Origin: a virus
Lineage: Duplodnaviria > Caudoviricetes
IMG/VR virus record: IMGVR_UViG_3300032295_002982
Coordinates: 1-64,000 of that record
Length of the DNA: 64,000 nucleotides
Reading direction: 5' to 3' (one strand)
The position numbers and the translations under genes were made by a program. Below, piece by piece: positions 1 through 64,000 of this stretch (its first letter is position 1; each line of letters opens with the position of its first letter). Below the pieces are notes generated by a model. That model was not told where the DNA came from. It was given only the letters and a program-made list of their open reading frames with translations, and did no database searches.

Positions 1-1
1 C

Positions 2-301
2 AACTACAAAGACGGCGCATTCAGTTCTGTCAAACCAGCAAATTCCATTGACAAAGGTGGTCGTGGCGCCTGGCAGATTGCTGTTCGTGCCAGCGAGTTT
101 GACGCAGCACCAATCGCAGTGGCCACAGGCAAAACCAATCGTGCTACTGCAATGACCTATGGTGTGACTTGGTTTGCAACTGACAATGTTCGCTTCATGC
201 TGAACTATGTTGACACCAAGTTTGATGCCTTGGTTGGCAGCTCCGGCAGTCGTGTGAATGGCGATCGAGCAATCATGTTCCGAAGCCAAGTTAATTTCTA
301 A
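2..301 (+). CDS. OprO/OprP-type phosphate-selective porin, C-terminal fragment (5' end outside window)
   Basis: Frame open from base 2. GAWQIAVRAS, GVTWF..NVRFMLNY and a terminal RSQVNF (C-terminal Phe) are typical of OprO/P beta-barrels. Confidence 0.75.
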   Translation, partial: NYKDGAFSSVKPANSIDKGGRGAWQIAVRASEFDAAPIAVATGKTNRATAMTYGVTWFATDNVRFMLNYVDTKFDALVGSSGSRVNGDRAIMFRSQVNF

Positions 302-314
302 ATCGCTGCGACTC

Positions 315-343
315 AAAAAAAAAGGCACTGCGGTGCCTTTTTT
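315..343. terminator. Bidirectional intrinsic terminator
   Basis: A9-GGCAC-TGCG-GTGCC-T6. Confidence 0.85.
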
Positions 344-349
344 CATGGA

Positions 350-378
350 TTGTAACAAAACGGTAACACGGCTTTACT
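350..378 (+). promoter_or_regulatory. Pho-box-like PhoB site upstream of plcP
   Basis: TTGTAAC-aaaa-CGGTAAC-acgg-CTTTACT: CTGTCAT-like heptamers at 11-bp pitch. Confidence 0.6.
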
Positions 379-389
379 TAAATAATATT

Positions 390-1220
390 ATGGCTAGAGA
401 CTATCGCAGCATCTTTATCAGTGATGTGCATCTTGGCACCAAAGACTGCAAGGCCGATGCCTTGAACAATTTTTTGAAACATCATACCTGCGAATATCTT
501 TACCTGGTGGGCGACATCATTGACGGTTGGAAAATCAAACAAAACAAGTGGCGCTGGAAACAGAGTCACACCAATGTGGTAAGAAGAATACTGGGACATG
601 CCAAACGTGACACCAGAGTGATCTATGTCTTGGGCAACCATGATGAATTTTTGAGACCGTTTTTGCAGTACAATTTGAACTTTGGTCGAGTAGAACTTCA
701 CAATCAGATCGAGCACATTGGTGCTGATGGAAGACACTATCTCGTGGTACATGGAGACCTGTTTGATGGCATCACAAGACTGGCTCCCTGGTTGAATTTC
801 TTGGGAGATCGAGCATATGATTTTATCCTATCAGTTAATAATAGATTTAATTGGTTCCTACATAGAATGGGTTTTGGTTATTGGAGCCTATCTGGTTTCC
901 TTAAGCACAAGGTAAAAAAAGCCGTGGACTTTGTGTTTCAGTTTGAACGTAACCTTGCGGGTTACTGTAAGAAACGCGGCTTTGATGGCGTGATATGTGG
1001 ACACATACATCAGGCCGAAATCAAGCAGATCGACGGAGTCACATACATGAATGACGGCGACTGGGTAGAAAGCTGTACTGCTCTAGTTGAGCACCACGAC
1101 GGCCAGTGGTCAGTGGTGACATGGACACAGGAGAAGGACAATGTGGTTGATGATATTGATAGCGGTCCACATCAACGATCCACGAGACATACCAGCTCGA
1201 GTGACCTTGCAATTTCCTGA
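390..1220 (+). CDS. plcP: PlcP/LpxH-like metallophosphoesterase (probable phospholipase C PlcP)
   Basis: FISDVHLG, LVGDIIDGW, GNHDEF, HGDLFD, YWSLS, GVICGHIH and NDGDWVESCTALVE match the PlcP subfamily as I recall it. Start set at ATG 390. Confidence 0.75.
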   Translation: MARDYRSIFISDVHLGTKDCKADALNNFLKHHTCEYLYLVGDIIDGWKIKQNKWRWKQSHTNVVRRILGHAKRDTRVIYVLGNHDEFLRPFLQYNLNFGRVELHNQIEHIGADGRHYLVVHGDLFDGITRLAPWLNFLGDRAYDFILSVNNRFNWFLHRMGFGYWSLSGFLKHKVKKAVDFVFQFERNLAGYCKKRGFDGVICGHIHQAEIKQIDGVTYMNDGDWVESCTALVEHHDGQWSVVTWTQEKDNVVDDIDSGPHQRSTRHTSSSDLAIS

Positions 1221-1311
1221 TCAGGCCACGTGCGAACACAGCAGACAGACCATGCAGTACTGGACAAAGTTTGAATCATTTAGAATTGAAGGCAAATGCA
1301 TACAAAAATGA
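1141..1311 (+). CDS. Small hypothetical protein (56 aa, MWLMILIAVHINDPRDIP...)
   Basis: Hand-translated ORF. Its stop overlaps the next ATG (ATGA at 1308-1311) and it overlaps the plcP 3' end. Confidence 0.55.
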   Translation: MWLMILIAVHINDPRDIPARVTLQFPDQATCEHSRQTMQYWTKFESFRIEGKCIQK

Positions 1312-2021
1312 CCACGCTGGGTGAAAAACTCACGATAGTTGTGCCCTGTAAAAACGAAGAAAATTACATCGGTCACATGCTCACAGCATTGCGCTCACAA
1401 AAAATCAGCGACACCAAAATTATCATTGCAGACAGTTCCACGGACAACACCCGTACTGTTATTGCTGCCAACAGTCAATTTCTCAACATCACCATCGTGG
1501 ATGGCGGATCTGTGTCTCAGGCACGCAACACCGGTGCAGCTTTGGCTACTACTCCTTATATTTTGTTTCTTGACGCTGATGTGCTGTTTAGGGACAATTG
1601 GGTGATTCGTGACGCAGTGGAGGCCATGGAAACACAGGATCTTGATCTAGCCACTGCCAAGATATACTGCTACACCAATGACTGGCGAGCTGAATTTGGC
1701 TTCAGCCTGTTCAATGCTGTGAACTCAGTGCTCAGTAGATTCAGTCCCTTTGCTGTGGGTGCTTTCATGCTGACTCGCAGAACTGTGTTTGAAAGTCTGG
1801 GCGGCTTTGATCAACGTTACATAACCAGCGAAGATTTTTTCCTATCAAGGCAGTATGATCCAAAAAAATTTCAGATTCTCAATCACTACTTTGGTCAAGA
1901 CAATCGTAGATTTAAAAAGATGGGATACTTTGGTATGGCTGGGTATCTGGTGAAAAACTTTGTGAATCGCAACAATCCCAGATACTGGGATCAAATGAGT
2001 CATCGTGATTATTGGAGTTGA
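1308..2021 (+). CDS. Glycosyltransferase family 2
   Basis: LTIVVPCKNEE, IIIADSSTDNT, ARNTGA, ILFLDAD (DxD), GGFD, ED motifs. Confidence 0.9.
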   Translation: MTTLGEKLTIVVPCKNEENYIGHMLTALRSQKISDTKIIIADSSTDNTRTVIAANSQFLNITIVDGGSVSQARNTGAALATTPYILFLDADVLFRDNWVIRDAVEAMETQDLDLATAKIYCYTNDWRAEFGFSLFNAVNSVLSRFSPFAVGAFMLTRRTVFESLGGFDQRYITSEDFFLSRQYDPKKFQILNHYFGQDNRRFKKMGYFGMAGYLVKNFVNRNNPRYWDQMSHRDYWS

Positions 2022-2064
2022 AACGGACGCAATGATAGAGCGTCACCGGAACTCGTAACCGGTT

Positions 2065-2086
2065 GCCCCAGACGGGGCTTTTTTTT
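2065..2086 (+). terminator. Intrinsic terminator
   Basis: GCCCC-AGAC-GGGGC-T8. Confidence 0.85.
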
Positions 2087-2096
2087 GCCTATCCAT

Positions 2097-2125
2097 TTGA
2101 CGGTTTGACAGCAACGCTGTATAAT
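2097..2125 (+). promoter_or_regulatory. sigma70-type promoter
   Basis: TTGACG-17-TATAAT. Confidence 0.8.
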
Positions 2126-2152
2126 TACTGTATACTTTTTTAGGAACCTATC

Positions 2153-2359
2153 ATGGATATCACTGCAAGTGTTTTGTTTTTGGCTGGTAGTTTGTTGATC
2201 ATGGCCAGCGTGTTGATCATTGCAGCAGCCATTGTGGCAATCAACAACCTCATCTATCGTTTTTGGAAACCCCTGAACTGGTTTAGATTTTTTGACTACA
2301 CCACCGTGGTGAGAACTGTGGAACGCAACGAACCCACGGTAGAAAAGCCCCCGAAGTAA
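2153..2359 (+). CDS. Small membrane protein
   Basis: N-terminal hydrophobic helix, AGGA RBS, promoter upstream. Confidence 0.65.
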   Translation: MDITASVLFLAGSLLIMASVLIIAAAIVAINNLIYRFWKPLNWFRFFDYTTVVRTVERNEPTVEKPPK

Positions 2360-2378
2360 ATACAGTTTTGGGGGAATC

Positions 2379-2567
2379 ATGTTACAAGCAATGATTGTGG
2401 TATTGTTGGTATTGATGTCATTGGCAGGGTGCTCGTCACAATATGATCTCTGCATAGAGCGTGAGAAACAGGAATATCGTCAACGCAATCCTGGTGCATC
2501 TTACGGACAGGTGCAGAGCCGACAGGCTGACTTTGAGATGATGTGCAGTAGTCTGCGTGGCAAATAA
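2379..2567 (+). CDS. Small lipoprotein
   Basis: Signal peptide with LAGC lipobox. Confidence 0.65.
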   Translation: MLQAMIVVLLVLMSLAGCSSQYDLCIEREKQEYRQRNPGASYGQVQSRQADFEMMCSSLRGK

Positions 2568-2625
2568 TAAACTGTGCCTATTGGTTCCATAAAAAAATAT
2601 TTAGGCAAAACCTACTAAATCTGTG

Positions 2626-2655
2626 TTGACAATAGCGACTGTGATGCTATATAAT
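2626..2655 (+). promoter_or_regulatory. sigma70-type promoter of rubrerythrin
   Basis: TTGACA-18-TATAAT. Confidence 0.7.
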
Positions 2656-2690
2656 AGTGTTGCATCGCAAAACTTTTTAAGGAGACTCAG

Positions 2691-3125
2691 ATGAAAGTAA
2701 CAGGAACCAAAACAGAACAGCATCTCAAGGATGCATTTGCAGGTGAATCAAAAGCCAATCGTCGCTATCTTTATTTCGCGAACATGGCCGACATTGCAGG
2801 TGCAACTGATGTAGCCAACATTTTCCGTCATACCGCAGAAGGCGAAACTGGTCATGCACACGGTCACATGGAATACTTGATTGCAGGTGGTTCAGGTGAC
2901 CCCGAAACCGGCCTGCCAGCAGGCGACATCGTACAGGCACTGGAGAGTGCCATCCATGGCGAAACACACGAATACACTGACATGTATCCAGGCATGGCTC
3001 GTGATGCTCGTGACGAAGGCTTTGACGAAATCGCAGACTGGTTTGATACCTTGGCCAAGGCCGAGCGTAGCCATGCTGGCAAGTTCAAGAAAACTCTTGA
3101 CACTTACCGCGCAGAAAGCGCCTAA
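2691..3125 (+). CDS. rbr: Rubrerythrin (short form, no rubredoxin domain)
   Basis: [48 protein letters not shown] diiron motifs. Confidence 0.92.
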
Positions 3126-3133
3126 CAACACAA

Positions 3134-3156
3134 TGCGGGGGCAGACTGCCCCCGCA
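3134..3156. other. Perfect 11-bp intergenic inverted repeat without U-tract
   Basis: TGCGGGGGCAG-A-CTGCCCCCGCA between rbr and the DUF3501 RBS. Confidence 0.6.
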
Positions 3157-3167
3157 GGGAGACTACA

Positions 3168-3770
3168 ATGCTAACACCTCAAGACCTACATTCATTAGAA
3201 ACATACAGTGCGATGCGCTCGGACTACAAACTCAAGGCCGTGGAACATCGTCGTCGTAGACAGATCAAACTGGGACAAAACATGACCCTGCATTTTGAGA
3301 ATCGCGACACTGTGCAGTATCAGATTCAAGAAATGTTGTTGATTGAACGCACATTCAGTCAACAGGGAATTCAAGACGAACTGGATGCTTACAATCCACT
3401 GATTCCCACAGGCACCAATCTCAAGGCCACGCTGACCATTGAGTACAGTGAGCCTGCGCTGCGAGCCGCTGCTCTCACACGTTTGCATGGTGTGGAAGAT
3501 CGTGTGTATGCACGAGTGGAAGGTCATGCACCTGTGTATGCTGTTGCTGACGAAGATCTTGATCGTAGCACGGATACCAAGACCTCAGCGGTGCATTTCT
3601 TGCGTTTTGAATTTACCCCAGACATGATCCGCTCGCTGCAACAGGATCAGGCTGCGTTGACCGTGGGCGTGGACCATGCGGAATACACTCACAGTGCTCG
3701 GGTGTACAGTATCGCACTGCAAAGTTTGATTGCAGATTTTGATCAACAACCCATGGTAGTATTGTCATAA
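3168..3770 (+). CDS. DUF3501 family protein
   Basis: LHFENRDTVQYQIQEML.IER, YNPLIP, LKATLTIEY, SAVHFLRFEF; usual neighbour of rubrerythrin. Confidence 0.85.
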   Translation: MLTPQDLHSLETYSAMRSDYKLKAVEHRRRRQIKLGQNMTLHFENRDTVQYQIQEMLLIERTFSQQGIQDELDAYNPLIPTGTNLKATLTIEYSEPALRAAALTRLHGVEDRVYARVEGHAPVYAVADEDLDRSTDTKTSAVHFLRFEFTPDMIRSLQQDQAALTVGVDHAEYTHSARVYSIALQSLIADFDQQPMVVLS

Positions 3771-3780
3771 CGAGGAATCA

Positions 3781-4185
3781 ATGTTAGAATGTTTGATTGT
3801 TGGAGATAGTATTGCTGTAGGTGTAAGTCAGGTACGCCCTGAGTGTCAGGCCATTGTCAAAAGCGGTATCAACAGCAGTGACTGGAACAAAAAACATTTG
3901 CATAAGTTAAAGCCCACCCGGACACTGATTATAAGTTTGGGTGCAAATGATCTAGGTATTAACACAGAAGGTCATGTTAGATCATTGCGAACCAATGCCC
4001 AGGCTGATCGAGTGTTTTGGTTGCTGCCTAGTCAAAAGCTAAAACCTCAACAAGTAGCAGCAGTGCGTCAAGTGGCCGAAGAGTTTGGAGACACTGTGAT
4101 TCCAAGACCAGAAAGCAATATCAGTGCCGATGGCGTGCATCCAACTTACAAAGGGTACCGTGTGTTAGGAGAATTGACCAAGTAG
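3781..4185 (+). CDS. SGNH/GDSL hydrolase-like protein
   Basis: GDSIA, SLGAND, DGVHP motifs. Confidence 0.75.
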   Translation: MLECLIVGDSIAVGVSQVRPECQAIVKSGINSSDWNKKHLHKLKPTRTLIISLGANDLGINTEGHVRSLRTNAQADRVFWLLPSQKLKPQQVAAVRQVAEEFGDTVIPRPESNISADGVHPTYKGYRVLGELTK

Positions 4186-4197
4186 CAGAAATACAAT

Positions 4198-4217
4198 GCC
4201 CCGTAAGGGGCTTTTTT
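4198..4217 (+). terminator. Intrinsic terminator
   Basis: GCCCC-GTAA-GGGGC-T6. Confidence 0.85.
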
Positions 4218-4230
4218 ATGGAGATATAAA

Positions 4231-4419
4231 TTGACAGAATCACACAAGAGAACCGTAGCAAGAGCAGTATGTTGGCGAATTATTGCTACCTTGGTAACTG
4301 CAATCTGGGCCGGATGGTCGGGAGCCATCATGGCCAACATTGTGTTGACAGTGTTGCACTACGTGCATGAACGAGCCTGGCTGAAAATCAACTGGGGCAA
4401 ACAAAACACAGATACATAG
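4231..4419 (+). CDS. DUF2061 membrane protein
   Basis: ESHKRTVARAVCWRII ... YVHERAW signature. Confidence 0.8.
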   Translation: MTESHKRTVARAVCWRIIATLVTAIWAGWSGAIMANIVLTVLHYVHERAWLKINWGKQNTDT

Positions 4420-4439
4420 TTCAATATAAGGAGGAAACT

Positions 4440-5639
4440 GTGGCAAAAATATTATGTGTATTATACGATGATCCAGTGAATGGATATCCAACCAGCTATG
4501 CTAGGGACACCATTCCAACCATTTCAGGTTATCCTGATGGTCAGACTGCACCAACACCGCATGCAATTGATTTCACTCCCGGTGAGTTGTTAGGAAGTGT
4601 TACAGGTGCTTTAGGCCTGCGTGATTGGTTGGCCCGCGAAGGTCATGAACTAGTGGTCACCAGCGACAAGGATGGCCCTGACAGTGAATTTGAACGACAC
4701 TTACACGATGCGGAAGTTGTGATCAGTCAGCCGTTTTGGCCTGCCTATCTCACTGCCGAACGCATTGCAAAAGCACCAAAACTAAAATTGGCATTAACTG
4801 CCGGAATTGGTTCAGACCACGTTGACCTACAGGCCGCCATGGAACGTGGTATTACTGTGGCTGAAATCACTTACTGCAACAGCAACAGTGTAGCTGAACA
4901 CATTGTGATGCAGATGCTGAGTCTGGTGAGAAACTATATTCCCAGTTACAAACAAGTTGTGGAAGGCGGTTGGAACATTGCCGACTGTGTGAGTCGCAGC
5001 TATGACATCGAAGGCATGCATGTAGGGACAGTGGCAGCAGGACGTATTGGCCTGCGAGCGCTGCGACTGTTGAAACCGTTTGGTGTTCACCTGCATTACT
5101 ATGATCGCCATCGCTTGCCAGAGTCAGTGGAACAAGAACTCAATCTCACCTGGCACGACACTGTGGCAGATATGTTGCCGCACCTGGACATTGTAACCAT
5201 AAACTGCCCATTGCATCCTGAAACCGAACACTTGTTCAATGATGCCATGATTGCGCGAATGAAACGAGGCAGCTACATTGTGAACACAGCACGTGGCAAG
5301 ATCTGTGATCGCGATGCCATTGCTAGAGCATTGGAGTCAGGTCAACTGGCCGGTTATGCAGGAGATGTATGGTTCCCACAACCAGCACCACAGAATCATC
5401 CCTGGAGAAGCATGCCCTGGCATGGCATGACACCGCACATCAGTGGTACCAGTCTCAGTGCCCAGACACGTTATGCAGCCGGTGTGCGTGAAGTGTTGGA
5501 ATGCTGGTTCGAAGGTCGTCCGTTGCGCAATGAATATCTGGTGGTGCAGGGCGGGCAATTGGCCGGAGTTGGTGCTCACAGCTACAGCAAAGGCAACGCC
5601 ACAGGTGGCAGTGAAGAAGCAGCCAAGTTCCGACGTTGA
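4440..5639 (+). CDS. fdh: NAD-dependent formate dehydrogenase
   Basis: AKILCVLYDDP start, QPFWPAYLT, AGIGSDHVDL, VAAGRIG, NTARG, GDVWFPQP, MTPHISGTSLSAQTRYAAG; AGGAGG RBS. Confidence 0.95.
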   Translation: MAKILCVLYDDPVNGYPTSYARDTIPTISGYPDGQTAPTPHAIDFTPGELLGSVTGALGLRDWLAREGHELVVTSDKDGPDSEFERHLHDAEVVISQPFWPAYLTAERIAKAPKLKLALTAGIGSDHVDLQAAMERGITVAEITYCNSNSVAEHIVMQMLSLVRNYIPSYKQVVEGGWNIADCVSRSYDIEGMHVGTVAAGRIGLRALRLLKPFGVHLHYYDRHRLPESVEQELNLTWHDTVADMLPHLDIVTINCPLHPETEHLFNDAMIARMKRGSYIVNTARGKICDRDAIARALESGQLAGYAGDVWFPQPAPQNHPWRSMPWHGMTPHISGTSLSAQTRYAAGVREVLECWFEGRPLRNEYLVVQGGQLAGVGAHSYSKGNATGGSEEAAKFRR

Positions 5640-5644
5640 TTTGG

Positions 5645-5652
5645 TATAAATA
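5645..5652 (+). promoter_or_regulatory. T4-type late promoter motif
   Basis: TATAAATA. TAAATA cores also precede genes at about 2357, 11411, 15440 and 23837. Confidence 0.5.
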
Positions 5653-5656
5653 ACTG

Positions 5657-5685
5657 TTGACATTACATTGTTTGTATTGTAAAAT
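5657..5685 (+). promoter_or_regulatory. sigma70-type promoter (leaderless start predicted at ATG 5692)
   Basis: TTGACA-17-TAAAAT; the A of ATG lies 7 nt after the -10. Confidence 0.85.
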
Positions 5686-5691
5686 AACATC

Positions 5692-5781
5692 ATGAACGCA
5701 ACAACAGCCTGGTTATCAATAGAACGCACAACACTGTGTGTGACCATCTATGAGCGTGATCCGGGCACAGGGCCTGCGTGA
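5692..5781 (+). CDS. Putative attenuator leader peptide 1 (29 aa)
   Basis: MNATTAWLSIERNTLCVTIYERDPGTGPA*. Its last codons overlap an antiterminator strand. Confidence 0.65.
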   Translation: MNATTAWLSIERTTLCVTIYERDPGTGPA

Positions 5782-5806
5782 TTGTTTGAGAATTCAACAG
5801 TTAACG

Positions 5807-5839
5807 AGCCCTGGACCAAAAATCCAGGGCTTTTCATTT
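5807..5839 (+). terminator. Attenuator terminator 1
   Basis: AGCCCTGGA-CCAAAAA-TCCAGGGCT-TTTCATTT. Confidence 0.8.
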
Positions 5840-5850
5840 CAGGGAGAGCA

Positions 5851-6015
5851 ATGACAGAATCAGACATAGCAAAACTAAACGAACGTATTGAACGACAAAA
5901 ATTTGTGTTGGACAAAGAATTATATCAGCAGTTGATTCGTGCCAAACTGGCAAGATTGAACAGTTGGTTTGGTGTTACAAAAACAGCAACAGAGTTGCTA
6001 AAATCGCAAGATTGA
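5851..6015 (+). CDS. Hypothetical protein (54 aa)
   Basis: GGGAG RBS, MTESDIAKLNERIERQK... Confidence 0.6.
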   Translation: MTESDIAKLNERIERQKFVLDKELYQQLIRAKLARLNSWFGVTKTATELLKSQD

Positions 6016-6040
6016 CCAATATTGAATTGTGTAGTAACAT
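6012..6040 (+). promoter_or_regulatory. sigma70-type promoter of the tRNA-Tyr-like gene
   Basis: TTGACC-17-TAACAT. Confidence 0.55.
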
Positions 6041-6048
6041 AGAGTCAA

Positions 6049-6137
6049 GGGTGTTGCCCCGGTCAGCGGTCTGTAAAACCGTCGGCATTGTCAAGATCGG
6101 AAGTTGCCTCGTGGAGCGTTACCATCAGCACCCACCA
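6049..6137 (+). tRNA. Non-canonical tRNA-Tyr(GTA)-like gene, D-armless, 8/4 fold
   Basis: Acceptor GGGTGTTG/CAGCACCC-A-CCA; anticodon arm GCGGT-CTGTAAA-ACCGT; long variable arm; 4-bp T stem GTGG/CCAT. Confidence 0.7.
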
Positions 6138-6145
6138 TGTATGAC

Positions 6146-6174
6146 TTGACTGAAATGATCAAGTCCGCTATACT
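6146..6174 (+). promoter_or_regulatory. sigma70-type promoter
   Basis: TTGACT-17-TATACT. Confidence 0.8.
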
Positions 6175-6225
6175 AGACGGTATAGCAAGTAACAAAGCAG
6201 TATTCTTTAACAATTTGACATAGAT

Positions 6226-6300
6226 GCACCCATCGTCTAGCGGTGAGGACACTGCCCTTTCAAGGCAGGAACACGGGTTCGAATCCCGTTGGGTGTACCA
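6226..6300 (+). tRNA. trnE: tRNA-Glu(TTC)
   Basis: Cloverleaf, loop CT-TTC-AA, GTTCGAATCC, encoded CCA. Confidence 0.95.
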
Positions 6301-6382
6301 TATTGAAGCACATTTTGATGCCTATTAGGTTGTGGAGTTGATCGCCTACAATACGGTGCGAGATGAGTGTGTTTCAATATGG
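6298..6382 (+). other. Inter-RNA spacer hairpin, copy A
   Basis: CCATATTGAAGCACAT / GTGTGTTTCAATATGG, 16 bp with 2 GU pairs. Confidence 0.7.
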
Positions 6383-6597
6383 TTTCCGGTTACTACTTTC
6401 CTGAAAGTAGCGTGTGGCGACGATAATGATCCCGGTGGCTATGGCACCGTCAGCGAGATATAGACTCTGCCTCGGCGGTGTCTCCGGTTTCTCAGACAGC
6501 ATAGCAGCGTGGACACTACGTGACACAATGTCAATTAGTGTTCGGACAGGGCAACAACTCCAGCTTGGGGGCGACCGTGGAAAAGCGTGGCCCGAGC
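6381..6597 (+). ncRNA. Structured ncRNA, copy A (possibly manA/wcaG-like motif class)
   Basis: CTACTTT/AAAGTAG hairpin; shares GGACAGGGCRACAACTC plus a covarying terminal stem with 8847-9043. Confidence 0.55.
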
Positions 6598-6601
6598 AAT
6601 T

Positions 6602-6789
6602 TTAGGTGTATTGTTTTGGAAAAAATCTGTGTGACCAGGTTAATGCACTCTCACTGTACTGGACGTCGACTCTCAAGGTACACGAGTTGCTGCACACGAA
6701 AAGTCCAGGACGCTGGAACACAATAAGTGTGTCGCGATAAAAGCAAACGGTGGTGGGTATCGCCATCCATAACAAGACAATACACCTAA
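6602..6789 (+). ncRNA. Unknown structured ncRNA
   Basis: 16-bp closing stem TTAGGTGTATTGTTTT/AAGACAATACACCTAA, nested internal stems, possible pseudoknot. Confidence 0.55.
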
Positions 6790-6794
6790 GATAT

Positions 6795-6872
6795 ACCGCT
6801 TTAGCTCACTTGGATTAGAGCACCGTGCTACGAACGCGGGGGTAGGGAGTTCGAGTCTCTCAGGCGGTACCA
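6795..6872 (+). tRNA. trnR: tRNA-Arg(ACG)
   Basis: Cloverleaf, CT-ACG-AA, CCA. Confidence 0.95.
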
Positions 6873-6873
6873 T

Positions 6874-6958
6874 GCCTCGGTGGTGAAATAGGTATACACG
6901 ACGGACTTAAAATCCGTTTCCGCAAGGAGTGCCGGTTCAATTCCGGCTCGAGGCACCA
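6874..6958 (+). tRNA. trnL: tRNA-Leu(TAA)
   Basis: Class II cloverleaf, CT-TAA-AA, CCA. Confidence 0.95.
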
Positions 6959-6964
6959 AGTATT

Positions 6965-7042
6965 GGCACGTTAGCATAGTTGGCCTAATGCGCTGGCCTG
7001 TCACGCCAGAGACCACGGGTTCGAATCCCGTACGTGTCGCCA
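6965..7042 (+). tRNA. trnD: tRNA-Asp(GTC)
   Basis: Cloverleaf, CT-GTC-AC, G73, CCA. Confidence 0.95.
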
Positions 7043-7063
7043 TTTTTAAGGATAATTATTGAC

Positions 7064-7918
7064 ATGAAAATATCTACACACTCCAACGGTTGGACACAGT
7101 TTGTTGAAGATCTTGATCTTCGCGAAGCCACTGACGAACAGGCACAGACCATAGGTCGTTTGTTGGCCGAACACACCGTGGTTGTGATACGTGGTCAAGA
7201 CTTGACTCCTAGGCAGGAAGTTGAATTTTGTAAAAAAATTGGCAATCTTGAAAGTCTAGAACGCAGAAAGAATGACAAAGGCTTTGACGGATTCATTGTG
7301 CCGGACAGCGACTATCATGTGATGCGAGTTACAGGCGAACTAGATGAACATGGTAGACCTGGCTTGTTTGGTCATGTGAGTGATCTTGACTGGCATGCCA
7401 ATCAAACTGCCAACGAGTGGCGACATCCCATTGTGTGGCTGTATGGTGTCAAAGGCACTGCGGGCAGCCGCACCAGTTGGTTAAACAACATCATGAGCTA
7501 TCAAGATTTGCCACCGGAACTACAGGAAGCCTACAAAGAAATTCGCATGATCAATGGCTACAAGCAAGGCGCCTACAGTGAAGATCACTTTGGCAAACCC
7601 ATTGACATCAATTTTACCTACAAGCCCCGACTGGTACACACAAACTTGGCAGGCAAGACCGGATTGTTTTTTCCCTTCCTGCAGATTCATCAGATCGATG
7701 GCATGACCGAAGATCAAAGTCGTGAATTTATAGAAATGCTGCGAGATCATGTGCTACAAGAAAAATACATGTACCATCATGACTGGCAAGATGGCGACAT
7801 TGTGATCGCTGAACAGTGGTTGGGCATTCACAAACGGTGGAGATGCGAAACCATAGCCACTCGCAGGCTGCATAGAATCTGTTTGGACTTTGCTCATTGT
7901 GGCTTTGACTTGGCTTGA
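7064..7918 (+). CDS. TauD/TfdA-family Fe(II)/2OG dioxygenase
   Basis: HTVVVIRGQDLTP, DWHAN, TSWLN, WQDGDIVI..QW..IH.R; start set at ATG 7064 after AAGGA. Confidence 0.8.
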   Translation: MKISTHSNGWTQFVEDLDLREATDEQAQTIGRLLAEHTVVVIRGQDLTPRQEVEFCKKIGNLESLERRKNDKGFDGFIVPDSDYHVMRVTGELDEHGRPGLFGHVSDLDWHANQTANEWRHPIVWLYGVKGTAGSRTSWLNNIMSYQDLPPELQEAYKEIRMINGYKQGAYSEDHFGKPIDINFTYKPRLVHTNLAGKTGLFFPFLQIHQIDGMTEDQSREFIEMLRDHVLQEKYMYHHDWQDGDIVIAEQWLGIHKRWRCETIATRRLHRICLDFAHCGFDLA

Positions 7919-8654
7919 TTACGCAACGACCAAGGTTTGGCTGCTGCATGTAGCCACTGCGGTCACGGTGTTTTTTATGCCACCTGTGTGGATACTGGTG
8001 GCAATTGTGTTTTACTGGGCAGCATCGTCTATTTTTCAATTGATATTTCATGACTGGATCTGTCATGAATATTGTAGGCCGCGCAACATCTGGATAGAGT
8101 GTGCGATGCTGATGCTGTTTTACGCACATGACAACAATGTAAGAAACAAAAAGAACTATCATGTGTTTCATCATCGTCAATGGCATCATCCTGACCGTGA
8201 TCCTACCTATCGCAAACTACAAGGTGTGAGCCTTGGGCGCTATATCATGGGCCTACACAATCGTCTTGATCTTGGCATTCCCAACAAAGAATTCAGTCTG
8301 CTAGAGCGCAGCAGCCTGGTGCGTTGGTTAGATCCTCACAGTCGCTGGCTTTACTTTGCATGGATTGTGGGTTGTGCCTTGGTGTTGCCATGGACATGGT
8401 TTGTGGTTGTTTGTGTCTGGTATCCTTGGTTGCTGCATGTGGCTTTGTGTTATCATGATTGGCACCTTCATGGACCACAACGTAGACCGGATCGCAATTG
8501 GATGAGCTTGTTGTTTGCACACGGTGCCTGGCATCATGCACATCACGAATCATGGCGTCAAGAACACTATGGACCCGGTGTGTGGCGATGGATCAATCCG
8601 GCCTGGTATGTGCGACACCTGTTGTTTAGAAAAAACTCTGCTCCGGTAGTTTAA
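7890..8654 (+). CDS. Membrane fatty-acid desaturase/hydroxylase-like protein
   Basis: Transmembrane segments plus His boxes HDWICH, HVFHH, HDWHLH, HHAHH; start uncertain; stop lies inside the next tRNA. Confidence 0.7.
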   Translation: MLIVALTWLDYATTKVWLLHVATAVTVFFMPPVWILVAIVFYWAASSIFQLIFHDWICHEYCRPRNIWIECAMLMLFYAHDNNVRNKKNYHVFHHRQWHHPDRDPTYRKLQGVSLGRYIMGLHNRLDLGIPNKEFSLLERSSLVRWLDPHSRWLYFAWIVGCALVLPWTWFVVVCVWYPWLLHVALCYHDWHLHGPQRRPDRNWMSLLFAHGAWHHAHHESWRQEHYGPGVWRWINPAWYVRHLLFRKNSAPVV

Positions 8655-8730
8655 TGGTAAAACAGCGGATTTATATCCCGTAGCGTCAGATAAACGGCCA
8701 ATACAGGTTCAAATCCTGTCCGGAGTACCA
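8640..8730 (+). tRNA. tRNA with TAT anticodon (nominal Ile) and long class-II variable arm
   Basis: GCTCCGG/CCGGAGT-A-CCA; loop TT-TAT-AT with A31-C39 mismatch; V-arm CGT-CAGATAA-ACG. Confidence 0.8.
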
Positions 8731-8735
8731 CTCAG

Positions 8736-8763
8736 TTGACAATAAATAGAATTCCTGTATAAT
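8736..8763 (+). promoter_or_regulatory. sigma70-type promoter
   Basis: TTGACA-16-TATAAT. Confidence 0.75.
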
Positions 8764-8772
8764 AGCATCACA

Positions 8773-8846
8773 GCCCTTTTAGTTAAATGGTATAACAGTT
8801 GATTTGTAATCATCTATTGGCAGTTCGATTCTGTCAAAGGGCACCA
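8773..8846 (+). tRNA. trnT: tRNA-Thr(TGT)
   Basis: Cloverleaf, TT-TGT-AA, CCA. Confidence 0.93.
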
Positions 8847-9043
8847 GAACCTCGCAGGCCCTTCTGCGCAATTAAAGGGGGTGATTGGCTTCACCATAAC
8901 GCCAGGGCGCATACGATCGCAGCCTCAAAGCCCGCTTACATGGGTGATAGAAAAATCGTAGGTTTAGCTGGCACGAGCCATAAGGACCGTCAGGGGACAG
9001 GGCGACAACTCAGTCCGGGGCTGATGAGGATCAGTAGCCGGAC
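8847..9043 (+). ncRNA. Structured ncRNA, copy B (same 3' module as 6381-6597)
   Basis: GGACAGGGCGACAACTCAG followed by a GTCCGG...CCGGAC stem. Confidence 0.55.
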
Positions 9044-9071
9044 ACTTATTTCAAAATGGTAAATAAAACTG

Positions 9072-9100
9072 TTGACAATAAATTTGTGATGCTATATACT
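9072..9100 (+). promoter_or_regulatory. sigma70-type promoter (leaderless start predicted at ATG 9107)
   Basis: TTGACA-17-TATACT; ATG 7 nt after the -10. Confidence 0.85.
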
Positions 9101-9106
9101 ATTGAC

Positions 9107-9211
9107 ATGATGACGTTGCTGAAAAACTTGCTCAAGCCCAATAACTGCCCAGCACTAGCCTGGTCACGCGGCTTGACCATGGGCAATTTTAGTCAAGGAG
9201 TGGGGTCTTAG
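9107..9211 (+). CDS. Putative attenuator leader peptide 2 (34 aa)
   Basis: MMTLLKNLLKPNNCPALAWSRGLTMGNFSQGVGS*. The stop codon lies in the antiterminator 5' strand. Confidence 0.65.
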   Translation: MMTLLKNLLKPNNCPALAWSRGLTMGNFSQGVGS

Positions 9212-9248
9212 AATAACTGAATCACAAAACAGATTCAAATATTCAAAG

Positions 9249-9282
9249 ACCCTGGAAGTAAAAACTCCAGGGTTTTTTGTTT
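9249..9282 (+). terminator. Attenuator terminator 2
   Basis: ACCCTGGA-AGTAAAAAC-TCCAGGGT-TTTTTGTTT. Confidence 0.88.
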
Positions 9283-9476
9283 CAAAGTGTGAGGCAACGA
9301 GGGCCTATCCCGCACTCAAAACATGGGACAACGGGCGGTACCGAGGATGAAACTGCTGGCGGTAACAGCATAGTAAAATTCGGTATGTGTAAGTGCGTTC
9401 TTGCGAGTGCATTTACACATACACATTCACATGAATGTGTGAGTTTGATTGTTGTTGAGAGCATCAAGCAAGACAG

Positions 9477-9551
9477 GTCCGGGTAGCTCAGAGGCAGAGC
9501 ACTGTGTTGATAACGCAGGGGTCAAGATATCGTAATTCTTCCTGGACACCA
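9477..9551 (+). tRNA. trnI: tRNA-Ile(GAT) with atypical T-loop
   Basis: TT-GAT-AA anticodon loop; T-arm AAGAT-ATCGTAA-TTCTT. Confidence 0.8.
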
Positions 9552-9557
9552 AACAAT

Positions 9558-9631
9558 TCCGGAGTGGTGTAATGGCAGCGCCGCGGTCTCCAAAACCGCT
9601 AGTGGGGGTTCGATTCCCTCCTCCGGAGCCA
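9558..9631 (+). tRNA. trnW: tRNA-Trp(CCA)
   Basis: Cloverleaf, CT-CCA-AA, G73, CCA. Confidence 0.95.
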
Positions 9632-9738
9632 TACATGGCAGTGACAATTTGGCCTTTGACTGGCTTGAGAGGAAACTGAGAAAACCCTCAAGATCGGCAT
9701 CCTTGTGTGCTCAGTTGACCACTGCAGATGTATTTACT

Positions 9739-9813
9739 GGGCTGTTAGTTAAATTGGGATAACACCGCGTTTGCACCGCGGAATAGGCAGTTCGAATCTG
9801 CCACGGTCCACCA
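9739..9813 (+). tRNA. trnA: tRNA-Ala(TGC)
   Basis: G3:U70 pair, TT-TGC-AC, CCA. Confidence 0.95.
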
Positions 9814-9824
9814 AAGGAGATAGC

Positions 9825-10109
9825 ATGGTAATATATCGTGTGCCGCATGCCTACTTGAATGACTATGAAATGATTGGGCAGCGATTGCAAGTTTTGACTG
9901 ACATGAAACGCAGAGACATTGATCACCAAGAACAACTGGAACTGTCCAAACTCATGGCCATACAGGAATCACATAGACTGTTGCGAAACTACAACTATGA
10001 CAAGGACACAGAATTTTTGCGTCAGTATGCTTATGGTGAGAGCATCAAAGAACAGAGATTGATCAAGCGTTCCAGTGCCATTGGCATGAACATTGACAGA
10101 TACATTTAA
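9825..10109 (+). CDS. Hypothetical protein (94 aa)
   Basis: AAAGGAG RBS before ATG 9825. Confidence 0.65.
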   Translation: MVIYRVPHAYLNDYEMIGQRLQVLTDMKRRDIDHQEQLELSKLMAIQESHRLLRNYNYDKDTEFLRQYAYGESIKEQRLIKRSSAIGMNIDRYI

Positions 10110-10116
10110 AAATTAT

Positions 10117-10193
10117 TGACCAGTAGCACAGCCGGTAGTTGCGCCTGACTGTTAATCAGGATGTCGGTGGTTCGAGCCCACCCTGGTCAGCCA
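10117..10193 (+). tRNA. trnN: tRNA-Asn(GTT)
   Basis: Cloverleaf, CT-GTT-AA, G73, CCA. Confidence 0.95.
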
Positions 10194-10199
10194 TATATT

Positions 10200-10273
10200 G
10201 CGGGTATGGTGTAATGGTAACCCGAGACCTTGCCAAGGTTTAGTTGAGAGTTCGATTCTCTCTACCCGCTCCA
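10200..10273 (+). tRNA. trnG: tRNA-Gly(GCC)
   Basis: Cloverleaf, TT-GCC-AA, U73, CCA. Confidence 0.95.
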
Positions 10274-10280
10274 ATATCAC

Positions 10281-10356
10281 GGTGCTTTAGCTGATGTGGT
10301 CATAGCAGCGGTCTGAAGAGCCGCGGAACGTGGTTCGATCCCACGAGGCACCACCA
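10281..10356 (+). tRNA. trnF: tRNA-Phe(GAA)
   Basis: Cloverleaf, CT-GAA-GA, CCA. Confidence 0.93.
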
Positions 10357-10368
10357 TACGGAGACTAT

Positions 10369-11061
10369 ATGCAAAAATCCTTGGCTTTTATTGGCACCAG
10401 AACCGGTGCTGATGGCGTGATCCTGGCTGCAAAGTTGGCTGGCATACCCATAGCCGGTTGGTTTGATCGTTTCTATCACGGTAACCAAGACAGTTTTCAA
10501 GAATTGCCAATACTGGGCAGTGATCTAGAAATCACTGAGCAACACCGTGATCAATATCAGTTCTTTTTGGCCAGCCACTATGCAGGTCATAGCAGCACTG
10601 CTAATCCTGAACAAAATGGTTTGGCTTTGAGACGACAGCGCATTCAAATGATACGTGATTTAGAACTTCCACTGGCCAACATCATTCATCCAGCTGCCTA
10701 TGTTGACCCTTCAGCTGAACTGGGCCGTGGCATTTATCTTGCCTACAACTCAGTGACCTGTGCAAGGTGTTATGTGGGAGATTTCAGTTATCTGTGTTTC
10801 TCGACTGCCATAGGGCATGACGTGATTCTGGAGGGCAATAATCTATTGCTGGCACACTGCATGGTGGGCGGCAATGTAACATTCAAACAAGATGCCTTTG
10901 CTGGCATGAACAGCACTGTGGCACCGCGATCAGGACAACGCCTTGTTATAGGTGAAGCTGCAAAAATTGCCGCAGGTGCAGTGGTATACGACGATGTTGA
11001 GCCAAATCAGTTTGTGAGCTTTGAAGGACGTCGTAGACGCAAACTGGATGCAGATTTTTAA
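10369..11061 (+). CDS. NeuD/PglD-family sugar acetyltransferase (hexapeptide repeat)
   Basis: LANIIHPAAYVDPSAELGRG, IGHD, left-handed beta-helix repeats, IAAGAVV; GGAG RBS. Confidence 0.85.
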   Translation: MQKSLAFIGTRTGADGVILAAKLAGIPIAGWFDRFYHGNQDSFQELPILGSDLEITEQHRDQYQFFLASHYAGHSSTANPEQNGLALRRQRIQMIRDLELPLANIIHPAAYVDPSAELGRGIYLAYNSVTCARCYVGDFSYLCFSTAIGHDVILEGNNLLLAHCMVGGNVTFKQDAFAGMNSTVAPRSGQRLVIGEAAKIAAGAVVYDDVEPNQFVSFEGRRRRKLDADF

Positions 11062-11193
11062 CAAGGAGAAACTATCATGGGGCGGTGACAGTTATAGTGG
11101 GTGTGATTTGGTTTCTTTTCGTAATACATCGTAATTTCAAATAAGGAGAGTCCGCATGGACAGTGACAAGACAGACGGCGGTCCCAAACGCAT

Positions 11194-11270
11194 GGGTGCG
11201 TAACTCAACTGGTTAGAGTAATCGGCTTTTAACCGATAAGTTGTGAGTTCGAGTCTCACCGCACCCACCA
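11194..11270 (+). tRNA. trnK: tRNA-Lys(TTT)
   Basis: Cloverleaf, CT-TTT-AA, CCA. Confidence 0.95.
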
Positions 11271-11334
11271 TATAAAAGCACATCGTAAACGTATCGCGTA
11301 CGAAAGCTGGCCAGGCTGGTGTGCTTCTATATGG
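11268..11334 (+). other. Inter-RNA spacer hairpin, copy B
   Basis: CCATATAAAAGCACATC / GGTGTGCTTCTATATGG. Confidence 0.7.
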
Positions 11335-11407
11335 TAATGTAGCATAACGGTAGTGCAGCGCCTTCATACGGCGTACAGTGAAAGTTCAACTCTTTCCATT
11401 ACCACCA
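11333..11407 (+). tRNA. trnM: tRNA-Met(CAT), elongator type (Ile2 not excluded)
   Basis: Paired G1-C72, TT-CAT-AC, CCA. Confidence 0.88.
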
Positions 11408-11421
11408 GTGTAAATACAAAC

Positions 11422-11667
11422 ATGAAAGAACTTTTGCAAAAACTTCCGCAGATTCTGGCCATGATGCCCGAAATCGTCAAGTATCTCAAGTATCTGCCCA
11501 TTATCATGGTGCTGGCAGGTATAGGGTATGCTGCGTTTTATTTTGTGGAAAACAAGCGAGATCCTTTCCGATGCGTAAACAATCAGGTATTTGAACAGTT
11601 GAGAGTGGACAGTGATGTCTACATTTTCAAAGGTGAAACCTGTGTAGACGCCAAGGATCTACAGTAG
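11422..11667 (+). CDS. Small membrane protein (81 aa)
   Basis: One transmembrane helix, TAAATA upstream. Confidence 0.6.
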   Translation: MKELLQKLPQILAMMPEIVKYLKYLPIIMVLAGIGYAAFYFVENKRDPFRCVNNQVFEQLRVDSDVYIFKGETCVDAKDLQ

Positions 11668-11673
11668 ATCAAT

Positions 11674-11748
11674 TGGGGATTCGTCAAGCGGTAAGACAGC
11701 GGATTTTGATTCCGCCATGCGGGGGTTCGAATCCCTCATCCCCTACCA
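11674..11748 (+). tRNA. trnQ: tRNA-Gln(TTG)
   Basis: TT-TTG-AT, U1-U72 mismatch, CCA. Confidence 0.92.
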
Positions 11749-11820
11749 TTTTCAAGGAGAAAGCCATGACTACCGAACAGTATTGGCAGTGGATTCATGA
11801 CAATGTGCAATGACTTCCGT

Positions 11821-11896
11821 GGTGACCTTAGTGTAGTGGTCTGCACCTCTCGCTGTGACCGAGATAGTATCGGTTCGATCCCGATAGGTTACCCCA
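11821..11896 (+). tRNA. trnH: tRNA-His(GTG)
   Basis: G-1/C73, CT-GTG-AC, CCA. Confidence 0.94.
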
Positions 11897-11897
11897 A

Positions 11898-12329
11898 ATG
11901 AAACTAGACAGTTCACTGCTGTCACAGGCCTGTGAGCCCGTGACATTTGAAAATGCTCGACGCAATCTTGATCTTGCTCATCAATTGCTGCGACTCATGC
12001 GGCGAGAAAATGGCATGGGTCTGGCTGCTAATCAAGTGGGCATTGATCAAAGAGTGTTTGTGATGGCCGTGGATTCAGTTTATCGTCACTGTTTCAATCC
12101 TGAAATTATCAGCAGCAGCGACCAACAGGTGGTCCTGCGTGAAGGTTGTTTGAGCTTTCCCGGTGAATTTTGTGAAATTGAGCGACCTGCCAGTGTGCAG
12201 GTGCGATACCAAGATGCCTGGGGCAAGGTACATGAAGAAACACTCACAGGCTGGCACAGTCGTTGTTTTCAACACGAACTTGATCACCTCAACGGTGTTA
12301 CCATGTGGGATCTGATCACAAAGAATTAA
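11898..12329 (+). CDS. def: Peptide deformylase
   Basis: GMGLAANQVG, EGCLS, QHELDHLNG. Confidence 0.95.
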   Translation: MKLDSSLLSQACEPVTFENARRNLDLAHQLLRLMRRENGMGLAANQVGIDQRVFVMAVDSVYRHCFNPEIISSSDQQVVLREGCLSFPGEFCEIERPASVQVRYQDAWGKVHEETLTGWHSRCFQHELDHLNGVTMWDLITKN

Positions 12330-12493
12330 TAAACCTTACAGCGTCGGCCATGTGTGTGAAATAAAACATGCGCAGTCGTAGCCGTTTAGAATCATACACC
12401 AAGATAAATCCAGTATCGCAATCACTGATACTGAATTGCACTTCAAGACCGTCGGGCATACGGTTGCTATAGGTCTGCATCAGTTATTTACTT

Positions 12494-12569
12494 CGGAGTA
12501 TGGTGTAGCCCGGCAACATACCTGGTTTGGGACCAGGCGTCCAAGGTTCAAATCCTTGTACTCCGACCA
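12494..12569 (+). tRNA. trnP: tRNA-Pro(TGG)
   Basis: Cloverleaf, TT-TGG-GA, CCA. Confidence 0.95.
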
Positions 12570-12575
12570 AGACAT

Positions 12576-12653
12576 GCAACGGTGGCAGAGAGGCCCAATG
12601 CAAGGGACTGCAAATCCCTAAAACCGTCAGTTCGAATCTGACCCGTTGCTCCA
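12576..12653 (+). tRNA. trnC: tRNA-Cys(GCA)
   Basis: Cloverleaf, CT-GCA-AA, U73, CCA. Confidence 0.95.
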
Positions 12654-12659
12654 ATTTTA

Positions 12660-12750
12660 GGAAGCGCAAGCCAACTGGCGATGGCACCTGTCTTGAAAAC
12701 AGTTGAGCGTTAACAGCGCCTTGAGGGTTCGACTCCGTCCGCTTCCGCCA
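12660..12750 (+). tRNA. trnS: tRNA-Ser(TGA)
   Basis: Class II, CT-TGA-AA, G73, CCA. Confidence 0.94.
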
Positions 12751-12758
12751 AATTCCAC

Positions 12759-12787
12759 TTGACAATATATCTAACTTAAAGTAAAAT
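12759..12787 (+). promoter_or_regulatory. sigma70-type promoter
   Basis: TTGACA-17-TAAAAT. Confidence 0.8.
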
Positions 12788-12818
12788 CTAGGTTATACAG
12801 TTTGTTAAGGAGACAGCT

Positions 12819-13022
12819 ATGTCATTGAAAATCAAAGCAGCATTTTATACCTTCTTGAGTTTGGCAATACCGTTTGCCATTGGACTTGGATTGAGCCAAT
12901 TGAGTTGGTGGGCAGTTCCGGCTCTGGGCATTGTTTTTTGTATTGCAGTAATGTATTCGCTGATTTTGACTCGTTTGAAATTTGATTCCGCAGTTGATGA
13001 AATGAGAGATCGCTACAAGTGA
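12819..13022 (+). CDS. Small membrane protein
   Basis: Two hydrophobic helices, AAGGAG RBS. Confidence 0.7.
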   Translation: MSLKIKAAFYTFLSLAIPFAIGLGLSQLSWWAVPALGIVFCIAVMYSLILTRLKFDSAVDEMRDRYK

Positions 13023-13034
13023 TCACCCATAGTT

Positions 13035-13127
13035 GGAAACGTGGCTGAGTGGCCGAAGGCAGCGGTTTGCTAAACCGTCGATCATCTTAACAATGGTCCG
13101 TGGGTTCGAATCCCACCGTTTCCGCCA
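13035..13127 (+). tRNA. trnS: tRNA-Ser(GCT)
   Basis: Class II, TT-GCT-AA, G73, CCA. Confidence 0.95.
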
Positions 13128-13148
13128 AATTTTTTTTTGGAGGTAGTC

Positions 13149-13334
13149 ATGATACGTTTTATAAATTTATTTCCTATCGTTGCGATTGTCGCCATTGTGG
13201 TTAACCTAGTGCTCAGTGTGATGTCAGAAAACTGGGCCGCGGTCAACGCCTACATCATGGCACTGTGCGGCTGGATTGTTTTGGCATACGAAGGTGTGCT
13301 AGAATATCGTGCCATAAAATCAGCCGCTAAGTAA
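13149..13334 (+). CDS. Small membrane protein
   Basis: GGAGG RBS, two transmembrane helices. Confidence 0.65.
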   Translation: MIRFINLFPIVAIVAIVVNLVLSVMSENWAAVNAYIMALCGWIVLAYEGVLEYRAIKSAAK

Positions 13335-13338
13335 TTGC

Positions 13339-13503
13339 ATGATAGTCCCTGGCAAATTTTTATACAAAGACGAACTGGTAATCTGCAACAACGTGCTGCT
13401 AGTGCGCAGGTTTGACGGGCGTGAATATCTCAGTATTCACTATCCAGACAATCCAGCACAGTTTCTAGTGGCACGTGACGAGCTGACTCCAGTGGTAGAA
13501 TAG
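13339..13503 (+). CDS. Hypothetical protein (54 aa, MIVPGKFLYKDELVIC...)
   Basis: Hand-translated ORF filling the gap between the previous CDS and tRNA-Val. Confidence 0.5.
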   Translation: MIVPGKFLYKDELVICNNVLLVRRFDGREYLSIHYPDNPAQFLVARDELTPVVE

Positions 13504-13579
13504 CGCGGTTAACTCAGTTGGCCAGAGTGCCCTCCTTACAAGTGGGAAGTCGGGAGTTCGAATCTCTCACCGCGCACCA
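13503..13579 (+). tRNA. trnV: tRNA-Val(TAC)
   Basis: Cloverleaf, CT-TAC-AA, CCA. Confidence 0.93.
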
Positions 13580-13584
13580 AACCG

Positions 13585-13664
13585 GCCCCGGTGGTGGAAT
13601 GGTAGACACGCTGGTCTTAGAAACCAGTCTTCGGGTGCGAGTTCGAGTCTCGCCTGGGGCACCA
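13585..13664 (+). tRNA. trnL: tRNA-Leu(TAG), very short V-arm
   Basis: CT-TAG-AA, V region TCTTCGGG, A73, CCA. Confidence 0.92.
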
Positions 13665-13687
13665 CTAACTTTCAAGGAAAAACAAAC

Positions 13688-13867
13688 ATGGCGTTCGAAA
13701 CATGGTTGACCGAAGAAGATGTAACAAGACTATATCTAGTGGCTGTGGGCGAACTGCCTGACATACAGGCCACATCAGATGAATTGGAAGAATTTAACAA
13801 AGTGGTTTTACACTCAGCAATGATAAAGATGGGTGGCGAAGGTTACGACTCAGCCACTCTGCACTGA
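13688..13867 (+). CDS. Hypothetical protein (59 aa, MAFETWLTEEDV...)
   Basis: AAGGA RBS, hand-translated. Confidence 0.6.
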   Translation: MAFETWLTEEDVTRLYLVAVGELPDIQATSDELEEFNKVVLHSAMIKMGGEGYDSATLH

Positions 13868-13918
13868 ACTCGCCTTTGTTGACGGCGTACAATAGGACAA
13901 GTAGTCAACAACAGTTTA

Positions 13919-14059
13919 ACGACAAACAATAAACTCTCGCAAGGGCAAAACTCTATTTGGCTCTTATTGCAATCTAGATAGACAGTTGCGTGGGTGTGAG
14001 GCCTACGACAGCGCACTGATTGCGTCCACACGCCTTGGGGATATCAGATTGTTTGTTGT
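13919..14059 (+). ncRNA. Candidate structured ncRNA
   Basis: 12-bp closing stem ACGACAAACAAT/ATTGTTTGTTGT with several internal hairpins. Confidence 0.4.
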
Positions 14060-14068
14060 ATTTTTCAA

Positions 14069-14145
14069 CGGTGTGTGGCGCAGCCTGGTAGCGCACTTGC
14101 ATGGGGTGCAAGGGGTCGCAAGTTCGAATCTTGCTACACCGACCA
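14069..14145 (+). tRNA. trnP: tRNA-Pro(GGG)
   Basis: Cloverleaf, AT-GGG-GT, CCA. Confidence 0.94.
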
Positions 14146-14152
14146 AAACAAA

Positions 14153-14237
14153 GCCCTGGTGGTGGAATTGGTAGACACAGCAGACTCAAAATCTGCCGCT
14201 GCAAGGCGTGACGGTTCGAGTCCGTCCTGGGGCACCA
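14153..14237 (+). tRNA. trnL: tRNA-Leu(CAA)
   Basis: Class II, CT-CAA-AA, CCA. Confidence 0.95.
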
Positions 14238-14262
14238 TGAGACAGAATCGAAAGCATGAGCA

Positions 14263-14733
14263 ATGAAAAAACTTGATCTAGAAAAAGTCCGAGAATTTAT
14301 TCAAGCTCAGACGCCTGACACCCGGATCTATCTTGGCTGTGACAGCGAATGTTTCCGTCAAGACGGTGAGTGGTACGCAGACTATGTGTTGGCCATTGTG
14401 GTACACATCAACGGCAACAACGGTTGCAAATTGTTTGGTGAAGTTCAACGCGAACGTATCTGGGATGCTAGATCTAATCGTCCCTCACTGAGACTCATGA
14501 CCGAAGTTTACAAAGTCAGTGAGCTCTATCTTCGCTTGGCAGACGTTTTGCAAGATCGCCATGTTGAAGTGCACCTTGACATCAATCCTGACGAACAACA
14601 CGGATCAAGTTGTGTGATCAGCCAGGCAGTGGGATATATAAAAGGCACTTGCAATGTGGTCCCATTTGTTAAACCACAGGCATTTGCTGCCAGCTATGCT
14701 GCTGATAGATTGAAAAATCTCAGAGTGGCTTAA
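14263..14733 (+). CDS. Ribonuclease H-like YkuK family protein
   Basis: IYLGCDS, RLMTEV, VEVHLDIN, VKPQAFAASYAAD. Confidence 0.8.
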   Translation: MKKLDLEKVREFIQAQTPDTRIYLGCDSECFRQDGEWYADYVLAIVVHINGNNGCKLFGEVQRERIWDARSNRPSLRLMTEVYKVSELYLRLADVLQDRHVEVHLDINPDEQHGSSCVISQAVGYIKGTCNVVPFVKPQAFAASYAADRLKNLRVA

Positions 14734-14739
14734 ACCAAT

Positions 14740-14928
14740 ATGGACATTATGGAAGACTTGATACTGACCAAAAAACAGATTGATAGGCTGTTTGTGATAT
14801 CTGATCAGATGAAATATTTTGATGATTACACAGTGACCCTACACCATGATGGCACAGTGAGTGTGCGGTTTGAAATCCCAAAAGATTTTGACAGCAAACA
14901 CAAATTTGTAGAAGAACATTTTCGATAA
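14740..14928 (+). CDS. Hypothetical protein
   Basis: ORF track; fills the gap between genes. Confidence 0.5.
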   Translation: MDIMEDLILTKKQIDRLFVISDQMKYFDDYTVTLHHDGTVSVRFEIPKDFDSKHKFVEEHFR

Positions 14929-14929
14929 C

Positions 14930-15003
14930 GGCGCGGTAGAGTAACGGTAATTCGTGAGTCTCATAAGCTCAAGATGGAGGTTCGATTCCTCCCTGCGCAA
15001 CCA
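14930..15003 (+). tRNA. trnfM: Initiator-like tRNA-Met(CAT)
   Basis: 1:72 mismatch (G-A), A11-U24, CT-CAT-AA; lacks the three consecutive GC anticodon-stem pairs. Confidence 0.8.
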
Positions 15004-15008
15004 AACAT

Positions 15009-15084
15009 GCGGGTGTAGCTCAGTTGGTAGAGCATTTGCCTTCCAAGCAAAATGTCGTCAGTTCGAACCTGATCACCCGCTCCA
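15009..15084 (+). tRNA. trnG: tRNA-Gly(TCC)
   Basis: Cloverleaf, CT-TCC-AA, U73, CCA. Confidence 0.95.
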
Positions 15085-15090
15085 GTTTTT

Positions 15091-15165
15091 CGGCCCTTAG
15101 CTCAGCGGAAGAGTCCTGGTCTTCGAAACCAGTTGTCGGCAGTTCGAATCTGTCAGGGCCGGCCA
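15091..15165 (+). tRNA. trnR: tRNA-Arg(TCG)
   Basis: Cloverleaf, CT-TCG-AA, CCA. Confidence 0.9.
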
Positions 15166-15283
15166 CTAAAGAAAATCATGACACAAAAATCATGATTGCA
15201 TGGATGCAAACGCACTGCACAATGTGTCATAATCTAGCTACATATACTAGACAGTATATGTCATTTTTTAAAGGAGAATCAAA

Positions 15284-15358
15284 ATGGCTTGGACTACTCC
15301 CGCAGCGCAAGATATGCGTTTTGGATTTGAAATCACTATGTACATTGCCAATCGCTGA
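15284..15358 (+). CDS. pqqA: PQQ precursor peptide PqqA
   Basis: MAWTTPAAQDMRFGFEITMYIANR*, with the W.P...D.RxGFExTxY..NR signature (E-x3-Y); AAAGGAG RBS; not in the ORF track. Confidence 0.93.
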   Translation: MAWTTPAAQDMRFGFEITMYIANR

Positions 15359-15378
15359 TTTTCAGCCTTGGTTTTGAC

Positions 15379-15406
15379 AAAATCCACCCTATCAGGGTGG
15401 ATTTTT
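15379..15406. terminator. Intrinsic terminator after pqqA
   Basis: AAAATCCACCCT-ATC-AGGGTGGATTTT-T. Confidence 0.85.
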
Positions 15407-15449
15407 CATCTATAATGCAGTGGACACAAATGGCACTGTTAAATACTGC

Positions 15450-15758
15450 ATGAGCAATCAAGATCACAAATTCACGCACAGTAAACGACTGCATCATGAT
15501 CAAGTGGCCATAGATCGACAGTTACACATCGCTCGTGATCACAGCATGCATCGCAACTACAAATGGAAAAGCATTGCAGAACCTCATCGCAATCACAAAA
15601 TGAGTATCATGAATTGCGGTATACCACGATGTCCCATGTGTAGCAACCCTAGAAGAATTTGGAAACTGTTAACTGCACAAGAACAACGTCAGATGCAAGA
15701 CCTTGATCAAGTGCGCAATCGACACAGCAACGGAAAACCCACTGATGAATCTATTTGA
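15450..15758 (+). CDS. Hypothetical basic, His-rich protein
   Basis: NCGIPRCPMCSNPR motif; TAAATA just upstream. Confidence 0.65.
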   Translation: MSNQDHKFTHSKRLHHDQVAIDRQLHIARDHSMHRNYKWKSIAEPHRNHKMSIMNCGIPRCPMCSNPRRIWKLLTAQEQRQMQDLDQVRNRHSNGKPTDESI

Positions 15759-15942
15759 TAAAATCCTCATAGCCAGTCGTCGCAGTAGAGAACTGGCCCG
15801 GGGCGATGCTCCCAAAATTCTCAGCGAAAACGGTCCGCTGATCACTGCTCTCAACGAAATTGATGCTGGCAAGATTGGCAAGGAATATCTCCGCCGTGAT
15901 CCAGAATTTGTGACCAGAAAGCGATCATGGAAAAAAGATTAA
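15745..15942 (+). CDS. rpoZ: RNA polymerase omega subunit-like protein
   Basis: NLFDKILIASRRSREL..G and ALNEIDAGKI align with omega NRFDLVLVAARRARQ / ALREIEEG; alternative TTG start at 15703. Confidence 0.8.
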   Translation: MNLFDKILIASRRSRELARGDAPKILSENGPLITALNEIDAGKIGKEYLRRDPEFVTRKRSWKKD

Positions 15943-15944
15943 AG

Positions 15945-16091
15945 ATGTTTGAGGCAGTGTTGCGATTGCCTGACGGCAAAGAAAGCACTGCCAGGATCAT
16001 GGCGGAAGATGCTTATCGCGCACACGAACTGTTGAAACAGCTACACGGTGCTAGGAACATACCCTATCTACCGCGAATGATACCACACTAA
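15945..16091 (+). CDS. Hypothetical protein (48 aa)
   Basis: Hand-translated [18 protein letters not shown]..., packed between neighbours. Confidence 0.55.
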
Positions 16092-16099
16092 GGAAAAAC

Positions 16100-17413
16100 A
16101 TGCAAAATTTGAAACTATTAGACCAACACGACTACCGTGTGGCTGACATTTCGTTGGCTGAATGGGGTCGTCGTGAAATTGCCATAGCCGAACATGAAAT
16201 GCCCGGTCTCATGGCCATTCGCGAACAGTATCGTGAAAGTCGGCCCTTGCAAGGTGCAAGAATTGCCGGCAGCCTGCACATGACTGTGCAAACTGCTGTG
16301 TTGATCGAAACCTTGATTGATCTTGGCGCTGAGGTGCGTTGGAGTTCGTGCAATATCTTCAGCACTCAAGATCATGCTGCTGCGGCCTTGGCTGCTAGAG
16401 GTATTCCGGTGTTTGCCTGGAAAGGTGAAACCGAACAAGAATATTGGTGGTGCATTGAGCAAACTCTGCACGGTGCCAATGGCTGGACTCCCAATCTCCT
16501 GCTGGATGATGGGCACGATCTCACAGGATATGTGCATGATCACTGGCCAGAACTGATTGCCAACATTCGCGGCGTCAGCGAAGAAACAACCACTGGCATT
16601 CACAAGCTGATTGAACGACAGCAAAACAAAACTTTATTGATTCCGGCCATCAACGTCAATGACAGTGTGACCAAGAGCAAGTTTGACAATCTATATGGTT
16701 GCCGGGAAAGCCTGGTGGATGCTATCAAACGTGCCACTGATGTCATGATTGCAGGCAAAGTGGCTGTGGTTGCAGGCTACGGCGATGTGGGCAAAGGATC
16801 AGCACAGAGTCTACGTGGCCTAGGTGCTCAGGTCTGGATCACAGAAATTGATCCCATCTGTGCCCTGCAAGCAGCCATGGAAGGCTACCGTGTGGTCACC
16901 ATGGACTATGCGGCCGAACATGCAGACATCTTTGTCACTGCCACTGGCAACATCAATGTGATCACTCGCGAACACATGTCGCAGATGAAAACCAATGCCA
17001 TTGTTTGCAACATTGGTCACTTTGACAGTGAAATTGACATTGCTGGTATTCAAGACTGGTCCTGGCAAGAAATCAAACCCTTGGTTGACCATGTAACCAG
17101 ACCCGACGGCGGACAAATCATTGTGCTGGCCAAGGGACGTTTGGTCAATCTTGGTTGCGGTACAGGACATCCCAGTTTTGTGATGTCAAACAGTTTTGCC
17201 AATCAGGTCTTGGCACAGATTGAACTGTGGACCAATACAGCGGCATACCAGTCCGGTGAACTGTATCTGTTGCCCAAACACATTGACGAGCAAGTTGCAC
17301 GACTGCATTTGGACCAAATTGGCGCTCAGCTCACTGCACTGACTCCAGCGCAGGCACAGTACATCGGTGTAGATCCACAAGGTCCCTACAAAGGTGCCAA
17401 CTATCGTTACTGA
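16100..17413 (+). CDS. ahcY: Adenosylhomocysteinase
   Basis: [68 protein letters not shown]. Confidence 0.97.
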
Positions 17414-17439
17414 TATTGCAACACTGTTAGCAAAATCAC

Positions 17440-17464
17440 AATGCCCGCTCTGGCGGGCATTTTC
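17440..17464 (+). terminator. Intrinsic terminator
   Basis: AATGCCCGC-TCTG-GCGGGCATT-TTT. Confidence 0.8.
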
Positions 17465-17493
17465 TTGACCAAAAAAGAGTTTGATGCTATACT
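17465..17493 (+). promoter_or_regulatory. sigma70-type early promoter
   Basis: TTGACC-17-TATACT. Confidence 0.8.
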
Positions 17494-17520
17494 ATATACA
17501 ATTAACACTGTGAGGTAACC

Positions 17521-17730
17521 ATGACCAACCAATATGATCGTGAACTGGTGTTATTGAGCACCCGTTTGAACACTGTGCGGCATCTGCTGCGTGAACGTGC
17601 CTATAGCACATGGGCGTTGGACTACTGGAGAACAGTGGAACAACAGCTGGAACGTAGATGGATCATGTTGAGCCGTGGGGTTCGAGTGTACAGTACAAAA
17701 CAAGAAGAGGAGCAACCATGGATGTTGTAG
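17521..17730 (+). CDS. Hypothetical protein
   Basis: GAGG RBS, downstream of a promoter. Confidence 0.65.
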   Translation: MTNQYDRELVLLSTRLNTVRHLLRERAYSTWALDYWRTVEQQLERRWIMLSRGVRVYSTKQEEEQPWML

Positions 17731-18215
17731 AAAGAGCTAGAGTTTTTGCCACCGCAGCCCATGCGGCTGTACGGCAACTGAGAAAATACACCGGAGAGCC
17801 CTACATCGTGCATCCGCGCGAAGTGGCTGGCTTGGTAGCAGCCGCACCCAACGCCACACCGGCCATGATAGCCGCGGCCTGGATGCATGACGTGCTGGAA
17901 GATACCGGTGTCACCGAAGCAGAAATGCGTGAGGAGTTTGGTGACGAAGTCACTGACCTTGTGGTATGGCTCACCGACGTCGAAACTGGTAATCGTGCTA
18001 CTCGCAAGCGTCTGGCAGTGGAACGCATGAGCCGAGCTCCGGTGGAGGCTAAAACTGTGAAGTTGGCAGATCTTGTGAGCAATACCAGCACCATTGTCAA
18101 GTATGATCCCAATTTTGCTCCCACGTATCTGCGTGAGAAGCGAGACATGCTTGAAGTCTTGACCGATGGCGATGCTGTGCTGTTTGCACGAGCCAACGAA
18201 AATATTGGGGGGTAA
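17718..18215 (+). CDS. SpoT/Mesh1-type HD hydrolase (small alarmone hydrolase-like)
   Basis: AHAAVRQLRKYTGEPYIVHP, AAWMHDVLEDT, VKLADLVSN. Confidence 0.85.
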   Translation: MDVVERARVFATAAHAAVRQLRKYTGEPYIVHPREVAGLVAAAPNATPAMIAAAWMHDVLEDTGVTEAEMREEFGDEVTDLVVWLTDVETGNRATRKRLAVERMSRAPVEAKTVKLADLVSNTSTIVKYDPNFAPTYLREKRDMLEVLTDGDAVLFARANENIGG

Positions 18216-18216
18216 C

Positions 18217-18381
18217 ATGGATCTACAATATGCTGTGATCGCGCTGCATGATATTGCACGTGAAATTGAAACACAAGTGGGACAAGGTCAGCTCAGCGAG
18301 GATGTAAGACGCTGTGCTGACCGACTACATGTCATAATCAACCCTATTGAAAGCAATCATGACAGAATTCGTGACCAGTGA
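18217..18381 (+). CDS. Hypothetical protein
   Basis: GGGGG RBS, operon packing. Confidence 0.55.
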   Translation: MDLQYAVIALHDIAREIETQVGQGQLSEDVRRCADRLHVIINPIESNHDRIRDQ

Positions 18382-18925
18382 TCTACATTTTGGTCATGCA
18401 AACATACAGGCATTTTGTCCACGCACTCGAGGCCACTATCGTGACGTAGAACACATGAACCATGATCTAGTCGATCGTTGGAACAGATTGATCCGACCTC
18501 AGGACACAGTGTATGTCTTGGGCGATGTGTGTTTCATGCGACCAGAACCGGCTGTGGCCACTCTCCATTCGCTCAACGGCAAGAAAATCTTGATTCAAGG
18601 CAATCATGATCGCAAGCTTTTGAAAACAACAGTGTTTCGTGACTGCTTTGCCGAGGTGCACCACTATCTTGACATCACTCGCAATGGTTTGAAAATTGTG
18701 ATGTTTCACTATCCCCTGGCAGAGTGGGATCAACAGTATCGCGGCAGTGTGCATTTTTATGGGCATCTGCATGGCAATGTCAGCGGCATCGAACACTATC
18801 GTGCCATAGATGTTGGTTTTGATGCCACGGGCAAAATTGCGTTATCTCTAGACGAGGCCATTGCTCGGGCCATGCAGGGTCGCATCAAGACTCATGCCAC
18901 ACCCAGTCCACAAATACCAGCCTGA
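18359..18925 (+). CDS. Calcineurin-like metallophosphoesterase
   Basis: TSDLHFGH, VLGDV, GNHD, HYP, GHLH. Confidence 0.9.
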   Translation: MTEFVTSDLHFGHANIQAFCPRTRGHYRDVEHMNHDLVDRWNRLIRPQDTVYVLGDVCFMRPEPAVATLHSLNGKKILIQGNHDRKLLKTTVFRDCFAEVHHYLDITRNGLKIVMFHYPLAEWDQQYRGSVHFYGHLHGNVSGIEHYRAIDVGFDATGKIALSLDEAIARAMQGRIKTHATPSPQIPA

Positions 18926-18933
18926 AAGATCGC

Positions 18934-19101
18934 ATGGAAGACTTAGTGTACCGTTTGCGCAAGCGAGCAGAAATACGTAGACAGATACCTTCACGTCGCA
19001 GTGTGCAAGAAGGACAGCCAGATCGCTTGGCCGACCTCCTAGATGAGGCTGCTGACGAAATCGAACGGTTGCAAAATCAGCAACAGTTGTTAGATCAGTA
19101 A
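18934..19101 (+). CDS. Hypothetical protein (55 aa, MEDLVYRLRKRAEIRRQI...)
   Basis: Hand-translated; ADLLDEAADEIERL coiled segment. Confidence 0.6.
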   Translation: MEDLVYRLRKRAEIRRQIPSRRSVQEGQPDRLADLLDEAADEIERLQNQQQLLDQ

Positions 19102-19124
19102 CTTTGTTGCTGATTCAGCAACAT

Positions 19125-19153
19125 TTGACCAAAAAGAGCTCGTTGTGTATAAT
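19125..19153 (+). promoter_or_regulatory. sigma70-type early promoter
   Basis: TTGACC-17-TATAAT. Confidence 0.85.
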
Positions 19154-19182
19154 AGCGGTACAGTACATAACAAGGAGCCGAC

Positions 19183-19512
19183 ATGCAAGAAAAAGAACTT
19201 AACTATCGCGCAGCAGGTGGATTTGCACGGGGCGCGGCAATCAATGCTCGTATGCGTACTCTAGCCATGTGGAGCCACTATCCTTATCAAGCCAAGGTAC
19301 AGGCAGAACGCATGGCAATGGGCCTGGAGTTTGTGTATTCGGCCAAAGAAATTTTTGTGAATCCGCGCAAGAACTTTATAGCAATCAAGGTCGAGCAAGG
19401 TCGTGTGAAAAATCGTCAGGAACTCGAACTGCTCGAACGTGAGTGGACCCAGCAAGGCATCACCAAGGTTGTGACTGATCAGGCCATTATCTATCGTATC
19501 AACCGAAGCTGA
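19183..19512 (+). CDS. Hypothetical protein
   Basis: AAGGAG RBS. Confidence 0.7.
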   Translation: MQEKELNYRAAGGFARGAAINARMRTLAMWSHYPYQAKVQAERMAMGLEFVYSAKEIFVNPRKNFIAIKVEQGRVKNRQELELLEREWTQQGITKVVTDQAIIYRINRS

Positions 19513-19576
19513 TAGACAAAAAATACAAGAACGTCGTACAATATGTTGGTAGTCAACTCATTGGAGAAAGCAAAAC

Positions 19577-20662
19577 ATGTCAGAAACTAGAACAGTAACA
19601 TCCGCGCAGGCACGTAAGAGCATCCTACGTGCGTTTCGAGTCAAGCGTCCGTTGTTCCTGTGGGGACCTCCCGGCATCGGCAAGAGCGAGCTGGTTGAAG
19701 GCATCACACAAGAACTGGGCGGCTACATGATTGACCTGCGTCTGGGTCAGATGGAGCCCACTGACATTCGCGGCATTCCGTTTTACAACAAAGAGCTTGG
19801 CAAGATGGACTGGGCCGCGCCCATTGACTTGCCAGACGAAGAACTCGCTAGCCAGTACCCCATGGTGGTTTTGTTCATGGACGAGATGAACTCAGCAGCA
19901 CCGTCAGTGCAGGCGGCAGCATATCAGCTGATTCTCAACCGACGCATTGGCAAATATCGTTTGCCTGACAATGTTGTCATGGTGGCAGCTGGCAATCGCG
20001 AGAGCGACAAGGGCGTGACCTATCGTATGCCCACTCCGTTGGCGAATCGCTTTATTCACCAGGAGATGAAGGTAGACTTTGCGTCGTGGCAGGAATGGGC
20101 AGTTACCAACGCCATCCACAAAGACGTTGTTGGTTATCTGACCTTTGCCAAGCAAGACCTCTACGACTTTGATGCCAAGAGCTCAAGTCGCAGTTTTGCT
20201 ACACCGCGTACCTGGACCTTTGTGAGTCAACTGTTAGAGGAAGACGAGGACACCGACACCCTGACCAATCTCATTGCAGGCACTGTGGGCGAAGGTCTAG
20301 CTGTGAAGTTCATGCAGCATCGCAAGGTGGCAGCTCGTATGCCGCGTCCTGAGGACATCCTCAGCGGCAAAGTCAAAGATCTGGACATCAAAGAAGTTTC
20401 AGCCATGTACTCGTTGGTGATTTCCATGTGCTACGAGCTCAAGGCGGCAGTGGAGAACAAGGTTGATGACAAACAGTTTCATGACATGGCCGATAACTTC
20501 CTGGGCTATATGATGAAGAACTTTGAGACAGAACTCACTGTGATGGGGGCTCGTATTGCGCTGACAACATACAACCTCCCGTTCTTGCCCACCAAGCTCA
20601 AGAACTTCAACGAGTTCCACCAGCGTTTTGGCAAGTACATCCTGCAGGCAGCTGCCAACTAA
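19577..20662 (+). CDS. MoxR-like AAA+ ATPase
   Basis: WGPPGIGKS Walker A, LFMDEMN Walker B, AAGNR, ANRF. Confidence 0.9.
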   Translation: MSETRTVTSAQARKSILRAFRVKRPLFLWGPPGIGKSELVEGITQELGGYMIDLRLGQMEPTDIRGIPFYNKELGKMDWAAPIDLPDEELASQYPMVVLFMDEMNSAAPSVQAAAYQLILNRRIGKYRLPDNVVMVAAGNRESDKGVTYRMPTPLANRFIHQEMKVDFASWQEWAVTNAIHKDVVGYLTFAKQDLYDFDAKSSSRSFATPRTWTFVSQLLEEDEDTDTLTNLIAGTVGEGLAVKFMQHRKVAARMPRPEDILSGKVKDLDIKEVSAMYSLVISMCYELKAAVENKVDDKQFHDMADNFLGYMMKNFETELTVMGARIALTTYNLPFLPTKLKNFNEFHQRFGKYILQAAAN

Positions 20663-20668
20663 CCAACC

Positions 20669-20696
20669 AGGGACTGCTTCGGCAGTCCCTTTTTTT
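20669..20696 (+). terminator. Intrinsic terminator
   Basis: AGGGACTGC-TTCG-GCAGTCCCT-T6. Confidence 0.9.
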
Positions 20697-20699
20697 GCC

Positions 20700-21017
20700 A
20701 TGCACTATCGAGTGATTCACACCGATCGACGCCACAACTGGCATCGGCACTTTAGATACATCATTGAATTTGTGCCCAACTATCCCGGCAGTGGTGTCTT
20801 GGATTTTGATCGCGCCCTTAAGTGGTTCAATCGTACCTGGGGATGGAGCACCGACGTAGACTTGGCCATGCGGGTAAAGGAAAGTGCCGACATGATAGAA
20901 CTGGGTCAACAGATCAATCCACACTGGGCCTACAGTGGACAATATCGCAAGTATCGCATCTATGTTCAAGGCGACCAAGAGCTTGCAATGTTTCAGTTGG
21001 TGCACAGTGGTACCTAG
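20700..21017 (+). CDS. Hypothetical protein
   Basis: Start set at ATG 20700. Confidence 0.6.
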   Translation: MHYRVIHTDRRHNWHRHFRYIIEFVPNYPGSGVLDFDRALKWFNRTWGWSTDVDLAMRVKESADMIELGQQINPHWAYSGQYRKYRIYVQGDQELAMFQLVHSGT

Positions 21018-21272
21018 GTGCACACCATCAAAAACAATCTGTTGATCATGCATCGCCCGGCCGACTGGGTGGTGCTACAGCACAGGTTGATTCAAGACTA
21101 CGGCGACAGTATTTCAATCAGCTGGGTATGTCGTCGCAAGCTAGGATTCACTGTTCGCAAACACGAAGCCTGGATTCACGTACAGGGAGGGGCTTATCGT
21201 AGAGAACCACAGATTCACCTTGATTTTTTTGACAGCACAGCCCTGAGCTGGTTTGTGCTACGATATCTGTGA
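21018..21272 (+). CDS. Hypothetical protein
   Basis: Abuts the previous stop; C-terminal WFVLRYL. Confidence 0.6.
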   Translation: MHTIKNNLLIMHRPADWVVLQHRLIQDYGDSISISWVCRRKLGFTVRKHEAWIHVQGGAYRREPQIHLDFFDSTALSWFVLRYL

Positions 21273-21335
21273 TGTTGCAAAAAAGCAACACTGTAGACCC
21301 TGTGTTTTCAATGGTTTTGCGCCTGAATTCGTCGG

Positions 21336-21364
21336 TTGACCTAAATTCGCCATGGCTGTATAAT
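21336..21364 (+). promoter_or_regulatory. sigma70-type early promoter
   Basis: TTGACC-17-TATAAT. Confidence 0.85.
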
Positions 21365-21396
21365 ATGGGTATAGTGAATAACAAGGAGCATACGAA

Positions 21397-21663
21397 ATGA
21401 GAACAGCATTTGAAGGTCTTACTACCAAAGAAATCCGCGAAGTTCGCATGTACGGTTGCACTGAAGCGCAAATGCGCCAAGCAGTTGAGTCCAGCAGCAC
21501 TTTCAAGTTCAGCGGTCCTGCAATGGTTGCAGCTGGCATGATGTCGGATGCACAAGAAATGATGGCTTTCGAACAGCCGGACTTCAATATTATTGAAGAT
21601 CAGCGTCAACTATTGAACCGTGCTAAATTTGTGCTATTCACTTATGTCATGGACAAGGAGTAA
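21397..21663 (+). CDS. Hypothetical early protein
   Basis: AAGGAG RBS. Confidence 0.7.
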   Translation: MRTAFEGLTTKEIREVRMYGCTEAQMRQAVESSSTFKFSGPAMVAAGMMSDAQEMMAFEQPDFNIIEDQRQLLNRAKFVLFTYVMDKE

Positions 21664-21667
21664 TACA

Positions 21668-21823
21668 TTGGAAGACCAAACTTTGCTTGATTGCCTGTAC
21701 GAAGAACTTGCTAGCCTTGACGAGCAGGCCGGTTGCTTTGATGAAGTAACTAACCGTTTCATTGATGATCAGCGTCGTAAACTTATGACCCAAATTCTTG
21801 AATTGGAGACTGCCAATGTTTAA
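21668..21823 (+). CDS. Hypothetical protein
   Basis: TTG start after AAGGAG. Confidence 0.55.
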   Translation: MEDQTLLDCLYEELASLDEQAGCFDEVTNRFIDDQRRKLMTQILELETANV

Positions 21824-22202
21824 TCAAACTGTAAATTTCCGCACTCAAACCAATGGCCGCGGCTACTGGAGTTCTACTGCCAAGTTGGTAACCGTCAACC
21901 GTGTTCGTCTTGCTTACCTTGATGACGACGGCGAGTTTGGTGAACTTCGTGCCTACTTTGATCCCAAAGAGTGGAACGTTGACAACGACGGCTTAATTTA
22001 TACCGACCAGGCTTGGATGTCAAATTTCCGTGAATGGATGAATACCTTGGGCTTCAGCGATGCAGCCCTTGACGATATTGATTATAGCGAGCAGGGCATG
22101 CAGGGCGACAACTATGTGAGCATGGATGTTGGCAGTGACTTCATCCGCGAGTGTGATGCACTGTATCGCTTTACGATCAATGGTCAGGCAGTGTCTGCTT
22201 GA
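21816..22202 (+). CDS. Hypothetical protein
   Basis: GGAG RBS; YSEQGMQGDNYVS motif. Confidence 0.7.
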   Translation: MFNQTVNFRTQTNGRGYWSSTAKLVTVNRVRLAYLDDDGEFGELRAYFDPKEWNVDNDGLIYTDQAWMSNFREWMNTLGFSDAALDDIDYSEQGMQGDNYVSMDVGSDFIRECDALYRFTINGQAVSA

Positions 22203-22204
22203 CT

Positions 22205-22233
22205 TTGCTGTAAATTCGCAGGTGTGCTATAAT
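22205..22233 (+). promoter_or_regulatory. sigma70-type promoter, extended -10
   Basis: TTGCTG-17-TATAAT with TG upstream of the -10. Confidence 0.65.
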
Positions 22234-22256
22234 TACAAAAACGTTGAAAGGACACT

Positions 22257-23534
22257 ATGACTGCCCAAACTACTGCAAACAAAAAAGAATCTGACAAGTT
22301 CAAGGACCTTATTGGTCCCATGGACAGTGCGCTAGACCGTGTTGTGCGAGAGAAATTGATCACTGCTCGTGTGGGTCTCTTGCTGCGGGCAAGCTTTTTT
22401 GGCAACCTAGCCACGCGATTGAAACTGGTCAATGCTGACGAATGGTGCGGTACCGCAGCCACTGACGGCAGAAACTTTTACTACAACAGTCGTTTCGTAA
22501 ACATGCTCAAGCCCAAAGAAATTGAATTCCTGTTTGGGCACGAAGTGTTGCACTGTGTGTATGACCATTTTGGTCGTCGCAGCGAGCGTGATCCCATGCT
22601 GTGGAACATTGCCAATGACTTTGCGGTGAACTCTGACCTCCGCAAACACGGCGTGGGCGAATTCATAACCACAGTGCCTTGCTTGTTTGATCGCAAGTAC
22701 GACGGCATGAGTTCAGAAGAGATCTATGATGATCTCTACGAGAACGCAGAAAAGATCGACATCAGCCAGTTGATTGATCGCATGATTGACGAGCACATGG
22801 ATGGCGACGAAGAAGGTGAAGGCAACGGCAATGGCACCGAAGGCGATGGCAAAGGCCGTCCCCGACTCAGTGCAGAAGAACGTGCCAAGATCCGTGATGA
22901 GATCAAAGAAGCCATGCTGGCGGCAGCACAGACAGCAGACGGTGCCGGCAATATTCCAGCCGGTGTGCGTAGACTGATTCAACAGCTCACAGAGCCCAAG
23001 ATGAACTGGCGAGAGCTGTTACGCCAGCAGCTGGAGAGTACCATCAAGTCAGACTTTACCTGGATGCGAGCAAGTCGTCGAGGCTGGCACATGGATGCTG
23101 TGATGCCGGGCATGAAGCTGGATCCCATGATTGACATTTGTGTGGCCATTGATGCATCAGGCTCCATGGACGATGACATGCTCAAAGACATCCTGGGCGA
23201 AGTTCAAGGCATTATGGACACATTCCCGGCATTTCGAATTCATGTCATGAGCTTTGACACTGAAGTGTACAATCCACAACAGTACAACTCAGAGAATCTT
23301 GACAGCATCACCAGCTATGAAATACAGGGTGGTGGCGGCACTGACTTCAGTTGTGTGTTTGACTATCTCAAAGCCGAAGAAATTGAGCCCAAGCGACTGG
23401 TGATGTTCACAGATGGCTACTGCGATCGGTGGGGCGATCCTGACTACTGCGACACAGTGTGGGTGATTCACAGCAACCCACATCTGGACTCTGTGCCGTT
23501 TGGTACTTTTGCGCACTATGAAGAGCAAGACTAA
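22257..23534 (+). CDS. Metallopeptidase + VWA domain protein (DUF2201/VWA-like), MoxR partner
   Basis: TAATDG, HEVLH (HExxH), IDASGSM MIDAS, GGGGTDF, FTDG. Confidence 0.88.
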   Translation: MTAQTTANKKESDKFKDLIGPMDSALDRVVREKLITARVGLLLRASFFGNLATRLKLVNADEWCGTAATDGRNFYYNSRFVNMLKPKEIEFLFGHEVLHCVYDHFGRRSERDPMLWNIANDFAVNSDLRKHGVGEFITTVPCLFDRKYDGMSSEEIYDDLYENAEKIDISQLIDRMIDEHMDGDEEGEGNGNGTEGDGKGRPRLSAEERAKIRDEIKEAMLAAAQTADGAGNIPAGVRRLIQQLTEPKMNWRELLRQQLESTIKSDFTWMRASRRGWHMDAVMPGMKLDPMIDICVAIDASGSMDDDMLKDILGEVQGIMDTFPAFRIHVMSFDTEVYNPQQYNSENLDSITSYEIQGGGGTDFSCVFDYLKAEEIEPKRLVMFTDGYCDRWGDPDYCDTVWVIHSNPHLDSVPFGTFAHYEEQD

Positions 23535-23568
23535 TCTACGTTTTTCACCTGGACGGCGGGATGGCAGC

Positions 23569-23775
23569 ATGTACTACACAGTGCTGGTGCTATCTCAGCC
23601 ATTTTACGGCGACAATCCTGAGTGGGACAACATGATGTCCTGGTGTGTTGAAAACTTCGGCCCGACTTCGCATGTCACTGTGGGCGAACCTGCTCAGCGT
23701 TGGTATGTAAACAACACTCGCTTTTGGTTTCGTGATCAACAGGATTTTGAGTGGTTCTCTTTGAAGTGGCTATAG
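23569..23775 (+). CDS. Hypothetical protein
   Basis: WCVENFG...FRDQQDFEWFSLKW. Confidence 0.6.
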   Translation: MYYTVLVLSQPFYGDNPEWDNMMSWCVENFGPTSHVTVGEPAQRWYVNNTRFWFRDQQDFEWFSLKWL

Positions 23776-23847
23776 TCAATCTTGCCAATTTGCTCCTCAA
23801 TGCTGCAAAAAAGAATTTGCAGCATTTTTTTTGACTTAAATATCTGC

Positions 23848-24042
23848 ATGGACAATACACAACTCACCATTGCCGACATGGCATCACTCAAGACACTGAT
23901 CGAAGCTGCCTGCACTCGTGGTGCTTTCCGCGCTCAGGAAATGAGCACAGTGGGACCAATCTATGACAAACTGACTCGATTTATCGAGTACACTTCAGCA
24001 CAAGTTGCTGGCAAGGCACCAAGAGGAGAAGAAAATGCTTAA
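23848..24042 (+). CDS. Hypothetical protein
   Basis: TAAATA upstream; RGAFRAQEMSTVG.IYDKL. Confidence 0.65.
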   Translation: MDNTQLTIADMASLKTLIEAACTRGAFRAQEMSTVGPIYDKLTRFIEYTSAQVAGKAPRGEENA

Positions 24043-24757
24043 ACATATCGGACGCCACGGAGACAGAAAAGTGGCATTGCTGTGGCGTGAAGTCCCAGGC
24101 GAAGACCACATGTGTCTAGTGGTTTACCCAGAAACATTGCCCACACATATTCACAACAGTATCATGGCCACACTGGAGAGCCCGCCCGGTCAGGCTGCTA
24201 CCACCTTGGCCGAAGTTTTACACAGAAATTATTTGCCAGACGGTAGAGTACAACTCACTGCCCTGCATCAAGAAGGCATGATCAAAAAGATACCTACCAA
24301 CCAGGTCATAGTCACGCCCAACGCTCAAAGTTCTGTAAAGCTTGACGAGCTAAATCGCATCCTCAAGGAAATGGAAACTGGTGAAGCTGCACGTCAGCGC
24401 ATGCAGGCCATCGACGAGGCCACAGGCATTGTGGATCCTGCGGTGAAGCGCAAGGCCGAAGCTGAATTCAAGCGTCAACAAGAACGTGGGACACCACCTC
24501 CGGTGCCCAACATCGCAGCCGGTCCCAACGGTGCATTGGATGATCAGAGTCTGGCCATGAACATGCTGGCACAGGCCAAACGCATGGAATCTGAAGCAGA
24601 AGGCATGATAAAAGAAGCAGCTCGCATGAAAAAAGACGCAGAACGCATGTACCCTGGTGTAGTGCCTGGCACATCCGAGGCTCAAGCCAAACCAGTGGCC
24701 ACCAAAACCACTCGCGGTCGTCCCAAAAAAGCGGTGGCTGAAAATGCCGCTGAATGA
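24035..24757 (+). CDS. Hypothetical protein with coiled coil and C-terminal AT-hook-like RGRPKK
   Basis: GAGGAG RBS. Confidence 0.75.
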   Translation: MLKHIGRHGDRKVALLWREVPGEDHMCLVVYPETLPTHIHNSIMATLESPPGQAATTLAEVLHRNYLPDGRVQLTALHQEGMIKKIPTNQVIVTPNAQSSVKLDELNRILKEMETGEAARQRMQAIDEATGIVDPAVKRKAEAEFKRQQERGTPPPVPNIAAGPNGALDDQSLAMNMLAQAKRMESEAEGMIKEAARMKKDAERMYPGVVPGTSEAQAKPVATKTTRGRPKKAVAENAAE

Positions 24758-25046
24758 AAATTTCATTGCGATGTGGGAACACATCATTGAAGAAGTCAAC
24801 AAAACTGATGTGCCACTGGAATGTATCAAAAAAATGGTGATCAAACTGCATGGCAAAAAACAGCGCACATTGAATCTTGATGTGTTGCGTAAACAGGGCC
24901 TGGACAATGAACAATTGGAGGCTGTTGTAAACAAAACATTTCATGAACTCAATGACGAAATACGCGATGTTGAGTTTGTGGTTGATGTCAATGCCGTGGC
25001 ACAACTGGTGCAGCCAGAAACTGATCGATTGTTGAACGGTCTTTGA
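24744..25046 (+). CDS. Hypothetical protein
   Basis: Overlaps the previous stop. Confidence 0.7.
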   Translation: MPLNENFIAMWEHIIEEVNKTDVPLECIKKMVIKLHGKKQRTLNLDVLRKQGLDNEQLEAVVNKTFHELNDEIRDVEFVVDVNAVAQLVQPETDRLLNGL

Positions 25047-25049
25047 AAC

Positions 25050-25071
25050 AGGGTGCATAGCACCCTTTTTT
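25050..25071 (+). terminator. Intrinsic terminator
   Basis: AGGGTGC-ATA-GCACCCT-T5. Confidence 0.75.
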
Positions 25072-25072
25072 A

Positions 25073-25101
25073 TTGACCACAGTCAATATCTGTGTTACAA
25101 T
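25073..25101 (+). promoter_or_regulatory. sigma70-type promoter of the thyX operon
   Basis: TTGACC-17-TACAAT. Confidence 0.8.
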
Positions 25102-25107
25102 AATCCT

Positions 25108-25794
25108 ATGCAAGTACGTTTACTATCTTATAGCCAACCCACATCAGAGTTTGCGGCGCAAGGCATTGCTGATGCGCAGGAACTCATTGCCTACTGCGCA
25201 AGAGTCAGCAATCCCAGCAATCAGCTCAATACAGAGACATCCCAACGTCTGATCCGATACCTGATCAAACATCAACATTGGTCGCCCTTGGAGATGGTGA
25301 GTGCATGTCTGGAGATCACTACCACTCGAGACATTGCTAGACAAATTCTACGACATCGCAGTTTCAGTTTTCAAGAATTCAGTCAACGCTATGCGGATCC
25401 CACACAGGATCTTGATTTTGTCACACGCGAAGCTCGACTACAAGACACTGCCAATAGACAAAACAGTATAGAACTAGACCTTGCCCATGACCTTGATGCT
25501 AGAGAACTCAATCGCGAATGGTATCAGCGTCAGTTGGATGTGATCAAGGCAGCACGTGAAACCTATACCTGGGCTGTAAACAACGGCATTGCCAAAGAGC
25601 AGGCTCGTGCAGTGCTGCCCGAAGGACTCATGAGCAGTCGTTTGTACATGAATGGCACTCTACGTAGCTGGATACATTTCATAGAACTGCGCAGTGGCAA
25701 TGGCACCCAACGCGAACATCAGCAAGTGGCTGTGGCCTGTGCCAATGTCATTGCAGCAATTTTTCCCATGGCTGTTGAGTTGACTTCGGCCTAA
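25108..25794 (+). CDS. thyX: FAD-dependent thymidylate synthase
   Basis: CARVSN, HWSPLE, RQILRHRSFSFQEFSQRY, EQARAVLP, LRSWIHFIELR. Confidence 0.97.
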   Translation: MQVRLLSYSQPTSEFAAQGIADAQELIAYCARVSNPSNQLNTETSQRLIRYLIKHQHWSPLEMVSACLEITTTRDIARQILRHRSFSFQEFSQRYADPTQDLDFVTREARLQDTANRQNSIELDLAHDLDARELNREWYQRQLDVIKAARETYTWAVNNGIAKEQARAVLPEGLMSSRLYMNGTLRSWIHFIELRSGNGTQREHQQVAVACANVIAAIFPMAVELTSA

Positions 25795-25795
25795 C

Positions 25796-26032
25796 ATGCC
25801 ACGAGTCAAGGTCCATGAATTCAATCTGGGCGATGTTGAGGATCCAGATTTGTATGTAGCAGCACCAATTATGGAATGGCAAAACACCGAAGTGGGTCAA
25901 TGGGTCATGCAACATTCCAGTGACACTGTGTTTCAGCGCCACAACAATCCCTTGGTTTGGGGTTACACCTACAGTATTGTTGCGGATTTGTCTGATCAAG
26001 ACGCTGTGTTCTTTGCATTAAAATGGCAATAA
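25796..26032 (+). CDS. Hypothetical protein
   Basis: GDVEDPDLYVAAP...DAVFFALKW. Confidence 0.65.
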   Translation: MPRVKVHEFNLGDVEDPDLYVAAPIMEWQNTEVGQWVMQHSSDTVFQRHNNPLVWGYTYSIVADLSDQDAVFFALKWQ

Positions 26033-26052
26033 TTGTTAGAATAGGATCAAGC

Positions 26053-27051
26053 ATGAAATTTTTAGTTACTGGTGGTTACGGTTTGATTGGACACAATGTT
26101 GTTCAGCGTCTCAAACAGCAAGATTATGAAGTCAAGATCATTGACAACATGACCAATTATGGTATCATTCCACAGAGCGAACTCAACTACCTAATGAGTG
26201 AGCGCATGAAGAAACTCAATCACCACGAGTTTTTCCGCGCCAGTATTGAAGAAGGCAATGTGGTTGACTACATCATGGAAAAAACACAGCCAGAAGTTGT
26301 GATTCACTGTGCCAGTTTCCCAAGACAAAAAGTCGTCAACGCTAATCCTGCACACGGTGCTCAGGTCATGATGGAAGGCTTGATCAATCTCCTGGAGGCT
26401 GCAAAGAAACACAAGGTGCAACGTTTTGTGTACATCAGTTCCAGCATGGTGTATGGAGACTTTGAAGATCAAGTGTTAGAGGATGACGAATGTAATCCAC
26501 AGGGACAGTACGGTGTCATGAAACTGGCTGGCGAATGGCTGGTGAAAGACTATGCGCGGCGCACTGGTATGGAATATGTTATCATAAGACCCAGTGCTGT
26601 GTATGGTCCTCTAGATGTGGAAGACCGTGTGGTTGCCAAGTTCATGCTGGCAGCCATGCGTGGCGATGTACTCAAGGTAAACGGTGCTCAAGAAACCCTG
26701 GACTTCACCTACGTTGACGATGCAGCTGACGGCATTGTGGCTGCTGCTACATTGATCATGGCTCGCAACAACACCTACAACATCACCAAGAGTCACAGTG
26801 TGAGTCTGTTACAGGCAGCAGAAATGATTGTTGACATGGTAGGCTCTGGCACAGTGGAAGTGCGTGACAAAGATGCAGACTTCCCCAGCCGTGGTGCTCT
26901 CAACATTGATCGAGCCCGGCGTATCCTGTTTTATGATCCCAAGGTAGACGTTGAGGAAGGTTTCCAACGCTACTATGATTGGCTCAAGGACAGTCCTTAT
27001 TGGAACAAACATGCAAATACCCTTCACCAATCTACATCAGCAGTATCTTGA
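26053..27051 (+). CDS. NAD-dependent epimerase/dehydratase
   Basis: TGGYGLIG, SSSMVYG, YGVMK (YxxxK), RPSAVYGP, DFTYVDD. Confidence 0.92.
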   Translation: MKFLVTGGYGLIGHNVVQRLKQQDYEVKIIDNMTNYGIIPQSELNYLMSERMKKLNHHEFFRASIEEGNVVDYIMEKTQPEVVIHCASFPRQKVVNANPAHGAQVMMEGLINLLEAAKKHKVQRFVYISSSMVYGDFEDQVLEDDECNPQGQYGVMKLAGEWLVKDYARRTGMEYVIIRPSAVYGPLDVEDRVVAKFMLAAMRGDVLKVNGAQETLDFTYVDDAADGIVAAATLIMARNNTYNITKSHSVSLLQAAEMIVDMVGSGTVEVRDKDADFPSRGALNIDRARRILFYDPKVDVEEGFQRYYDWLKDSPYWNKHANTLHQSTSAVS

Positions 27052-28096
27052 TTGTCAGCCAGAAATAGATCAGGCCATTGCTGACACAATTGCTAGCACC
27101 AGTTTTATCACTGGTCCTGATGTCACACGATTTGAAACTGCCTTTGCTGACTATGTGGGAGCCGAAGACTGTGCTGCCACTGGCTCTGGTACCACTGCTC
27201 TAATTTGTGCTCTGCGAGCCTTGGGCATTGGCCCTGGCGACAAGGTATTGACCACTCCGCACACTTTTGTTGCTACCACAGAAGCCATTGTGGTGGCAGG
27301 TGCTGAACCTGTGTTTGTTGACATTGATCCAGACACACATCTAATAGATCTAGATGATCTCGAACGCAAGATAACTCTAGAATGTCGTGCGGTGTTGTTT
27401 GTAGACATCTATGGGCAATGCCCCGATCTTGTGAGGCTCAACGATATCTGTACTCGTCATGACTTGGCCATGATTGAAGATGCTGCGCACAGCATTGGCA
27501 ACACATTCAATGGTAGGCCCGTGGGTAGTATTGCTGATATTACTTGTTTCAGTTTTAATCCTGTAAAAAATCTAGGTGCAATGGGCGATGCAGGCTGCTG
27601 CACTGGCAGTCGTCGACACATGGAACAGGTGAGAAAATTTAGAGATCACGGACGCACCGGACGCTATGACATTGTGGACATTGGTTACAATGCCAGAATT
27701 GACAACCTGCAGAGCAACATTGTGTTGGCCAAACTACCACAATTGTCTGCATGGTTGGAACGCAAGCGCACCATATGTGCCTACTACGACCACAGGTTCA
27801 ATGACGTGGTTAAAACTGTGCGTCGTGAATCAGGCAACAGTCACAGCTATTATGTGTATGTGATACAGACCGAACAGCGTGATCAGCTGCGAGCTTTTCT
27901 GGAAAGTCGCGGTATTGGTACCAACATTCACTATGCAACTACCACGCACTTGCAGCCGGCCTATCAACGCTGGAGCACACCGTGTCCGGTGGCCGAACGC
28001 ACTGTGCAAGAAATTTTGAGTCTGCCGTGTTGGTACAGCATGAGTGATGACCAAGTTGACTGTGTGGCTGACACCGTTGTGGAGTTCTTTGCATGA
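27011..28096 (+). CDS. DegT/DnrJ/EryC1/StrS sugar aminotransferase
   Basis: GSGTTAL, EDAAHS, SFNPVKNLG..GD.G, GYNARID. Confidence 0.93.
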   Translation: MQIPFTNLHQQYLDCQPEIDQAIADTIASTSFITGPDVTRFETAFADYVGAEDCAATGSGTTALICALRALGIGPGDKVLTTPHTFVATTEAIVVAGAEPVFVDIDPDTHLIDLDDLERKITLECRAVLFVDIYGQCPDLVRLNDICTRHDLAMIEDAAHSIGNTFNGRPVGSIADITCFSFNPVKNLGAMGDAGCCTGSRRHMEQVRKFRDHGRTGRYDIVDIGYNARIDNLQSNIVLAKLPQLSAWLERKRTICAYYDHRFNDVVKTVRRESGNSHSYYVYVIQTEQRDQLRAFLESRGIGTNIHYATTTHLQPAYQRWSTPCPVAERTVQEILSLPCWYSMSDDQVDCVADTVVEFFA

Positions 28097-28968
28097 ACAT
28101 GTGGCTGGTAGGTGCTGGATATTGGGGCTCGCGCCTGGCACAAGATCTTGAGTTGCTGGGTGTGACACCGCGCATCATTGACATCAAGAACGATCAAAGC
28201 ATTGACGATATTGATACTCTAGATCCTGTGATGCTGGCCACTCCACTGTGGGAACACCACTCACAGGTGTGTGAGTTACTGCAACGTGGGCACGATGTGT
28301 ACGTGGAAAAGCCCATGGCAGAAACTCATGACCAAATCTGCCAAATCAAAAAATGTCTTGGTGCGGATCAACTGCTGATGGTGGGACATTTGTTCATACA
28401 TCATCCGCAAATGGATGAAATCAAATCCTTGATTGCCACCAACGAAATTGGAGACCTACAACATATCAGCAGTCGCAGATTGAACTGGGGCATCTATCAA
28501 ACCAAGACAGATCCTGTGTTGAGCTTGGCAGTGCATGACATCAGTATTGTCATGGAATTCCTTGATCAGCCCATACACTGTGTGCAAGTCAACTCCTGGA
28601 ATTACAGCAACAATTCTCAAGCTGATCGCGTGTGGTTTTCAGGCAAGGCCGGTATCACATTTGATGTTGATGTGAGTTGGGCATGGCCTGTGCGAACAAG
28701 ACAAACTGTGTTTGTTGGAACATCAGGACAAATTGTTTGGGACCAAGATGCCAACACTGTGACTGTGTACAAAAACACCGTGCAAAATTCACGTGCGGTG
28801 GCCGATCCTGCACCTAGAGTGATTGCATACAGTTATGAGCTCACTCCTTTGCAGGTAGAACTGCGGCACTGGTTGGATTGTTTGCGCACACGTCAACAGC
28901 CTCGCACCGGCATCGCTGCTGCCGAAGCAGTGGCCAACTTAGTTGACCAGATCAAGACTTTAATCTAG
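28093..28968 (+). CDS. Gfo/Idh/MocA oxidoreductase
   Basis: GAGYWG, VYVEKP, LAVHD. Confidence 0.88.
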   Translation: MNMWLVGAGYWGSRLAQDLELLGVTPRIIDIKNDQSIDDIDTLDPVMLATPLWEHHSQVCELLQRGHDVYVEKPMAETHDQICQIKKCLGADQLLMVGHLFIHHPQMDEIKSLIATNEIGDLQHISSRRLNWGIYQTKTDPVLSLAVHDISIVMEFLDQPIHCVQVNSWNYSNNSQADRVWFSGKAGITFDVDVSWAWPVRTRQTVFVGTSGQIVWDQDANTVTVYKNTVQNSRAVADPAPRVIAYSYELTPLQVELRHWLDCLRTRQQPRTGIAAAEAVANLVDQIKTLI

Positions 28969-31158
28969 TTCACCGTAACGGCTGCGGAAACGATCTCTCA
29001 GCCATTCCCACCTAAAGCTTTGTTTTAACAGTGCAAGACTGCCTTGGCATTGATTGAAAAATTCAACACCGTCGGCGGCACCACGCAACACCCACTCATT
29101 GTTTCTACCTTGTGCCTGCGATAACCATGTGCTGAGTCTATAGGCACCATCCACAGTGGGCGATTGGGATTCAAAATAACTCAGTTTGGCAGTTTCTCTA
29201 AATGCAGTGCGCCAGGCATGATAGGGAGTAGTGGCAAAGTCTGCGTGACAACTCAGTATGGGCACAGACTCATGTGGAAAACTCAAGGTGTAATCTAGAC
29301 CAAACTCACCCTGCTGATTGATTTCACGCACACCTTGACAGTTGTACATTACCATACCCATGTGTCCATACACAAGATCATTTGTGACATTGTGACAATC
29401 AAAGATGTAATGTTTGGGCTGTTGTAGATAGTCAGGCACAAAGTCAAAATCAAAACTGGGCTCTAGTTGAGTCTTGGCAAACACAGCGTAGAACCAAGGT
29501 GTGGTACTGACATCAGCAGCAGCTTCAAGCGCCAGTTCCATGCCAGCAACACCATGCACACGCCGAGCTCGGGCGCATCTTTGCTGTAACAACTGCCAGT
29601 TGGCATCGGCTTCAGGTTCATCGTAACTGATGAACACCACATCTTGCAATTGAGCTGGCATCCAGTTCTGCCGCGATCTATCTATGTTGGCGTAATCATA
29701 AAGTTGTTGACGTATATCTACCTGAGCCTGTCTAGGAACGATAACTGTGTTGCCAGCACGATCCAAAGGTATCATGGCTCTGGTTTCACTGCGCCATAAA
29801 TTCACAGCAGGCAGCGAGTCAGGCACAGTGTTTGTGCAAAACACTGCGAGTGGTCCTGACCAAGCAGCGGTTCGCACTGGCACAACATGACTGTCTTGAT
29901 TGTGTTTTATGCATGGCAAAGGTCTACGCGGCACTGATTGATCAACAAAATTAACTGAATACCATTCCAGCAATTCGCTGCGTTCGGCCATGCCAGCAAA
30001 GCTGGGCACATGCATGAAAAATGTATCGCCAAACTTTTGATCATCGCTGGCAAACACATGCAACATTGTGCTCTGCCATTGCTCAGGGTGCCAGGTAAAA
30101 TCAAAATTGGTGTAATCACACACCGTGCTGATGATCCAGGCATATTCGTGTTCGCCCACAAGAGTTTTTGCAATGCGAATCAAGGTGTCGCGATAGTTGT
30201 CAAAAAATCTTGCACGTCTATCAGCTACACCCGATGTATTTCCATCCAGATGATCAATTTCAACTGTGACCGTGGCCACGGCTGTGCTTTTGACCTGCAG
30301 CTGATCAAGGTACTTTACTTTGGTGGCACCGGGCACTGTGTACACTGGTCCTCCAGTGCGTTGATGTTGTGTGGCAAATTGATAAATGTAGGGCGGTGCT
30401 CCTGGATCAGGTACCCATGAAAAATCTAATTCTGCTGTGTCCACTGTGTCAGGCACTGTCCAATGTGTAAGATCTGGTACCAGTGTGGCACGTGGATAAG
30501 ACATATACTTGCGATCAGTGGCACCGTCAACATGATATTCCACTGTGGGCATTTTTTCAGCACTCCACCATTGATTGCCAAACACATATATCAAGGGCGG
30601 ATCGCCTGGATCAGGTAACCAACTGTAGTCCCATTCACAGTGCTCTAGAGTTTTCCAATGACGGCTGTGCCACTGTGGCAATTGGGCCACAGGATACGGC
30701 ATGTATTTTTTCTCTGTGGCACCGGGTGTGTGATATTCAACTGTGGACATGCGATTGGCTGGGTACCACTGATTGCCAAACACGTAGATATAGGGCGGAT
30801 CCATGGGATGCGGTTTCCAGGTGTAATCAAACTCTGCTGCGGGGTGAGTTTTAAAATTACACTGATCCGGTCTTAAGGGTATCACACGGTCATGAAAACG
30901 ATATTCAATGTCTGTTGCTGTGGCAGGAACCAAGAATGTTCCTGAATACTGGTGCCATTGACTGGGCCACGCATGCACATAGTGTTGTTCCCAAGACACT
31001 GGTTCCCAAAGAAAATCAAAGTCACTGTAATCCAATAAGTAATCTACCCACCAGAAATATCTAGTGCGTGTCAAAGACTGGGCGTGAGCAATTGATTCTG
31101 CTGGACGTTCGTGTGCAAAAAGATTTGGTTTTGTTCTGTTGTAAAATACGTCAAACAT
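28960..31158 (-). CDS. Repeat-containing protein with C-terminal glycosyltransferase-like domain
   Basis: Repeats of about 65 aa (DYSW.P.P.DPP.IYVFGNQW); C-terminal DVVFISYDEP...AWRTAFRE is paralogous to 47636-48562. Confidence 0.7.
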   Translation of the reverse strand: MFDVFYNRTKPNLFAHERPAESIAHAQSLTRTRYFWWVDYLLDYSDFDFLWEPVSWEQHYVHAWPSQWHQYSGTFLVPATATDIEYRFHDRVIPLRPDQCNFKTHPAAEFDYTWKPHPMDPPYIYVFGNQWYPANRMSTVEYHTPGATEKKYMPYPVAQLPQWHSRHWKTLEHCEWDYSWLPDPGDPPLIYVFGNQWWSAEKMPTVEYHVDGATDRKYMSYPRATLVPDLTHWTVPDTVDTAELDFSWVPDPGAPPYIYQFATQHQRTGGPVYTVPGATKVKYLDQLQVKSTAVATVTVEIDHLDGNTSGVADRRARFFDNYRDTLIRIAKTLVGEHEYAWIISTVCDYTNFDFTWHPEQWQSTMLHVFASDDQKFGDTFFMHVPSFAGMAERSELLEWYSVNFVDQSVPRRPLPCIKHNQDSHVVPVRTAAWSGPLAVFCTNTVPDSLPAVNLWRSETRAMIPLDRAGNTVIVPRQAQVDIRQQLYDYANIDRSRQNWMPAQLQDVVFISYDEPEADANWQLLQQRCARARRVHGVAGMELALEAAADVSTTPWFYAVFAKTQLEPSFDFDFVPDYLQQPKHYIFDCHNVTNDLVYGHMGMVMYNCQGVREINQQGEFGLDYTLSFPHESVPILSCHADFATTPYHAWRTAFRETAKLSYFESQSPTVDGAYRLSTWLSQAQGRNNEWVLRGAADGVEFFNQCQGSLALLKQSFRWEWLRDRFRSRYGELD

Positions 31159-32275
31159 GATAAGAGTAGATGAAATCTATAATAACACAATGTGGCCTTG
31201 GTTGCAACAAAATAGGCCGGGTGTGCGATTGTTTTTTTGTGACCCGCCAGGGCGCACTGATCCCGACAGTCTTGGCAATCATGGAACTCTTGTCATGCGA
31301 GAAACCAATTTTGTTTTTCTTCACGATCAAGAACCAATTCATTTAGATCTACACAAACCCTTGTTTGATGAAGTTGCTTGGCGCAATAGAGATTTAAAAT
31401 ACATCATGCATCCTCGCGGACAGTTTGCAGTGGCCAATCATGATGGAGCAGTGATAACAAGCGAACTAGGTGAAAACATGGAGGCTCTTTGCAGTATGTA
31501 TGACTGGCAGGGGCACTATTATTTCTATCATGGCTGGGCCTGTCTTGACTGGTTCCGTGGATATGATCGTAGTTTCTTGATACCAAGAGCCAGAGATAGA
31601 CAACCCAGCCGCACATTCATGAGCCCAAATCGTATCATAGGTGGACGTAGAGATCACAGAGTTTTGTTTTTGTACAAGGTGTATCGCCTGGGCCTAGCAC
31701 ACAATCACATCAGTGCGCCAAGACAGTGTCCACAAGAACAGGTTGACATACTAGAAGTTGCCAAAAGGTATAGTGCATACTATCCTGACATTGTGGAAGT
31801 TTTACAACAGGCAGATTTACCACGCATATTTGCTGGCGAGGCCACACAAGAAATGACTTCGTGTTGGTTGACCAACTTTGTCGAGGCTGCAGACAGCTTG
31901 ATCTATGTGCCTACAGAAACTGTGTATTTTGGCCGCAGATTACACATCACAGAAAAAACTTTCAAGGCCATAGCACTGGAAATGCCTTTTGTGTTGATGG
32001 CTCCTGCTGGTAGTCTAGAATACATGCGTCGTTACGGATTCAAAACTTTTGATTCAATTTGGGATGAAAGTTATGATCTTGAAACCAACGATTTTGAGCG
32101 ACTGAACAAAGTGTCTGATCTCCTAAAGTCAATAGATGACATGAGTCAGCACGAGCGACAACAGTTATGGCAACACTGTTTGCCTATTGTTGAACACAAC
32201 TATAATCATTTTTACAAGGGCGGTTTGGCTGACATACTGTGGCCAGAACTCGTCAACATGTTGAATGGCATTTAA
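31157..32275 (+). CDS. GT-B/GT10-like putative glycosyltransferase, paralog 1
   Basis: ET..ITEKTFKAI...PFV...GFKTFD..DESYD motif. Confidence 0.6.
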   Translation: MIRVDEIYNNTMWPWLQQNRPGVRLFFCDPPGRTDPDSLGNHGTLVMRETNFVFLHDQEPIHLDLHKPLFDEVAWRNRDLKYIMHPRGQFAVANHDGAVITSELGENMEALCSMYDWQGHYYFYHGWACLDWFRGYDRSFLIPRARDRQPSRTFMSPNRIIGGRRDHRVLFLYKVYRLGLAHNHISAPRQCPQEQVDILEVAKRYSAYYPDIVEVLQQADLPRIFAGEATQEMTSCWLTNFVEAADSLIYVPTETVYFGRRLHITEKTFKAIALEMPFVLMAPAGSLEYMRRYGFKTFDSIWDESYDLETNDFERLNKVSDLLKSIDDMSQHERQQLWQHCLPIVEHNYNHFYKGGLADILWPELVNMLNGI

Positions 32276-33452
32276 CATTGTTTGTGATAAGATTGTAAAA
32301 AACCGGCCTTATCCAGCCATGGCAGTTCATCAGGCAAGACCACTCACCCAAGCCTGGCGACAGTTTGTACAGCATTGGCCACACACTGTACCGCTTGACC
32401 TCTACACTTACTGTGAATCACATCATTACCAGATGCATCTGTTTGATCTTGAATCATCGTGGCCAGAACATAGTTGGTATGCTGTGGCACTGGGCTGGTT
32501 TGACTTTGGCATTGATTATTTTGCAATACTGCCAGCTGTGGTAAAACAAGCAGTGCTGGATAAACGTTTACGCATACTGTTCTTCTATCACGAAGGTGAC
32601 AATCCTGCCAACATTAAATCTAGATTAGACCTATTGGCCAACATGCATCACATGCCTGACCAGTGTTATAGATTTGTCAGCGCAAACACAGCGGCTTCAA
32701 ACTTGGAAAACTTTGTTTATTTTCCACATCATGAATTGTTGTTTGCGGAAAGAAACCAACATCATGAACCCTTGCCTGTGATCACAGGCCCGCGTCGCTG
32801 GAAATTCACTGCACTGAATCGCACTCACAAATGGTGGCGTGCCACCATAATGGCAGACCTGCATGCTCGGCACATACTGGATCAAAGTTATTGGAGTTAT
32901 GGTGCTGTAGATACTCTACAGGAATCACGCATGGACAATCCGCTACAAGAAGATGTGCTACACATAAGATCACAAGTGGATCAATTTGTGCAACATGCAC
33001 CATATTTCTGCGATGACATGAGCACTGATCAGCACAACGATCACTCGGTAGTGTCTGCATCTGCGTTTCAAGACAGTTACATTCACATTGTGTTAGAAAC
33101 ACACTTTGATGCTGATCAAAGTCAGGGCACTTTTATCACAGAAAAAACTTTCAAGCCCATAAAACACGGACAACCTTTTGTGATTGCGGGCCCGGCAGGA
33201 TCTGTGCAAGAACTTCGTAGGTTGGGATATTACACCTTTGACTCAGTGATTGATCACAGCTACGACACAGTGCAAGACAACACTCAGCGTTGGTTGATGT
33301 TACGCGAAGAAATTGTGAGACTGTGCAGTGCAGATCTTGAATCAATATTTGCTCAGTGCATAGACCAGTGCATATATAATCAGACTCTGTTTGTGCGCAA
33401 TCGCAATGACAGATTACAACAGTTGGACGATCAAATCAATGACCGCAATTAA
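32265..33452 (+). CDS. GT-B/GT10-like putative glycosyltransferase, paralog 2
   Basis: LETH..FITEKTFKPI...PFV..GYYTFD..DHSYD. Confidence 0.6.
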   Translation: MAFNIVCDKIVKNRPYPAMAVHQARPLTQAWRQFVQHWPHTVPLDLYTYCESHHYQMHLFDLESSWPEHSWYAVALGWFDFGIDYFAILPAVVKQAVLDKRLRILFFYHEGDNPANIKSRLDLLANMHHMPDQCYRFVSANTAASNLENFVYFPHHELLFAERNQHHEPLPVITGPRRWKFTALNRTHKWWRATIMADLHARHILDQSYWSYGAVDTLQESRMDNPLQEDVLHIRSQVDQFVQHAPYFCDDMSTDQHNDHSVVSASAFQDSYIHIVLETHFDADQSQGTFITEKTFKPIKHGQPFVIAGPAGSVQELRRLGYYTFDSVIDHSYDTVQDNTQRWLMLREEIVRLCSADLESIFAQCIDQCIYNQTLFVRNRNDRLQQLDDQINDRN

Positions 33453-34476
33453 TTCTTATACATCTTGGCAGCCTCTGGAAGAAGTCATTGTGGGTCGTGC
33501 ATACTCACCTGACTATTTTGACTTCATTGAAAACAGTCAGGTTAGAAATCAACTACAACAAATCTTACATGAAACCGAACAAGATCTCGCTAATCTGGCG
33601 CGGACTATTGAAACATATGGTGCGCGGGTACGTAGACCAAACCTGCCCAACAGGGAACAATTCATCCGCGAACAAATTCACGGCCATGGTGCACCACTAC
33701 CGCCACTCACACCCAGAGATTGGCAAATCACACTAGGTGACAAGTTGTTGCGAGTGTTGCCCATGACAGAACTGGATGACATCTGCAGGGAATACGAACA
33801 ACAGCAGCCAGGTTCAGTGGTCAATCCACACGGATCAAGCTGGGATCCAGACTGTGTTCTCAACGGAGCCAGTGCCAGCTGCATAGTGCGTGTGGGCCGC
33901 GATGTGTTTTTTGACAACAGTGACTTCTTGCAACCCCAACAAAGTCGTTGGATCATTGACAATGTGTTGGGCCCTGAGTATCGCGTGCATGAAGCTGTGA
34001 CAGATGGTCACGGTGATGCTGTGTTTGCCATACTCAAGCCCGGTGTTATTCTTTCCAGCAAACACGATGTGAACTTGAACTTTGAACGTGACTTCCCTGG
34101 CTGGGAAGTTTGCAAAATCTGGGATAGTTCAATCTGGGCCGCCATGGAAGTTGGCAAATTCAAATACGAGCAAAGCCCTGGTGCCTGGTATGTGCAAGAC
34201 CAAACTCCCACACCTGAGTTCACAGACTTTGTAAATACCTATCTAACCAAGTGGACTGGATTTGTTGCTGAGACTGTGTTTGATGTTAACTGTCTGGTAC
34301 TGGACGAATCACATGTGATCTTCTCAGCATACAATCGTCAGGTGTTTGATTTTTGTAGACAGCATCAAATTGAACCCATCATATGTGAACTACGACACAG
34401 TTACTTCTGGGACGGCGGCATAAGTTGCTGTACACAAGACATACGCCGCCGGGGCGGTTTAGAAACCTATCTATAG
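33439..34476 (+). CDS. Amidinotransferase (glycine/inosamine-phosphate amidinotransferase family)
   Basis: WQPLEEVIVG, TPRD, GHGDAVF..L.PG, FDVNCL, RHSYFWDGGISCCTQD..R. Confidence 0.85.
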   Translation: MTAINSYTSWQPLEEVIVGRAYSPDYFDFIENSQVRNQLQQILHETEQDLANLARTIETYGARVRRPNLPNREQFIREQIHGHGAPLPPLTPRDWQITLGDKLLRVLPMTELDDICREYEQQQPGSVVNPHGSSWDPDCVLNGASASCIVRVGRDVFFDNSDFLQPQQSRWIIDNVLGPEYRVHEAVTDGHGDAVFAILKPGVILSSKHDVNLNFERDFPGWEVCKIWDSSIWAAMEVGKFKYEQSPGAWYVQDQTPTPEFTDFVNTYLTKWTGFVAETVFDVNCLVLDESHVIFSAYNRQVFDFCRQHQIEPIICELRHSYFWDGGISCCTQDIRRRGGLETYL

Positions 34477-35232
34477 ATCTCTGTCAATCACATGATTGTG
34501 CATGATATCTTCCACAGTGCGTTTGCGAACATGTTTGTTGGGTTCGCCTAGCACAACAATAATATACTCCTGACTGTTGGTTTTGGCCAACATGGCCACA
34601 CAGTAACCAGCCGCTGAGGTGAAGCCGGTTTTGCTGACTTCAATTATGTCAAACTCCATGAGAATTTTTTGATTGGTATTCTGCAACAGAATCTTGCGCA
34701 CTCGTTTTTTGTGCTTGGCTTCAATCATCATTTGCTTTTGATGACTGAGCTGGCGAATCACAGTGTAACGCCCTGCGGCTGCTACTATGCGTCCAACTTC
34801 TTCTGCGGTGCTGACATTGCCGTGGCTGAGTCCGCTGGGATCATTGAAGTTGGTAAACACCAATCCTAGATCCCGAGCTTTGCGATTCATGGCTGCCATG
34901 AATGCGGTACGACCTCCCGGATAATCAGCTGCAATGGCTTCGGCTGCACTGTTGTCACTGCGGATCAACATAGCAGCCATCATGTCTTTGCGACTGGTCC
35001 ATTTTGTTTTGCGGCCATTCGCCATGGGCACACGAGCATAGATATTGCTGTTGTAATCAAGACTGACCATGGCAGTCATCAACTTGCTGATGCTGGCAAT
35101 GGGTCTAGTGACACCTGATGATTCAGCCACAATGATTTGCTGTGTGCTGGTGTTTTGAACCCAAAGAGAAACGTCACGGCAAAGGCCAGGCACTGCTGCC
35201 ACAAGCAGCAGTATAAAAATAATTTTCTTCAT
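34471..35232 (-). CDS. Peptidase S11 (D-Ala-D-Ala carboxy/endopeptidase, PBP7-like)
   Basis: Signal peptide, ASISK (SxxK), SDN, DPSGL, SKTGFT. Confidence 0.9.
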   Translation of the reverse strand: MKKIIFILLLVAAVPGLCRDVSLWVQNTSTQQIIVAESSGVTRPIASISKLMTAMVSLDYNSNIYARVPMANGRKTKWTSRKDMMAAMLIRSDNSAAEAIAADYPGGRTAFMAAMNRKARDLGLVFTNFNDPSGLSHGNVSTAEEVGRIVAAAGRYTVIRQLSHQKQMMIEAKHKKRVRKILLQNTNQKILMEFDIIEVSKTGFTSAAGYCVAMLAKTNSQEYIIVVLGEPNKHVRKRTVEDIMHNHVIDRDL

Positions 35233-36710
35233 GACAGAACCGGTATGTTGTAGAGTTGTTGAAAGCGATCTGCGTCGCTGCGATTGTTGACCATGGGTTC
35301 TCCTTTGATGTTCAGACTAGTATTTAACAACATAGGACAACCAGTAAGCACGTACCATTTTTCTAGCAGTTCTCGTATGCCCGAACCATCTTTAGGTACA
35401 GTCTGTACTCGGCTGGTGCCATCAACATGACATACAGCAGGATACAGATCAGGCCGCCGACAGCGAGCGACTGACTGCATGTAACGGCTATGGCTCCAGC
35501 CAGGGCTGAAATCAAAATACTGATCAGCCATTTCTTCAAGAACCACTGGAGCGAAGGGTCTGAATTTTTGTCTACGTTTGATTGCATTTACACGATCCTT
35601 GATATCTGGACCTCGGGGATCTGCCAAGAGACTGCGGTTCCCCAGAGCACGTGGACCAAACTCAGCACGGCCAGAAGCAACACCAACAATATCACCAACC
35701 ACAAGGTGATCAAGTAAGGGTCCAACCGGATACGGTCCTGAAATATCGTGACCAAGATAAGCATTGCGCCAATTAAGGCGACGCCCATATTGAAGTGCGG
35801 CAGCACCAAGGCTGCTACCAGCATCACCAGGATTAGGCATAATCCAAATGTTTTCAAAATATTCTCCTAGGTTTCTATTGGCAAGACAGTTTAATGCCAC
35901 GCCACCCATGTATACAAGATTTGTGCTGAAGTCAAAAGACTGAGCTCGCTTCATGATCTGTGCTATCAGACGTTCTAACAGTGTTTGGGCCGACGCTGCG
36001 GTGTCAAAGCGATCAAGTGAAATGTTTTCCCAGTTGGACAATCCAACATGCAAATTTTCGCGGAAAGTACAATTTTCCATGCTGTCTATCAACAATCTCT
36101 GTAGACTGCTGGCATAATATTGTTTGCCATAAGCTGCCATGCCCATGGTGATGTATTCGTCCTCGTTGGGTTTGAGTCCCACACTCTTGGTCATTGCACT
36201 ATAGAACAATCCTAGACTGTGTGGATAACGTTGACTCCACAGTCGCTGATATTGTGCATGTCCTCTGCTGTCGTATTCTGCGCCCCAGACTGTAATAGTA
36301 TCCCATTCACCAATAGCGTCAACAACTACCACTGTGGCACGATCATAAGGACTGGTCTGAAACCCTGCTGCTGCGTGACTGAGATGATGACAGTGTGTGC
36401 TGTAACTTGTGCTAGATATGCGTGATCCCAGTTGTTCAGCCAAAATCTTTTTGGTTTGCAGTCGCTTCCATTCAATGCCTTCACCACTGTAGAATCTACG
36501 CAGTTGTTTTTTCCAGGGAGTTTCGTAATAGGCCACATGATCTATGACACAGTGATTCATGACATCATTTAACAATGCATCACAGATGTTGGCGTCATTT
36601 TTTATGCCCGAGTATCGTTCGCTGTGAGCAGCAAACACAATGTCTCCGTGACGGTTTACCACTGCGGCAGCAGCGTCATGAAAACCGGCACTGATACCCA
36701 GGATGTTCAT
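35229..36710 (-). CDS. O-carbamoyltransferase (NodU/CmcH/TobZ family)
   Basis: LGIS.GFHDAAA, HH.SHAA, DAIGE, GGVALNC, EFGPRALGNRS, RQKFRPFAP, LLNTSLN. Confidence 0.95.
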   Translation of the reverse strand: MNILGISAGFHDAAAAVVNRHGDIVFAAHSERYSGIKNDANICDALLNDVMNHCVIDHVAYYETPWKKQLRRFYSGEGIEWKRLQTKKILAEQLGSRISSTSYSTHCHHLSHAAAGFQTSPYDRATVVVVDAIGEWDTITVWGAEYDSRGHAQYQRLWSQRYPHSLGLFYSAMTKSVGLKPNEDEYITMGMAAYGKQYYASSLQRLLIDSMENCTFRENLHVGLSNWENISLDRFDTAASAQTLLERLIAQIMKRAQSFDFSTNLVYMGGVALNCLANRNLGEYFENIWIMPNPGDAGSSLGAAALQYGRRLNWRNAYLGHDISGPYPVGPLLDHLVVGDIVGVASGRAEFGPRALGNRSLLADPRGPDIKDRVNAIKRRQKFRPFAPVVLEEMADQYFDFSPGWSHSRYMQSVARCRRPDLYPAVCHVDGTSRVQTVPKDGSGIRELLEKWYVLTGCPMLLNTSLNIKGEPMVNNRSDADRFQQLYNIPVLS

Positions 36711-36805
36711 TTGTAAATGAACGGATCTCGCTTGCGAAGCTCTCGCAGTTTGCGTCGATATCTAATTTCCAACATAATTCTATTCCAAAGTTTACGCAAC
36801 CACAT
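36707..36805 (-). CDS. Small basic protein (32 aa, MWLRKLWNRIMLEIRYRRKLRELRKRDPFIYK)
   Basis: Hand-translated; TGA overlaps the carbamoyltransferase ATG. Confidence 0.65.
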   Translation of the reverse strand: MWLRKLWNRIMLEIRYRRKLRELRKRDPFIYK

Positions 36806-37889
36806 ATTTTTCTCCTCTCAAAGCTGCACACTGCTGATCAATATAATCCGTGTCCTGCCAACAGTAATCAAACACACAAGATGCTGAACTGGTTGTGATG
36901 CGATACACATCCATGTGCTTGGCTACCATAGGCCAAACACGCTGCCACAATGTGGAGCCAAATGTACGTTCAAGATCTACCTGACCCACCTGTGGATGTC
37001 CGATGGTGAGACTTTTGTCTTCGGGGTCAAAACCATTGGCAATCAACCAGGACCGGAATTTAGCAAGGTGTTCTTGCTGCCAAAAAAACTGACCAGGGTT
37101 GTTGCTCCATTCAATATCAAAATCTCCCGCAGCTTCTGACTGACTGTGCAAGGCCGATGTTGTTAGTTCGTCAATGCGTGATTGATTGCCTTCGTCATTG
37201 AACACTTCCCAGTGATGCTTGCCCACAGCCTTGTTCACACCCACATAAACTCCACCCAAGGGACGATTGATAGTTTCAACACCAAACAGTTCATGATCTT
37301 CCGGTTCCAAGGCAAATCTTGGTGCATTGAGCCAACACATCAGTTGACTGGGGCGTCGCCATTCTGGTGTATCTATTTTCCTAAGACTTAGTATGAGACT
37401 TTCGTATTCATGGCACAACAGATTGAGTTGTCGGATATACCATCGAGTGTGCGAATCTGCTTGATTGTAGTATTCACTCATGCGGCCACTGCGGCCTTGC
37501 AAATCTTCAAAGTAACGGTGCAACTGATTGAACTTTTCTCTCACTGCTAGGCCGCCGGCCTGATATGCACCCATGGGTCCAGAGGTAATGGTGTTGTCTG
37601 GCGTGAAGTGATCGTTGATTTGATAACCCAACTTGGCAGCATTGATTCGTTCAATTGCTGTGTTGATCTGTTCACAAAGGAATCGGGGATCGCGGGCACT
37701 TTCAATCCATCCCAACCAACAATAGTTTTTTTCCAGATGATATTGATCCGTTAACAAATGATCAAGAGCCTTGATCCACTTGCGACTGAGACTGTTGTCA
37801 AACACATTGATGTAGACATCAAACAGTTCGTCCTGTGGTGATCTCAGTGTGATGACGATTTCATCAAGCAATTTGTTGCCACCAATCAT
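36792..37889 (-). CDS. Hypothetical protein
   Basis: Long ORF in the operon; no motif recognised. Confidence 0.75.
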   Translation of the reverse strand: MIGGNKLLDEIVITLRSPQDELFDVYINVFDNSLSRKWIKALDHLLTDQYHLEKNYCWLGWIESARDPRFLCEQINTAIERINAAKLGYQINDHFTPDNTITSGPMGAYQAGGLAVREKFNQLHRYFEDLQGRSGRMSEYYNQADSHTRWYIRQLNLLCHEYESLILSLRKIDTPEWRRPSQLMCWLNAPRFALEPEDHELFGVETINRPLGGVYVGVNKAVGKHHWEVFNDEGNQSRIDELTTSALHSQSEAAGDFDIEWSNNPGQFFWQQEHLAKFRSWLIANGFDPEDKSLTIGHPQVGQVDLERTFGSTLWQRVWPMVAKHMDVYRITTSSASCVFDYCWQDTDYIDQQCAALRGEKYVVA

Positions 37890-39156
37890 GTATGTTTGCG
37901 TCCTGTTCTAGTATGTGTTGCATGGTAAAAGCGTCGCCACGTATCTGTTCCAATTTTAACACACGTTGCTTGCCGCGAGCAATGGCTTCGGCGTAATCAG
38001 CCGGCCAAGATTCTTGAAAGGTGGGCCGTTGCAGCAATTGTGTGATGAGATCACGCATGCTGGAAGTTTGCACTTGGTTCAAAAGTTTTTCTAACACAGG
38101 ATGCAAAATTGATCTTGGCAAAGCCAAGGGACTCATCACAATGTCAGGTGTGAAACTGAAAACAACCTTGGTGAGCAAATCACAATCAAACTGTTGAGCC
38201 AGACGTTCAATGTTCACAATTTCAAACAGTCCAGGCAAGGTCAATGTAAAATCCAGGCGCATCTGCCGACGATGTGTCTGGATCTGCAGACCCTGTTCAA
38301 AGTTGTTCAAGAATTCTTGGTAGCGGAGTCCGGTTCGGATGTATTCTCCGGTGGCTCCTGTCCCATCCAGGCTTGCACATATTTGCCAGTCCCGAATATT
38401 TGACAAAATATCACGATAAAGATTGACACTGCGATGCTGAATCCTAGAAAGATTAGTATTATACCTAGCATATAGTTTTCCCCCATCACCCAATTCAACT
38501 ATGCGGCTCATGTAGCGCCAGTGTTGTTCGTACATCAAGGGTTCGCCGCCAACCCAGTACACTTCTTCTACGCGATGTTGCTCAACTGCTTCAGCAAACT
38601 CTTGTTCTACTTGTTTATCCTGAAACTGTTGTATTTGCGATTTAACTTCGGGTTTCATCCAGTGATTTTTGGCATTGGTCCAGTCAATCATGTTGTGTTG
38701 GCGCTGTTCACTTTCCCAACTTGAACTCAGCATGTCGCCGCAGGTTCGGCATTTGAAGTTGCAGAGATTACTGAACCTATAGTCCCATGACACAGGCAGC
38801 AAACTTGTGGCACCGTCAGCATCAGTGTTAGCGTATATTTCATCTATCTTGTGACGAAACAGATGTAAAAAATAATCACGATACACAGAGGTATTCAACA
38901 GTTTGTCATTGCACACTTCGCACTCTGGCAATGTTTCCCCAGCCATCATGCGACGACGCACACTGCGCATGTGGTCACTGTTCCAATGCTGGTCAAGTGT
39001 GATAGGAATGTAGTTGCCAGTGCCTGTTGCAGTGTCAATGTACTGACGAAAGTTCTGCGCAGGTTCTCTGCTGGCACAACACATTCGTCGTTCGGTCTGA
39101 GGACTGAGATAAGTGTGTGTCCAGGGCGCGGGACAGAATGAACTAGGTGGCTGCAT
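37864..39156 (-). CDS. Radical SAM protein with N-terminal SPASM/twitch domain (1)
   Basis: CPAPW..CC, CEVC, CNFKCRTC, GGEPL. Confidence 0.9.
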   Translation of the reverse strand: MQPPSSFCPAPWTHTYLSPQTERRMCCASREPAQNFRQYIDTATGTGNYIPITLDQHWNSDHMRSVRRRMMAGETLPECEVCNDKLLNTSVYRDYFLHLFRHKIDEIYANTDADGATSLLPVSWDYRFSNLCNFKCRTCGDMLSSSWESEQRQHNMIDWTNAKNHWMKPEVKSQIQQFQDKQVEQEFAEAVEQHRVEEVYWVGGEPLMYEQHWRYMSRIVELGDGGKLYARYNTNLSRIQHRSVNLYRDILSNIRDWQICASLDGTGATGEYIRTGLRYQEFLNNFEQGLQIQTHRRQMRLDFTLTLPGLFEIVNIERLAQQFDCDLLTKVVFSFTPDIVMSPLALPRSILHPVLEKLLNQVQTSSMRDLITQLLQRPTFQESWPADYAEAIARGKQRVLKLEQIRGDAFTMQHILEQDANIHDWWQQIA

Positions 39157-39745
39157 TTATCAAATCAAAGTAATAATTGGCTATACGTTCATGGATGTGA
39201 GATTCCACAATGTGATAGTATGGTCGCAACACTCGATTGGGGCAATAATCCCACACACAGATTTCACTGCGCCAGGCATTGTACTTGTGAAAATAACCAC
39301 CAGTGCCACCAAAACTTGCATGTTCAAATCCGCCCTGATCAAACACAAAACGTTGACCGCGATCAACTAGCCGTTGTAGTGTTGCTTCAATTATGCATTG
39401 ATTTTCAGATATTGCGATGTCAAGATCAAAAAATTCTTGAAAATAGGCACGCAACAAAATTAAACTGTTGTCATCAAGTCCTGTGGAGTCATCAAGGCTG
39501 TGCCAACTCATTGGCACAATTCTTTTCTTTCTGCGGATCTGTGTGCGAGTGCTGGCCGTAAACAACACTATCACAAAGTCTGCTTCTGTTGCTTTGTCAA
39601 CCTGTTGAGATATAACCAGATTACTGGCGCATCGTTCAGCTAGGTTTATAACAGGCTTTCCTAGTTTTTGTTCTATAATCTCCACCCACATTGGACCAAA
39701 GTCAGGATCAGGCACTGCAAAACTGTCTCCACAAATGTATATCAT
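39143..39745 (-). CDS. SGNH/GDSL-like hypothetical protein
   Basis: IYICGDSF, NLA..CASN, C-terminal YH. Confidence 0.55.
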   Translation of the reverse strand: MIYICGDSFAVPDPDFGPMWVEIIEQKLGKPVINLAERCASNLVISQQVDKATEADFVIVLFTASTRTQIRRKKRIVPMSWHSLDDSTGLDDNSLILLRAYFQEFFDLDIAISENQCIIEATLQRLVDRGQRFVFDQGGFEHASFGGTGGYFHKYNAWRSEICVWDYCPNRVLRPYYHIVESHIHERIANYYFDLINAAT

Positions 39746-40407
39746 TGCAAATATTTCTCCATGGCTTCAAAAATTTGCTGTTTGGTATAACACCAAGGCT
39801 CAAGGTTGTAGTTTAGACTGTGTTGTGCAAAATTAATGATCGGGCTGGGACAAAATCGTTGCAGCAATTCTTGATTTTGAATTGGCTCGCTCACGATGTT
39901 TGCAATTTGTCCAGGTTGCGCCCAGTCTATTAATCTTGACAAATCATCAAGCAAACACCACTGCTGCCAAGCGCCTGCATTGACAAAATTTAAAAATTGT
40001 TGATGTTTGATATCAAACAGCAAATTTTTCTTTATAGCTGCGCCCACCAGACTTGACAGCCTAAACACTGTGATATCGCAAATTTCACGCAATTCATGTT
40101 CAAGACGTAGACGATTACGTCCGTAAGGTGTGTTGGACATGACCACAGCATCTACACTGCTGAATAAAATCACTCTGGCACATTTGCTGCGTTGTACAGC
40201 GGTGACAATTTGTGTGACGTCTTGATCATCTTGCGCACTGTTATTATTGATGGCTAAACGATTTCCTGACGGGGCTGCTATCACAATAGATTCAAAATGA
40301 TTGGGCAACAATAAATCAAGATTGTCACGATTGAACACTGATTCAAAATCAATGCGTGGCAATAAACTTTGACCCACAACGCCGTGGCTACCAATCAAGG
40401 CTTTCAT
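39742..40407 (-). CDS. NAD(P)-binding epimerase-like protein
   Basis: IGSHGVVG Rossmann motif, YG.NR..LE, RLSSLVG. Confidence 0.75.
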   Translation of the reverse strand: MKALIGSHGVVGQSLLPRIDFESVFNRDNLDLLLPNHFESIVIAAPSGNRLAINNNSAQDDQDVTQIVTAVQRSKCARVILFSSVDAVVMSNTPYGRNRLRLEHELREICDITVFRLSSLVGAAIKKNLLFDIKHQQFLNFVNAGAWQQWCLLDDLSRLIDWAQPGQIANIVSEPIQNQELLQRFCPSPIINFAQHSLNYNLEPWCYTKQQIFEAMEKYLQ

Positions 40408-41360
40408 TGCGATTCTACAAAATTGGTTATGACATTCACGATGTTTCTTTCAAATCTTTTGGTAACACGCACATCGTCCCAAAACACTGAATGATTGTGC
40501 TTAACAATGTCTTTCACAGTGGGTGTTTGTAGCACAGATCCAGAATGCATGAATTCCTCAAAGAGACTAGATACTGTGTCCAACACTGCTTGTTGTCTAC
40601 GACGTGTTTGAGCAATAGAATCGTAAGTTTCATCTAAGACCAAGCCAAATGTTTCAAAACCAAGAGACTTTAGATATCGCAGATTATGCATGGTGCCTTG
40701 GATCACAAATGGATGTTCTAAAGCCAAGGGTTTAAAACTTTTTTCGCTCACAAACAACGCCGAGCTACCATAGCCCATACCTAGGGCATCAACAGTGCTT
40801 TCACTTACCAAACTAAAACAAGTTTCGCTGTACCATCTTGGAACATATAATAAATCATTGGCAGTTCCGTGGTGATTTGGATGTTGTATAAAAACATCAT
40901 CCTGGATGTGATGTCCTCGTTCAACATAGCTCCAAATTGATGTTGATAGGTACGGTGATGTTTGATCTAATAACCAATCTCTATGGTCACGAGCTAGATT
41001 CATCAACAGCAAGAAAAACTTGTCAGGCACAGATTCTGATCTAGTCTGGTAATCTTGTTTGAATACCCATTGACTGTTTATCCACATCCAATCAGCACCT
41101 TGCAATGTTAATTCTGTTCCGCTATTCTCACAGGGATCTAAAGGGCCACTGTCAAACAAATGATCATTGATCAAGGGCAACTGATATTGCCGATAGTGTT
41201 CAATGTCAGTGTAATAGGCTATGATTGCAGTGCGACCGTCGTTGACCAGGTATTCTGGTGCAAAATCTACCAGTTCAAAGTACCGTTCCCAATGAAACCT
41301 TTGATAAGGCAGTGTGGGACTACTACCTGGTGCACACACAAGACGTATCTTAGAAGGCAT
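40404..41360 (-). CDS. GT-B/GT10-like putative glycosyltransferase, paralog 3
   Basis: FSLVSES..FVSEKSFKPL...PFV..GFETF..DETYD; start set at MPSK. Confidence 0.6.
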   Translation of the reverse strand: MPSKIRLVCAPGSSPTLPYQRFHWERYFELVDFAPEYLVNDGRTAIIAYYTDIEHYRQYQLPLINDHLFDSGPLDPCENSGTELTLQGADWMWINSQWVFKQDYQTRSESVPDKFFLLLMNLARDHRDWLLDQTSPYLSTSIWSYVERGHHIQDDVFIQHPNHHGTANDLLYVPRWYSETCFSLVSESTVDALGMGYGSSALFVSEKSFKPLALEHPFVIQGTMHNLRYLKSLGFETFGLVLDETYDSIAQTRRRQQAVLDTVSSLFEEFMHSGSVLQTPTVKDIVKHNHSVFWDDVRVTKRFERNIVNVITNFVESQ

Positions 41361-42567
41361 TTTTATTGTATGCCAACAGCGAAGCCATTTCAGGACTGCT
41401 TGATGCAAAATCTTGTTGACGTTTGCGATCAAGGTCTGCTATTTTCATTTGGGTCATGAAACCATCAGTACTGGCTCCGCGCTGCATGAAATCTACCACG
41501 CTGTTTATATCGTTGCGATACTGATTGGGAATATTGGCCTGAGTCAAATAATCTGCCACTGCGGCCTTGACAGTGTCTGGCAGACAGGCCACACTAAAAT
41601 ACCATGCATCGTGCAGCACGTTCCAATACACAAAATCAAAACCCTGTTGGCTCAACCACTGTGCCACAGTGTCAATATACCTAACGTTGAACACGTTCAC
41701 AGTGGTGCAGGCCTGTAACTGAATATTGCTGTGTTGATCACGAAGCAGTTTAAATCGTGCCACGTTATCAACCACTTCTGACCATACTGCGTTGCTGCGT
41801 TGGTATTCAAATCTTGTGCCAACGTCATCAATGCTGAAGGCAATTTCCACGGTTTTGAAATGCTGCCATATTTCAATGGCTTCGTCAGGGTAGGTTGTGC
41901 CGTTGGTGTTGTAGTGTATTTCCACCTGATGTGCTATACCGCGTTTGACGATGCCGCGCAACATTTCAAAGTGTTCGCGAATCAAAAATGGTTCACCACC
42001 AGTGAATTCAATATAACGAATCTGATCAAGATGCTGATCAATTTCATTCCAAAATTGAGTGTTTTCTCTAGGCCAAGCACCGGCTCGTAACATCTGATAA
42101 GAATAACTTTGCCGTTGTTCTTCACGATTCATGAACTGAAGTTCTTCACTGGCAGACTGTGAACTTGACCAGGGTCCGCAGATTCTACATTTGAGATTGC
42201 AAATGTTTCCCAGTTTTAGATCCAAGAACAGCAATGGTTTGGCATCCAGTGTCCACTCTGTGTGTGGCACAACGTGTTTGAGTCGATCCAGGGTGTGCAT
42301 GCGTTTGCTGGTACGGCCAGCACGTTCTTCGTTCCAGCACTTTCTGCAAGTTTGTGGTTGCTGTCCATCAATGAACTGCTGTCGCAGATTCCGCATGTAA
42401 TCACTGTTTTGAATATCACCAAATTGTGACTGTTTTAGATCAAATTTTTTACCTTGGCCGTCTACAATTTCATCGTCGGCCAGACAACAAGGGCGCACAG
42501 TGCCAATTGGCGAAGCTTCAAGGCTGACCCAGGGTAAAACGCAGAATTTATCGTGTGGTATTTTCAT
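41350..42567 (-). CDS. Radical SAM protein with N-terminal SPASM/twitch domain (2)
   Basis: CVLPW..PCC, CRKC, CNLKCRIC, GGEPF. Confidence 0.92.
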   Translation of the reverse strand: MKIPHDKFCVLPWVSLEASPIGTVRPCCLADDEIVDGQGKKFDLKQSQFGDIQNSDYMRNLRQQFIDGQQPQTCRKCWNEERAGRTSKRMHTLDRLKHVVPHTEWTLDAKPLLFLDLKLGNICNLKCRICGPWSSSQSASEELQFMNREEQRQSYSYQMLRAGAWPRENTQFWNEIDQHLDQIRYIEFTGGEPFLIREHFEMLRGIVKRGIAHQVEIHYNTNGTTYPDEAIEIWQHFKTVEIAFSIDDVGTRFEYQRSNAVWSEVVDNVARFKLLRDQHSNIQLQACTTVNVFNVRYIDTVAQWLSQQGFDFVYWNVLHDAWYFSVACLPDTVKAAVADYLTQANIPNQYRNDINSVVDFMQRGASTDGFMTQMKIADLDRKRQQDFASSSPEMASLLAYNKNAF

Positions 42568-43826
42568 TTCAATGCTGCCAATTCAGGCAAAATATCCAGT
42601 ATGCTTTCATTTCTTATGTTGTCCAGCTCATGTGTTTTTTTCCAAAACTGTGGAATCAACCCGCTGTTGTCAGTGGCGTGCATGAACGTCATGGCTGATT
42701 TGAAACCTTGTGTGGCTCTGCCTAAAGGGTCGCCTGCCTGATCAAGCCATTGCAAATGACTGTGATACACTGAGGCTAGCTGTGATTTATACTGCTCAGG
42801 GGCAATGTCTATGCGGTAGTGGGGCGGATCCTGTAGTATGTTGACATTGAGATCTTGCGCACGAATCAGTCCTTGCTGTACCCAGACACGATGAAACTGC
42901 GGCAGGTGCAAAGCGTTCATGATGCTGAGTGTGGGGCTGATGTAAAAATCAACCTCAGGACAAATGCGCAACATATCTCTGCGATTTTGTTCTACCTGGG
43001 TCCAGTTTGTGCCTTTGCGAATGTATTCGGCACGTGGTCCCATGGCATCTAGACTGGCGCCCACAGCCACTGATTGAAATTTTTTCCAATAATCAAACAC
43101 ACTGCGACCTTTTAGATCTATGTGTGTGAAGTTGGTGTTGTAGATCAATCGCACATCAAAGCGTCCGCGACGCTCTAACTCGTCTAGGATACGATAATGT
43201 TCTTCCATTAACAGGGGTTCGCCACCAGCAAAATAAATTTGCTCCACATAATCAAGATGTGGTTCCAGCTGCGACCACATGTCTGTTGCTGTGCGGCCAG
43301 CATAGTTTAACACAGTGTTCTTTTCTTTCCAGTCACCGCCGGCCAGCCGGGCCTGATCTTGATACCATTGCGAGCTAAAGATATGCCCGCAACTACGACA
43401 ACGTAGGTTACATAGGTTTGAAAAACGAATGTCCCAGTAGATCATTTCAAACGGATTTGCTTCCAGCTTCTTGACATGATGTCCGTGATGTTTGTTGGCA
43501 CTGCGACGACCACTGAAGAAGCCTGCTGCTTCCTGTTCGTAGCAACGACGGCAGGCGTCGCTTTTGACTTCATTCAACATGTTGTGTCTTAACTGCTGCA
43601 TGGGTTCATCACGCCAGATTTCTTCCAGTGTCTGACTGCGACAGTTGCCCACACTGTTGGCCATCTCTGAATGACAGCAGGGATAGGCTTCGCCAGTGGG
43701 ATAGGCATGCAAGTGGATCCAAGGATAGATGCAAAATGTCTTGGATTCTTTCAACAAGAATTCTTCACGAGCAGTGAGATCAACTGGCCGTACTAGATCT
43801 GCGCTGTTGTAGTTATAGTTGGCCAT
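42564..43826 (-). CDS. Radical SAM protein with N-terminal SPASM/twitch domain (3)
   Basis: CIYPW..PCC, CRRC, CNLRCRSC, GGEPL. Confidence 0.92.
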   Translation of the reverse strand: MANYNYNSADLVRPVDLTAREEFLLKESKTFCIYPWIHLHAYPTGEAYPCCHSEMANSVGNCRSQTLEEIWRDEPMQQLRHNMLNEVKSDACRRCYEQEAAGFFSGRRSANKHHGHHVKKLEANPFEMIYWDIRFSNLCNLRCRSCGHIFSSQWYQDQARLAGGDWKEKNTVLNYAGRTATDMWSQLEPHLDYVEQIYFAGGEPLLMEEHYRILDELERRGRFDVRLIYNTNFTHIDLKGRSVFDYWKKFQSVAVGASLDAMGPRAEYIRKGTNWTQVEQNRRDMLRICPEVDFYISPTLSIMNALHLPQFHRVWVQQGLIRAQDLNVNILQDPPHYRIDIAPEQYKSQLASVYHSHLQWLDQAGDPLGRATQGFKSAMTFMHATDNSGLIPQFWKKTHELDNIRNESILDILPELAALK

Positions 43827-45144
43827 ACCATTCTGCAAGGTTGGGGAAAGTGGCTGCAAAGTTCTTGCCGCGACGTTGATCATATTGCTGATAAAACTTG
43901 CGAAAATCCCCACGCAGTGTGGGCAAATCAAAAGCATCACTGTGCGGTGTTTTGACCACGTCAAGATAGTCTATGAGTCTCTGCACATGATTGCGTTCGT
44001 GTTCCTGCAACATGGCATGGTTGTGCCAGGTATCTAACCACTGTTGCAGTCGGTCACGATGCTGCATCCTGATGTGATCTGGTAACACCAAGGGCGATTG
44101 AAAACTAGGGAACCGTAATATGTTGAGTGTGAAGTTGGGAAAGTCCGCACCCCACTGAGACTTCAGTGTCAAGAGATAGGTCAAAAACTCAGGTAGACTT
44201 TCCAAACACAGTGCATTGATAGTGTTCATGACATGCAATCCACGCAAGCGACCACTGCGTATCAACAACATCATGTTGCTTTCCCACTGTTGCCAATCTA
44301 GACCATCACGAATGTATTCAGCCTGTGCAGTCATGCTTTCGTTGCTGGTATATAGATCAAGTTCAATGCCATCACAGGCATCAAGTAAACGTTGTATCTT
44401 GTCAGACTCCATGCTCAAGTTTGAGTTAATGGCCAAGCGTGTGCGACTGCGGCCAGGGTTGTCACGGAACCAATCAATCAATTGCCAGGTATAGCCTGAC
44501 ATCAGGGGTTCACCTCCGGTGATGCGTAGCTCGTCTAGAGTTTGGTGGAGGTCAGATTCCCACCACTGAAAAAACGCTTCCACATACGGATTGCTCTCAC
44601 CGTATTTGTAACGCTGACTACTGTCGTGAGTGTGAGTAAAATGATTGCGACCATCTGATTCCAGGCCCACATAGGCTCCGTGAACACGAATATCTCGAAC
44701 CCAAGTGCTACTAAAAGCAGGATTACAATAAGAGCAAGCCAGTTGGCAAGTGCGATCAAAGGATATCTCAAGTGTTTTAAGATTGAAGTCTTGGTCGGAA
44801 TCAGATGTGGAGGCATGTAGTAGGTCCTTGATAGGGTAAATTTTTGATTTGTACACACGGTCGCTGATGGCGTCGCGACCCATGTCTTCGATTCGCCAGC
44901 AGTATTCGCAACCGGCAGGTCGTTGACCCTGTTGCATCATGTGTCTGTCGCGTTTTTTTTCCGCGGTGTTGTGCAGTAGCCTAGGGTTGGCACGGACTTT
45001 ATCAGTGTCCACCAAATGGGCCGGAGGATGATGGCATGATGTAGTCATGCCGGAACCCAACCAAATGGTAGCATTGTACCATTTGGCTGCACAAAAACTT
45101 GGACTTATTGAGTCCAACTTGGTTTTGAATTCTTGATCAGTCAT
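43813..45144 (-). CDS. Radical SAM protein (4)
   Basis: CAAKW..SCHHP, CEYCW, CQLACSYC, TGGEPL. Confidence 0.92.
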   Translation of the reverse strand: MTDQEFKTKLDSISPSFCAAKWYNATIWLGSGMTTSCHHPPAHLVDTDKVRANPRLLHNTAEKKRDRHMMQQGQRPAGCEYCWRIEDMGRDAISDRVYKSKIYPIKDLLHASTSDSDQDFNLKTLEISFDRTCQLACSYCNPAFSSTWVRDIRVHGAYVGLESDGRNHFTHTHDSSQRYKYGESNPYVEAFFQWWESDLHQTLDELRITGGEPLMSGYTWQLIDWFRDNPGRSRTRLAINSNLSMESDKIQRLLDACDGIELDLYTSNESMTAQAEYIRDGLDWQQWESNMMLLIRSGRLRGLHVMNTINALCLESLPEFLTYLLTLKSQWGADFPNFTLNILRFPSFQSPLVLPDHIRMQHRDRLQQWLDTWHNHAMLQEHERNHVQRLIDYLDVVKTPHSDAFDLPTLRGDFRKFYQQYDQRRGKNFAATFPNLAEWYGQL

Positions 45145-46240
45145 TGAGCCATTCAGCCAACTGTGCAGGCATTGCTGCACGTTGAGCCTGATTGTATTCC
45201 TTTAGATGCTGGTAATTGTACTTACATACATCTAGTGAAGCCTGCAAGAAATCCAGAGCACCCGTACGCACAATGTCAGCTATCACTGCAATGGTACGAT
45301 TGATTCTATCTGTGGGATCGTCTATGAGATCAAAACTTTCATCTATGAGATGATCAAAAGTTCTAAATCCTGCACTGTGTAGATCACGATAATACCCACG
45401 ATTGCTGGCCACAACAAATGGATGCAGCATGATCATGGGCTTCCAAATTTTTTCTGTTCTAAAACTGCAGGGGTAATCGTATATGGTTTCTGTCACCACT
45501 GAGAAACAGGTATCAACATAGGCCTCGGGGTTTATGATGGCATCTCCCCAGGTGTTGTTGAACAAAAAATGTTTGGCGAAACTGTAGCCCTGAACCTTGT
45601 CAAGATTGGGCACCGCTCGTTCAATTTCATATTGGGCTGGTAACAATCTAACTTCTTCAGTGGGCGCAGTTTTTAACACACTGGTCCAGGCAAGATCCAC
45701 ATTGCTTTGCAGATTGGTCCACAGTGCGCGATCCAACAGCCCAAGATCACGCATGCTGTCAATCATGTATTTGCGATGTGGCCTAAGTCTGCCGTTGAGA
45801 AACAAGAAGTCATAAGGTTTAGCGGCTGTGCGTACTCTGTCACTGTGACTGTGTGCTGCTTGATTTTCCAAGAAATCAACAATGTTGGTGAAGTAACAGT
45901 CAACGCTGAGTTTGCGATACCCTGGTTCAAGATCACCTGATGTAATCAAACGTATAGCGCCCGATGCCACTAGTTCAGTGATGCGTAGTCGGCGAAGTTG
46001 CAACAATGCAGTCTGTGAACCTTCTGCGGGATTACAAAAAATAATCCTGCCTGGGTATTGTTGTGCGTAGTCACAGATCAAGTTATGGTTTTCTTTCAAC
46101 TGCACACGACCAATGATGTAGAAACTGTTTGGATCAAAATCTATATCGCGAAACTGCCAGAACGTTTGATCAGCATAGGGCTTCAAAAGATCAAACACTT
46201 CGTCCCACTCATCTACAACTATTCTATGTTTTTCTAGCAT
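45137..46240 (-). CDS. GT-B/GT10-like putative glycosyltransferase, paralog 4
   Basis: FSVVTET..RTEKIWKP...PFV..GFRTFD..DESFD. Confidence 0.6.
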   Translation of the reverse strand: MLEKHRIVVDEWDEVFDLLKPYADQTFWQFRDIDFDPNSFYIIGRVQLKENHNLICDYAQQYPGRIIFCNPAEGSQTALLQLRRLRITELVASGAIRLITSGDLEPGYRKLSVDCYFTNIVDFLENQAAHSHSDRVRTAAKPYDFLFLNGRLRPHRKYMIDSMRDLGLLDRALWTNLQSNVDLAWTSVLKTAPTEEVRLLPAQYEIERAVPNLDKVQGYSFAKHFLFNNTWGDAIINPEAYVDTCFSVVTETIYDYPCSFRTEKIWKPMIMLHPFVVASNRGYYRDLHSAGFRTFDHLIDESFDLIDDPTDRINRTIAVIADIVRTGALDFLQASLDVCKYNYQHLKEYNQAQRAAMPAQLAEWLND

Positions 46241-47636
46241 AATATTCGCACTCTTTCCACCACGCTTGCATTTCAGGAAACGTGGCTAAAAAATCTGTTC
46301 CTCGACGCCGATCATGTTCGGCAAAGAAACGATAAAAATCTGCTTTGTTTTGTTGCAGGTATTCTGCAGGTAATTTTTGCCCGTCACGCATCCAGGCAAT
46401 GTCGCGATCTAGTCGAGTGAGTTCGTAGTCTTTGAATCCTCGGAAAGGTTCTTCCGCAGTTTCAAGTTGCCGCAACATCCAGGCCCAAAGATGTTCCAAT
46501 TTATCAACATAACTTTCTGGCAACAGTTGTAGGCTTTGCCACGTGGGCTGTCGCAATACTGGAGTATCAAACCACACACGTTGATATGTTTCACTGTAGG
46601 TTTTTCGCAGTCCCAGTATGCCAGCAAACAGACTGTCAAGGCTGGTCACACTGAGGTTGTTCATTGTGACAATAAAGGTAATGCTGCTGCATTCAGGAAC
46701 CTCGGTCAAGAACTGATTGACTCGCTCCCACAGTAGATCAAAATCTAGACCGTGCCTGATGTATTCGGCTTTTGGCCCCCAGGCATCAAGACTAACATAC
46801 TGCATGAAATGTTCAATATGTCCTGGCTTACAAAGTTGTTTGACCTTGCTGATATATCTATCCCACAGTCCCTGCTCCACACTGAAGTTGCTGGTGACAT
46901 TGAGATGCAGTTCAGGATTGGGATTTTCCAAAACATAGTCAAACACACGATAGGTATTGCGATCCATGAGTGGTTCGCCACCAGTCATACGAAAATGTTT
47001 TAATTTTGGATACAAAGTTGGCCACCATGCCCAGAATGCTTCTACATATGGGTTATATTCGCGAACAGGTATAGGCTTGCGAGGACCGTTAAAATGACTC
47101 GGGTCATTATGAGGTTCATTAGTAGGGTAGGCGCCCCATCGACGGGCTTCGTCCTCCCACGACGAACTAAACTGTGGACTACAGTAACTACACTTAAGAT
47201 TACAAGCATGATTAAAATTAACTTCCACATAGGAAGGAATAACATCTTCGTCTCCAGTTGAATTTACTATGTTATCAAAATGTTCAGCTGCCCAGGGTTC
47301 TCCAGATCTAAAATGCCTATCGCTGAGTTTGTTGTTGTCCTCCATGGCCCAGCAATAACTGCACTCCGCAGGACGTTGTTGCTGTAACATCAACTGGCGC
47401 TGTTGTTTTTTGTGTTGAGTATTGTGTAGAGCGCTGGGATTGCGTTGAATATCCTCAACGTTGATTCTGTGCAAAGGCGGATGATAACAACTGTTGTTCA
47501 TGCCAGTGGCAAGATGCAGACTCACCTGCTGCCATTTGGCCAAGCACAGCGCCGGTCCAAGATTGTTTTGCATGTTTTCTGCTGAGTACAAAAACTTGCT
47601 TTTTACTCCCACAGTCTCATCGCCAGGATTTTGCAT
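46224..47636 (-). CDS. Radical SAM protein (5)
   Basis: CLAKW..SCYHP, CSYCW, CNLKCSYC, TGGEPL. Confidence 0.92.
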   Translation of the reverse strand: MQNPGDETVGVKSKFLYSAENMQNNLGPALCLAKWQQVSLHLATGMNNSCYHPPLHRINVEDIQRNPSALHNTQHKKQQRQLMLQQQRPAECSYCWAMEDNNKLSDRHFRSGEPWAAEHFDNIVNSTGDEDVIPSYVEVNFNHACNLKCSYCSPQFSSSWEDEARRWGAYPTNEPHNDPSHFNGPRKPIPVREYNPYVEAFWAWWPTLYPKLKHFRMTGGEPLMDRNTYRVFDYVLENPNPELHLNVTSNFSVEQGLWDRYISKVKQLCKPGHIEHFMQYVSLDAWGPKAEYIRHGLDFDLLWERVNQFLTEVPECSSITFIVTMNNLSVTSLDSLFAGILGLRKTYSETYQRVWFDTPVLRQPTWQSLQLLPESYVDKLEHLWAWMLRQLETAEEPFRGFKDYELTRLDRDIAWMRDGQKLPAEYLQQNKADFYRFFAEHDRRRGTDFLATFPEMQAWWKECEYYARKT

Positions 47637-48562
47637 TACCATCCTTCTTGCTGCCTGATCACATCAATCTCTCGTGTCATGATGCCGCGATTGTACCAGT
47701 TGCTGCGGTAATGCTGTTTGAAAAACTCACTGTGTTCAGCTTCAAACAAGCACATAGGCAAATCCAACTGTGTGGCCAAATCCACGCCCACACGATTGGC
47801 CAAGATTCTAGCATCACTAGTGGCCACTGTGAGCCAAAGTTCATGCAACACATCAAAGTCTCTAACCTGTACATGATCCCATGCCGTGAGCATGGTCATG
47901 TATGTGCCTTGTCTGGCTCCGGCTATGGCCCAGATACCGTTGTCAGCATCCATGCCCACATTGTGCCATATGGTGAGATGGTCAAGATTTCTTTGATGTA
48001 CCTGTTGTTTGAAGTCTTCAACAGTGGGTCGACGTCCACGGTTTAGACACATTTTTACACCTTCCCTAAAACCTGCTCGCCAGGCCTGCTCTGGTGTGGC
48101 ATTGGGATAGGTGGTTGAGTAACAGTCATGCATGGCCCAGTATCTAGGGTCAAAACAAAACTCCACGGCTGTGTCATCACTGCCGTCACTGGCTTCGTGA
48201 GTGCGCATGTTCATCACAAAGTCTTGTGTCCAGCAGCTGATGCCACCGTTGCCATACATCAATCCGTTGATGTGATTACGACTCCGCCAGCGAAATACGC
48301 AATCGCGGTTAGTGTCATCCAGAACGAGCTGTTGGTTAAAAAACTCAGCGTCAGGAATGTTATCACCATCAACAAGCACAAAGCGATCAGTGGTCGACGC
48401 CATCGCTGCCGCTTTGTGAGCGGCGTCAGACCCCGCAACACCATCCACTCGTCGTGCCCAGGGTACCATGTTCCGAATACGTGCCCAATTTTCCTCAGCA
48501 TTAGGTTCATCATAGGTCAAAAATATACAATCAAGGTCAGCTATATCAATCTGTTTGGTCAC
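47636..48562 (-). CDS. GT-A-like putative glycosyltransferase
   Basis: IFLTYDEP, VLVDGDN (DxD), GNGG, AWRAGFREGVKM. Confidence 0.7.
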   Translation of the reverse strand: MTKQIDIADLDCIFLTYDEPNAEENWARIRNMVPWARRVDGVAGSDAAHKAAAMASTTDRFVLVDGDNIPDAEFFNQQLVLDDTNRDCVFRWRSRNHINGLMYGNGGISCWTQDFVMNMRTHEASDGSDDTAVEFCFDPRYWAMHDCYSTTYPNATPEQAWRAGFREGVKMCLNRGRRPTVEDFKQQVHQRNLDHLTIWHNVGMDADNGIWAIAGARQGTYMTMLTAWDHVQVRDFDVLHELWLTVATSDARILANRVGVDLATQLDLPMCLFEAEHSEFFKQHYRSNWYNRGIMTREIDVIRQQEGW

Positions 48563-48881
48563 TGCGTAGACTCCATTGGGTATTGGGTTGATGCTGTGAA
48601 ACCACTATGGCAACATCACAAGGATGACAAGGTGTTCCTGTGCCTGGTTTCAATTTTGGCAAGCTAGGCAATGCCAGGGGAATGATCTTGCCATCGCGTA
48701 TGCGTATTCGCATGCTGCTGCGATGATAGGTTTCAGCATCAATTGTGATGTATGTACCTGGTAGATCTTCCATGCTGTAGCTTATTGGCTTTCCAGTTGT
48801 AGGATCATAGTACAATCTAAAAAACACCGGAGCCGGCTCCGCTGCGTCATGTAAGATTTTCCAAAACTCTTCTGGTGTCAT
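48546..48881 (-). CDS. Hypothetical protein
   Basis: MTPEEFWKIL..FFRLYYD; ATGA coupling to the upstream gene. Confidence 0.65.
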   Translation of the reverse strand: MTPEEFWKILHDAAEPAPVFFRLYYDPTTGKPISYSMEDLPGTYITIDAETYHRSSMRIRIRDGKIIPLALPSLPKLKPGTGTPCHPCDVAIVVSQHQPNTQWSLRSDQTD

Positions 48882-49636
48882 GGCTGCCAAGTCTTGATAT
48901 GATAATGAAATGCACCCCATTGCGCCACAGTTTGTATTCGCAAGGGATCAGTTTCCCACACCAATTCACGACTCCAGTCAGCCTGCGTGGTTCCGGCATG
49001 GTGCTGTTTCATATGAACAATGCGTGGGTACGTGACTGTTGTTGGCAGTGTGCATTTGTCAACACCGATGATTTGTGCAGCCATGGCATATACCAAATCA
49101 GTGCTGGGTGTTTCTTCTGCAAACTTGATCATCTGACGAAACTGTGACCAGTTGTGGAAAATTTGATTTACCAATCGGAAAAAATCTCGTGCAGTTTCAC
49201 TGCGCCGCCAGTAGGTGATGGCATTGTAAACGTCAGGCAAATGATTTTCACGAAAACAGCGACGATAAACAGCAACATCACTGACTTCGTCACGCCAGTT
49301 CCTACAGCCTGTGCTGACAACAACATCGCGATGACGGAACATGGTCCACCAGTGATCTATGGCACTAGCTATCAGCATGTCTGCTTCCAGCTTGACAGTT
49401 TCGCGATAGGGTGTAAGCCTAAACAGTTGCCCTTCGTTGGCATAGGGATTGTCACGATCTGGCACAATACGACGCACATGATCAAACACAGGATCTGCTG
49501 ATTCATGGTCTGTTACCAAACAGATTGACACATCTGGATGCCAGTGTCTAATGCTGTGCGCCAAACGTGTGGCACAGGCCACATAGTCAACTGTGTCTGT
49601 GTTTACTGCAACAATGAGATATCCTTGTTCAATCAT
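48878..49636 (-). CDS. GT-A (GT8-like) nucleotide-diphospho-sugar transferase
   Basis: LTPYRETVKLEADML, PSTDLVYAMA, HMK; paralog of 49629-50435. Confidence 0.65.
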   Translation of the reverse strand: MIEQGYLIVAVNTDTVDYVACATRLAHSIRHWHPDVSICLVTDHESADPVFDHVRRIVPDRDNPYANEGQLFRLTPYRETVKLEADMLIASAIDHWWTMFRHRDVVVSTGCRNWRDEVSDVAVYRRCFRENHLPDVYNAITYWRRSETARDFFRLVNQIFHNWSQFRQMIKFAEETPSTDLVYAMAAQIIGVDKCTLPTTVTYPRIVHMKQHHAGTTQADWSRELVWETDPLRIQTVAQWGAFHYHIKTWQP

Positions 49637-50435
49637 GAGCTGCGATTATGGCTTCTAGACTGGCTTTGCCCATGGCATGAAAATCCTGATTCACAATGGC
49701 ATGACGACGTTGGCGCTTGTCTGCAGTGGTATAACATATTTCGTAATGGTCTTGCGATTTCTGCACGAGCAGGTCACTGGTTAGCACTGTCACAAGGTTC
49801 CAAGGCACAGTGTCAAATCTGGGTGTGTGTCCGTTGGCTATACCCAAGGCAATTGACAGTGCAAAATCATTTCTGTAGGTGCGCTTGGTTATGCCATAAA
49901 GATCGCAGTAGTGTTGCCAGTTGTTGCGAATCATGTTCATGCATGCAAACACAGTTTGTGCATACTGACTCTTTCTAAACATCACCACTGTGGCCCAGGC
50001 CATGGGCATTTTATAATTGCCAAAAGTATTCAATCCTGTGAGTTCCTGTCCTCTGGCAGCATCCACTGCTGTACCATGACACAAAAAGTCTTGATTGCTG
50101 GCCAGCAATGTAGACAATTGATCACTGGCCACAACATAATCAGCGTCCAATAACAACGTCTGTTGCCACGGTGACAATTCATATACTTCGGGTCTGCCAG
50201 CATTGTGCCATGTCACGGTAGCGTTGTAATCTTCAAAGTATCTAGTGCCGCCTGATTCAGCAGATGCTGTAATCACACAATCCACTGCGCACAGTCTGGG
50301 ATCTTGTGGTTGATTGGTTATCACGGCTGTGGGAAGACCTAGATGTCTCTTGATATTGGCCGCACTCCAACAGGCCATGCCCACGTAGTCGGTGGCTTCG
50401 TTGTTGAAGGCAAGAATCACTGCACCCGTGGTCAT
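49629..50435 (-). CDS. GT-A (GT8-like) nucleotide-diphospho-sugar transferase
   Basis: LSPWQQTLLLDADY, WATVVMF.K, RNDFALSIA. Confidence 0.7.
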   Translation of the reverse strand: MTTGAVILAFNNEATDYVGMACWSAANIKRHLGLPTAVITNQPQDPRLCAVDCVITASAESGGTRYFEDYNATVTWHNAGRPEVYELSPWQQTLLLDADYVVASDQLSTLLASNQDFLCHGTAVDAARGQELTGLNTFGNYKMPMAWATVVMFRKSQYAQTVFACMNMIRNNWQHYCDLYGITKRTYRNDFALSIALGIANGHTPRFDTVPWNLVTVLTSDLLVQKSQDHYEICYTTADKRQRRHAIVNQDFHAMGKASLEAIIAAHD

Positions 50436-50737
50436 CGTTGACTGTTTGTCTGTTCAAACTCCACATGCCAGGCATTCATTTGTTCCTGGTAATGTTGCTG
50501 TGCTTGAATCAAAAACACCTGACGATCAATGCGGATTGGATTGTCATAGAGATCCGCAAGATAGATATCATCTGTTGGCCAAGTTTTTACAAATGCCAGG
50601 AGTTCAGGTGTGATTTGAAACAGTCCGCCCTGATGTGCTAGAATCAATCGGGCTTGGTATTTTTCTTTTAACACACGCCGGGCTGCTGCATGATCAAATC
50701 TTGCCCGTGAGTATTCATAGATATCATCTGTAGTCAT
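50432..50737 (-). CDS. Hypothetical protein
   Basis: GGLFQITPEL..DLYDNPI; first gene after the promoter. Confidence 0.7.
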   Translation of the reverse strand: MTTDDIYEYSRARFDHAAARRVLKEKYQARLILAHQGGLFQITPELLAFVKTWPTDDIYLADLYDNPIRIDRQVFLIQAQQHYQEQMNAWHVEFEQTNSQR

Positions 50738-50742
50738 GCTTT

Positions 50743-50771
50743 ATTATAAAGGTATTGCGCTCAAAAGTAAA
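50743..50771 (-). promoter_or_regulatory. sigma70-type promoter of the glycan operon
   Basis: Minus strand TTTACT-17-TATAAT. Confidence 0.55.
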
Positions 50772-50790
50772 GGGCCTTTTGGCCCTTTTT
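50763..50790. terminator. Terminator of the structural-gene block
   Basis: AAAGGGCC-TTTT-GGCCCTTTTT. Confidence 0.7.
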
Positions 50791-50791
50791 C

Positions 50792-51760
50792 TTAAACAAC
50801 TGAGCTTGTAATAGTTGGTGTGCCCCAACTTTGTACAAGAAGATTGGTTGATGAGGGGAAGAAGTATGACACCAAAGTACAAGGTGCGGTTCCAGGTGTG
50901 CCACTGCTGTCTGCCGTGCCTCCCGAAATTACATCACTGTCTGCATTTTGCCAAAGAGTAGTAATTATTAATTGGGTTGACGCTGCATTTCTACTCAAAC
51001 TCACCCTTATGAAATTGCCGGTGTAGGGAGCTGTGTCTGCATTTTGCTGATACACCGTGGTTGCTGCTCCGCCGGGAGTGAGATCGTAATATCCTGTGGT
51101 GCTTAGATTGGTAACCGGAACTCCTGTACCACCACTGCGTGTAGTGCCGGTATAGGCAACCCCTGCAATGGTCTGCGTGGCTGTTCCGCCGGTAAAGAAC
51201 AAATCACTCATGAGAGTGGTAGCTAGATCATTCCATTCAGCGTCGCCAAGGTTGCCAGTACTGCTTTTTGAGGTTTCTAATCTTATTCTACCTCCAGCAT
51301 TGAAGAAGTATCTTGCAGCGTCAGCTGACGCCCAGGTAATTGTGCTGGTAAAGGTGATGGTCCAGTTCGCGCCGCTGGTGGTTGTAGTCTTGGATTGTGC
51401 CCCAGTGTAGGTCACTACCTGTGCACCAGAAGCCACTGCATTGAGACGATTTGTGTTGATGTTGTTGATGTCTACCGCCACGTTGGCCAACACTGAAATC
51501 AATGTGTCCGCTACAGGTGCAGTTCTAGCAGTTATTGTTGTACCCGTGTGTGCACCAGCTGCAGACAAACTGTTGACCAGTGTGGACCATTGAGTGGCAG
51601 CAACTGCTGTGACGTTTTGAGTCACTGTGCTGATAGTGGCTTGTCCCCAACCAGAATCCCCTGTACCGGTGGCCCAAAAACCATTGATGTTGGGTGTGCC
51701 ATTCTGTACAAAGTTGTTGTAATCTGTGGCTTCAATTAATCCTTGGCTAGTGTATGACAT
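50792..51760 (-). CDS. Putative virion/tail-fibre-associated protein
   Basis: Thr/Gly/Ser-rich beta protein; A..ARYFFNAGG.IR motif. Confidence 0.6.
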   Translation of the reverse strand: MSYTSQGLIEATDYNNFVQNGTPNINGFWATGTGDSGWGQATISTVTQNVTAVAATQWSTLVNSLSAAGAHTGTTITARTAPVADTLISVLANVAVDINNINTNRLNAVASGAQVVTYTGAQSKTTTTSGANWTITFTSTITWASADAARYFFNAGGRIRLETSKSSTGNLGDAEWNDLATTLMSDLFFTGGTATQTIAGVAYTGTTRSGGTGVPVTNLSTTGYYDLTPGGAATTVYQQNADTAPYTGNFIRVSLSRNAASTQLIITTLWQNADSDVISGGTADSSGTPGTAPCTLVSYFFPSSTNLLVQSWGTPTITSSVV

Positions 51761-51769
51761 GAGCGATCC

Positions 51770-53605
51770 TTAGTTTTTCAATGTGACAATCGCATTTACC
51801 ATGCCAAGCTCGGCAATGTTTTTATCTTCTAGGCAACGGCCAATCACGTTGAACGGTGTGATTTCTTCTCGCAATGCTACTCTAGCAATACCATCACCCG
51901 CACTGACCAGTCGATCACCCTTGCGAGCAGTGCCTATGACCTTGACTGGCACTCTGCCTGCCACAGCCACGGGAGGATGTGTATCATCCTCGCCTGCGCC
52001 GCCGTTCATGAGATATGCTGGTGCTGTTGAAATCACACCAAAAACATCATCACTGAGAGCTCCACGTGCTCGTGTAATCTCTCTGATGCCGCCCAGTTCA
52101 ACCACTGTGCCTGGCTCCAGGAATTCGTCTGCTGCAAAACGTTCTGCAACGTCAGAATACAGAGCTGATGTTGATGTTGCAAACACTCGGTTGAAGTAAC
52201 CAGTTGAACTTCCAATATTGCCCACAGCATTGCCTGCCAAGTTCTGAATAGCAATAGTTCCGCCGCCGCTGTTGACACCAACCACACCGCTCGTGGTCAA
52301 GCCTGAAGTTCCCACAACCACTACGTTGGCAGTTGCACCAACTGTCATGGCAATGTTACCACCAGAAGTGTTGATTTCAACGTTGCTGGTACCGTTGACA
52401 ATTTTGGTCACAGACACAGCGGCACTGAGTCCATCAAGCAAAGCTCCGTTGCCTAAAAAATATGATCCAGAAATGTTGCCCACGGCAGTGATATTGCCTG
52501 CTGCAGAAACAAGGCCGCCGGTACGTAGGTTTCCGCCAGTGATGTTGGCGGTGCTTTGAATTGCGCCTGTGGCTGTTATCAAACCAGCTGTGCTAATGTT
52601 ACCGCCCGTGATGTTACCAGTTACCGTAGCGAACCCACCTGTGATTAGGTTACCGCCTGTGACATTACCTGCTGCACTGAGAGTAGTGCCTACTGTGGCT
52701 GCGTTGGAAATAGCCAGTGTACCGTTGCTACCTAGAGCTCGGGCTACGTTGTAAGTTGTGCCACCTACATTGGTTGTAATCACCAGGTTACCTGTGCTGA
52801 TACCAGCAGCAATCACACCGTCGTTGCCAGTTTCAGAAATGATTACAGCATTTGCAGTGCCTACAAACAGTCCGTTGTCATTGTTGACCTGTAGTCTACC
52901 AGTGGTAGCTGTGTTGGCTGTTGCTCGCATGAAATCTGTTGAATCTAAATTGTCCAACAGATCAGAATTGGTTGCTGTACCACCAAACACCGGACTGCCT
53001 GAATTCCACAGAGTTATACCATTGTAAACTGCAGGAAAGGTTGTGTTGATGGGTGCAGCTGGAGTAAAAGTTGCATCTTTGCTGACAATGGCCACCCGAG
53101 TGTTGTTTACATACAGGCTGGTAATAAAGTGCGGACTCGCGCCACTGTCATTGATCGTTTCAGGAATGGCACCTGTGGTTCCCTGTGTGCTGGTAAATGC
53201 CGGGCCCACCACAATGAATGCACTACCATTGTAGATTTTCAACTGTTGATTTCCAGTGTCCCACCATAGGTCGCCAGTTTGTACAGAAATGGTTGGAGTA
53301 GTGCTACTAGCATTGGCTGTTGCCACCACTTTCCAGCCGCCCGTGGTATAAATTTTGAGTAGTGTATTGGTTTTGTCAAACCAAAGTTGTCCAATCAAGG
53401 GGCTGGCCAATTTGGCCACTGTGGGGTTGCCGCCCACGCTGTTGCTGGAAAAGTTCTCCAACATCTGAATGAAGTTTTCGTCTAGAAATTCTCCATACCC
53501 TGCGTAGTTTTTGCCCACCAGCGTCACGCTGCTAGAGGTGTTGACTGTACCGTCTGCTACTGTGGCAAACACGTTGCCATCGGTCAAGTTAATTGTATAT
53601 GCCAT
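51770..53605 (-). CDS. Tail fibre protein with C-terminal autocleavage chaperone-like (peptidase G2-type) domain
   Basis: N-terminal GKNYAGYGE..ENF, GNITGGN repeats, C-terminal YSDVAE.F..PGTVV..GRVPVKV.G...GD.LVS. Confidence 0.75.
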   Translation of the reverse strand: MAYTINLTDGNVFATVADGTVNTSSSVTLVGKNYAGYGEFLDENFIQMLENFSSNSVGGNPTVAKLASPLIGQLWFDKTNTLLKIYTTGGWKVVATANASSTTPTISVQTGDLWWDTGNQQLKIYNGSAFIVVGPAFTSTQGTTGAIPETINDSGASPHFITSLYVNNTRVAIVSKDATFTPAAPINTTFPAVYNGITLWNSGSPVFGGTATNSDLLDNLDSTDFMRATANTATTGRLQVNNDNGLFVGTANAVIISETGNDGVIAAGISTGNLVITTNVGGTTYNVARALGSNGTLAISNAATVGTTLSAAGNVTGGNLITGGFATVTGNITGGNISTAGLITATGAIQSTANITGGNLRTGGLVSAAGNITAVGNISGSYFLGNGALLDGLSAAVSVTKIVNGTSNVEINTSGGNIAMTVGATANVVVVGTSGLTTSGVVGVNSGGGTIAIQNLAGNAVGNIGSSTGYFNRVFATSTSALYSDVAERFAADEFLEPGTVVELGGIREITRARGALSDDVFGVISTAPAYLMNGGAGEDDTHPPVAVAGRVPVKVIGTARKGDRLVSAGDGIARVALREEITPFNVIGRCLEDKNIAELGMVNAIVTLKN

Positions 53606-53630
53606 GTCAGTTACCTGTTCCTGTTTCCAA

Positions 53631-53638
53631 TATTTATA
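53631..53638 (-). promoter_or_regulatory. T4-type late promoter of the tail fibre gene
   Basis: Minus strand TATAAATA, 26 nt upstream of ATG; GATAAATA also at 54393-54400. Confidence 0.7.
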
Positions 53639-54239
53639 CTGCGTTAATGTTGCTCAACGTTTGAATACGCAGTGTGTAATCAATTTGAATCTGGCGATTC
53701 AAGCTCTTTTGTACTGGGTGAAATATCACATGAGTAATCAAACGCAGATTGTCAGCTGCGCCGTTCCAGACCTTGAGTCCCAGTTCATCAAACACATATT
53801 CACCGTTGAAATTGGTTGAATTGTCAAATGCCTGCTGCTGCGGTGGCTCACCGTAGTCCAACAAGCAACTTACCAAAATATCACTGTAAAAGTTACCAGA
53901 TGTGTGCAGCACTGTCATCTTGTTGTTCTGCGGATCCTGATTGGCAGCAGATCTATCATCCACAACTTTTTGATAGGTTTGATTGTATAGATCAGCATTT
54001 TGTCCTGTAGTGTTGGGCGGCAAATAGGTAATCACGCCCGTGGCATCAACAGAGCTACCGCCGTTGCCAAATGCCATTTCATAGATATACCCAATGTTTC
54101 TGTTGCTGAGAGTCTGGGCCATTGCAATGCTGATGTTTTCATAGTTGATAGCATTGCGCTTGTCTACAAAAACTGTGCCGTCAACGGGATCAAAGATCTT
54201 TACGAATCCCTCCATTTTTACGATGCCGGGTGTAATCAT
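53634..54239 (-). CDS. Putative baseplate/tail-collar structural protein
   Basis: MAFGNGG, FDELGL, THVIFHPVQKS..R.IQIDYT. Confidence 0.6.
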   Translation of the reverse strand: MITPGIVKMEGFVKIFDPVDGTVFVDKRNAINYENISIAMAQTLSNRNIGYIYEMAFGNGGSSVDATGVITYLPPNTTGQNADLYNQTYQKVVDDRSAANQDPQNNKMTVLHTSGNFYSDILVSCLLDYGEPPQQQAFDNSTNFNGEYVFDELGLKVWNGAADNLRLITHVIFHPVQKSLNRQIQIDYTLRIQTLSNINAV

Positions 54240-54385
54240 CCTCGCTTCTCCACAATGGTTTTTTTGGTATTGGGATCAAATATGCGCAGATGAGCTTGCA
54301 CATTGATGCTGCCGGTTTCGTTGGGTCGACGCTGTACATCGCTGGGGCGCAGTTGTTTGTCGTTTGGTAACTGTGTATTTGACAT
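54236..54385 (-). CDS. Small protein (49 aa, MSNTQLPNDKQLRPSDVQRRPNETGSINVQAHLRIFDPNTKKTIVEKRG)
   Basis: Hand-translated; TGA/ATG coupling; IFDP motif shared with the downstream protein N-terminus. Confidence 0.65.
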   Translation of the reverse strand: MSNTQLPNDKQLRPSDVQRRPNETGSINVQAHLRIFDPNTKKTIVEKRG

Positions 54386-54405
54386 GATAATCTATTTATC
54401 TTGTT

Positions 54406-57400
54406 TTAAAGCCCCCGCAAGAACCTTGCTGCCAGGGTATTGGTGTCTTGCAGTGCTACACCATCGCTGGGTGTACCATCGCCCGGAGCATACCAGGTTA
54501 CCCCACGACGCACCAATATTGTAACCTCAACACCAGCTGCTGGGGCTCTTAGTTCAGGGTAAGCTGCTTGATCAATAACAAATTCCACAGCCACTGGATT
54601 GAAATCGGTCACAAACCAACGATATTCGCTCTGAGCTGTTGTGTCACTGTAGGCATATTGTCTCACGCCACCAACATATACTTCAACAGCTTCTGCTGCC
54701 ACAGTGCTGCTGTCACCGATGTTTTCTATGTCAATACTGGGAGCATAGAACAATGCCGTTGATCCATCACCCAAGGTACTGTCGCTCACGATGTAGTCTT
54801 GATACTCAGGGAACAGCAGATTACCACGTCCAAGATCATACACAGCAGTACCAGCAGCATGATCTGCAGCTCCAGTACCTGCAGTACCACGCAATAAACT
54901 TGACAAGCTGTTGGTTGCTAGGTCACGTATGCGATACATGATACGTTCGCCACCAATGGTTACTACCCCAAAGATTCCGTTCTCTAGATTGGGTTCAGTC
55001 AAGACCGAAGCATCAGTTACAAAAATCTCTGTGTCTGTTTGCAAGCAAGCTTGTGCCACAGTTGTGGTGGTTGCCGCAGTGATTCTATAGGTTGTCTGTA
55101 CTCCACGCATGTCTTGGAAGATACGGAATGCCATGCTTTCTGGTACCACACTGTTGGTGAACTGAGTAACCACTACCACCTGAGCTGCACCAATTGCACC
55201 AGTTGGTAATATCAATTGGCCGTTTTCTACGCTGTAGTCTTCACCTTCAAACAGTCGCTCACCGTCAAGTGTTACCCATAGTCTACCCGGATCTATCACC
55301 CCACGACTGTTTTCTGGATCCAGTATGAAATCATTGGTGGGAAGTCCGATACCAATAGAATAGTCATAAGATCCCGGGGTGCCATTTGCTGTAGCACTGT
55401 CAAAAGGCGTGCTGTCAAACGGTTCATCAATGGTGATACCAGTTGTGACCGGTCCCTTGAAAATCTGTGTAACAATGTTTTGTTGTTGCGTGTCGTTCCA
55501 AGTTATGATTTGGAATTCATCACCTAGATTTATTGGAGCCACAATTTCCAGTTGATTGCCAAATACTACATAATCAGCCTGTGTGCTCACTGCTATCAAT
55601 ACTCTTGCACCTGCAGGAGGAGGCTCAAAGAATTGAACCTGACGTCCAGGAACCTCGCTGCCGCCCCAGGGAGTAACTAGATAGTCACCAGATTCTGGAC
55701 CAGCTTCGGTTTGGATCTGCGGAATACCATTGACATATACAGTGACATCATTGCCGCTGTTGATGATCTCTTGGCTGTAGCCGCTGCGTTGAGGAAGTCC
55801 AAACTGTACACTGCTGTCATCTCCTATCCATTCAATACCAGCAGCAGGTTGCAGTCGCAGACCATTCTGAATCACAATCATGTTGACAGGATTGGTTCCG
55901 CCTGCAAAGTTATCAAGATCTATGAGTTTGGTATCAACATTGGTTTGTGTGGCCACACGTTGTTGAACCACTGGTGTGCTCCAACTGTATTGCACCGGTG
56001 TTGTTGGTCCAAGCACAGCTAGGGCCACACTGTGACCAGTTGGGAACACCTGGTTGAATTCAACCAGAGTCAACAGTGTGGGTGCGAATTCAATCCAATA
56101 CAGTGTGTTGTTGATATCAATACCAACAGGAACGTCTTGAATAGCACGATAATAGTGTGTGACACTGGTCACAATGTTGTTGACAACATCATTCTGCAGG
56201 TATGAGCCAGTGATTGTCCAGGCAGTGCTGTCAATGTAGGGACTGTAGGTTATGCCCGCAATAGGAATGGCATCATTGAAGGCTGCTATCTCAAATATTT
56301 CAGCTTCATTCACTGGAATGATCACCTGCGCACCACCGGCTTGATTGATGTCATCGCTGATGTAATTTGCTCGATACAGTTGACTGCCGCCGCCTAGTTC
56401 GTAAACAGTGATATTGATGATGTCGCCCACACTGACTCGGAACGAGCTGGGCTCAATTGTGATGTCCTGTGCCACCCAGTCAATGGTGTAGTCAACACCA
56501 AGATAAAGTTCAAGTCCGGTTGTGGCATTGGCCACCAAGATTTGGAAATAGTTTTCTACCAGGCCTGCCCAACTATATGTGGCAAGCACAGCCGGATCAT
56601 AGGTGTATCTAATGGCTCGCAACTGGAAGCCGTGGCCGTCAAAATTCCAGTCGCTGCCCGGACGAGTGATGACTCTGAAGTCCAAGGTATCAAATTCGCT
56701 GCCATTGACTAGTTCTTCAGGTGCATGGCCTTCGTAGGGACCAATGAATTCACCGCCATCAACATTGATTGAGCTAAACCCAAGACCCAGTGTGGTGTCT
56801 GTGAATTCGCTGCGATACTCTGCATCAATTAGAGCAGGATCACCCAAGAAACCTAGGCCATAGACCTGGACCCCTGGGTAGTCAACACCATCTATCAACA
56901 ACGGCAATTCAAGGCCGGGTTGATTTACTGAAGGCACATACAGTCCCATGGTACGGTCAACTCCACTCAAACCAGTGGCCACGTTAGAGCCAGGGTAGGT
57001 GTATGTTGCAGCGTCAACCAAGGTCCAATTGGCCAAGTCAAAATCTGGACCCACCACTGCCGAGCTGTCTACACTTGTGGCTTCGTAGACTTCGTTATTG
57101 TAGCGCACCAGTTGGCCGTTTTGGTAGGTGCCATTGGCACTCCAGGGTACAACACTGGGCACATATTGATTTCGGTCAAATCTAATTGTGGTGCGGAAAA
57201 TTCTTGGAGCAAAGTATGTGTTGATAGTCAGGGGCACCGAAGATTCACTGAAATTCTGACCTGCTGCACTGCCTGTCATTATAGCATAGGCTCTTGCACC
57301 TGTGCCGTTACCGCCTACAAACACAATTTCTGGTGTGGCTGAATAACCCACACCCTTGGTTGTGATAGTGATGCTGACTACGTGTCCTAAAGAGTTCACT

Positions 57401-60400
57401 GTACAAGTTGCCGTGGCTGGGATCACAGCATTGCCTACTATCTCAATTGTGGGTGCTTCGTTGTATCCGTCGCCGCCATCAACAATTTCAATTTCATCAA
57501 GATTCAACAAATAGTTTTGATACCATGAACTGTAGGGCCATGTCTGCCACACAGTGCTGTTGGCCGGCGTGTCACTCTGCAGAGTCAATGCCGAGTTAAA
57601 TGCAGTGCTTTGAGCATAGGGCAACAGTATGGGGCTGGTGAATTCTGGGATCTCCAGTGAAGTATTAAAATATGCTGGCAAATCAAAATCTGAAAGATCG
57701 CCCAAGAAATCGTCAACACCCTGATATTTGAGATTGAACTCACGAATCTGCACATGATAAGGCTTGACTTCTTGAATATACTGTTCAACAAACTCCTGGT
57801 TGTCACGAATGTAATTCTGGAACGGTACAAGATCACGCAAGCGGTGATCTACATCTATCAAGCTGGTTTTTACCAACCACTCTGGTGCACCAAATTCGCT
57901 CAACACAAAGTTGAACACCAAGATCAACAAGCGATTGCGTTCAATGGCCAAGTCATCTACAAACAGTTCTTGATTGATACCCTGAATGATTTTTCTAGTT
58001 TCAATCACAGGTTCTTGATCAAAATACTGTGCATCAAAAACTTCAATGTCCCAACCAAATCTTCCAAGTTCATAGTCCCAGAGCTCGGCCTTGAATTCTA
58101 TAGTGCCGTCTTGCAAGCCCACTCTGGTCCAGCCCAAATCACGCAGTTGATAAATTTCAAATTTGCCTTGAGAATTAGCTGTGAGTTTGACGCTACTGCC
58201 CACGGGAAGATCCAGAGACTCAAGGTCACTCACGTTGGTGATTTCTGCCACAATTTGTTGACTGGAGTTGTAGCCTGGCAGGTACCAATCAATGTATTGC
58301 CAGTAGTCTGGTGTTACAAAATTTTGCACTCTGTAAAGCACCAGCAATCGCACTGCTGGATCAATTTCACTGGTCTGTACTTGATAAATGGTCCATCTAC
58401 CACCGTTGTTGCTGTCGCTTTCTACTAGGTAACGATAGCCCAGTGGCACTGCGTCAATATTCTGGAAACCAAGAATTTCAAGATTTGCTACTTCAAGATT
58501 CCAAAGCCCGCTGTTGGCTGATGGTATTGGTTCGCTGCTCAACAGCAGATTTAGAGTTCGGTTCTCAACTATGGGATATAGTTTCACAACAGAATTCACT
58601 CGTGACAGATAATTGCGTAGTGCTTCAAATCTGTCAACAAACATGCTCTGTCTTGGTCTAAACTGAATACCATATCTTTCAGCTGGGCCTAGATTGGGAT
58701 CAGGCACAAGGTTGCCAACAGTGTCAACACCGCAGAAACTGTCTTGCATCTTGCGATAAATCTGATCACTCACAAATCCATCAGCACGATCCTGTGGCAC
58801 AAGATCATATTCCACATGCACATTGTCAGATGTCAATTCACGATCATACTCAATGTGCAGTATGGTATCCTGTGCTTCAATTAGATCCAGACAGTTGTAA
58901 AGAGACACAGTGCTGCTGTTGAGGGCTGCAAGATACGCTATGCCGCTGGCCTTGGGTTCTAGAATATAATTTGCCACAGTGGAAGCTGGCAAAGTTTTTC
59001 CAAGATTGGTGGCAGTCACTGTTATGCCCTGCACCCAGAAATAGTATTCAGTTTCAATCAAGCCTGACAGCGACAAACGAGTGTTCACGCTGTAATTGTT
59101 GACATTTCTTGGTGTGCCTTCGCCTGCATAATTGGCAGGAGCCACATCACTCTTGACCCATTGGTAAATTGATATTGTGCTGCCTGGAAACACCTGACTC
59201 CAGCGTCGGCTGGCATAGATCAAACTGTCTTGATTGGGATCAATGAATCTCACTGTGGCAGTGTCCCACCAGATTTCGCCCACATGCGAGGCTCCCCAGG
59301 TGGCTCCTGTGTTGTTAAGCACTCCGGCATTGTAGGCCGCAGGATCAACTGCTCCTATGTAGTCTATGTTTTGTCTTGCAGCTCCTAGAATCTTGCCCTG
59401 CAGTGGATCAATAAAATCCAAAAATTCTGTAGTGGCGCTGGTGATTCTGTCGTAGAGGAAAACACTGTTCAACAGTCGCACGTCAACCACTGGTTGCTCT
59501 AGCTTGATAATTTGCCAGGCTGGTGTGTTGTTTGGGTTAACAAACACAGAGACTGAGCCGTATTCTGAACTGCTGCTGTCGCCAAGATCGCTGGCCGGTG
59601 CGCCTACTGTCAGCACGCCAGATGTATAGTTGACACTGTATCCAAACAGATCAAATTCGTTGATCTCGTTGTCGCCCAGCTGTTGACCAAACACAAAATT
59701 GCCAGGATTCAACACGCTGGGGCTGGCACTGGGCAGGAAATCAAATGTGTAAACTGCTCCGCTTTGAACTAGCACACTGAAAAACACCGTGCTGCCCACA
59801 TCAAAAATAGTGGTTCCGTCGTCAAATATCTGCACCAGATACAAGGTGCCACGTGGTGCACCAACCACAAGATTTTCAGCTCCGGTGTCAATGCTGAGAC
59901 TGCTGCCAAAGTTGGCAAATTCCACCGGGTATGGACTTACGATGTTTTGCACCCAAACATAGGTGTCAAAGCCAATGTCGTCAAACGCAGTGCCAACACT
60001 GCCTGGTGCCACATTGACTTTGTTGAAAGGATCTGCTGCTGCATTGTTTGTGACTGTGAGTGTCATCAATCCAGTGGAAGCACTGACCGTGGCAGTGACG
60101 TTGGGCACTGTGCTGTTTATAGCAGCGGCCAAGCCGGCCAAAGATTGATCAGGTTGTACTGGCACATCAATGTTGTTGACACGTAGAGTGTGACCATTTG
60201 TGAGTGTAGGTGCAGGGTTAAGACTGGTTATGGTGCCATAGAGTCTTGACTGGTTTACACTGCGCTCAACAATGCCACCTTTGTAAATCTGCACACTGCT
60301 GTTGGGTTCGCCCACATACAAGCTGCAATTGTTTTCACACAAATCAACTGCTGATCCAAAATTGGAGAATTCTGCCACTGTCTGTTGGTGCAACTGATCC

Positions 60401-63400
60401 AACAGAGTAAAATTGTTGGTTTCAATCAAGATTTCGTCACCAACGTTGACAGGTCCGTTCAAGGTGAAACCATTTGATCCATCCCAGCTGAATGTATGGA
60501 CACCACCTATCACGCTGTCTGCTTCGTTGATCCAGCGTTCATTGTTGACAGTGACACCCACTGGAGCCACTGCTGCAGGGCCCAAAACTGTGAATGTTGG
60601 GTTGACAGCATCAGCGTTGACAATAAAGCGCTGAACATTGCGATCAAACACATACACTGTGCCAGCCTCAACTGCGCTGTACACTGTAGAGTCAGGCGAT
60701 CCGCACAATATTTGAGTGCCGTCGGTGCTGGTAGACACGCTGGAGCCCATGCGGTCACTGGGTGTAAGTCCCGCTACCTGTAATGAAGAAACATATCTAA
60801 AATAGCTTTCGGCTCGAACAATTATTTCTGAGCCTGCTGATGGTATAGTGGTGAATGTTAGATCTAGAGTGCCAGTATTGAAAGAATAATCAATGTTGGG
60901 TCGCAGTAGCACTTCTTCGTAAAACACACTGAAACTGTCAATATTGGTTGCTGTGAAGAAATAGGTTCCAAGATTGAACACTGTCTGCAGAGCCGGCGGT
61001 GTGTAAGCAATTGTAAAAGTTTGCAGTTCACCAGTGCCACTGACACCGGTAACTGTGAGAGTGATGTCATTGACTCCGCTGACACCACCGTCAAATGCTG
61101 TTGCATCAATGGTTATGGTGTTGCTGACTGCATAGCCTGATCCGCCACCGTTTACACCAACAAAACCGCTGTCAGCCCCTGGCTGTCCAACTTGGCCGCG
61201 CACTCGCTCAATTGTGAACACAGCACCGGCGCCGCCGCCCGAAGTGGCAGACTGAGTGACTCCGTAGTAGATACCGTAATCCAGCTGTTGCTGATTGATA
61301 CGTTGTATGCGAATGTCTACTCCAATAGCCGGAGCAGTAACAAAAGTCACATTCTCAAATGTGCCGTCCACAGTGTAGTCTGTGGTCAAGAATTGCACAG
61401 TACCATCAAGCGTTACCACAATCTGTGTGTCTTGATCAATTTGAATTTCGTCAGCAATATAAAAAGTGTCTGTGAAGCCGTCACCTGTGGCTATGACAAA
61501 CTGATGTTCCCAATCCACTCGCCCATAGGCATGTACATTGCTGATGCCAGGAGCTCCAATGTACATCCAACGTTCGTCAGTGCTCATGGTCACGCTGTAG
61601 CCAAACTCACCTGCGCCCGGAGTTGTACTGGGTGTTGTGCCAGGCTGTGTCAACAATTGCCATTGAGCAAAGGGCACAATGCCTGGTTCACCAAGACCCG
61701 GATCTCTATAAATTACAGCAGCGTATCCGTTGTCTGCTTGAGATGCAGGGCCAAGACTGCGACTGGCGCCGGCCACGGCCCAGGTTTGATTGCCAAAATC
61801 CACTGCGTTTCCATAACCTTGCACGCCGGCAACATCCAGCGTCAACACAGCATTTACACTGTTGGGCAACGGAGTCACAGGAGTGTACTGATCACTATCG
61901 CTCTTGACATACACATATACGCCACCGTGTTGCACAGCACTTCTAGTATAAAACGGCGCACCAACCAAGAGCGCAGTGCGGTTCTGTGCCTGTGTCACAC
62001 TGTGACCGTAGTTCTCATTCTGGAACGTGGTCATGGGATCAGGGTTCAACACAGTGATAGCACTGAATGGATTTTGCTTTTCAAACACAGCCCAATGACC
62101 AGTGCCGTCATCATCGGCCCAGACTCTGGCCCCAGGCTGAATTTCATTGGCATAAGGCAGATTCAACACATCGCTGGCCTGTGCCACACGCTGAGTCTGC
62201 AGTGTGAAACCAATACCGTCGCCGTCGGCCACGGTGCGATCACCCAGAAACTGAAACTCAATGTTCACTGTGGTCAAGTTCAACACAGACACCACGGTGT
62301 ATACGCCATCAACTTCGGTGTCAAACTGTTTGATTATGAGTTTTTGACCTTGACTGAGATCGTGTTGACCTGAAAACACCACACGACTTGTGGTATCCAA
62401 GTTATCACACACATGAACAATGGTGCCCGGTACAGGTTGCGCACGATAGATGTTCCAATCATATTGGTTGATCTTGGCCACCCAGATACTGGTGCCTACC
62501 TCAATGTTGTCAAGGTTGGCTGCAAATTCGTCGTTGTCTTCGATATCAAAGATTGTGATATCAGCATCGTCTAGGCTGACATAGCCAGCATTGGGCAATC
62601 CAATGTCTGTGGGCAGTTCTGTAGTGACTGGCAAAAATGCCGGTGATGTCAACTTGTAGCTCTGACGCCACACCGCTCCCAGCTGAATGTTTTGGTCAGC
62701 TTCGCTGGTTTCCTGTGGTGTGGTAACTTTTACAATGCTGGGATTACTGTTGAGTAAACCACGATTCAGTCGCAATTCAACAAAGCTTCGATTGGCATTT
62801 GCACCGTACACTGCACGTTGCACTGCCCAGTTTTCATAGATGTCGTAGTCAGCAGTTTCTTTGCTGAAGTTTGCGCCTTTGAATAGTTCGGCTGCCAACA
62901 CTGTGCCTTTGCTGCCCAAGAACTGTCGATAAACATTGATCTGACTAACATCATCAAGATTCAGCGCTGCCATGTACTGCCGCGGACGATAACCAATCAA
63001 GCCGTAAGACAACAAATCATTGTCTGTTTCAATGTTGGCAGAATTGATGTTGTAGCTGTTGGCCAATTGATCAGCTTTGTTGGCAATGTTTGGTAACAGT
63101 CCCAGCTGTATCTGTTCATAGTCACTTTGCACCCAGTCATTGAAGTTGAAACTGGTACTAGGCTGCACAATAGTCAGTGCGCTCCAAAAAACATTTTTGT
63201 AGCGAACAATTTCGCCCTTGGTATAAGTTCTAAGTCCGGTCCATTCTTCTACGTTGTTTTGATTGAGAATAAATCCTGGCGCATTCACAGTACCATTCCA
63301 ATCAACACTGTTGACCGCAATTAGATTCAATCTACTTTGACGATCGCCTGTGGTAGGGTCATAAATTAGGTCACCAAACACGCTTTGATTGCTGAGCACA

Positions 63401-64000
63401 ATAATGTGTTCAAACGATGTGAAATTCAATTCAGCGTAGGTAACAATTTGTTCTACCAGGCTCTGAATGGTAAAGGTATTGTCAATTCTAACAATGTTGA
63501 GATTTCTTGTGGCAAAATCCTGACTGTTTTGATCCAATAGCTGTGTTTCCACAGTCTGTGTACGGATTGAATCCACCACGGCTTTTTCTTTGGTCACCGT
63601 CAATTTGTCGGCCAAGGGGTTGAGATTGAGAATTGCTTCTAGACTCCAACCCTGCTGTGCCCAGTACAAGAATTCATAACCCATTCTAGGCCAGTCCAGC
63701 ACATAACCGTTAGACACATTGGTAAAGGTTAGGCCTTGGCTTTCAAGATATTTGCCATAACTCAACAAAAAGTCAACCACAGCACTGGTGGTAGTAAACA
63801 CAGTTCCGTAGGGTATCTGTGTGACTGTGGTACTGTAGAGAGTTGGTACTTGAATTTCAATGACACCAAGTGCAAAAGTCTGTAATCGTCCACCGCGACT
63901 CTGAAACACGTTGAAGAACGGTTGCAAGGTGCTGTAACCAGTCACACTATAACCGCCGCTGCCAGTTCTTTGTATTGTTACACTGCTGTAAACAACCTGT
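54406..64000 (-). CDS. Giant virion structural protein (>3190 aa, baseplate/tail-associated), 5' end outside window
   Basis: Frame stays open from 63945 to the window edge (QVVYSSVTIQRTGSGGYSV). Repeated DGTT..F / V..NG beta modules and a beta-propeller-like (FG.SV) region. Confidence 0.8.
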   Translation of the reverse strand, partial: QVVYSSVTIQRTGSGGYSVTGYSTLQPFFNVFQSRGGRLQTFALGVIEIQVPTLYSTTVTQIPYGTVFTTTSAVVDFLLSYGKYLESQGLTFTNVSNGYVLDWPRMGYEFLYWAQQGWSLEAILNLNPLADKLTVTKEKAVVDSIRTQTVETQLLDQNSQDFATRNLNIVRIDNTFTIQSLVEQIVTYAELNFTSFEHIIVLSNQSVFGDLIYDPTTGDRQSRLNLIAVNSVDWNGTVNAPGFILNQNNVEEWTGLRTYTKGEIVRYKNVFWSALTIVQPSTSFNFNDWVQSDYEQIQLGLLPNIANKADQLANSYNINSANIETDNDLLSYGLIGYRPRQYMAALNLDDVSQINVYRQFLGSKGTVLAAELFKGANFSKETADYDIYENWAVQRAVYGANANRSFVELRLNRGLLNSNPSIVKVTTPQETSEADQNIQLGAVWRQSYKLTSPAFLPVTTELPTDIGLPNAGYVSLDDADITIFDIEDNDEFAANLDNIEVGTSIWVAKINQYDWNIYRAQPVPGTIVHVCDNLDTTSRVVFSGQHDLSQGQKLIIKQFDTEVDGVYTVVSVLNLTTVNIEFQFLGDRTVADGDGIGFTLQTQRVAQASDVLNLPYANEIQPGARVWADDDGTGHWAVFEKQNPFSAITVLNPDPMTTFQNENYGHSVTQAQNRTALLVGAPFYTRSAVQHGGVYVYVKSDSDQYTPVTPLPNSVNAVLTLDVAGVQGYGNAVDFGNQTWAVAGASRSLGPASQADNGYAAVIYRDPGLGEPGIVPFAQWQLLTQPGTTPSTTPGAGEFGYSVTMSTDERWMYIGAPGISNVHAYGRVDWEHQFVIATGDGFTDTFYIADEIQIDQDTQIVVTLDGTVQFLTTDYTVDGTFENVTFVTAPAIGVDIRIQRINQQQLDYGIYYGVTQSATSGGGAGAVFTIERVRGQVGQPGADSGFVGVNGGGSGYAVSNTITIDATAFDGGVSGVNDITLTVTGVSGTGELQTFTIAYTPPALQTVFNLGTYFFTATNIDSFSVFYEEVLLRPNIDYSFNTGTLDLTFTTIPSAGSEIIVRAESYFRYVSSLQVAGLTPSDRMGSSVSTSTDGTQILCGSPDSTVYSAVEAGTVYVFDRNVQRFIVNADAVNPTFTVLGPAAVAPVGVTVNNERWINEADSVIGGVHTFSWDGSNGFTLNGPVNVGDEILIETNNFTLLDQLHQQTVAEFSNFGSAVDLCENNCSLYVGEPNSSVQIYKGGIVERSVNQSRLYGTITSLNPAPTLTNGHTLRVNNIDVPVQPDQSLAGLAAAINSTVPNVTATVSASTGLMTLTVTNNAAADPFNKVNVAPGSVGTAFDDIGFDTYVWVQNIVSPYPVEFANFGSSLSIDTGAENLVVGAPRGTLYLVQIFDDGTTIFDVGSTVFFSVLVQSGAVYTFDFLPSASPSVLNPGNFVFGQQLGDNEINEFDLFGYSVNYTSGVLTVGAPASDLGDSSSSEYGSVSVFVNPNNTPAWQIIKLEQPVVDVRLLNSVFLYDRITSATTEFLDFIDPLQGKILGAARQNIDYIGAVDPAAYNAGVLNNTGATWGASHVGEIWWDTATVRFIDPNQDSLIYASRRWSQVFPGSTISIYQWVKSDVAPANYAGEGTPRNVNNYSVNTRLSLSGLIETEYYFWVQGITVTATNLGKTLPASTVANYILEPKASGIAYLAALNSSTVSLYNCLDLIEAQDTILHIEYDRELTSDNVHVEYDLVPQDRADGFVSDQIYRKMQDSFCGVDTVGNLVPDPNLGPAERYGIQFRPRQSMFVDRFEALRNYLSRVNSVVKLYPIVENRTLNLLLSSEPIPSANSGLWNLEVANLEILGFQNIDAVPLGYRYLVESDSNNGGRWTIYQVQTSEIDPAVRLLVLYRVQNFVTPDYWQYIDWYLPGYNSSQQIVAEITNVSDLESLDLPVGSSVKLTANSQGKFEIYQLRDLGWTRVGLQDGTIEFKAELWDYELGRFGWDIEVFDAQYFDQEPVIETRKIIQGINQELFVDDLAIERNRLLILVFNFVLSEFGAPEWLVKTSLIDVDHRLRDLVPFQNYIRDNQEFVEQYIQEVKPYHVQIREFNLKYQGVDDFLGDLSDFDLPAYFNTSLEIPEFTSPILLPYAQSTAFNSALTLQSDTPANSTVWQTWPYSSWYQNYLLNLDEIEIVDGGDGYNEAPTIEIVGNAVIPATATCTVNSLGHVVSITITTKGVGYSATPEIVFVGGNGTGARAYAIMTGSAAGQNFSESSVPLTINTYFAPRIFRTTIRFDRNQYVPSVVPWSANGTYQNGQLVRYNNEVYEATSVDSSAVVGPDFDLANWTLVDAATYTYPGSNVATGLSGVDRTMGLYVPSVNQPGLELPLLIDGVDYPGVQVYGLGFLGDPALIDAEYRSEFTDTTLGLGFSSINVDGGEFIGPYEGHAPEELVNGSEFDTLDFRVITRPGSDWNFDGHGFQLRAIRYTYDPAVLATYSWAGLVENYFQILVANATTGLELYLGVDYTIDWVAQDITIEPSSFRVSVGDIINITVYELGGGSQLYRANYISDDINQAGGAQVIIPVNEAEIFEIAAFNDAIPIAGITYSPYIDSTAWTITGSYLQNDVVNNIVTSVTHYYRAIQDVPVGIDINNTLYWIEFAPTLLTLVEFNQVFPTGHSVALAVLGPTTPVQYSWSTPVVQQRVATQTNVDTKLIDLDNFAGGTNPVNMIVIQNGLRLQPAAGIEWIGDDSSVQFGLPQRSGYSQEIINSGNDVTVYVNGIPQIQTEAGPESGDYLVTPWGGSEVPGRQVQFFEPPPAGARVLIAVSTQADYVVFGNQLEIVAPINLGDEFQIITWNDTQQQNIVTQIFKGPVTTGITIDEPFDSTPFDSATANGTPGSYDYSIGIGLPTNDFILDPENSRGVIDPGRLWVTLDGERLFEGEDYSVENGQLILPTGAIGAAQVVVVTQFTNSVVPESMAFRIFQDMRGVQTTYRITAATTTTVAQACLQTDTEIFVTDASVLTEPNLENGIFGVVTIGGERIMYRIRDLATNSLSSLLRGTAGTGAADHAAGTAVYDLGRGNLLFPEYQDYIVSDSTLGDGSTALFYAPSIDIENIGDSSTVAAEAVEVYVGGVRQYAYSDTTAQSEYRWFVTDFNPVAVEFVIDQAAYPELRAPAAGVEVTILVRRGVTWYAPGDGTPSDGVALQDTNTLAARFLRGL

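Follow-up and report, generated by a model that had tools for sequence, protein, structure and literature searches.

A probable leader-peptide attenuator, divergent within its family, ahead of a tRNA block in a giant freshwater phage

Our analysis suggests that the element at positions 5657-5839 (unit 1) is a transcription attenuator of the ribosome-mediated, leader-peptide kind, a divergent representative of a phage family found at the head of tRNA blocks. We favour this reading with moderate confidence. The window, that is, the whole stretch analysed, covers the initial 64 kb of a viral contig of 84 kb from IMG/VR; an estimated completeness of only ~21% at 84 kb points to a giant phage. It carries 27 tRNA genes, all on the plus strand between 6226 and 15165, and about ten near-consensus sigma-70 promoters. 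Unit 1 sits between a gene for an NAD-dependent formate dehydrogenase (FDH), whose stop codon lies at 5639, and the first tRNA gene, and a companion with the same architecture, unit 2, lies farther downstream. The features on which the argument rests are as follows.

5657-5685, plus strand: sigma-70-type promoter, TTGACA (5657-5662), 17-nt spacer, TAAAAT (5680-5685), matching the consensus at 11 of 12 positions
5692-5781, plus strand: leader ORF of 29 codons ending in TGA (5779-5781), peptide MNATTAWLSIERTTLCVTIYERDPGTGPA, with one Trp
5696-5716, plus strand: region 1, ACGCA (5696-5700) and GCCTGGTTAT (5707-5716, holding the Trp codon), from the MFE helix list
5756-5779, plus strand: region 2, GTGA/CCGGGC (5756-5766), predicted to pair with region 1, followed by CAGGGC (5768-5773) and CGT (5777-5779), the antiterminator 5′ arm
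5780-5802, plus strand: inner hairpin, GATTGTT.GA / TC AACAGTT, beginning within the stop codon and fitting both folds
5804-5813, plus strand: region 3, ACG.GCCCTG, the antiterminator 3′ arm, overlapping the terminator 5′ arm
5806-5839, plus strand: intrinsic terminator with a 10-bp stem, a 7-nt loop and a T tract
5851-6015, plus strand: 54-aa gene with an SD, GGAG (5843-5846), and without a promoter of its own
6012-6040 and 6146-6174, plus strand: two internal promoter-like sites, matching the consensus at 9 of 12 and 10 of 12 positions
6226-8846, plus strand: tRNA block 1, Glu-ttc, Arg-acg, Leu-taa, Asp-gtc, Ile-tat and Thr-tgt, with two ORFs interspersed
9072-9282, plus strand: unit 2, heading tRNA block 2, with a leaderless leader of 34 codons, an antiterminator at 9202-9253 that is strong, and a terminator

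The promoter, the ATG at 5692 and the 29-aa ORF with its single Trp, all listed by a first-pass annotation of this DNA, are present in the sequence, and the same promoter type drives about ten other units in the window. The ATG begins 6 bases after the -10 element, so that its A is the seventh base and the predicted +1, and no SD precedes it; as judged from the sequence, transcription would start at A5692 and the ORF would be leaderless. The terminator is built from GAGCCCTGGA (5806-5815), the loop CCAAAAA and TCCAGGGCTT (5823-5832), followed by TTTTCATTT. Folding without its 3′ arm gives an MFE structure in which CAGGGC (5768-5773) is paired with GCCCTG (5808-5813) and CGT (5777-5779) with ACG (5804-5806) around the hairpin at 5780-5802, which is the competing pairing that the first-pass annotation had proposed. 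In the MFE fold of the full transcript, the 5′ part of the ORF (ACGCA, 5696-5700, and GCCTGG, 5707-5712, with the Trp codon inside) pairs with 5756-5779, and this single-sequence prediction would make region 1 an anti-antiterminator acting on region 2. A pairing of the 5′ end with region 2 also came out of RNAalifold for one subfamily, but is invariant there and without covariation, and we do not rely on it.

The layout of unit 1 recurs widely. A terminator-pattern scan of IMG/VR returned 97 stretches, four of which looked unrelated (L076, L097, L120 and L123), and the plan is preserved in some 70 distinct units on IMG/VR contigs; we define it here by a sigma-70 promoter, an ATG at or near +1 or behind a short 5′ UTR, and an ORF of ~25-60 codons. 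We extracted 47 distinct leaderless units, with the ATG 6-9 nt after the -10 element, a range that includes the 6-nt gap of unit 1, and ORFs of 29-53 codons; some 24 further variants have a 5′ UTR of 10-15 nt or an AG-rich, SD-like one of ~60 nt and keep the ORF. The stop codon lies 26-41 nt ahead of the terminator stem in all 47 units, and 30 nt before CCCTGGA in unit 1. Substitutions between related leaders fall evenly over the three codon positions (127/120/138) while the frame stays open, as expected if translation of the leader matters and the peptide does not, and selection at the peptide level was rejected on this ground. Every unit for which downstream sequence is available precedes a tRNA array on the same strand, and in 25 of 37 no strong promoter intervenes ahead of the first tRNA; unit 1 belongs to the other 12. 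Rfam holds no family for these leader units, unit 1 has no match there at gathering or E-value thresholds, and our literature search found no paper on attenuation of phage tRNA genes. In 596 Gb of bacterial genomes the terminator pattern matched 101 times; three of the matches are family members, all on MAG contigs whose inconsistent taxonomy precludes a host call.

With the terminator 3′ arm withheld, the antiterminator forms in all but one of the 47 units, through pairing between CCC in the 5′ arm and an upstream GGG, and the stop codon lies 6-33 nt inside the helix; at 11 nt, unit 1 falls in the main class. In a 22-sequence alignment, 88% of cells are paired as compared with 26-48% when the partner is slid, and 23 cells have changed on both sides against 7.4 in shuffles (0/500), with TAG and TAA stops covarying with CTA and TTA. 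An arm-swap test on 62 units, including variants with five other terminator sequences, gave -17.6 kcal/mol for cognate duplexes and -13.1 kcal/mol for non-cognate ones (0/2000). A covariance model trained on 22 members from other phages, the window's own copies left out, matches the 84-kb record at two places only: 9191-9282, with 68.5 bits, and 5755-5839, with 38.2 bits and E = 3e-7. The latter score is within the range of other accepted members, at its low end, and the alignment of the model at 5755-5839 includes several non-canonical pairs. On these sequence grounds unit 1 is a member of a real element family of phages, as had been supposed from two copies alone, and homologues keep the overlap of leader stop and antiterminator, with covariation.

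Membership also bears on one alternative, a chance arrangement in which the terminator simply closes the FDH operon, and the promoter and ORF in front of it are unrelated and there by coincidence. No other terminator stands between the FDH stop codon (5639) and 5806, as that reading would have it, and FDH relatives elsewhere have quite different downstream DNA, that of L002-L009 being unrelated to the window's. We nevertheless regard coincidence as extremely improbable, since unit 1 matches the covariance model, has the geometry of the family and is followed by a homologue of the family's small ORF. Among the FDH relatives, genes 96% identical to the window's occur in other phage contexts (L002-L004), where they are followed by tmRNA-like sequence with the tag ...ANDEVFALAA; a separate locus, L038:8496-8776, is a permuted-tmRNA match in Rfam. 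The motif TATAAATA at 5645 was considered as a T4-type late promoter and discarded, its two copies in the window being the chance level.

As the first-pass annotation had it, unit 1 repeats the architecture of unit 2 at 9072-9282. Both units contain, as had been noted, the CCCTGGA...TCCAGGG stem and AGCCTGGT, in frame and encoding Ala-Trp. The antiterminator of unit 2 is well above chance (z = -4.4 against shuffles) and its two folds are balanced. Clear homologues of unit 2 are carried by L010 and L013, which were reached through the neighbouring TauD-like gene, and one unit 2 homologue combines a different terminator (ACCCCGG) with the matching change in the upstream arm (GGGGTGT). A second phage contig, L047, likewise has two attenuator units about 4 kb apart (4267-4351 and 156-249, both on the minus strand).

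What the leaders would sense, in our reading, is the speed of decoding. Leaders hold on average 18.6 distinct amino acids in 42 residues, and 17 of 47 hold all 20, against a mean of 16.7-17.0 in controls (0/1000); Cys is present in 87% of leaders where 44% is expected and Trp in 98% where 60% is expected, and the presence of Met, His and Lys is raised as well. For 92.6% of the tRNA species encoded within 3 kb downstream, the leader holds a readable codon; the figure is 69.6% when windows of equal length are taken from long ORFs at that locus (0/1000), and 86% for the blocks of other units (0/5000), permutation values that are optimistic because family members are related to each other. Within the window, leader 1, with TTA, ATA, five ACA codons, GAA/GAG, CGC/CGT and GAT, offers codons for all six tRNAs of block 1 (p = 0.023), including TTA for Leu-taa and ATA for Ile-tat, and for 12 of the 20 of block 2; leader 2 matches 17 of the 20 tRNAs of block 2 (p = 0.004) and three of the six of block 1. 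Phe, His, Lys and Gln are missing from leader 1 and their tRNAs occur in block 2 only, while Asp, Glu and Tyr are missing from leader 2, and block 2 serves none of them. Amino-acid diversity as such is not above control in the two leaders of the window or in their union: leader 1 has 16 of 20 amino acids in 29 residues, a value reached by 33% of control windows and short of the family mean. A correspondence between 'Y-E-R-D' in leader 1 and the order of the tRNA genes was dropped, since p is 0.03 when a Tyr-like element is counted and 0.29 when it is not, and nothing comparable exists in unit 2.

The matching to whole tRNA sets speaks against the first-pass proposal that the Ala-Trp codons are the sensed signal, and with it against a Trp-specific attenuator in which this single codon pair would sense charged tRNA-Trp as in the trp operon. 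Such a mechanism would account for the single Trp at the aligned position in 44 of 47 leaders, for the location of the unit 1 Trp codon within the strand that pairs with region 2, and for the finding that tRNA-Trp is among the leading two tRNAs downstream in 8 of 37 units. We consider it improbable, however: there is one Trp and no run, the Trp codon stands anywhere from 12 to 32 codons before the stop, and the overall frequency of Trp is not raised (2.5% against 2.2%), the rise in its presence being shared with Cys, Met, His and Lys. Variants lacking Trp exist (L103, L078, L079, L264 and L279), tRNA-Trp is absent from the block behind unit 1, and unit 1, with tRNA genes downstream where the trp operon leader has genes of Trp biosynthesis, has no match to the Rfam Trp_leader family at E <= 5. 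Leader content instead tracks the downstream tRNA set.

A strong promoter with a terminator ~150 nt downstream, set before a long gene block, also resembles lambda PR′/6S RNA, and a small conserved protein follows many of the units. The terminator might accordingly be overridden by a phage protein or a cis-acting RNA that modifies RNA polymerase, in the manner of lambda Q at PR′-tR′ or of the HK022 put type, the ORF being incidental. We judge this very improbable, since it leaves unexplained an open frame with an unconstrained peptide, the retention of the ORF in the variants that have a 5′ UTR, a stop codon kept within a helix that covaries and is the alternative to the terminator, and the matching of codons to tRNAs; a conserved ORF and a competing helix are not features of a lambda-type Q/PR′-tR′ unit.

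The more serious challenge concerns unit 1 itself, rather than the family. In the full transcript its terminator fold (-49.6 kcal/mol) is favoured by 5.2 kcal/mol over the fold with the antiterminator forced (-44.4 kcal/mol), and it is still the MFE structure when ribosome footprints are masked. The antiterminator has the family-typical geometry, 6 + 3 bp plus the inner hairpin, yet taken alone is no better than chance against dinucleotide shuffles (z = -0.86); the leader as a whole (153 nt) is more stable than its shuffles (z = -3.2). Because the 54-aa protein occurs in near-identical contigs only, unit 1 has no covariation of its own: across 10 such contigs there is a single SNP, at 5817 in the terminator loop. 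Unit 1 could on this account be a decayed or constitutive copy, a promoter and an efficient terminator with no switching. It would yield a terminated RNA of ~148 nt, possibly an sRNA, the 29-aa peptide, or both, and expression of the 54-aa gene would depend on leakage. The 5 kcal/mol bias towards the terminator, the chance-level antiterminator, a model score in the lowest range and the internal promoters that serve the tRNAs would all fit, and there is precedent in attenuator-derived sRNAs and active leader peptides, as in rnTrpL/peTrpL (PMC6614838, PMC7298713). We think this reading unlikely, if less so than the others, in view of the preserved stop-to-terminator geometry (11 nt from the antiterminator base to the stop, as in the main class), the identity of unit 1 across samples and the 6/6 codon match to block 1; furthermore, the 54-aa gene has an SD and no promoter, and so needs read-through. 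We retain unit 1 as a shorter, divergent attenuator that looks biased towards termination and is probably a tight switch within its family.

In the mechanism that we propose for the attenuator, host RNA polymerase would start at the A of the ATG at 5692, and a ribosome would load on the leaderless 5′ AUG. Were translation fast, the ribosome would arrive at the end of the ORF (final codons and stop, 5768-5781) with the polymerase still on 5806-5839; sitting on the stop region, it would cover the antiterminator 5′ arm, the terminator would form and the transcript would end near 5839. Were decoding slow, the lagging ribosome would also hold region 1 off region 2, leaving CAGGGC..CGT to pair with ACG.GCCCTG, so that no terminator would form and transcription would read through into the 54-aa gene and block 1. 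Because leader 1 has a codon for each block 1 tRNA, including TTA and ATA, the switch would report the decoding of exactly those codons, and the block is probably transcribed more when ribosomes decode them slowly. The outcome would be feedback control by the phage of its own tRNA supply. A broader extension, in which every tRNA block is controlled by a leader of its own, spelled in the codons that the block reads, so that the phage would sense decoding block by block and switch on the tRNAs in short supply, a feedback loop read by the ribosome and a sensor for counter-defence in one, we put forward only tentatively.

The immediate surroundings indicate how much such a switch might govern. The direct cargo of unit 1 appears to be the 54-aa gene, and read-through would add to the transcription of block 1, which promoters at 6012, 6146 and 8736 supply independently of the unit; those at 6012 and 6146 can, as the first-pass annotation had anticipated, partly bypass the switch. 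Its description of the gene context was borne out for the 54-aa gene and the tRNA block, and not for a tRNA-Tyr-like gene, which neither ARAGORN nor Rfam calls at ~6049-6139 and whose fold is no better than shuffles. The element at 6049-6139 does have a 7-bp acceptor-like stem ending in ACCA and a CUGUAAA loop (Tyr anticodon GTA), and the array is otherwise without a tRNA-Tyr.

The first feature downstream of many units is a gene for a small protein of ~52 aa; at many, a conserved structured RNA that we call RNA X comes in addition or in its place. The 54-aa protein belongs to the small conserved family, with the motif L-T-x-E-Q...L-I-x-x-K-L-x-R-A, which follows switches in at least 18 phages; it has no match in Pfam, PHROG or PDB, and homologues of the window's copy come from near-identical contigs only. 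In alignment A3 the family members, ~52 aa and probably helical, show the motif as V-L-T-x-E-Q...L-I-x-x-K-L-x-R-A and are encoded between the terminator and RNA X. RNA X (~110-190 nt; alignment A4, for example L095:8217-8383 and L066:1944-2112) lies directly after 38 of 47 units and comprises a hairpin whose AACG.G loop is invariant, a GGGCGG that is likewise invariant, and then a covarying helix enclosing GGATGA...GTAAAAT; it has no match in Rfam. In the window it is present after unit 2 (9283-9400) and absent after unit 1.

Several further observations were made in the course of these searches. A pattern of the promoter plus ATGATGAC was unspecific as a search for the family, matching many ordinary leaderless phage genes. 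The string TTGACA-17-TAYAAT-7-ATGATGAC occurs in more than 120 viral contigs (loci L235-L344) against ~3 expected, and many of the ATGATGAC sites head ordinary genes, such as those for MMTKRKRR.D..H.IY proteins; among these phages, leaderless starts with 'MMT' seem to be frequent. In the window, TTGACC-17-TACAAT at 25073-25110, with the ATG of a long ORF 6 nt later, is another likely leaderless gene. A GOLLD RNA (213 bits) lies at L102:3393-3857, ~250 nt upstream of that phage's attenuator unit. In the Gemmataceae MAGs L184, L206 and L226, a leaderless, Ile/Val-rich short ORF (MANSVQALIPIVIVVAQGVR...) ends ~34 nt before a terminator and looks like a leaderless branched-chain amino-acid attenuator.

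As we read them, the phage units share with the multivalent leader-peptide attenuators of enterobacterial amino-acid operons (thrL and ilvL, with trpL as the classic example) a short translated leader whose stop lies ~60-70 nt before the end of an intrinsic terminator, mutually exclusive antiterminator and terminator folds between which the position of the ribosome chooses, and the sampling of more than one type of codon. In contrast to those systems, they would control tRNA genes rather than biosynthetic enzymes and are predicted to be leaderless. Their control codons do not occur in runs; each of many tRNAs is represented by one codon or a few. Neither sequence similarity nor Rfam links the two groups. 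Nor do the units resemble T-box riboswitches, for which Rfam gives no match in 5600-6240 or 9050-9480, the regions of units 1 and 2. We know of no homology between the phage units and the whiB7 uORF attenuator of mycobacteria. In that system, stalling on the uORF leads to antitermination when any of many amino acids, tRNAs or synthetases runs short, and what is sensed depends on the composition of the uORF, making it a general sensor of translation stress (PMC10274678). Unlike the phage units, whose output would be decoding machinery, whiB7 is bacterial, its uORF is enriched in Ala and it controls a transcription factor (PMC10274678). Leaderless leader peptides are themselves not new: 14 have been predicted in Deinococcus deserti (PMC4007540), and polycysteine leaderless sORFs are described in mycobacteria (bioRxiv 10.1101/834739). 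There, too, the sensor ORF starts at the 5′ AUG of the transcript, but these leaders respond to a single amino acid and regulate genes for synthetases or biosynthesis; those of mycobacteria act on translation rather than on a terminator.

The proposed mechanism speaks to the question of why large phages carry tRNA arrays and how these are controlled. If it holds, phages would regulate their tRNA supply by sensing decoding directly, and attenuation would extend from amino-acid metabolism to the translation apparatus itself, in a compact element of ~150 nt. The shortage to which such a switch would respond could stem from host defence by anticodon nucleases or from a mismatch in codon usage, and the two units of this phage, matched to different blocks, offer a natural experiment on how a tRNA supply may be governed by the ribosomes that draw on it.

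Follow-up and report, generated by a model that had tools for sequence, protein, structure and literature searches.

To our knowledge, all cytoplasmic tRNAs have been regarded as cloverleaves. Departures from this plan are known to consist in altered arm lengths, as in tRNA-Sec and the allo-tRNAs, or in the loss of arms, as in mitochondria. Outside the tRNAs proper, the tRNA-like element of the plant virus BMV accepts tyrosine. In phage tRNA clusters, (8/4) tRNA-Ser and tRNA-His have been reported (Mukai et al. 2017, PMC5389517); neither a Tyr species nor a pseudoknotted core is mentioned in that work or in the review PMC7609411. Phage tRNA-Tyr genes are also known from studies of bacterial defence. 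Septu and retron-Eco7 PtuAB deplete tRNA-Tyr by cleavage in the variable loop, phage tRNA-Tyr genes counter these systems, and the tRNA-Tyr of phage T5 is reported to resist cleavage via a distinctive variable loop (PMC13096335, PMC11555353). In full-text searches of the literature and in a 2020 review of non-canonical tRNAs, no description was found of a pseudoknotted bacterial or phage tRNA without a D hairpin.

The gene analysed here lies at positions 6049 to 6137 of a 64,000-nucleotide stretch of viral DNA, referred to as the window, and specifies an RNA of 89 bases on the plus strand within a phage tRNA array (Table 1). In the original prediction, made from the sequence alone, it was taken for a D-armless tRNA-Tyr-like RNA with an 8-bp acceptor stem, a 4-bp T stem whose loop departs from TTCRA, a normal GTA anticodon arm, A73 with an encoded CCA, and only 9 nt in place of the D arm, and every sequence feature named there was found in its place. 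Compared with an ordinary tRNA, two of the standard parts are present, an acceptor stem with discriminator and 3' CCA, though of 8 bp instead of 7, and an anticodon arm with a 5-bp stem, a 7-nt loop, U33, a purine at position 37 and the anticodon GUA. The other two are not. Instead of a local hairpin with G18-G19, just the 9-nt segment (6057-6065) is located between the acceptor and anticodon stems, and it pairs with 6095-6100. Instead of a 5-bp stem with a T54-Psi55-C56-R57-A58 loop, the T arm has 4 bp and a loop with A, G and T at positions 54, 55 and 58, respectively, in which only the equivalents of C56 and R57 are retained.

Two of the proposed pairings needed adjustment. The GGCA/TGCC stem suggested for the variable arm is present, but its fourth pair (6087/6105) is not conserved in the family, and the pairing suggested between 6059-6063 and 6096-6100 is real but comprises 6 bp rather than 5, as C6064-G6095 has to be added. 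A promoter of its own could not be upheld for the gene: the site concerned is a mere consensus match that is not conserved, relatives have unrelated upstream flanks, and in some of these the element comes directly after another tRNA gene. Four promoter-like sites occur in the region compared to 2.0 +/- 1.3 in shuffled sequences. Stronger promoter-like sites were noted at 5657-5685 (11/12 matches), upstream of a terminator-like hairpin at 5806-5832, and at 6146-6174 (10/12 matches), between the element and the gene for tRNA-Glu.

Table 1. Predicted parts of the tRNA-Tyr-like gene and the adjacent promoter-like site (window positions)
Feature	Position	Strand	Remarks
Promoter-like site, weak	6012-6040	+	9/12 consensus matches
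Acceptor stem, 5' strand	6049-6056	+	8 nt; partner 6126-6133; 8 bp including one U.G pair (6054/6128)
Connector CC, acceptor stem to helix X	6057-6058	+	2 nt
Helix X, 5' strand (D-stem substitute)	6059-6064	+	Partner 6095-6100; 6 bp
A6065 opposite C6083	6065	+	Equivalent of 26.44; joins helix X to anticodon stem, no unpaired base on 5' strand
Anticodon arm	6066-6082	+	5-bp stem 6066-6070/6078-6082; 7-nt loop 6071-6077; GTA 6073-6075; U33, A36-A37-A38
V stem, 5' strand	6084-6087	+	Partner 6105-6108; crosses helix X (pseudoknot)
Variable loop L2, V stem to helix X 3' strand	6088-6094	+	Length and sequence differ among relatives; tends to be A-rich
Helix X, 3' strand, within the 'loop' of the V arm	6095-6100	+	Partner 6059-6064
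Conserved connector L3, AAGT	6101-6104	+	After helix X 3' strand
V stem, 3' strand	6105-6108	+	Partner 6084-6087
T arm	6111-6125	+	4-bp stem 6111-6114/6122-6125; 7-nt loop 6115-6121
Acceptor stem, 3' strand	6126-6133	+	Partner 6049-6056; same covariation evidence as 5' strand
Discriminator A73 and encoded CCA	6134 / 6135-6137	+	A73 is A6134

As had been anticipated, tRNA finders do not recognize the gene. ARAGORN made no call at 6049-6137 in standard, relaxed (-ps80) or mitochondrial mode, and the Rfam tRNA model RF00005 gave no match there even at E<=10; the same model scores the neighboring tRNA-Glu gene with 66.6 bits. The Rfam Tymo_tRNA-like model produced a weak match to tRNA-Glu only. 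In the window, ARAGORN detected 27 other tRNAs for 19 amino acids, none of them for Tyr, and the same 27 were obtained with the whole record of 84,265 bp. The claim that the element is the sole Tyr tRNA of an array covering the other amino acids is consistent with these results. The minimum-energy fold of the single sequence is unremarkable (z -1.2), lacks conservation, and contains none of the proposed helices except the acceptor stem. The case for the structure therefore rests on the comparison with relatives.

Relatives were collected with several sequence patterns. An exact search of IMG/VR for the segment comprising anticodon and V stem yielded five contigs, in which an identity of 90-97% begins and ends exactly at the proposed RNA ends, the flanks being unrelated. 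A pattern for T arm and acceptor with the anticodon left free detected 49 loci, and a looser one with three short loops fixed at least 120. A pattern describing only the 5' half gave 97 hits, of which 94 have the same connector and T loop, two have a single-base difference in the T loop, and one is cut by the contig end. After a structural filter, the working set consisted of 86 distinct sequences from 138 loci (at least 138 in total), with RNA lengths of 86-93 nt, on contigs of a few kb (about 5) to 365 kb that represent many phage lineages including jumbo phages. The condition named at the outset for a refutation, a lack of conservation across related phages, is clearly not fulfilled. In 50,697 phage records of GenBank, blastn searches with three family members revealed only 20-nt matches to the anticodon arms of ordinary tRNA-Tyr genes. 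In most of the patterns, the sequence of the anticodon loop, connector or T loop was prescribed, and the invariance of these parts is therefore partly by construction; they were left free only in the T-arm/acceptor scan (anticodon) and in the 5'-half-only scan. It should also be considered that related sequences are not independent samples.

Loci were also compared by synteny via the neighboring formate-dehydrogenase-like gene, whose protein is 85-96% identical, and the loci obtained in this way lack the element. In the phage contigs L003 (7176-7559), L004 (4350-4733), L005 (7176-7559) and L009 (7180-7665), a tmRNA gene with a tag ending in FALAA starts from the end of the formate-dehydrogenase-like gene. 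In the window, this gene (4440-5639) is followed at the corresponding place by a short leader and the tRNA array. These arrangements show that the junction after the formate-dehydrogenase-like gene is a site of mosaic exchange.

For the evaluation of the fold, tool-based counts were taken from alignment A4, which has no gaps and contains 17 sequences belonging to the same length class as the window's copy, and family-wide counts for the 86 sequences were obtained by our own anchored parsing. Alignments produced with MAFFT (A3) or with a model (A5 and A6) were set aside, since length variants have the 3' strand of helix X in the wrong columns there. In A4, the proposed structure including the V stem has 97.2-97.5% of its cells paired, against 35-56% after a shift of the 3' partners by one to three columns. 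Fourteen pairs show changes on both sides, and none of 500 shuffles reached any of the observed measures. From the alignment alone, RNAalifold recovered the 8-bp acceptor stem, the anticodon stem, the 4-bp T stem and helix X, the latter as columns 11-16 with 47-52, which correspond to 6059-6064 with 6095-6100 of the window.

All five helices covary across the relatives. In the acceptor stem, 98.5% of the cells are paired and four of the eight pairs have two-sided changes (A4), and among the 86 sequences pairing amounts to 97-100% per position. The T stem is 100% paired with three covarying pairs (A4). The anticodon stem covaries as well, its fifth pair being U-A in 45 and A-U in 40 sequences and its first pair occurring in six types. 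The evidence that bears on the pseudoknot comes from the two remaining helices. Helix X, 99% paired in A4, exists in 39 distinct versions and is fully paired in 80 of the 86 sequences, compared to 5.8% when strands are swapped between sequences. Its sixth pair is C-G in 65 and U-A in 16 of them, and L012 carries two compensatory changes relative to the window. For the V stem, columns 36-38 with 58-60 are 100% paired with one covarying pair (A4); in the whole set, 26 complementary strand combinations are found and every one of the 86 sequences forms at least 3 bp, compared to 43.7% of the cross-sequence controls. A local hairpin (CTC/GAG type) involving the 5' strand of the V stem was considered and rejected; it is possible in one subgroup, but the ACCT-type sister variants cannot form it and keep the distal pairing. 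As helix X and the V stem cross each other, the fold is a pseudoknot. The suggestion that the remnant of the D region pairs with the V loop is borne out by these data, and so is the structural part of the idea that the core is rebuilt by a pseudoknot. A fold without a D hairpin and with a pseudoknot is shown by this covariation.

Besides the helices, several short segments are strongly conserved. The anticodon loop was identical in all 49 loci found with the pattern that did not specify it, and it equals that of a host cloverleaf tRNA-Tyr. The T loop is the same in 84 of the 86 sequences, the two others differing at the first base, and the connector AAGT was kept in 94 of the 97 matches of the 5'-half-only scan. 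A73 is present in 85 and ACCA in 79 of the 86 sequences. More variable is the connector between acceptor stem and helix X, which is CC in 56 of 86 and AT, TT, TC or AC in the remainder. At the junction of helix X and the anticodon stem, the equivalent of 6065/6083 is G.U in 63 and A.C in 15 of 86, the window having A.C; we infer that these are isosteric wobble pairs. A joint change was noticed for columns 9-10 and 61-62 (window 6057-6058 and 6109-6110): the second connector base and the base preceding the T stem are C with C in most sequences and T with A in the AT and TT groups. Either a tertiary contact or mere common descent may underlie this.

A covariance model of the family assigned 102.4 bits (E 2.9e-25) to the window's copy, 54-108 bits to the members, with one strong match per array, and at most 25.5 bits to ordinary tRNAs. 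The match of the window's copy to the family is far beyond chance. In the arrays searched with the model, no paralogues with other anticodons scored above 26 bits. A decaying tRNA-Tyr pseudogene or a tRNA-like fold arising by chance would agree with the rejection by tRNA finders and with the single-sequence z of -1.2, and a few bacterial copies, L288-L290, are truly decayed in their 3' halves. Neither would account for the 86 different intact versions, in which compensatory changes affect five helices, conservation ends sharply and the functional loops are invariant, nor for the occurrence in several bacterial phyla and in phages ranging from 5 to 365 kb. The covariation refutes this explanation, and practically no weight is left for it.

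The position of the element within tRNA arrays is informative with respect to its function. The nearest tRNA gene is on the same strand in all 136 of 136 loci, at a median distance of 10 nt. Of the 138 loci, 58-98 contain a tRNA for any given one of the other 19 amino acids and only two contain a cloverleaf tRNA-Tyr, and the arrays L022 and L108 are those harboring both kinds of Tyr gene. All 38 arrays with tRNAs for at least 15 amino acids are devoid of a cloverleaf tRNA-Tyr, and in eight of these, including that of the window, nothing else is missing. For the window, a cloverleaf tRNA-Tyr elsewhere in the same phage is not excluded, since the record is only 21% complete. For this reason, five relatives rated 91-100% complete by CheckV were checked. 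A pattern of anticodon loop plus TΨC, which detects three known cloverleaf Tyr genes, gave no hit in the five genomes. Two of them, rated 100% complete (357.6 and 364.6 kb), contain 27-28 tRNAs for exactly 19 amino acids, only Tyr missing, and one copy of the element each; this census was performed with ARAGORN on the regions holding all Rfam tRNA hits. The context thus supports the assumption that the element is a Tyr tRNA, with cloverleaf tRNA-Tyr almost mutually exclusive (2/138) and the set completed to 20 in two complete genomes. No TyrRS-family gene was detected in the window's record or in the five genomes of 91-100% completeness, so that charging would be by the host enzyme. Aminoacylation with tyrosine and decoding of UAY are inferred, with only indirect support from exclusivity and set completion.

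Further unusual genes were observed in these arrays. ARAGORN reported a 'tRNA-Ile(tat)' of 91-95 nt at 8640-8730 of the window; its anticodon stem has an A.C mismatch, and its variable region is long and poorly paired. Others are located in L012 (974-1068), L014 (166-260), L180 (3226-3317), L228 (6685-6776) and L150 (579-670). It accompanies the knotted Tyr gene in 31 of the 138 family loci, bacterial arrays included, and may be a second non-standard tRNA of these arrays. Suppressor-type tRNAs were also predicted, one with the anticodon tta ('tRNA-Stop' by ARAGORN) on a Verrucomicrobiales contig (L168, 458-533) and one with a cta anticodon ('tRNA-Pyl') in the array of the complete 364.6-kb phage (G153; L294-L296). 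The tta and cta tRNAs are a hint that some of these phages recode stop codons. The window's record also contains unusual auxiliary genes, located both between the tRNA genes and outside their array (7034-7918, 35229-36710 and 42564-47642), which specify a TauD-family dioxygenase, a Nol-type carbamoyltransferase and two radical-SAM-like proteins.

The element is not restricted to phages. In a prokaryote scan with one genome per species, it was found, among the matches listed, in tRNA arrays of assemblies labelled Verrucomicrobiota, Limnocylindrales, Lachnospiraceae, Bacteroidales and Bacilli; gut-type bacterial copies lack an encoded CCA. A closed Verrucomicrobiae chromosome of 5.9 Mb harbors one normal, dispersed tRNA-Tyr gene and, in addition, two clustered accessory arrays of lower-scoring tRNAs with one element each. 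The possibility that the element is the chromosomal tRNA-Tyr of Verrucomicrobiota was rejected on the basis of this arrangement. The second copy of this chromosome (L291, 5447-5536; G001, 2434946-2435035) has A for G at the equivalent of R57 and AAGA for AAGT, so the 'invariant' T loop and connector tolerate purine and T/A changes at these positions. In the order to which this organism belongs, 21 of the 151 species genomes searched gave matches, three of them with broken 3' halves. These decayed copies, L288 (66-160), L289 (65-156) and L290 (63-157) from the Verrucomicrobiota genomes G055, G047 and G074, retain the 5' half, the anticodon loop and helix X, but have insertions in the T loop and a broken 3' strand of the acceptor stem; they score 28.7-38.4 bits compared to more than 54 for intact copies. 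The element is cargo of mobile arrays and not a core tRNA of a lineage, and the host with which it coexists has a TyrRS that serves a cloverleaf tRNA-Tyr.

Taken together, we favor the view that the gene specifies a working tRNA-Tyr with a pseudoknotted core, charged by the host, with a probability of roughly 75%; the fold, its conservation and its role in the genome are shown by the comparisons above, and expression, processing, charging, decoding, elbow contacts and any benefit against defence are inferred. The RNA would be cut out of the array transcript as its neighbors are. Its acceptor stem of 8 bp would stack on the T stem of 4 bp to give the usual 12-bp branch read by EF-Tu. The second arm is envisaged as a continuous stack in which a single non-Watson-Crick pair is placed between helix X (6 bp) and the 5-bp anticodon stem. 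Not a D hairpin but the loop of the variable arm, behind the anticodon arm, would contribute the 3' strand of helix X, resulting in an H-type pseudoknot with the anticodon arm inside its first loop. The connector after helix X and the T loop, both invariant, probably form the elbow in place of the D and T loops; for the connector AAGT, this role is inferred only. Host TyrRS would charge the RNA via A73, G1-C72, G34/U35 and the long variable arm, and UAY codons would be read. While the stems drift, A73-CCA, G1-C72, U33, GUA and A36-A38 remain fixed in the 86 sequences, and A36-A38 next to the anticodon provide the sequence context for modification of position 37. Two observations speak against a working tRNA: T54-Psi55 and G18-G19 are missing for the elbow on which RNase P, EF-Tu and the ribosome depend, and the stack of D-type helix and anticodon arm has 12 layers instead of about 10.

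A GUA tRNA that works but is charged with another amino acid, for example by SerRS or LeuRS via the long variable arm, would recode UAY. A73, G1-C72 and G34-U35 are, as generally known, the identity elements of bacterial TyrRS, which argues against this. SerRS normally uses G73, and LeuRS depends on elements of the D loop and core that are absent in the knotted tRNA. Moreover, ordinary Ser and Leu tRNAs are already contained in the arrays, and replacing Tyr throughout the proteome would be very costly. Such mischarging is considered highly improbable, even if an 8/4 branch with a long variable arm is the plan of allo-tRNAs and tRNA-Sec, which SerRS accepts regardless of the anticodon (PMC5389517), and even if suppressor-type tRNAs occur in the related arrays mentioned above (L168 with tta, G153 with cta).

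A look-alike of tRNA-Tyr that does not decode also has to be taken into account. It could serve as a decoy or sponge for defence nucleases directed against tRNA-Tyr, for TyrRS or for another tRNA-binding factor, and thereby protect the host's tRNA-Tyr. The depletion of tRNA-Tyr by Septu and retron-Eco7 PtuAB, countered by phage tRNA-Tyr genes (PMC13096335, PMC11555353), would be in line with such a role. The T loop without TΨC and the missing D loop could impair use by the ribosome, and bacterial genomes with the element retain a normal tRNA-Tyr. A decoy has no need to exclude a cloverleaf tRNA-Tyr, yet arrays with the 19 other amino acids miss exactly Tyr. Features of a translating tRNA are retained as well, namely the 12-bp acceptor/T branch, A73-CCA, U33 and A36-A38 beside the invariant anticodon. 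In addition, the remodelled part is the plain variable hairpin cut by the known nucleases, which fits resistance better than bait. A decoy is not excluded, but it is less parsimonious than a working tRNA-Tyr and in our opinion unlikely.

For a working tRNA-Tyr, the question arises why such a design exists, and escape from host nucleases directed against the variable arm of tRNA-Tyr is our preferred guess. A variable loop buried in a D-type helix might be resistant to cleavage by nucleases of the Septu/retron-Eco7 PtuAB type while the RNA could still be charged by host TyrRS and used by the ribosome. Locking the variable loop into a helix would plausibly be a further step in the direction taken by the T5 tRNA-Tyr. 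This anti-defence function is put forward tentatively, as a possibility with the odds still against it. If true, the element would represent the first elongator tRNA outside organelles with a pseudoknot instead of a cloverleaf, and at the same time a structural way of escaping immunity that is disseminated with mobile tRNA arrays. It would offer a direct test case for a change of tRNA shape as a phage answer to tRNA-cleaving defences. If the RNA translates, this would show that an L shape acceptable to RNase P, TyrRS, EF-Tu and the ribosome can be built from a pseudoknotted topology. Standard annotation would then under-count tRNAs, and arrays that may have all 20 would be reported as Tyr-less. 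The element may also be regarded as a natural scaffold for the engineering of orthogonal tRNAs.

Comparisons with known RNAs revealed partial similarities to four groups, of which class II tRNA-Tyr and the (8/4) tRNAs come closest, the other two having no more than single traits in common with the element. With cloverleaf genes for class II tRNA-Tyr(GUA) (RF00005; L273 from a Verrucomicrobiae chromosome and the phage genes L001, L002 and L022), the element shares G1-C72, A73, CCA, the 7-nt anticodon loop, the 5-bp anticodon stem, a stem at the variable position and the slot in the array. Unlike these, it has no D hairpin with G18-G19, an 8/4 instead of a 7/5 branch, no T54-Psi55, and a pseudoknot via the variable loop.

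Common to the element and the (8/4) tRNAs, allo-tRNAs and bacterial tRNA-Sec are the 12-bp branch of 8/4 type, here with both stems covarying, a 6-bp D-type helix and a long variable arm. From the 12 layers of helix X and anticodon arm and the 8+4 bp branch, the proportions of tRNA-Sec and allo-tRNAs are inferred (PMC5389517, PMC7609411). These RNAs retain a D hairpin in a nested cloverleaf and Ser, His, Cys or Sec identity (PMC5389517, PMC7609411), whereas in the element the anticodon arm and one half of the V stem lie between the two strands of the 6-bp D-type helix. Judged by sequence, such an identity does not apply either, with a GUA anticodon in all members and A73 in nearly all, charging itself being inferred.

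D-armless mitochondrial tRNAs, such as nematode and metazoan mt-tRNA-Ser (PMC7609411), likewise have no D hairpin and only a short segment between acceptor and anticodon stems. They are shortened, with a flexible unpaired connector and without a long variable arm; the element, at 86-93 nt, has a paired 6-bp strand at this place, and the high proportion of fully paired helices X (80/86) does not agree with an unpaired connector. Finally, mimicry of tRNA by means of a pseudoknot is also known from other viral or bacterial RNAs, namely the tRNA-like structures of the plant viruses TYMV and BMV and the corresponding domain of tmRNA. There, the pseudoknot builds the acceptor arm, at the 3' ends of mRNAs or in tmRNA, without a decoding anticodon arm, whereas in the element the acceptor is an ordinary end-to-end helix, the pseudoknot resides in the core, and the gene is part of an array in a DNA phage.

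Follow-up and report, generated by a model that had tools for sequence, protein, structure and literature searches.

A probable ribosome-dependent transcription attenuator in front of the tRNA genes of a putative jumbo phage

Ribosome-mediated transcription attenuators have in common a short ORF, provided with its own start signal, that follows the promoter and precedes the regulated genes, an intrinsic terminator (GC-rich stem and T tract) ahead of those genes, and an antiterminator that is mutually exclusive with the terminator and lies where a ribosome can control it; read-through in this class depends on translation of the leader. In the classical trp, his, leu, thr, ilv, and pheA attenuators, the promoter-proximal ORF contains a run of regulatory codons, the antiterminator overlaps the terminator, and a ribosome positioned at the leader stop favours termination. 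These leaders additionally form an anti-antiterminator, which causes super-attenuation of untranslated RNA, and their cargo consists of biosynthetic enzymes. Sensors of the TnaC/SecM type have short leaders in which one conserved Trp is critical and, in TnaC and SecM, lies at a fixed distance of ~11-13 residues from the arrest point; termination controlled by TnaC is Rho-dependent. The bmrB-bmrCD system of Bacillus subtilis senses translation performance rather than a single amino acid: translation of the bmrB leader, which has a Shine-Dalgarno-led start, selects among three alternative stem-loops that decide for or against the terminator, slowed ribosomes lead to read-through into the resistance genes, and the codon choice of the leader tunes the decision (PMC4191407). 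Leaders that start directly at the transcription start are known from Actinobacteria, where they contain runs of the sensed codon and precede amino-acid genes. The short ORF of the ilvB leader from Corynebacterium diphtheriae needs no ribosome-binding site (PMC5784534), and the mycobacterial polycysteine short ORFs are likewise leaderless (bioRxiv 10.1101/834739).

The stretch of DNA analysed here (the window) comprises positions 1 to 64,000 of an IMG/VR virus record of 84 kb, whose CheckV completeness of 21% points to a jumbo phage of roughly 400 kb. Auxiliary genes (e.g., TauD, peptide deformylase, and SAH hydrolase) are found among its tRNA genes, and a baseplate-type protein indicates a distant link with three jumbo phages, Atu_ph07, Phosso, and PA5oct. 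Close relatives were sought through the neighbouring proteins and none were found, while the GenBank phages searched gave matches to the tRNA genes only. A switch in front of a tRNA array would bear on the question of what leads large phages to keep such arrays and in what way they are used; to our knowledge, nothing is known about the regulation of phage tRNA arrays. The module in front of the first regulated tRNA genes (Table 1) is read here as a ribosome-dependent two-state transcription attenuator heading a phage tRNA transcription unit, with a probability of about 0.6. The core of this reading, already contained in the original prediction, is a translated, mostly leaderless leader ORF that precedes tRNA genes and ends inside an antiterminator competing with a terminator. 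It is strongly supported by comparative evidence, namely covariation of both helices, conservation of the ORF and its start signals, placement of the stop codon, and synteny with tRNA arrays.

Table 1. Coordinates of the module, its cargo, and related features (window positions unless an accession is given)
Feature	Position	Strand	Remarks
Sigma-70-type promoter TTGACA-17-TATACT	9072-9100	+	11/12 consensus matches
-35 TTGACA; spacer; -10 TATACT	9072-9077; 17 nt; 9095-9100	+	
Leader ORF, 34 codons + TAG	9107-9211	+	predicted leaderless, ATG at +1
Sole Trp codon of the leader	9161-9163	+	
Leader stop TAG	9209-9211	+	
Antiterminator hairpin, 52 nt	9202-9253	+	MFE fold; -23.4 kcal/mol alone
Antiterminator 5' arm; 3' arm	9202-9215; 9240-9253		5' arm holds the stop codon
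Inner hairpin of the antiterminator, 6 bp	about 9218-9237		
Intrinsic terminator	9249-9282	+	stem 9249-9256/9266-9273, A-rich loop, T6GT3; -15.6 kcal/mol
Conserved structured ncRNA, first cargo	9283-9470	+	at least 25 IMG/VR loci; two covarying helices
tRNA-Ile(GAT), tRNA-Trp(CCA), first regulated tRNA genes	9477-9631	+	ARAGORN; array runs to 15165
tRNA genes, 27	6.2-15.2 kb	+ (all)	ARAGORN
Second, diverged module copy	5657-5838	+	promoter, ATG at +1, 29-codon one-Trp ORF, hairpin, terminator
Shine-Dalgarno-led gene, 54 codons	5851-6015	+	directly after the second module copy
Candidate analogue in Atu_ph07 (L218, L220)	MF403008.1 339246-339060	-	sequence-free scan

The original prediction placed a promoter of the type TTGACA-17-TATACT in front of an ATG at +1 and a leader of 34 codons with one Trp codon, and all of these elements are found where it put them. 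The A of the ATG is the seventh base after the -10 hexamer, and transcription is predicted from the promoter spacing to start at 9107. A similar arrangement is present in thyX (Pfam Thy1, 228 aa; 25073-25794), a full-size gene of the same phage that also appears to be leaderless: its ATG lies exactly 7 nt after the -10 of a TTGACC-17-TACAAT promoter. With an ATG at the promoter +1 in such a gene, leaderless translation is plausible in this phage system. Most module promoters have, within their spacer or adjacent to it, an ATAAATA motif resembling the T4 late-promoter box (9060-9083 in the window). In four homologous loci (L095, L099, L181, and L127), the motif replaces the TATAAT box 5-8 nt before the ATG, which suggests a second, phage-specific promoter class with the same leaderless start. 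Further upstream, the intergenic region that separates tRNA-Thr from the module promoter contains a GC-rich stretch (8847-9048) with 77% identity to stretches situated downstream of the module in five other loci (L079, L061, L006, L004, and L002). This stretch is probably another conserved ncRNA. A hammerhead-like sequence within it (CTGATGAG, 9021-9028) was rejected, having no Rfam support.

Pairing of the end of the leader ORF with a strand that overlaps the terminator was central to the original prediction, and it is recovered as the MFE fold of the region. The two arms pair at 13 of 14 positions (one of them as G-U) around the inner hairpin, and the bases ACCCT (9249-9253) belong both to the 3' arm of the antiterminator and to the 5' arm of the terminator; as had been proposed, the two folds are therefore mutually exclusive. 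Termination is predicted at 9282. A generic shuffle test of terminator-arm sequestration in the MFE fold was dropped, as 5-72% of shuffles do equally well; for the present sequence, when the upstream RNA is shuffled 100 times, at least as much of the terminator arm is sequestered in 60 of the outcomes. Since this test does not discriminate, a position-specific test and counts of covariation were used instead. The former compares 53 nt around the stop codon with 13 nt straddling the start of the terminator. In the window it finds a 9-bp run that is matched by none of 500 shuffles, and its median p over 45 modules is 0.014. Across the modules, the hairpins range from -15 to -30 kcal/mol and are usually more stable than the respective terminators (-14 to -19 kcal/mol). 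The only Rfam match of the module is a partial one to Rev39_5p_UTR (28.2 bits vs a gathering score of 88); being sub-threshold and covering the terminator region alone, it was rejected as an identity. In five homologous loci searched against Rfam, the module itself gave no match.

Directly 3' of the T tract, modules are followed by either a conserved structured ncRNA or a Shine-Dalgarno-led gene of 50-60 codons. The ncRNA in the window contains the invariant blocks AACGAGG, CAC, and AAYGGGCGG and matches no Rfam family. No promoter with at least 9/12 consensus matches occurs between 9283 and 9476, and no strong terminator is present downstream of the module before about 15.3 kb. In ~38 of 49 modules, a gene or an ncRNA follows at a distance of 10-34 nt from the T tract, and the interval contains no promoter. 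In ~10 of 49, a second strong promoter occurs less than 200 nt 3' of the terminator (at no more than ~80 nt in seven of them), and transcription from it would bypass the switch. The original prediction takes the output of the module to be tRNAs; all modules precede tRNA arrays, but in related modules the first cargo is often a small protein gene or a conserved ncRNA. The arrays harbour other elements as well. A GOLLD RNA (RF02032) with an embedded tRNA lies within the tRNA array of one homologous phage contig (L064:2987-3452, 188.6 bits, above the gathering score), and none was found in the window between 5000 and 17000. A mini-ORF of 15 codons, two of them coding for Trp, is located between tRNA-Gln and tRNA-His (11766-11813). 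In two other loci (L017 and L080), the same mini-ORF stands 3' of the module terminator and is preceded by a strong Shine-Dalgarno sequence.

Homologous modules were collected in two ways. A terminator-hairpin pattern yielded a first set of 88 IMG/VR loci, about half of which contain a homologous module with a promoter of the same type, an ATGATG that coincides with +1 or adjoins it, a one-Trp ORF, a GGGTCY...RGACCC pairing, and the terminator. As this pattern fixes the terminator sequence, a second ascertainment made use of the conserved ncRNA 3' of the module and added ~20 modules with terminators of different sequence. A covariance model trained on 47 sequences detects 54 copies (53 distinct) in ~50 IMG/VR phage contigs, including two in the window. 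The second of these, absent from the training set, is matched by the model at 5764-5838 with 34.2 bits (E 8e-8); its antiterminator, taken alone, is not above chance. A same-strand tRNA array is found downstream of every module. The terminator hairpin (CCCTGGA...TCCAGGG with an A-rich loop) also occurs in ~35 loci among L007-L078 (e.g., L010 and L025), where it lies 3' of a gene ending in ...NFAPV that looks structural and highly expressed. It thus constitutes a shared terminator cassette in this phage group.

When the homologous loci are aligned, both helices covary, in agreement with the original prediction. In the terminator stem (47 sequences), 99.2% of cells are paired and six of eight pairs have changed on both sides; such double-sided changes amount to 35 cells compared with 7.1 in shuffles, a value reached by none of 500 (the sequences are related by descent, and the shuffle statistics given here therefore overstate independence). 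In the base helix of the antiterminator (53 sequences), 81% of cells are paired, compared with 57-58% when the alignment is slid by one column, and double-sided changes are seen in 48 cells and eight of nine pairs, compared with 19.0 cells after shuffling (0/500). Two antiterminator positions alternate among C-G, U-A, and G-C within the first set. Where the sequence of the terminator is altered, the 5' arm of the antiterminator is altered too and the overlap is kept: L095 and L109 each show a match of 13/13, and the stems differ in L111, L127, and L139. This co-variation of the overlap is seen in the ascertainment in which the terminator sequence was not fixed. Conservation of the antiterminator is limited to its base helix, the interior varying from about 20 to 50 nt. 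Potential upstream partners of its 5' arm, which could form an anti-antiterminator, are at chance level, with 0 of 42 modules above it. Without such a third helix, the RNA would have two states, and untranslated RNA should read through.

The leader ORF, 21-51 codons in length, is open in all 49 modules, as a functional leader would predict. A promoter with at least 10/12 consensus matches (TTGACA-17-TATAAT-like), with its -10 ending 5-10 nt before the ATG, precedes 32 of the 49 ORFs, and in 26 of 49 the ATG follows a strong -10 by 5-7 nt. In seven modules, those located inside tRNA operons, a Shine-Dalgarno sequence takes the place of the promoter, an exchange that would be difficult to account for if the ORF were not translated. 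The stop codon always lies within the hairpin, 19-38 nt before the terminator stem (24-38 nt in most modules and near 19-23 nt in a few), and the 5' arm of the antiterminator begins 9-36 nt before the stop (45 modules). Trp is present in 47 of 50 leader peptides and is the sole residue kept across subfamilies, at about codon 15-25 with outliers at codons 7 and 11. The leaders have nearly always one Trp, and none of the 50 peptides contains a codon run. A tRNA-Trp gene as the first or second downstream tRNA is restricted to one subfamily (AWSRG); a tie between the Trp codon and this gene was rejected, as shared descent explains the association in that subfamily equally well.

About half or more of the changed leader codons are non-synonymous, the synonymous bias is weak, and the reading frame of the GGGTCY RNA arm differs between subfamilies, so that the peptide itself appears weakly constrained. 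Strong purifying selection on it is not seen, and its drift is what would be expected for a regulatory leader. These features bear on the alternative that survives best, in which the module is a stand-alone early gene for a small Trp peptide, its hairpin stabilises the 3' end of the mRNA or limits translation, and the tRNA genes are transcribed by leak-through or from other promoters. A promoter, a short ORF, and a terminator do make a complete gene, the subfamilies have peptide motifs (e.g., AWSRG and NSIPG), and the new promoters behind the terminator in ~10 modules as well as the annotation of the Atu_ph07 counterpart as a hypothetical protein would fit. Leader peptides can also work in trans, as is reported for peTrpL (PMC7298713). 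However, most of the peptide is near-neutral, the frame in which the conserved RNA arm is read changes between subfamilies, the peptide matches no family in Pfam or PHROG, and the majority of downstream genes lack their own promoter. A stand-alone gene would moreover leave unexplained both the constant, co-varying overlap of the hairpin 3' arm with the terminator 5' arm and the invariable location of the stop in the hairpin, and is considered unlikely.

The next alternative accepts the switch and replaces the ribosome as its sensor by an RNA-binding protein of phage or host, a small RNA, or a metabolite that would stabilise one of the two structures, hairpin or terminator, with the ORF merely carried along. 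The terminator loop is A-rich and YTAAAAAC-like, also in modules whose stems differ, and could bind such a factor; the occurrence of the same hairpin behind a structural-type gene in ~35 other contigs points in the same direction. A passenger ORF is nevertheless difficult to reconcile with a frame kept open throughout, with a leaderless or Shine-Dalgarno start, and with a stop fixed relative to the helix; in addition, the high variability of the hairpin interior in length and sequence argues against a ligand pocket. A sensor other than the ribosome is therefore distinctly unlikely.

According to the ribosome-dependent reading, host RNA polymerase would start at or next to the ATG and produce a leaderless mRNA for the leader. 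If no ribosome were present at the leader end while 9240-9282 is transcribed, the antiterminator hairpin would form first and hold the ACCCT of the terminator, and polymerase would read through into the ncRNA and tRNA genes. A ribosome at the stop would unwind and cover the 5' arm of the hairpin, allowing the terminator stem to fold and transcription to end. Under such a two-state mechanism, transcription of tRNAs and ncRNA would rise when leader translation is slow, stalled, or uninitiated, and the net effect would be a negative feedback on translational capacity. The sequence elements, their conservation and covariation, the maintained ORF, and the placement of the stop are observed; the transcription start, ribosome-polymerase coupling, the direction of the switch, and its signal are inferred from them.

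Folding calculations are consistent with this direction. A 30-nt footprint at the stop raises the median terminator probability across modules from 0.34 to 0.97; an increase is obtained in 27 of 47 modules, and the probability is never lowered much. In the window, masking of the stop region shifts it from 0.42 to 0.93, as the original prediction would have it. A footprint at the Trp codon gives 0.92 at equilibrium, i.e., the probability is raised, not lowered. With the free RNA of the window nearly balanced between the two folds and this effect of the Trp footprint, the dynamic range of the present module may be small or kinetically set.

The opposite polarity, known from pyrBI-type leaders, would have a closely following ribosome suppress the terminator and untranslated RNA terminate. 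Ribosomes terminating within ~17 nt of a terminator repress it, whereas a terminating ribosome more than about 30 nt away no longer blocks it directly (PMC4824070). The few modules with the shortest stop-to-stem distances would come near to such repression, and the free RNA of several modules already favours the terminator at equilibrium. Yet the distances in most modules are past strong direct occlusion, the conserved antiterminator would be left without a role, and the footprint at the stop acts in favour of the terminator. Together, the mostly non-occluding distances and the footprint folding favour the reading in which an untranslated or slowly translated leader reads through and a ribosome at the stop terminates transcription; the reverse arrangement is improbable. 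Phage early transcripts often carry RNase III-type sites, and the long imperfect duplex does adjoin tRNA precursors that need processing, but a site parting the leader from these precursors, with an incidental terminator overlap, is very improbable, since only the base helix is conserved around an interior of variable length and the ORF, the stop placement, and the terminator co-variation would all go unexplained.

Under the attenuator reading, the conserved single Trp codon, ~40-70 nt upstream of the hairpin, would be the likeliest designed slow step. Compared with known attenuators, one Trp codon makes a weak sensor. The module may sense the general speed of translation, its initiation, or specifically Trp-tRNA. 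A narrower proposal, under which the module exists to sense the supply of tRNA and a pause in the leader, above all at Trp, causes the phage to transcribe its own tRNA array, is tentative and on balance doubtful. The shortage of charged tRNA involved could stem from a mismatch in codon usage, from starvation, or from a host tRNA-cleaving defence.

Applied to the cultured jumbo phages Atu_ph07, Phosso, and PA5oct, the covariance model (R1) returned terminator-like noise only (best E 0.006). The tRNA regions of Atu_ph07 and Phosso were also examined in a sequence-free scan, which identified one candidate analogue, located in Atu_ph07 ~190 nt ahead of the leading tRNA gene in the main array. It comprises a Shine-Dalgarno-led ORF of 42 codons with one Trp (AUZ95228.1, annotated as a hypothetical protein) and a 9-bp antiterminator overlapping the terminator AACCGGGTAA/TTACCCGGTT (2/2000 shuffles). 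The same scan also gave one doubtful match among 11 other terminator-like sites in this genome; the false-positive rate of the scan is thus non-trivial, and the Atu_ph07 case is a candidate that represents a lead rather than a finding.

A conserved leader-peptide switch of this kind would mean that the tRNA supply of these phages is not constitutive but coupled to translation performance, with a bearing on codon-usage compensation and on escape from host defences that target tRNA. If the narrower proposal of a tRNA-supply sensor were true, tRNA genes would be under a homeostatic control that senses translation, of a kind not known from cells or viruses and common among jumbo phages of lakes. 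The 53 natural variants with their compensatory changes and a cultured phage-host candidate make the switch testable by ordinary reporter genetics.

In terms of its sequence elements, the module contains those that characterise ribosome-mediated attenuators in general, i.e., a short ORF with a start signal between promoter and regulated genes, an intrinsic terminator with a GC-rich stem and T tract, and an exclusive antiterminator at a position that a ribosome could control, and its design is assigned to this class. In the literature searched, no attenuator controlling phage or cellular tRNA genes was found, in line with the novelty claimed by the original prediction and with the missing Rfam match; the module would be the first attenuator of this type to control RNA genes. 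With the classical attenuators it shares the promoter-proximal ORF, the terminator, the overlapping antiterminator, and the proposed termination by a ribosome at the leader stop. The attribution to the logic of amino-acid attenuators does not stand beyond this layout, as the module has a single Trp codon in place of a codon run, lacks the anti-antiterminator, with the consequence that untranslated RNA should read through instead of being super-attenuated, and precedes phage tRNA and ncRNA genes instead of biosynthetic ones. The short leader with one critical conserved Trp recalls TnaC/SecM-type sensors, but a fixed Trp spacing as in TnaC is ruled out by a Trp-to-stop distance of 12 to 33 codons, and the terminator of the module is intrinsic. 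In start mode, the module comes closest to the leaderless ORFs of Actinobacteria, although here the start is predicted from promoter spacing. The closest functional analogue is bmrB-bmrCD, which belongs to another organism and differs in its number of alternative structures, its mode of initiation, and its cargo. Compared with it, the module would provide a natural example of a two-state, mostly leaderless design that reads through by default into phage tRNA and ncRNA genes.
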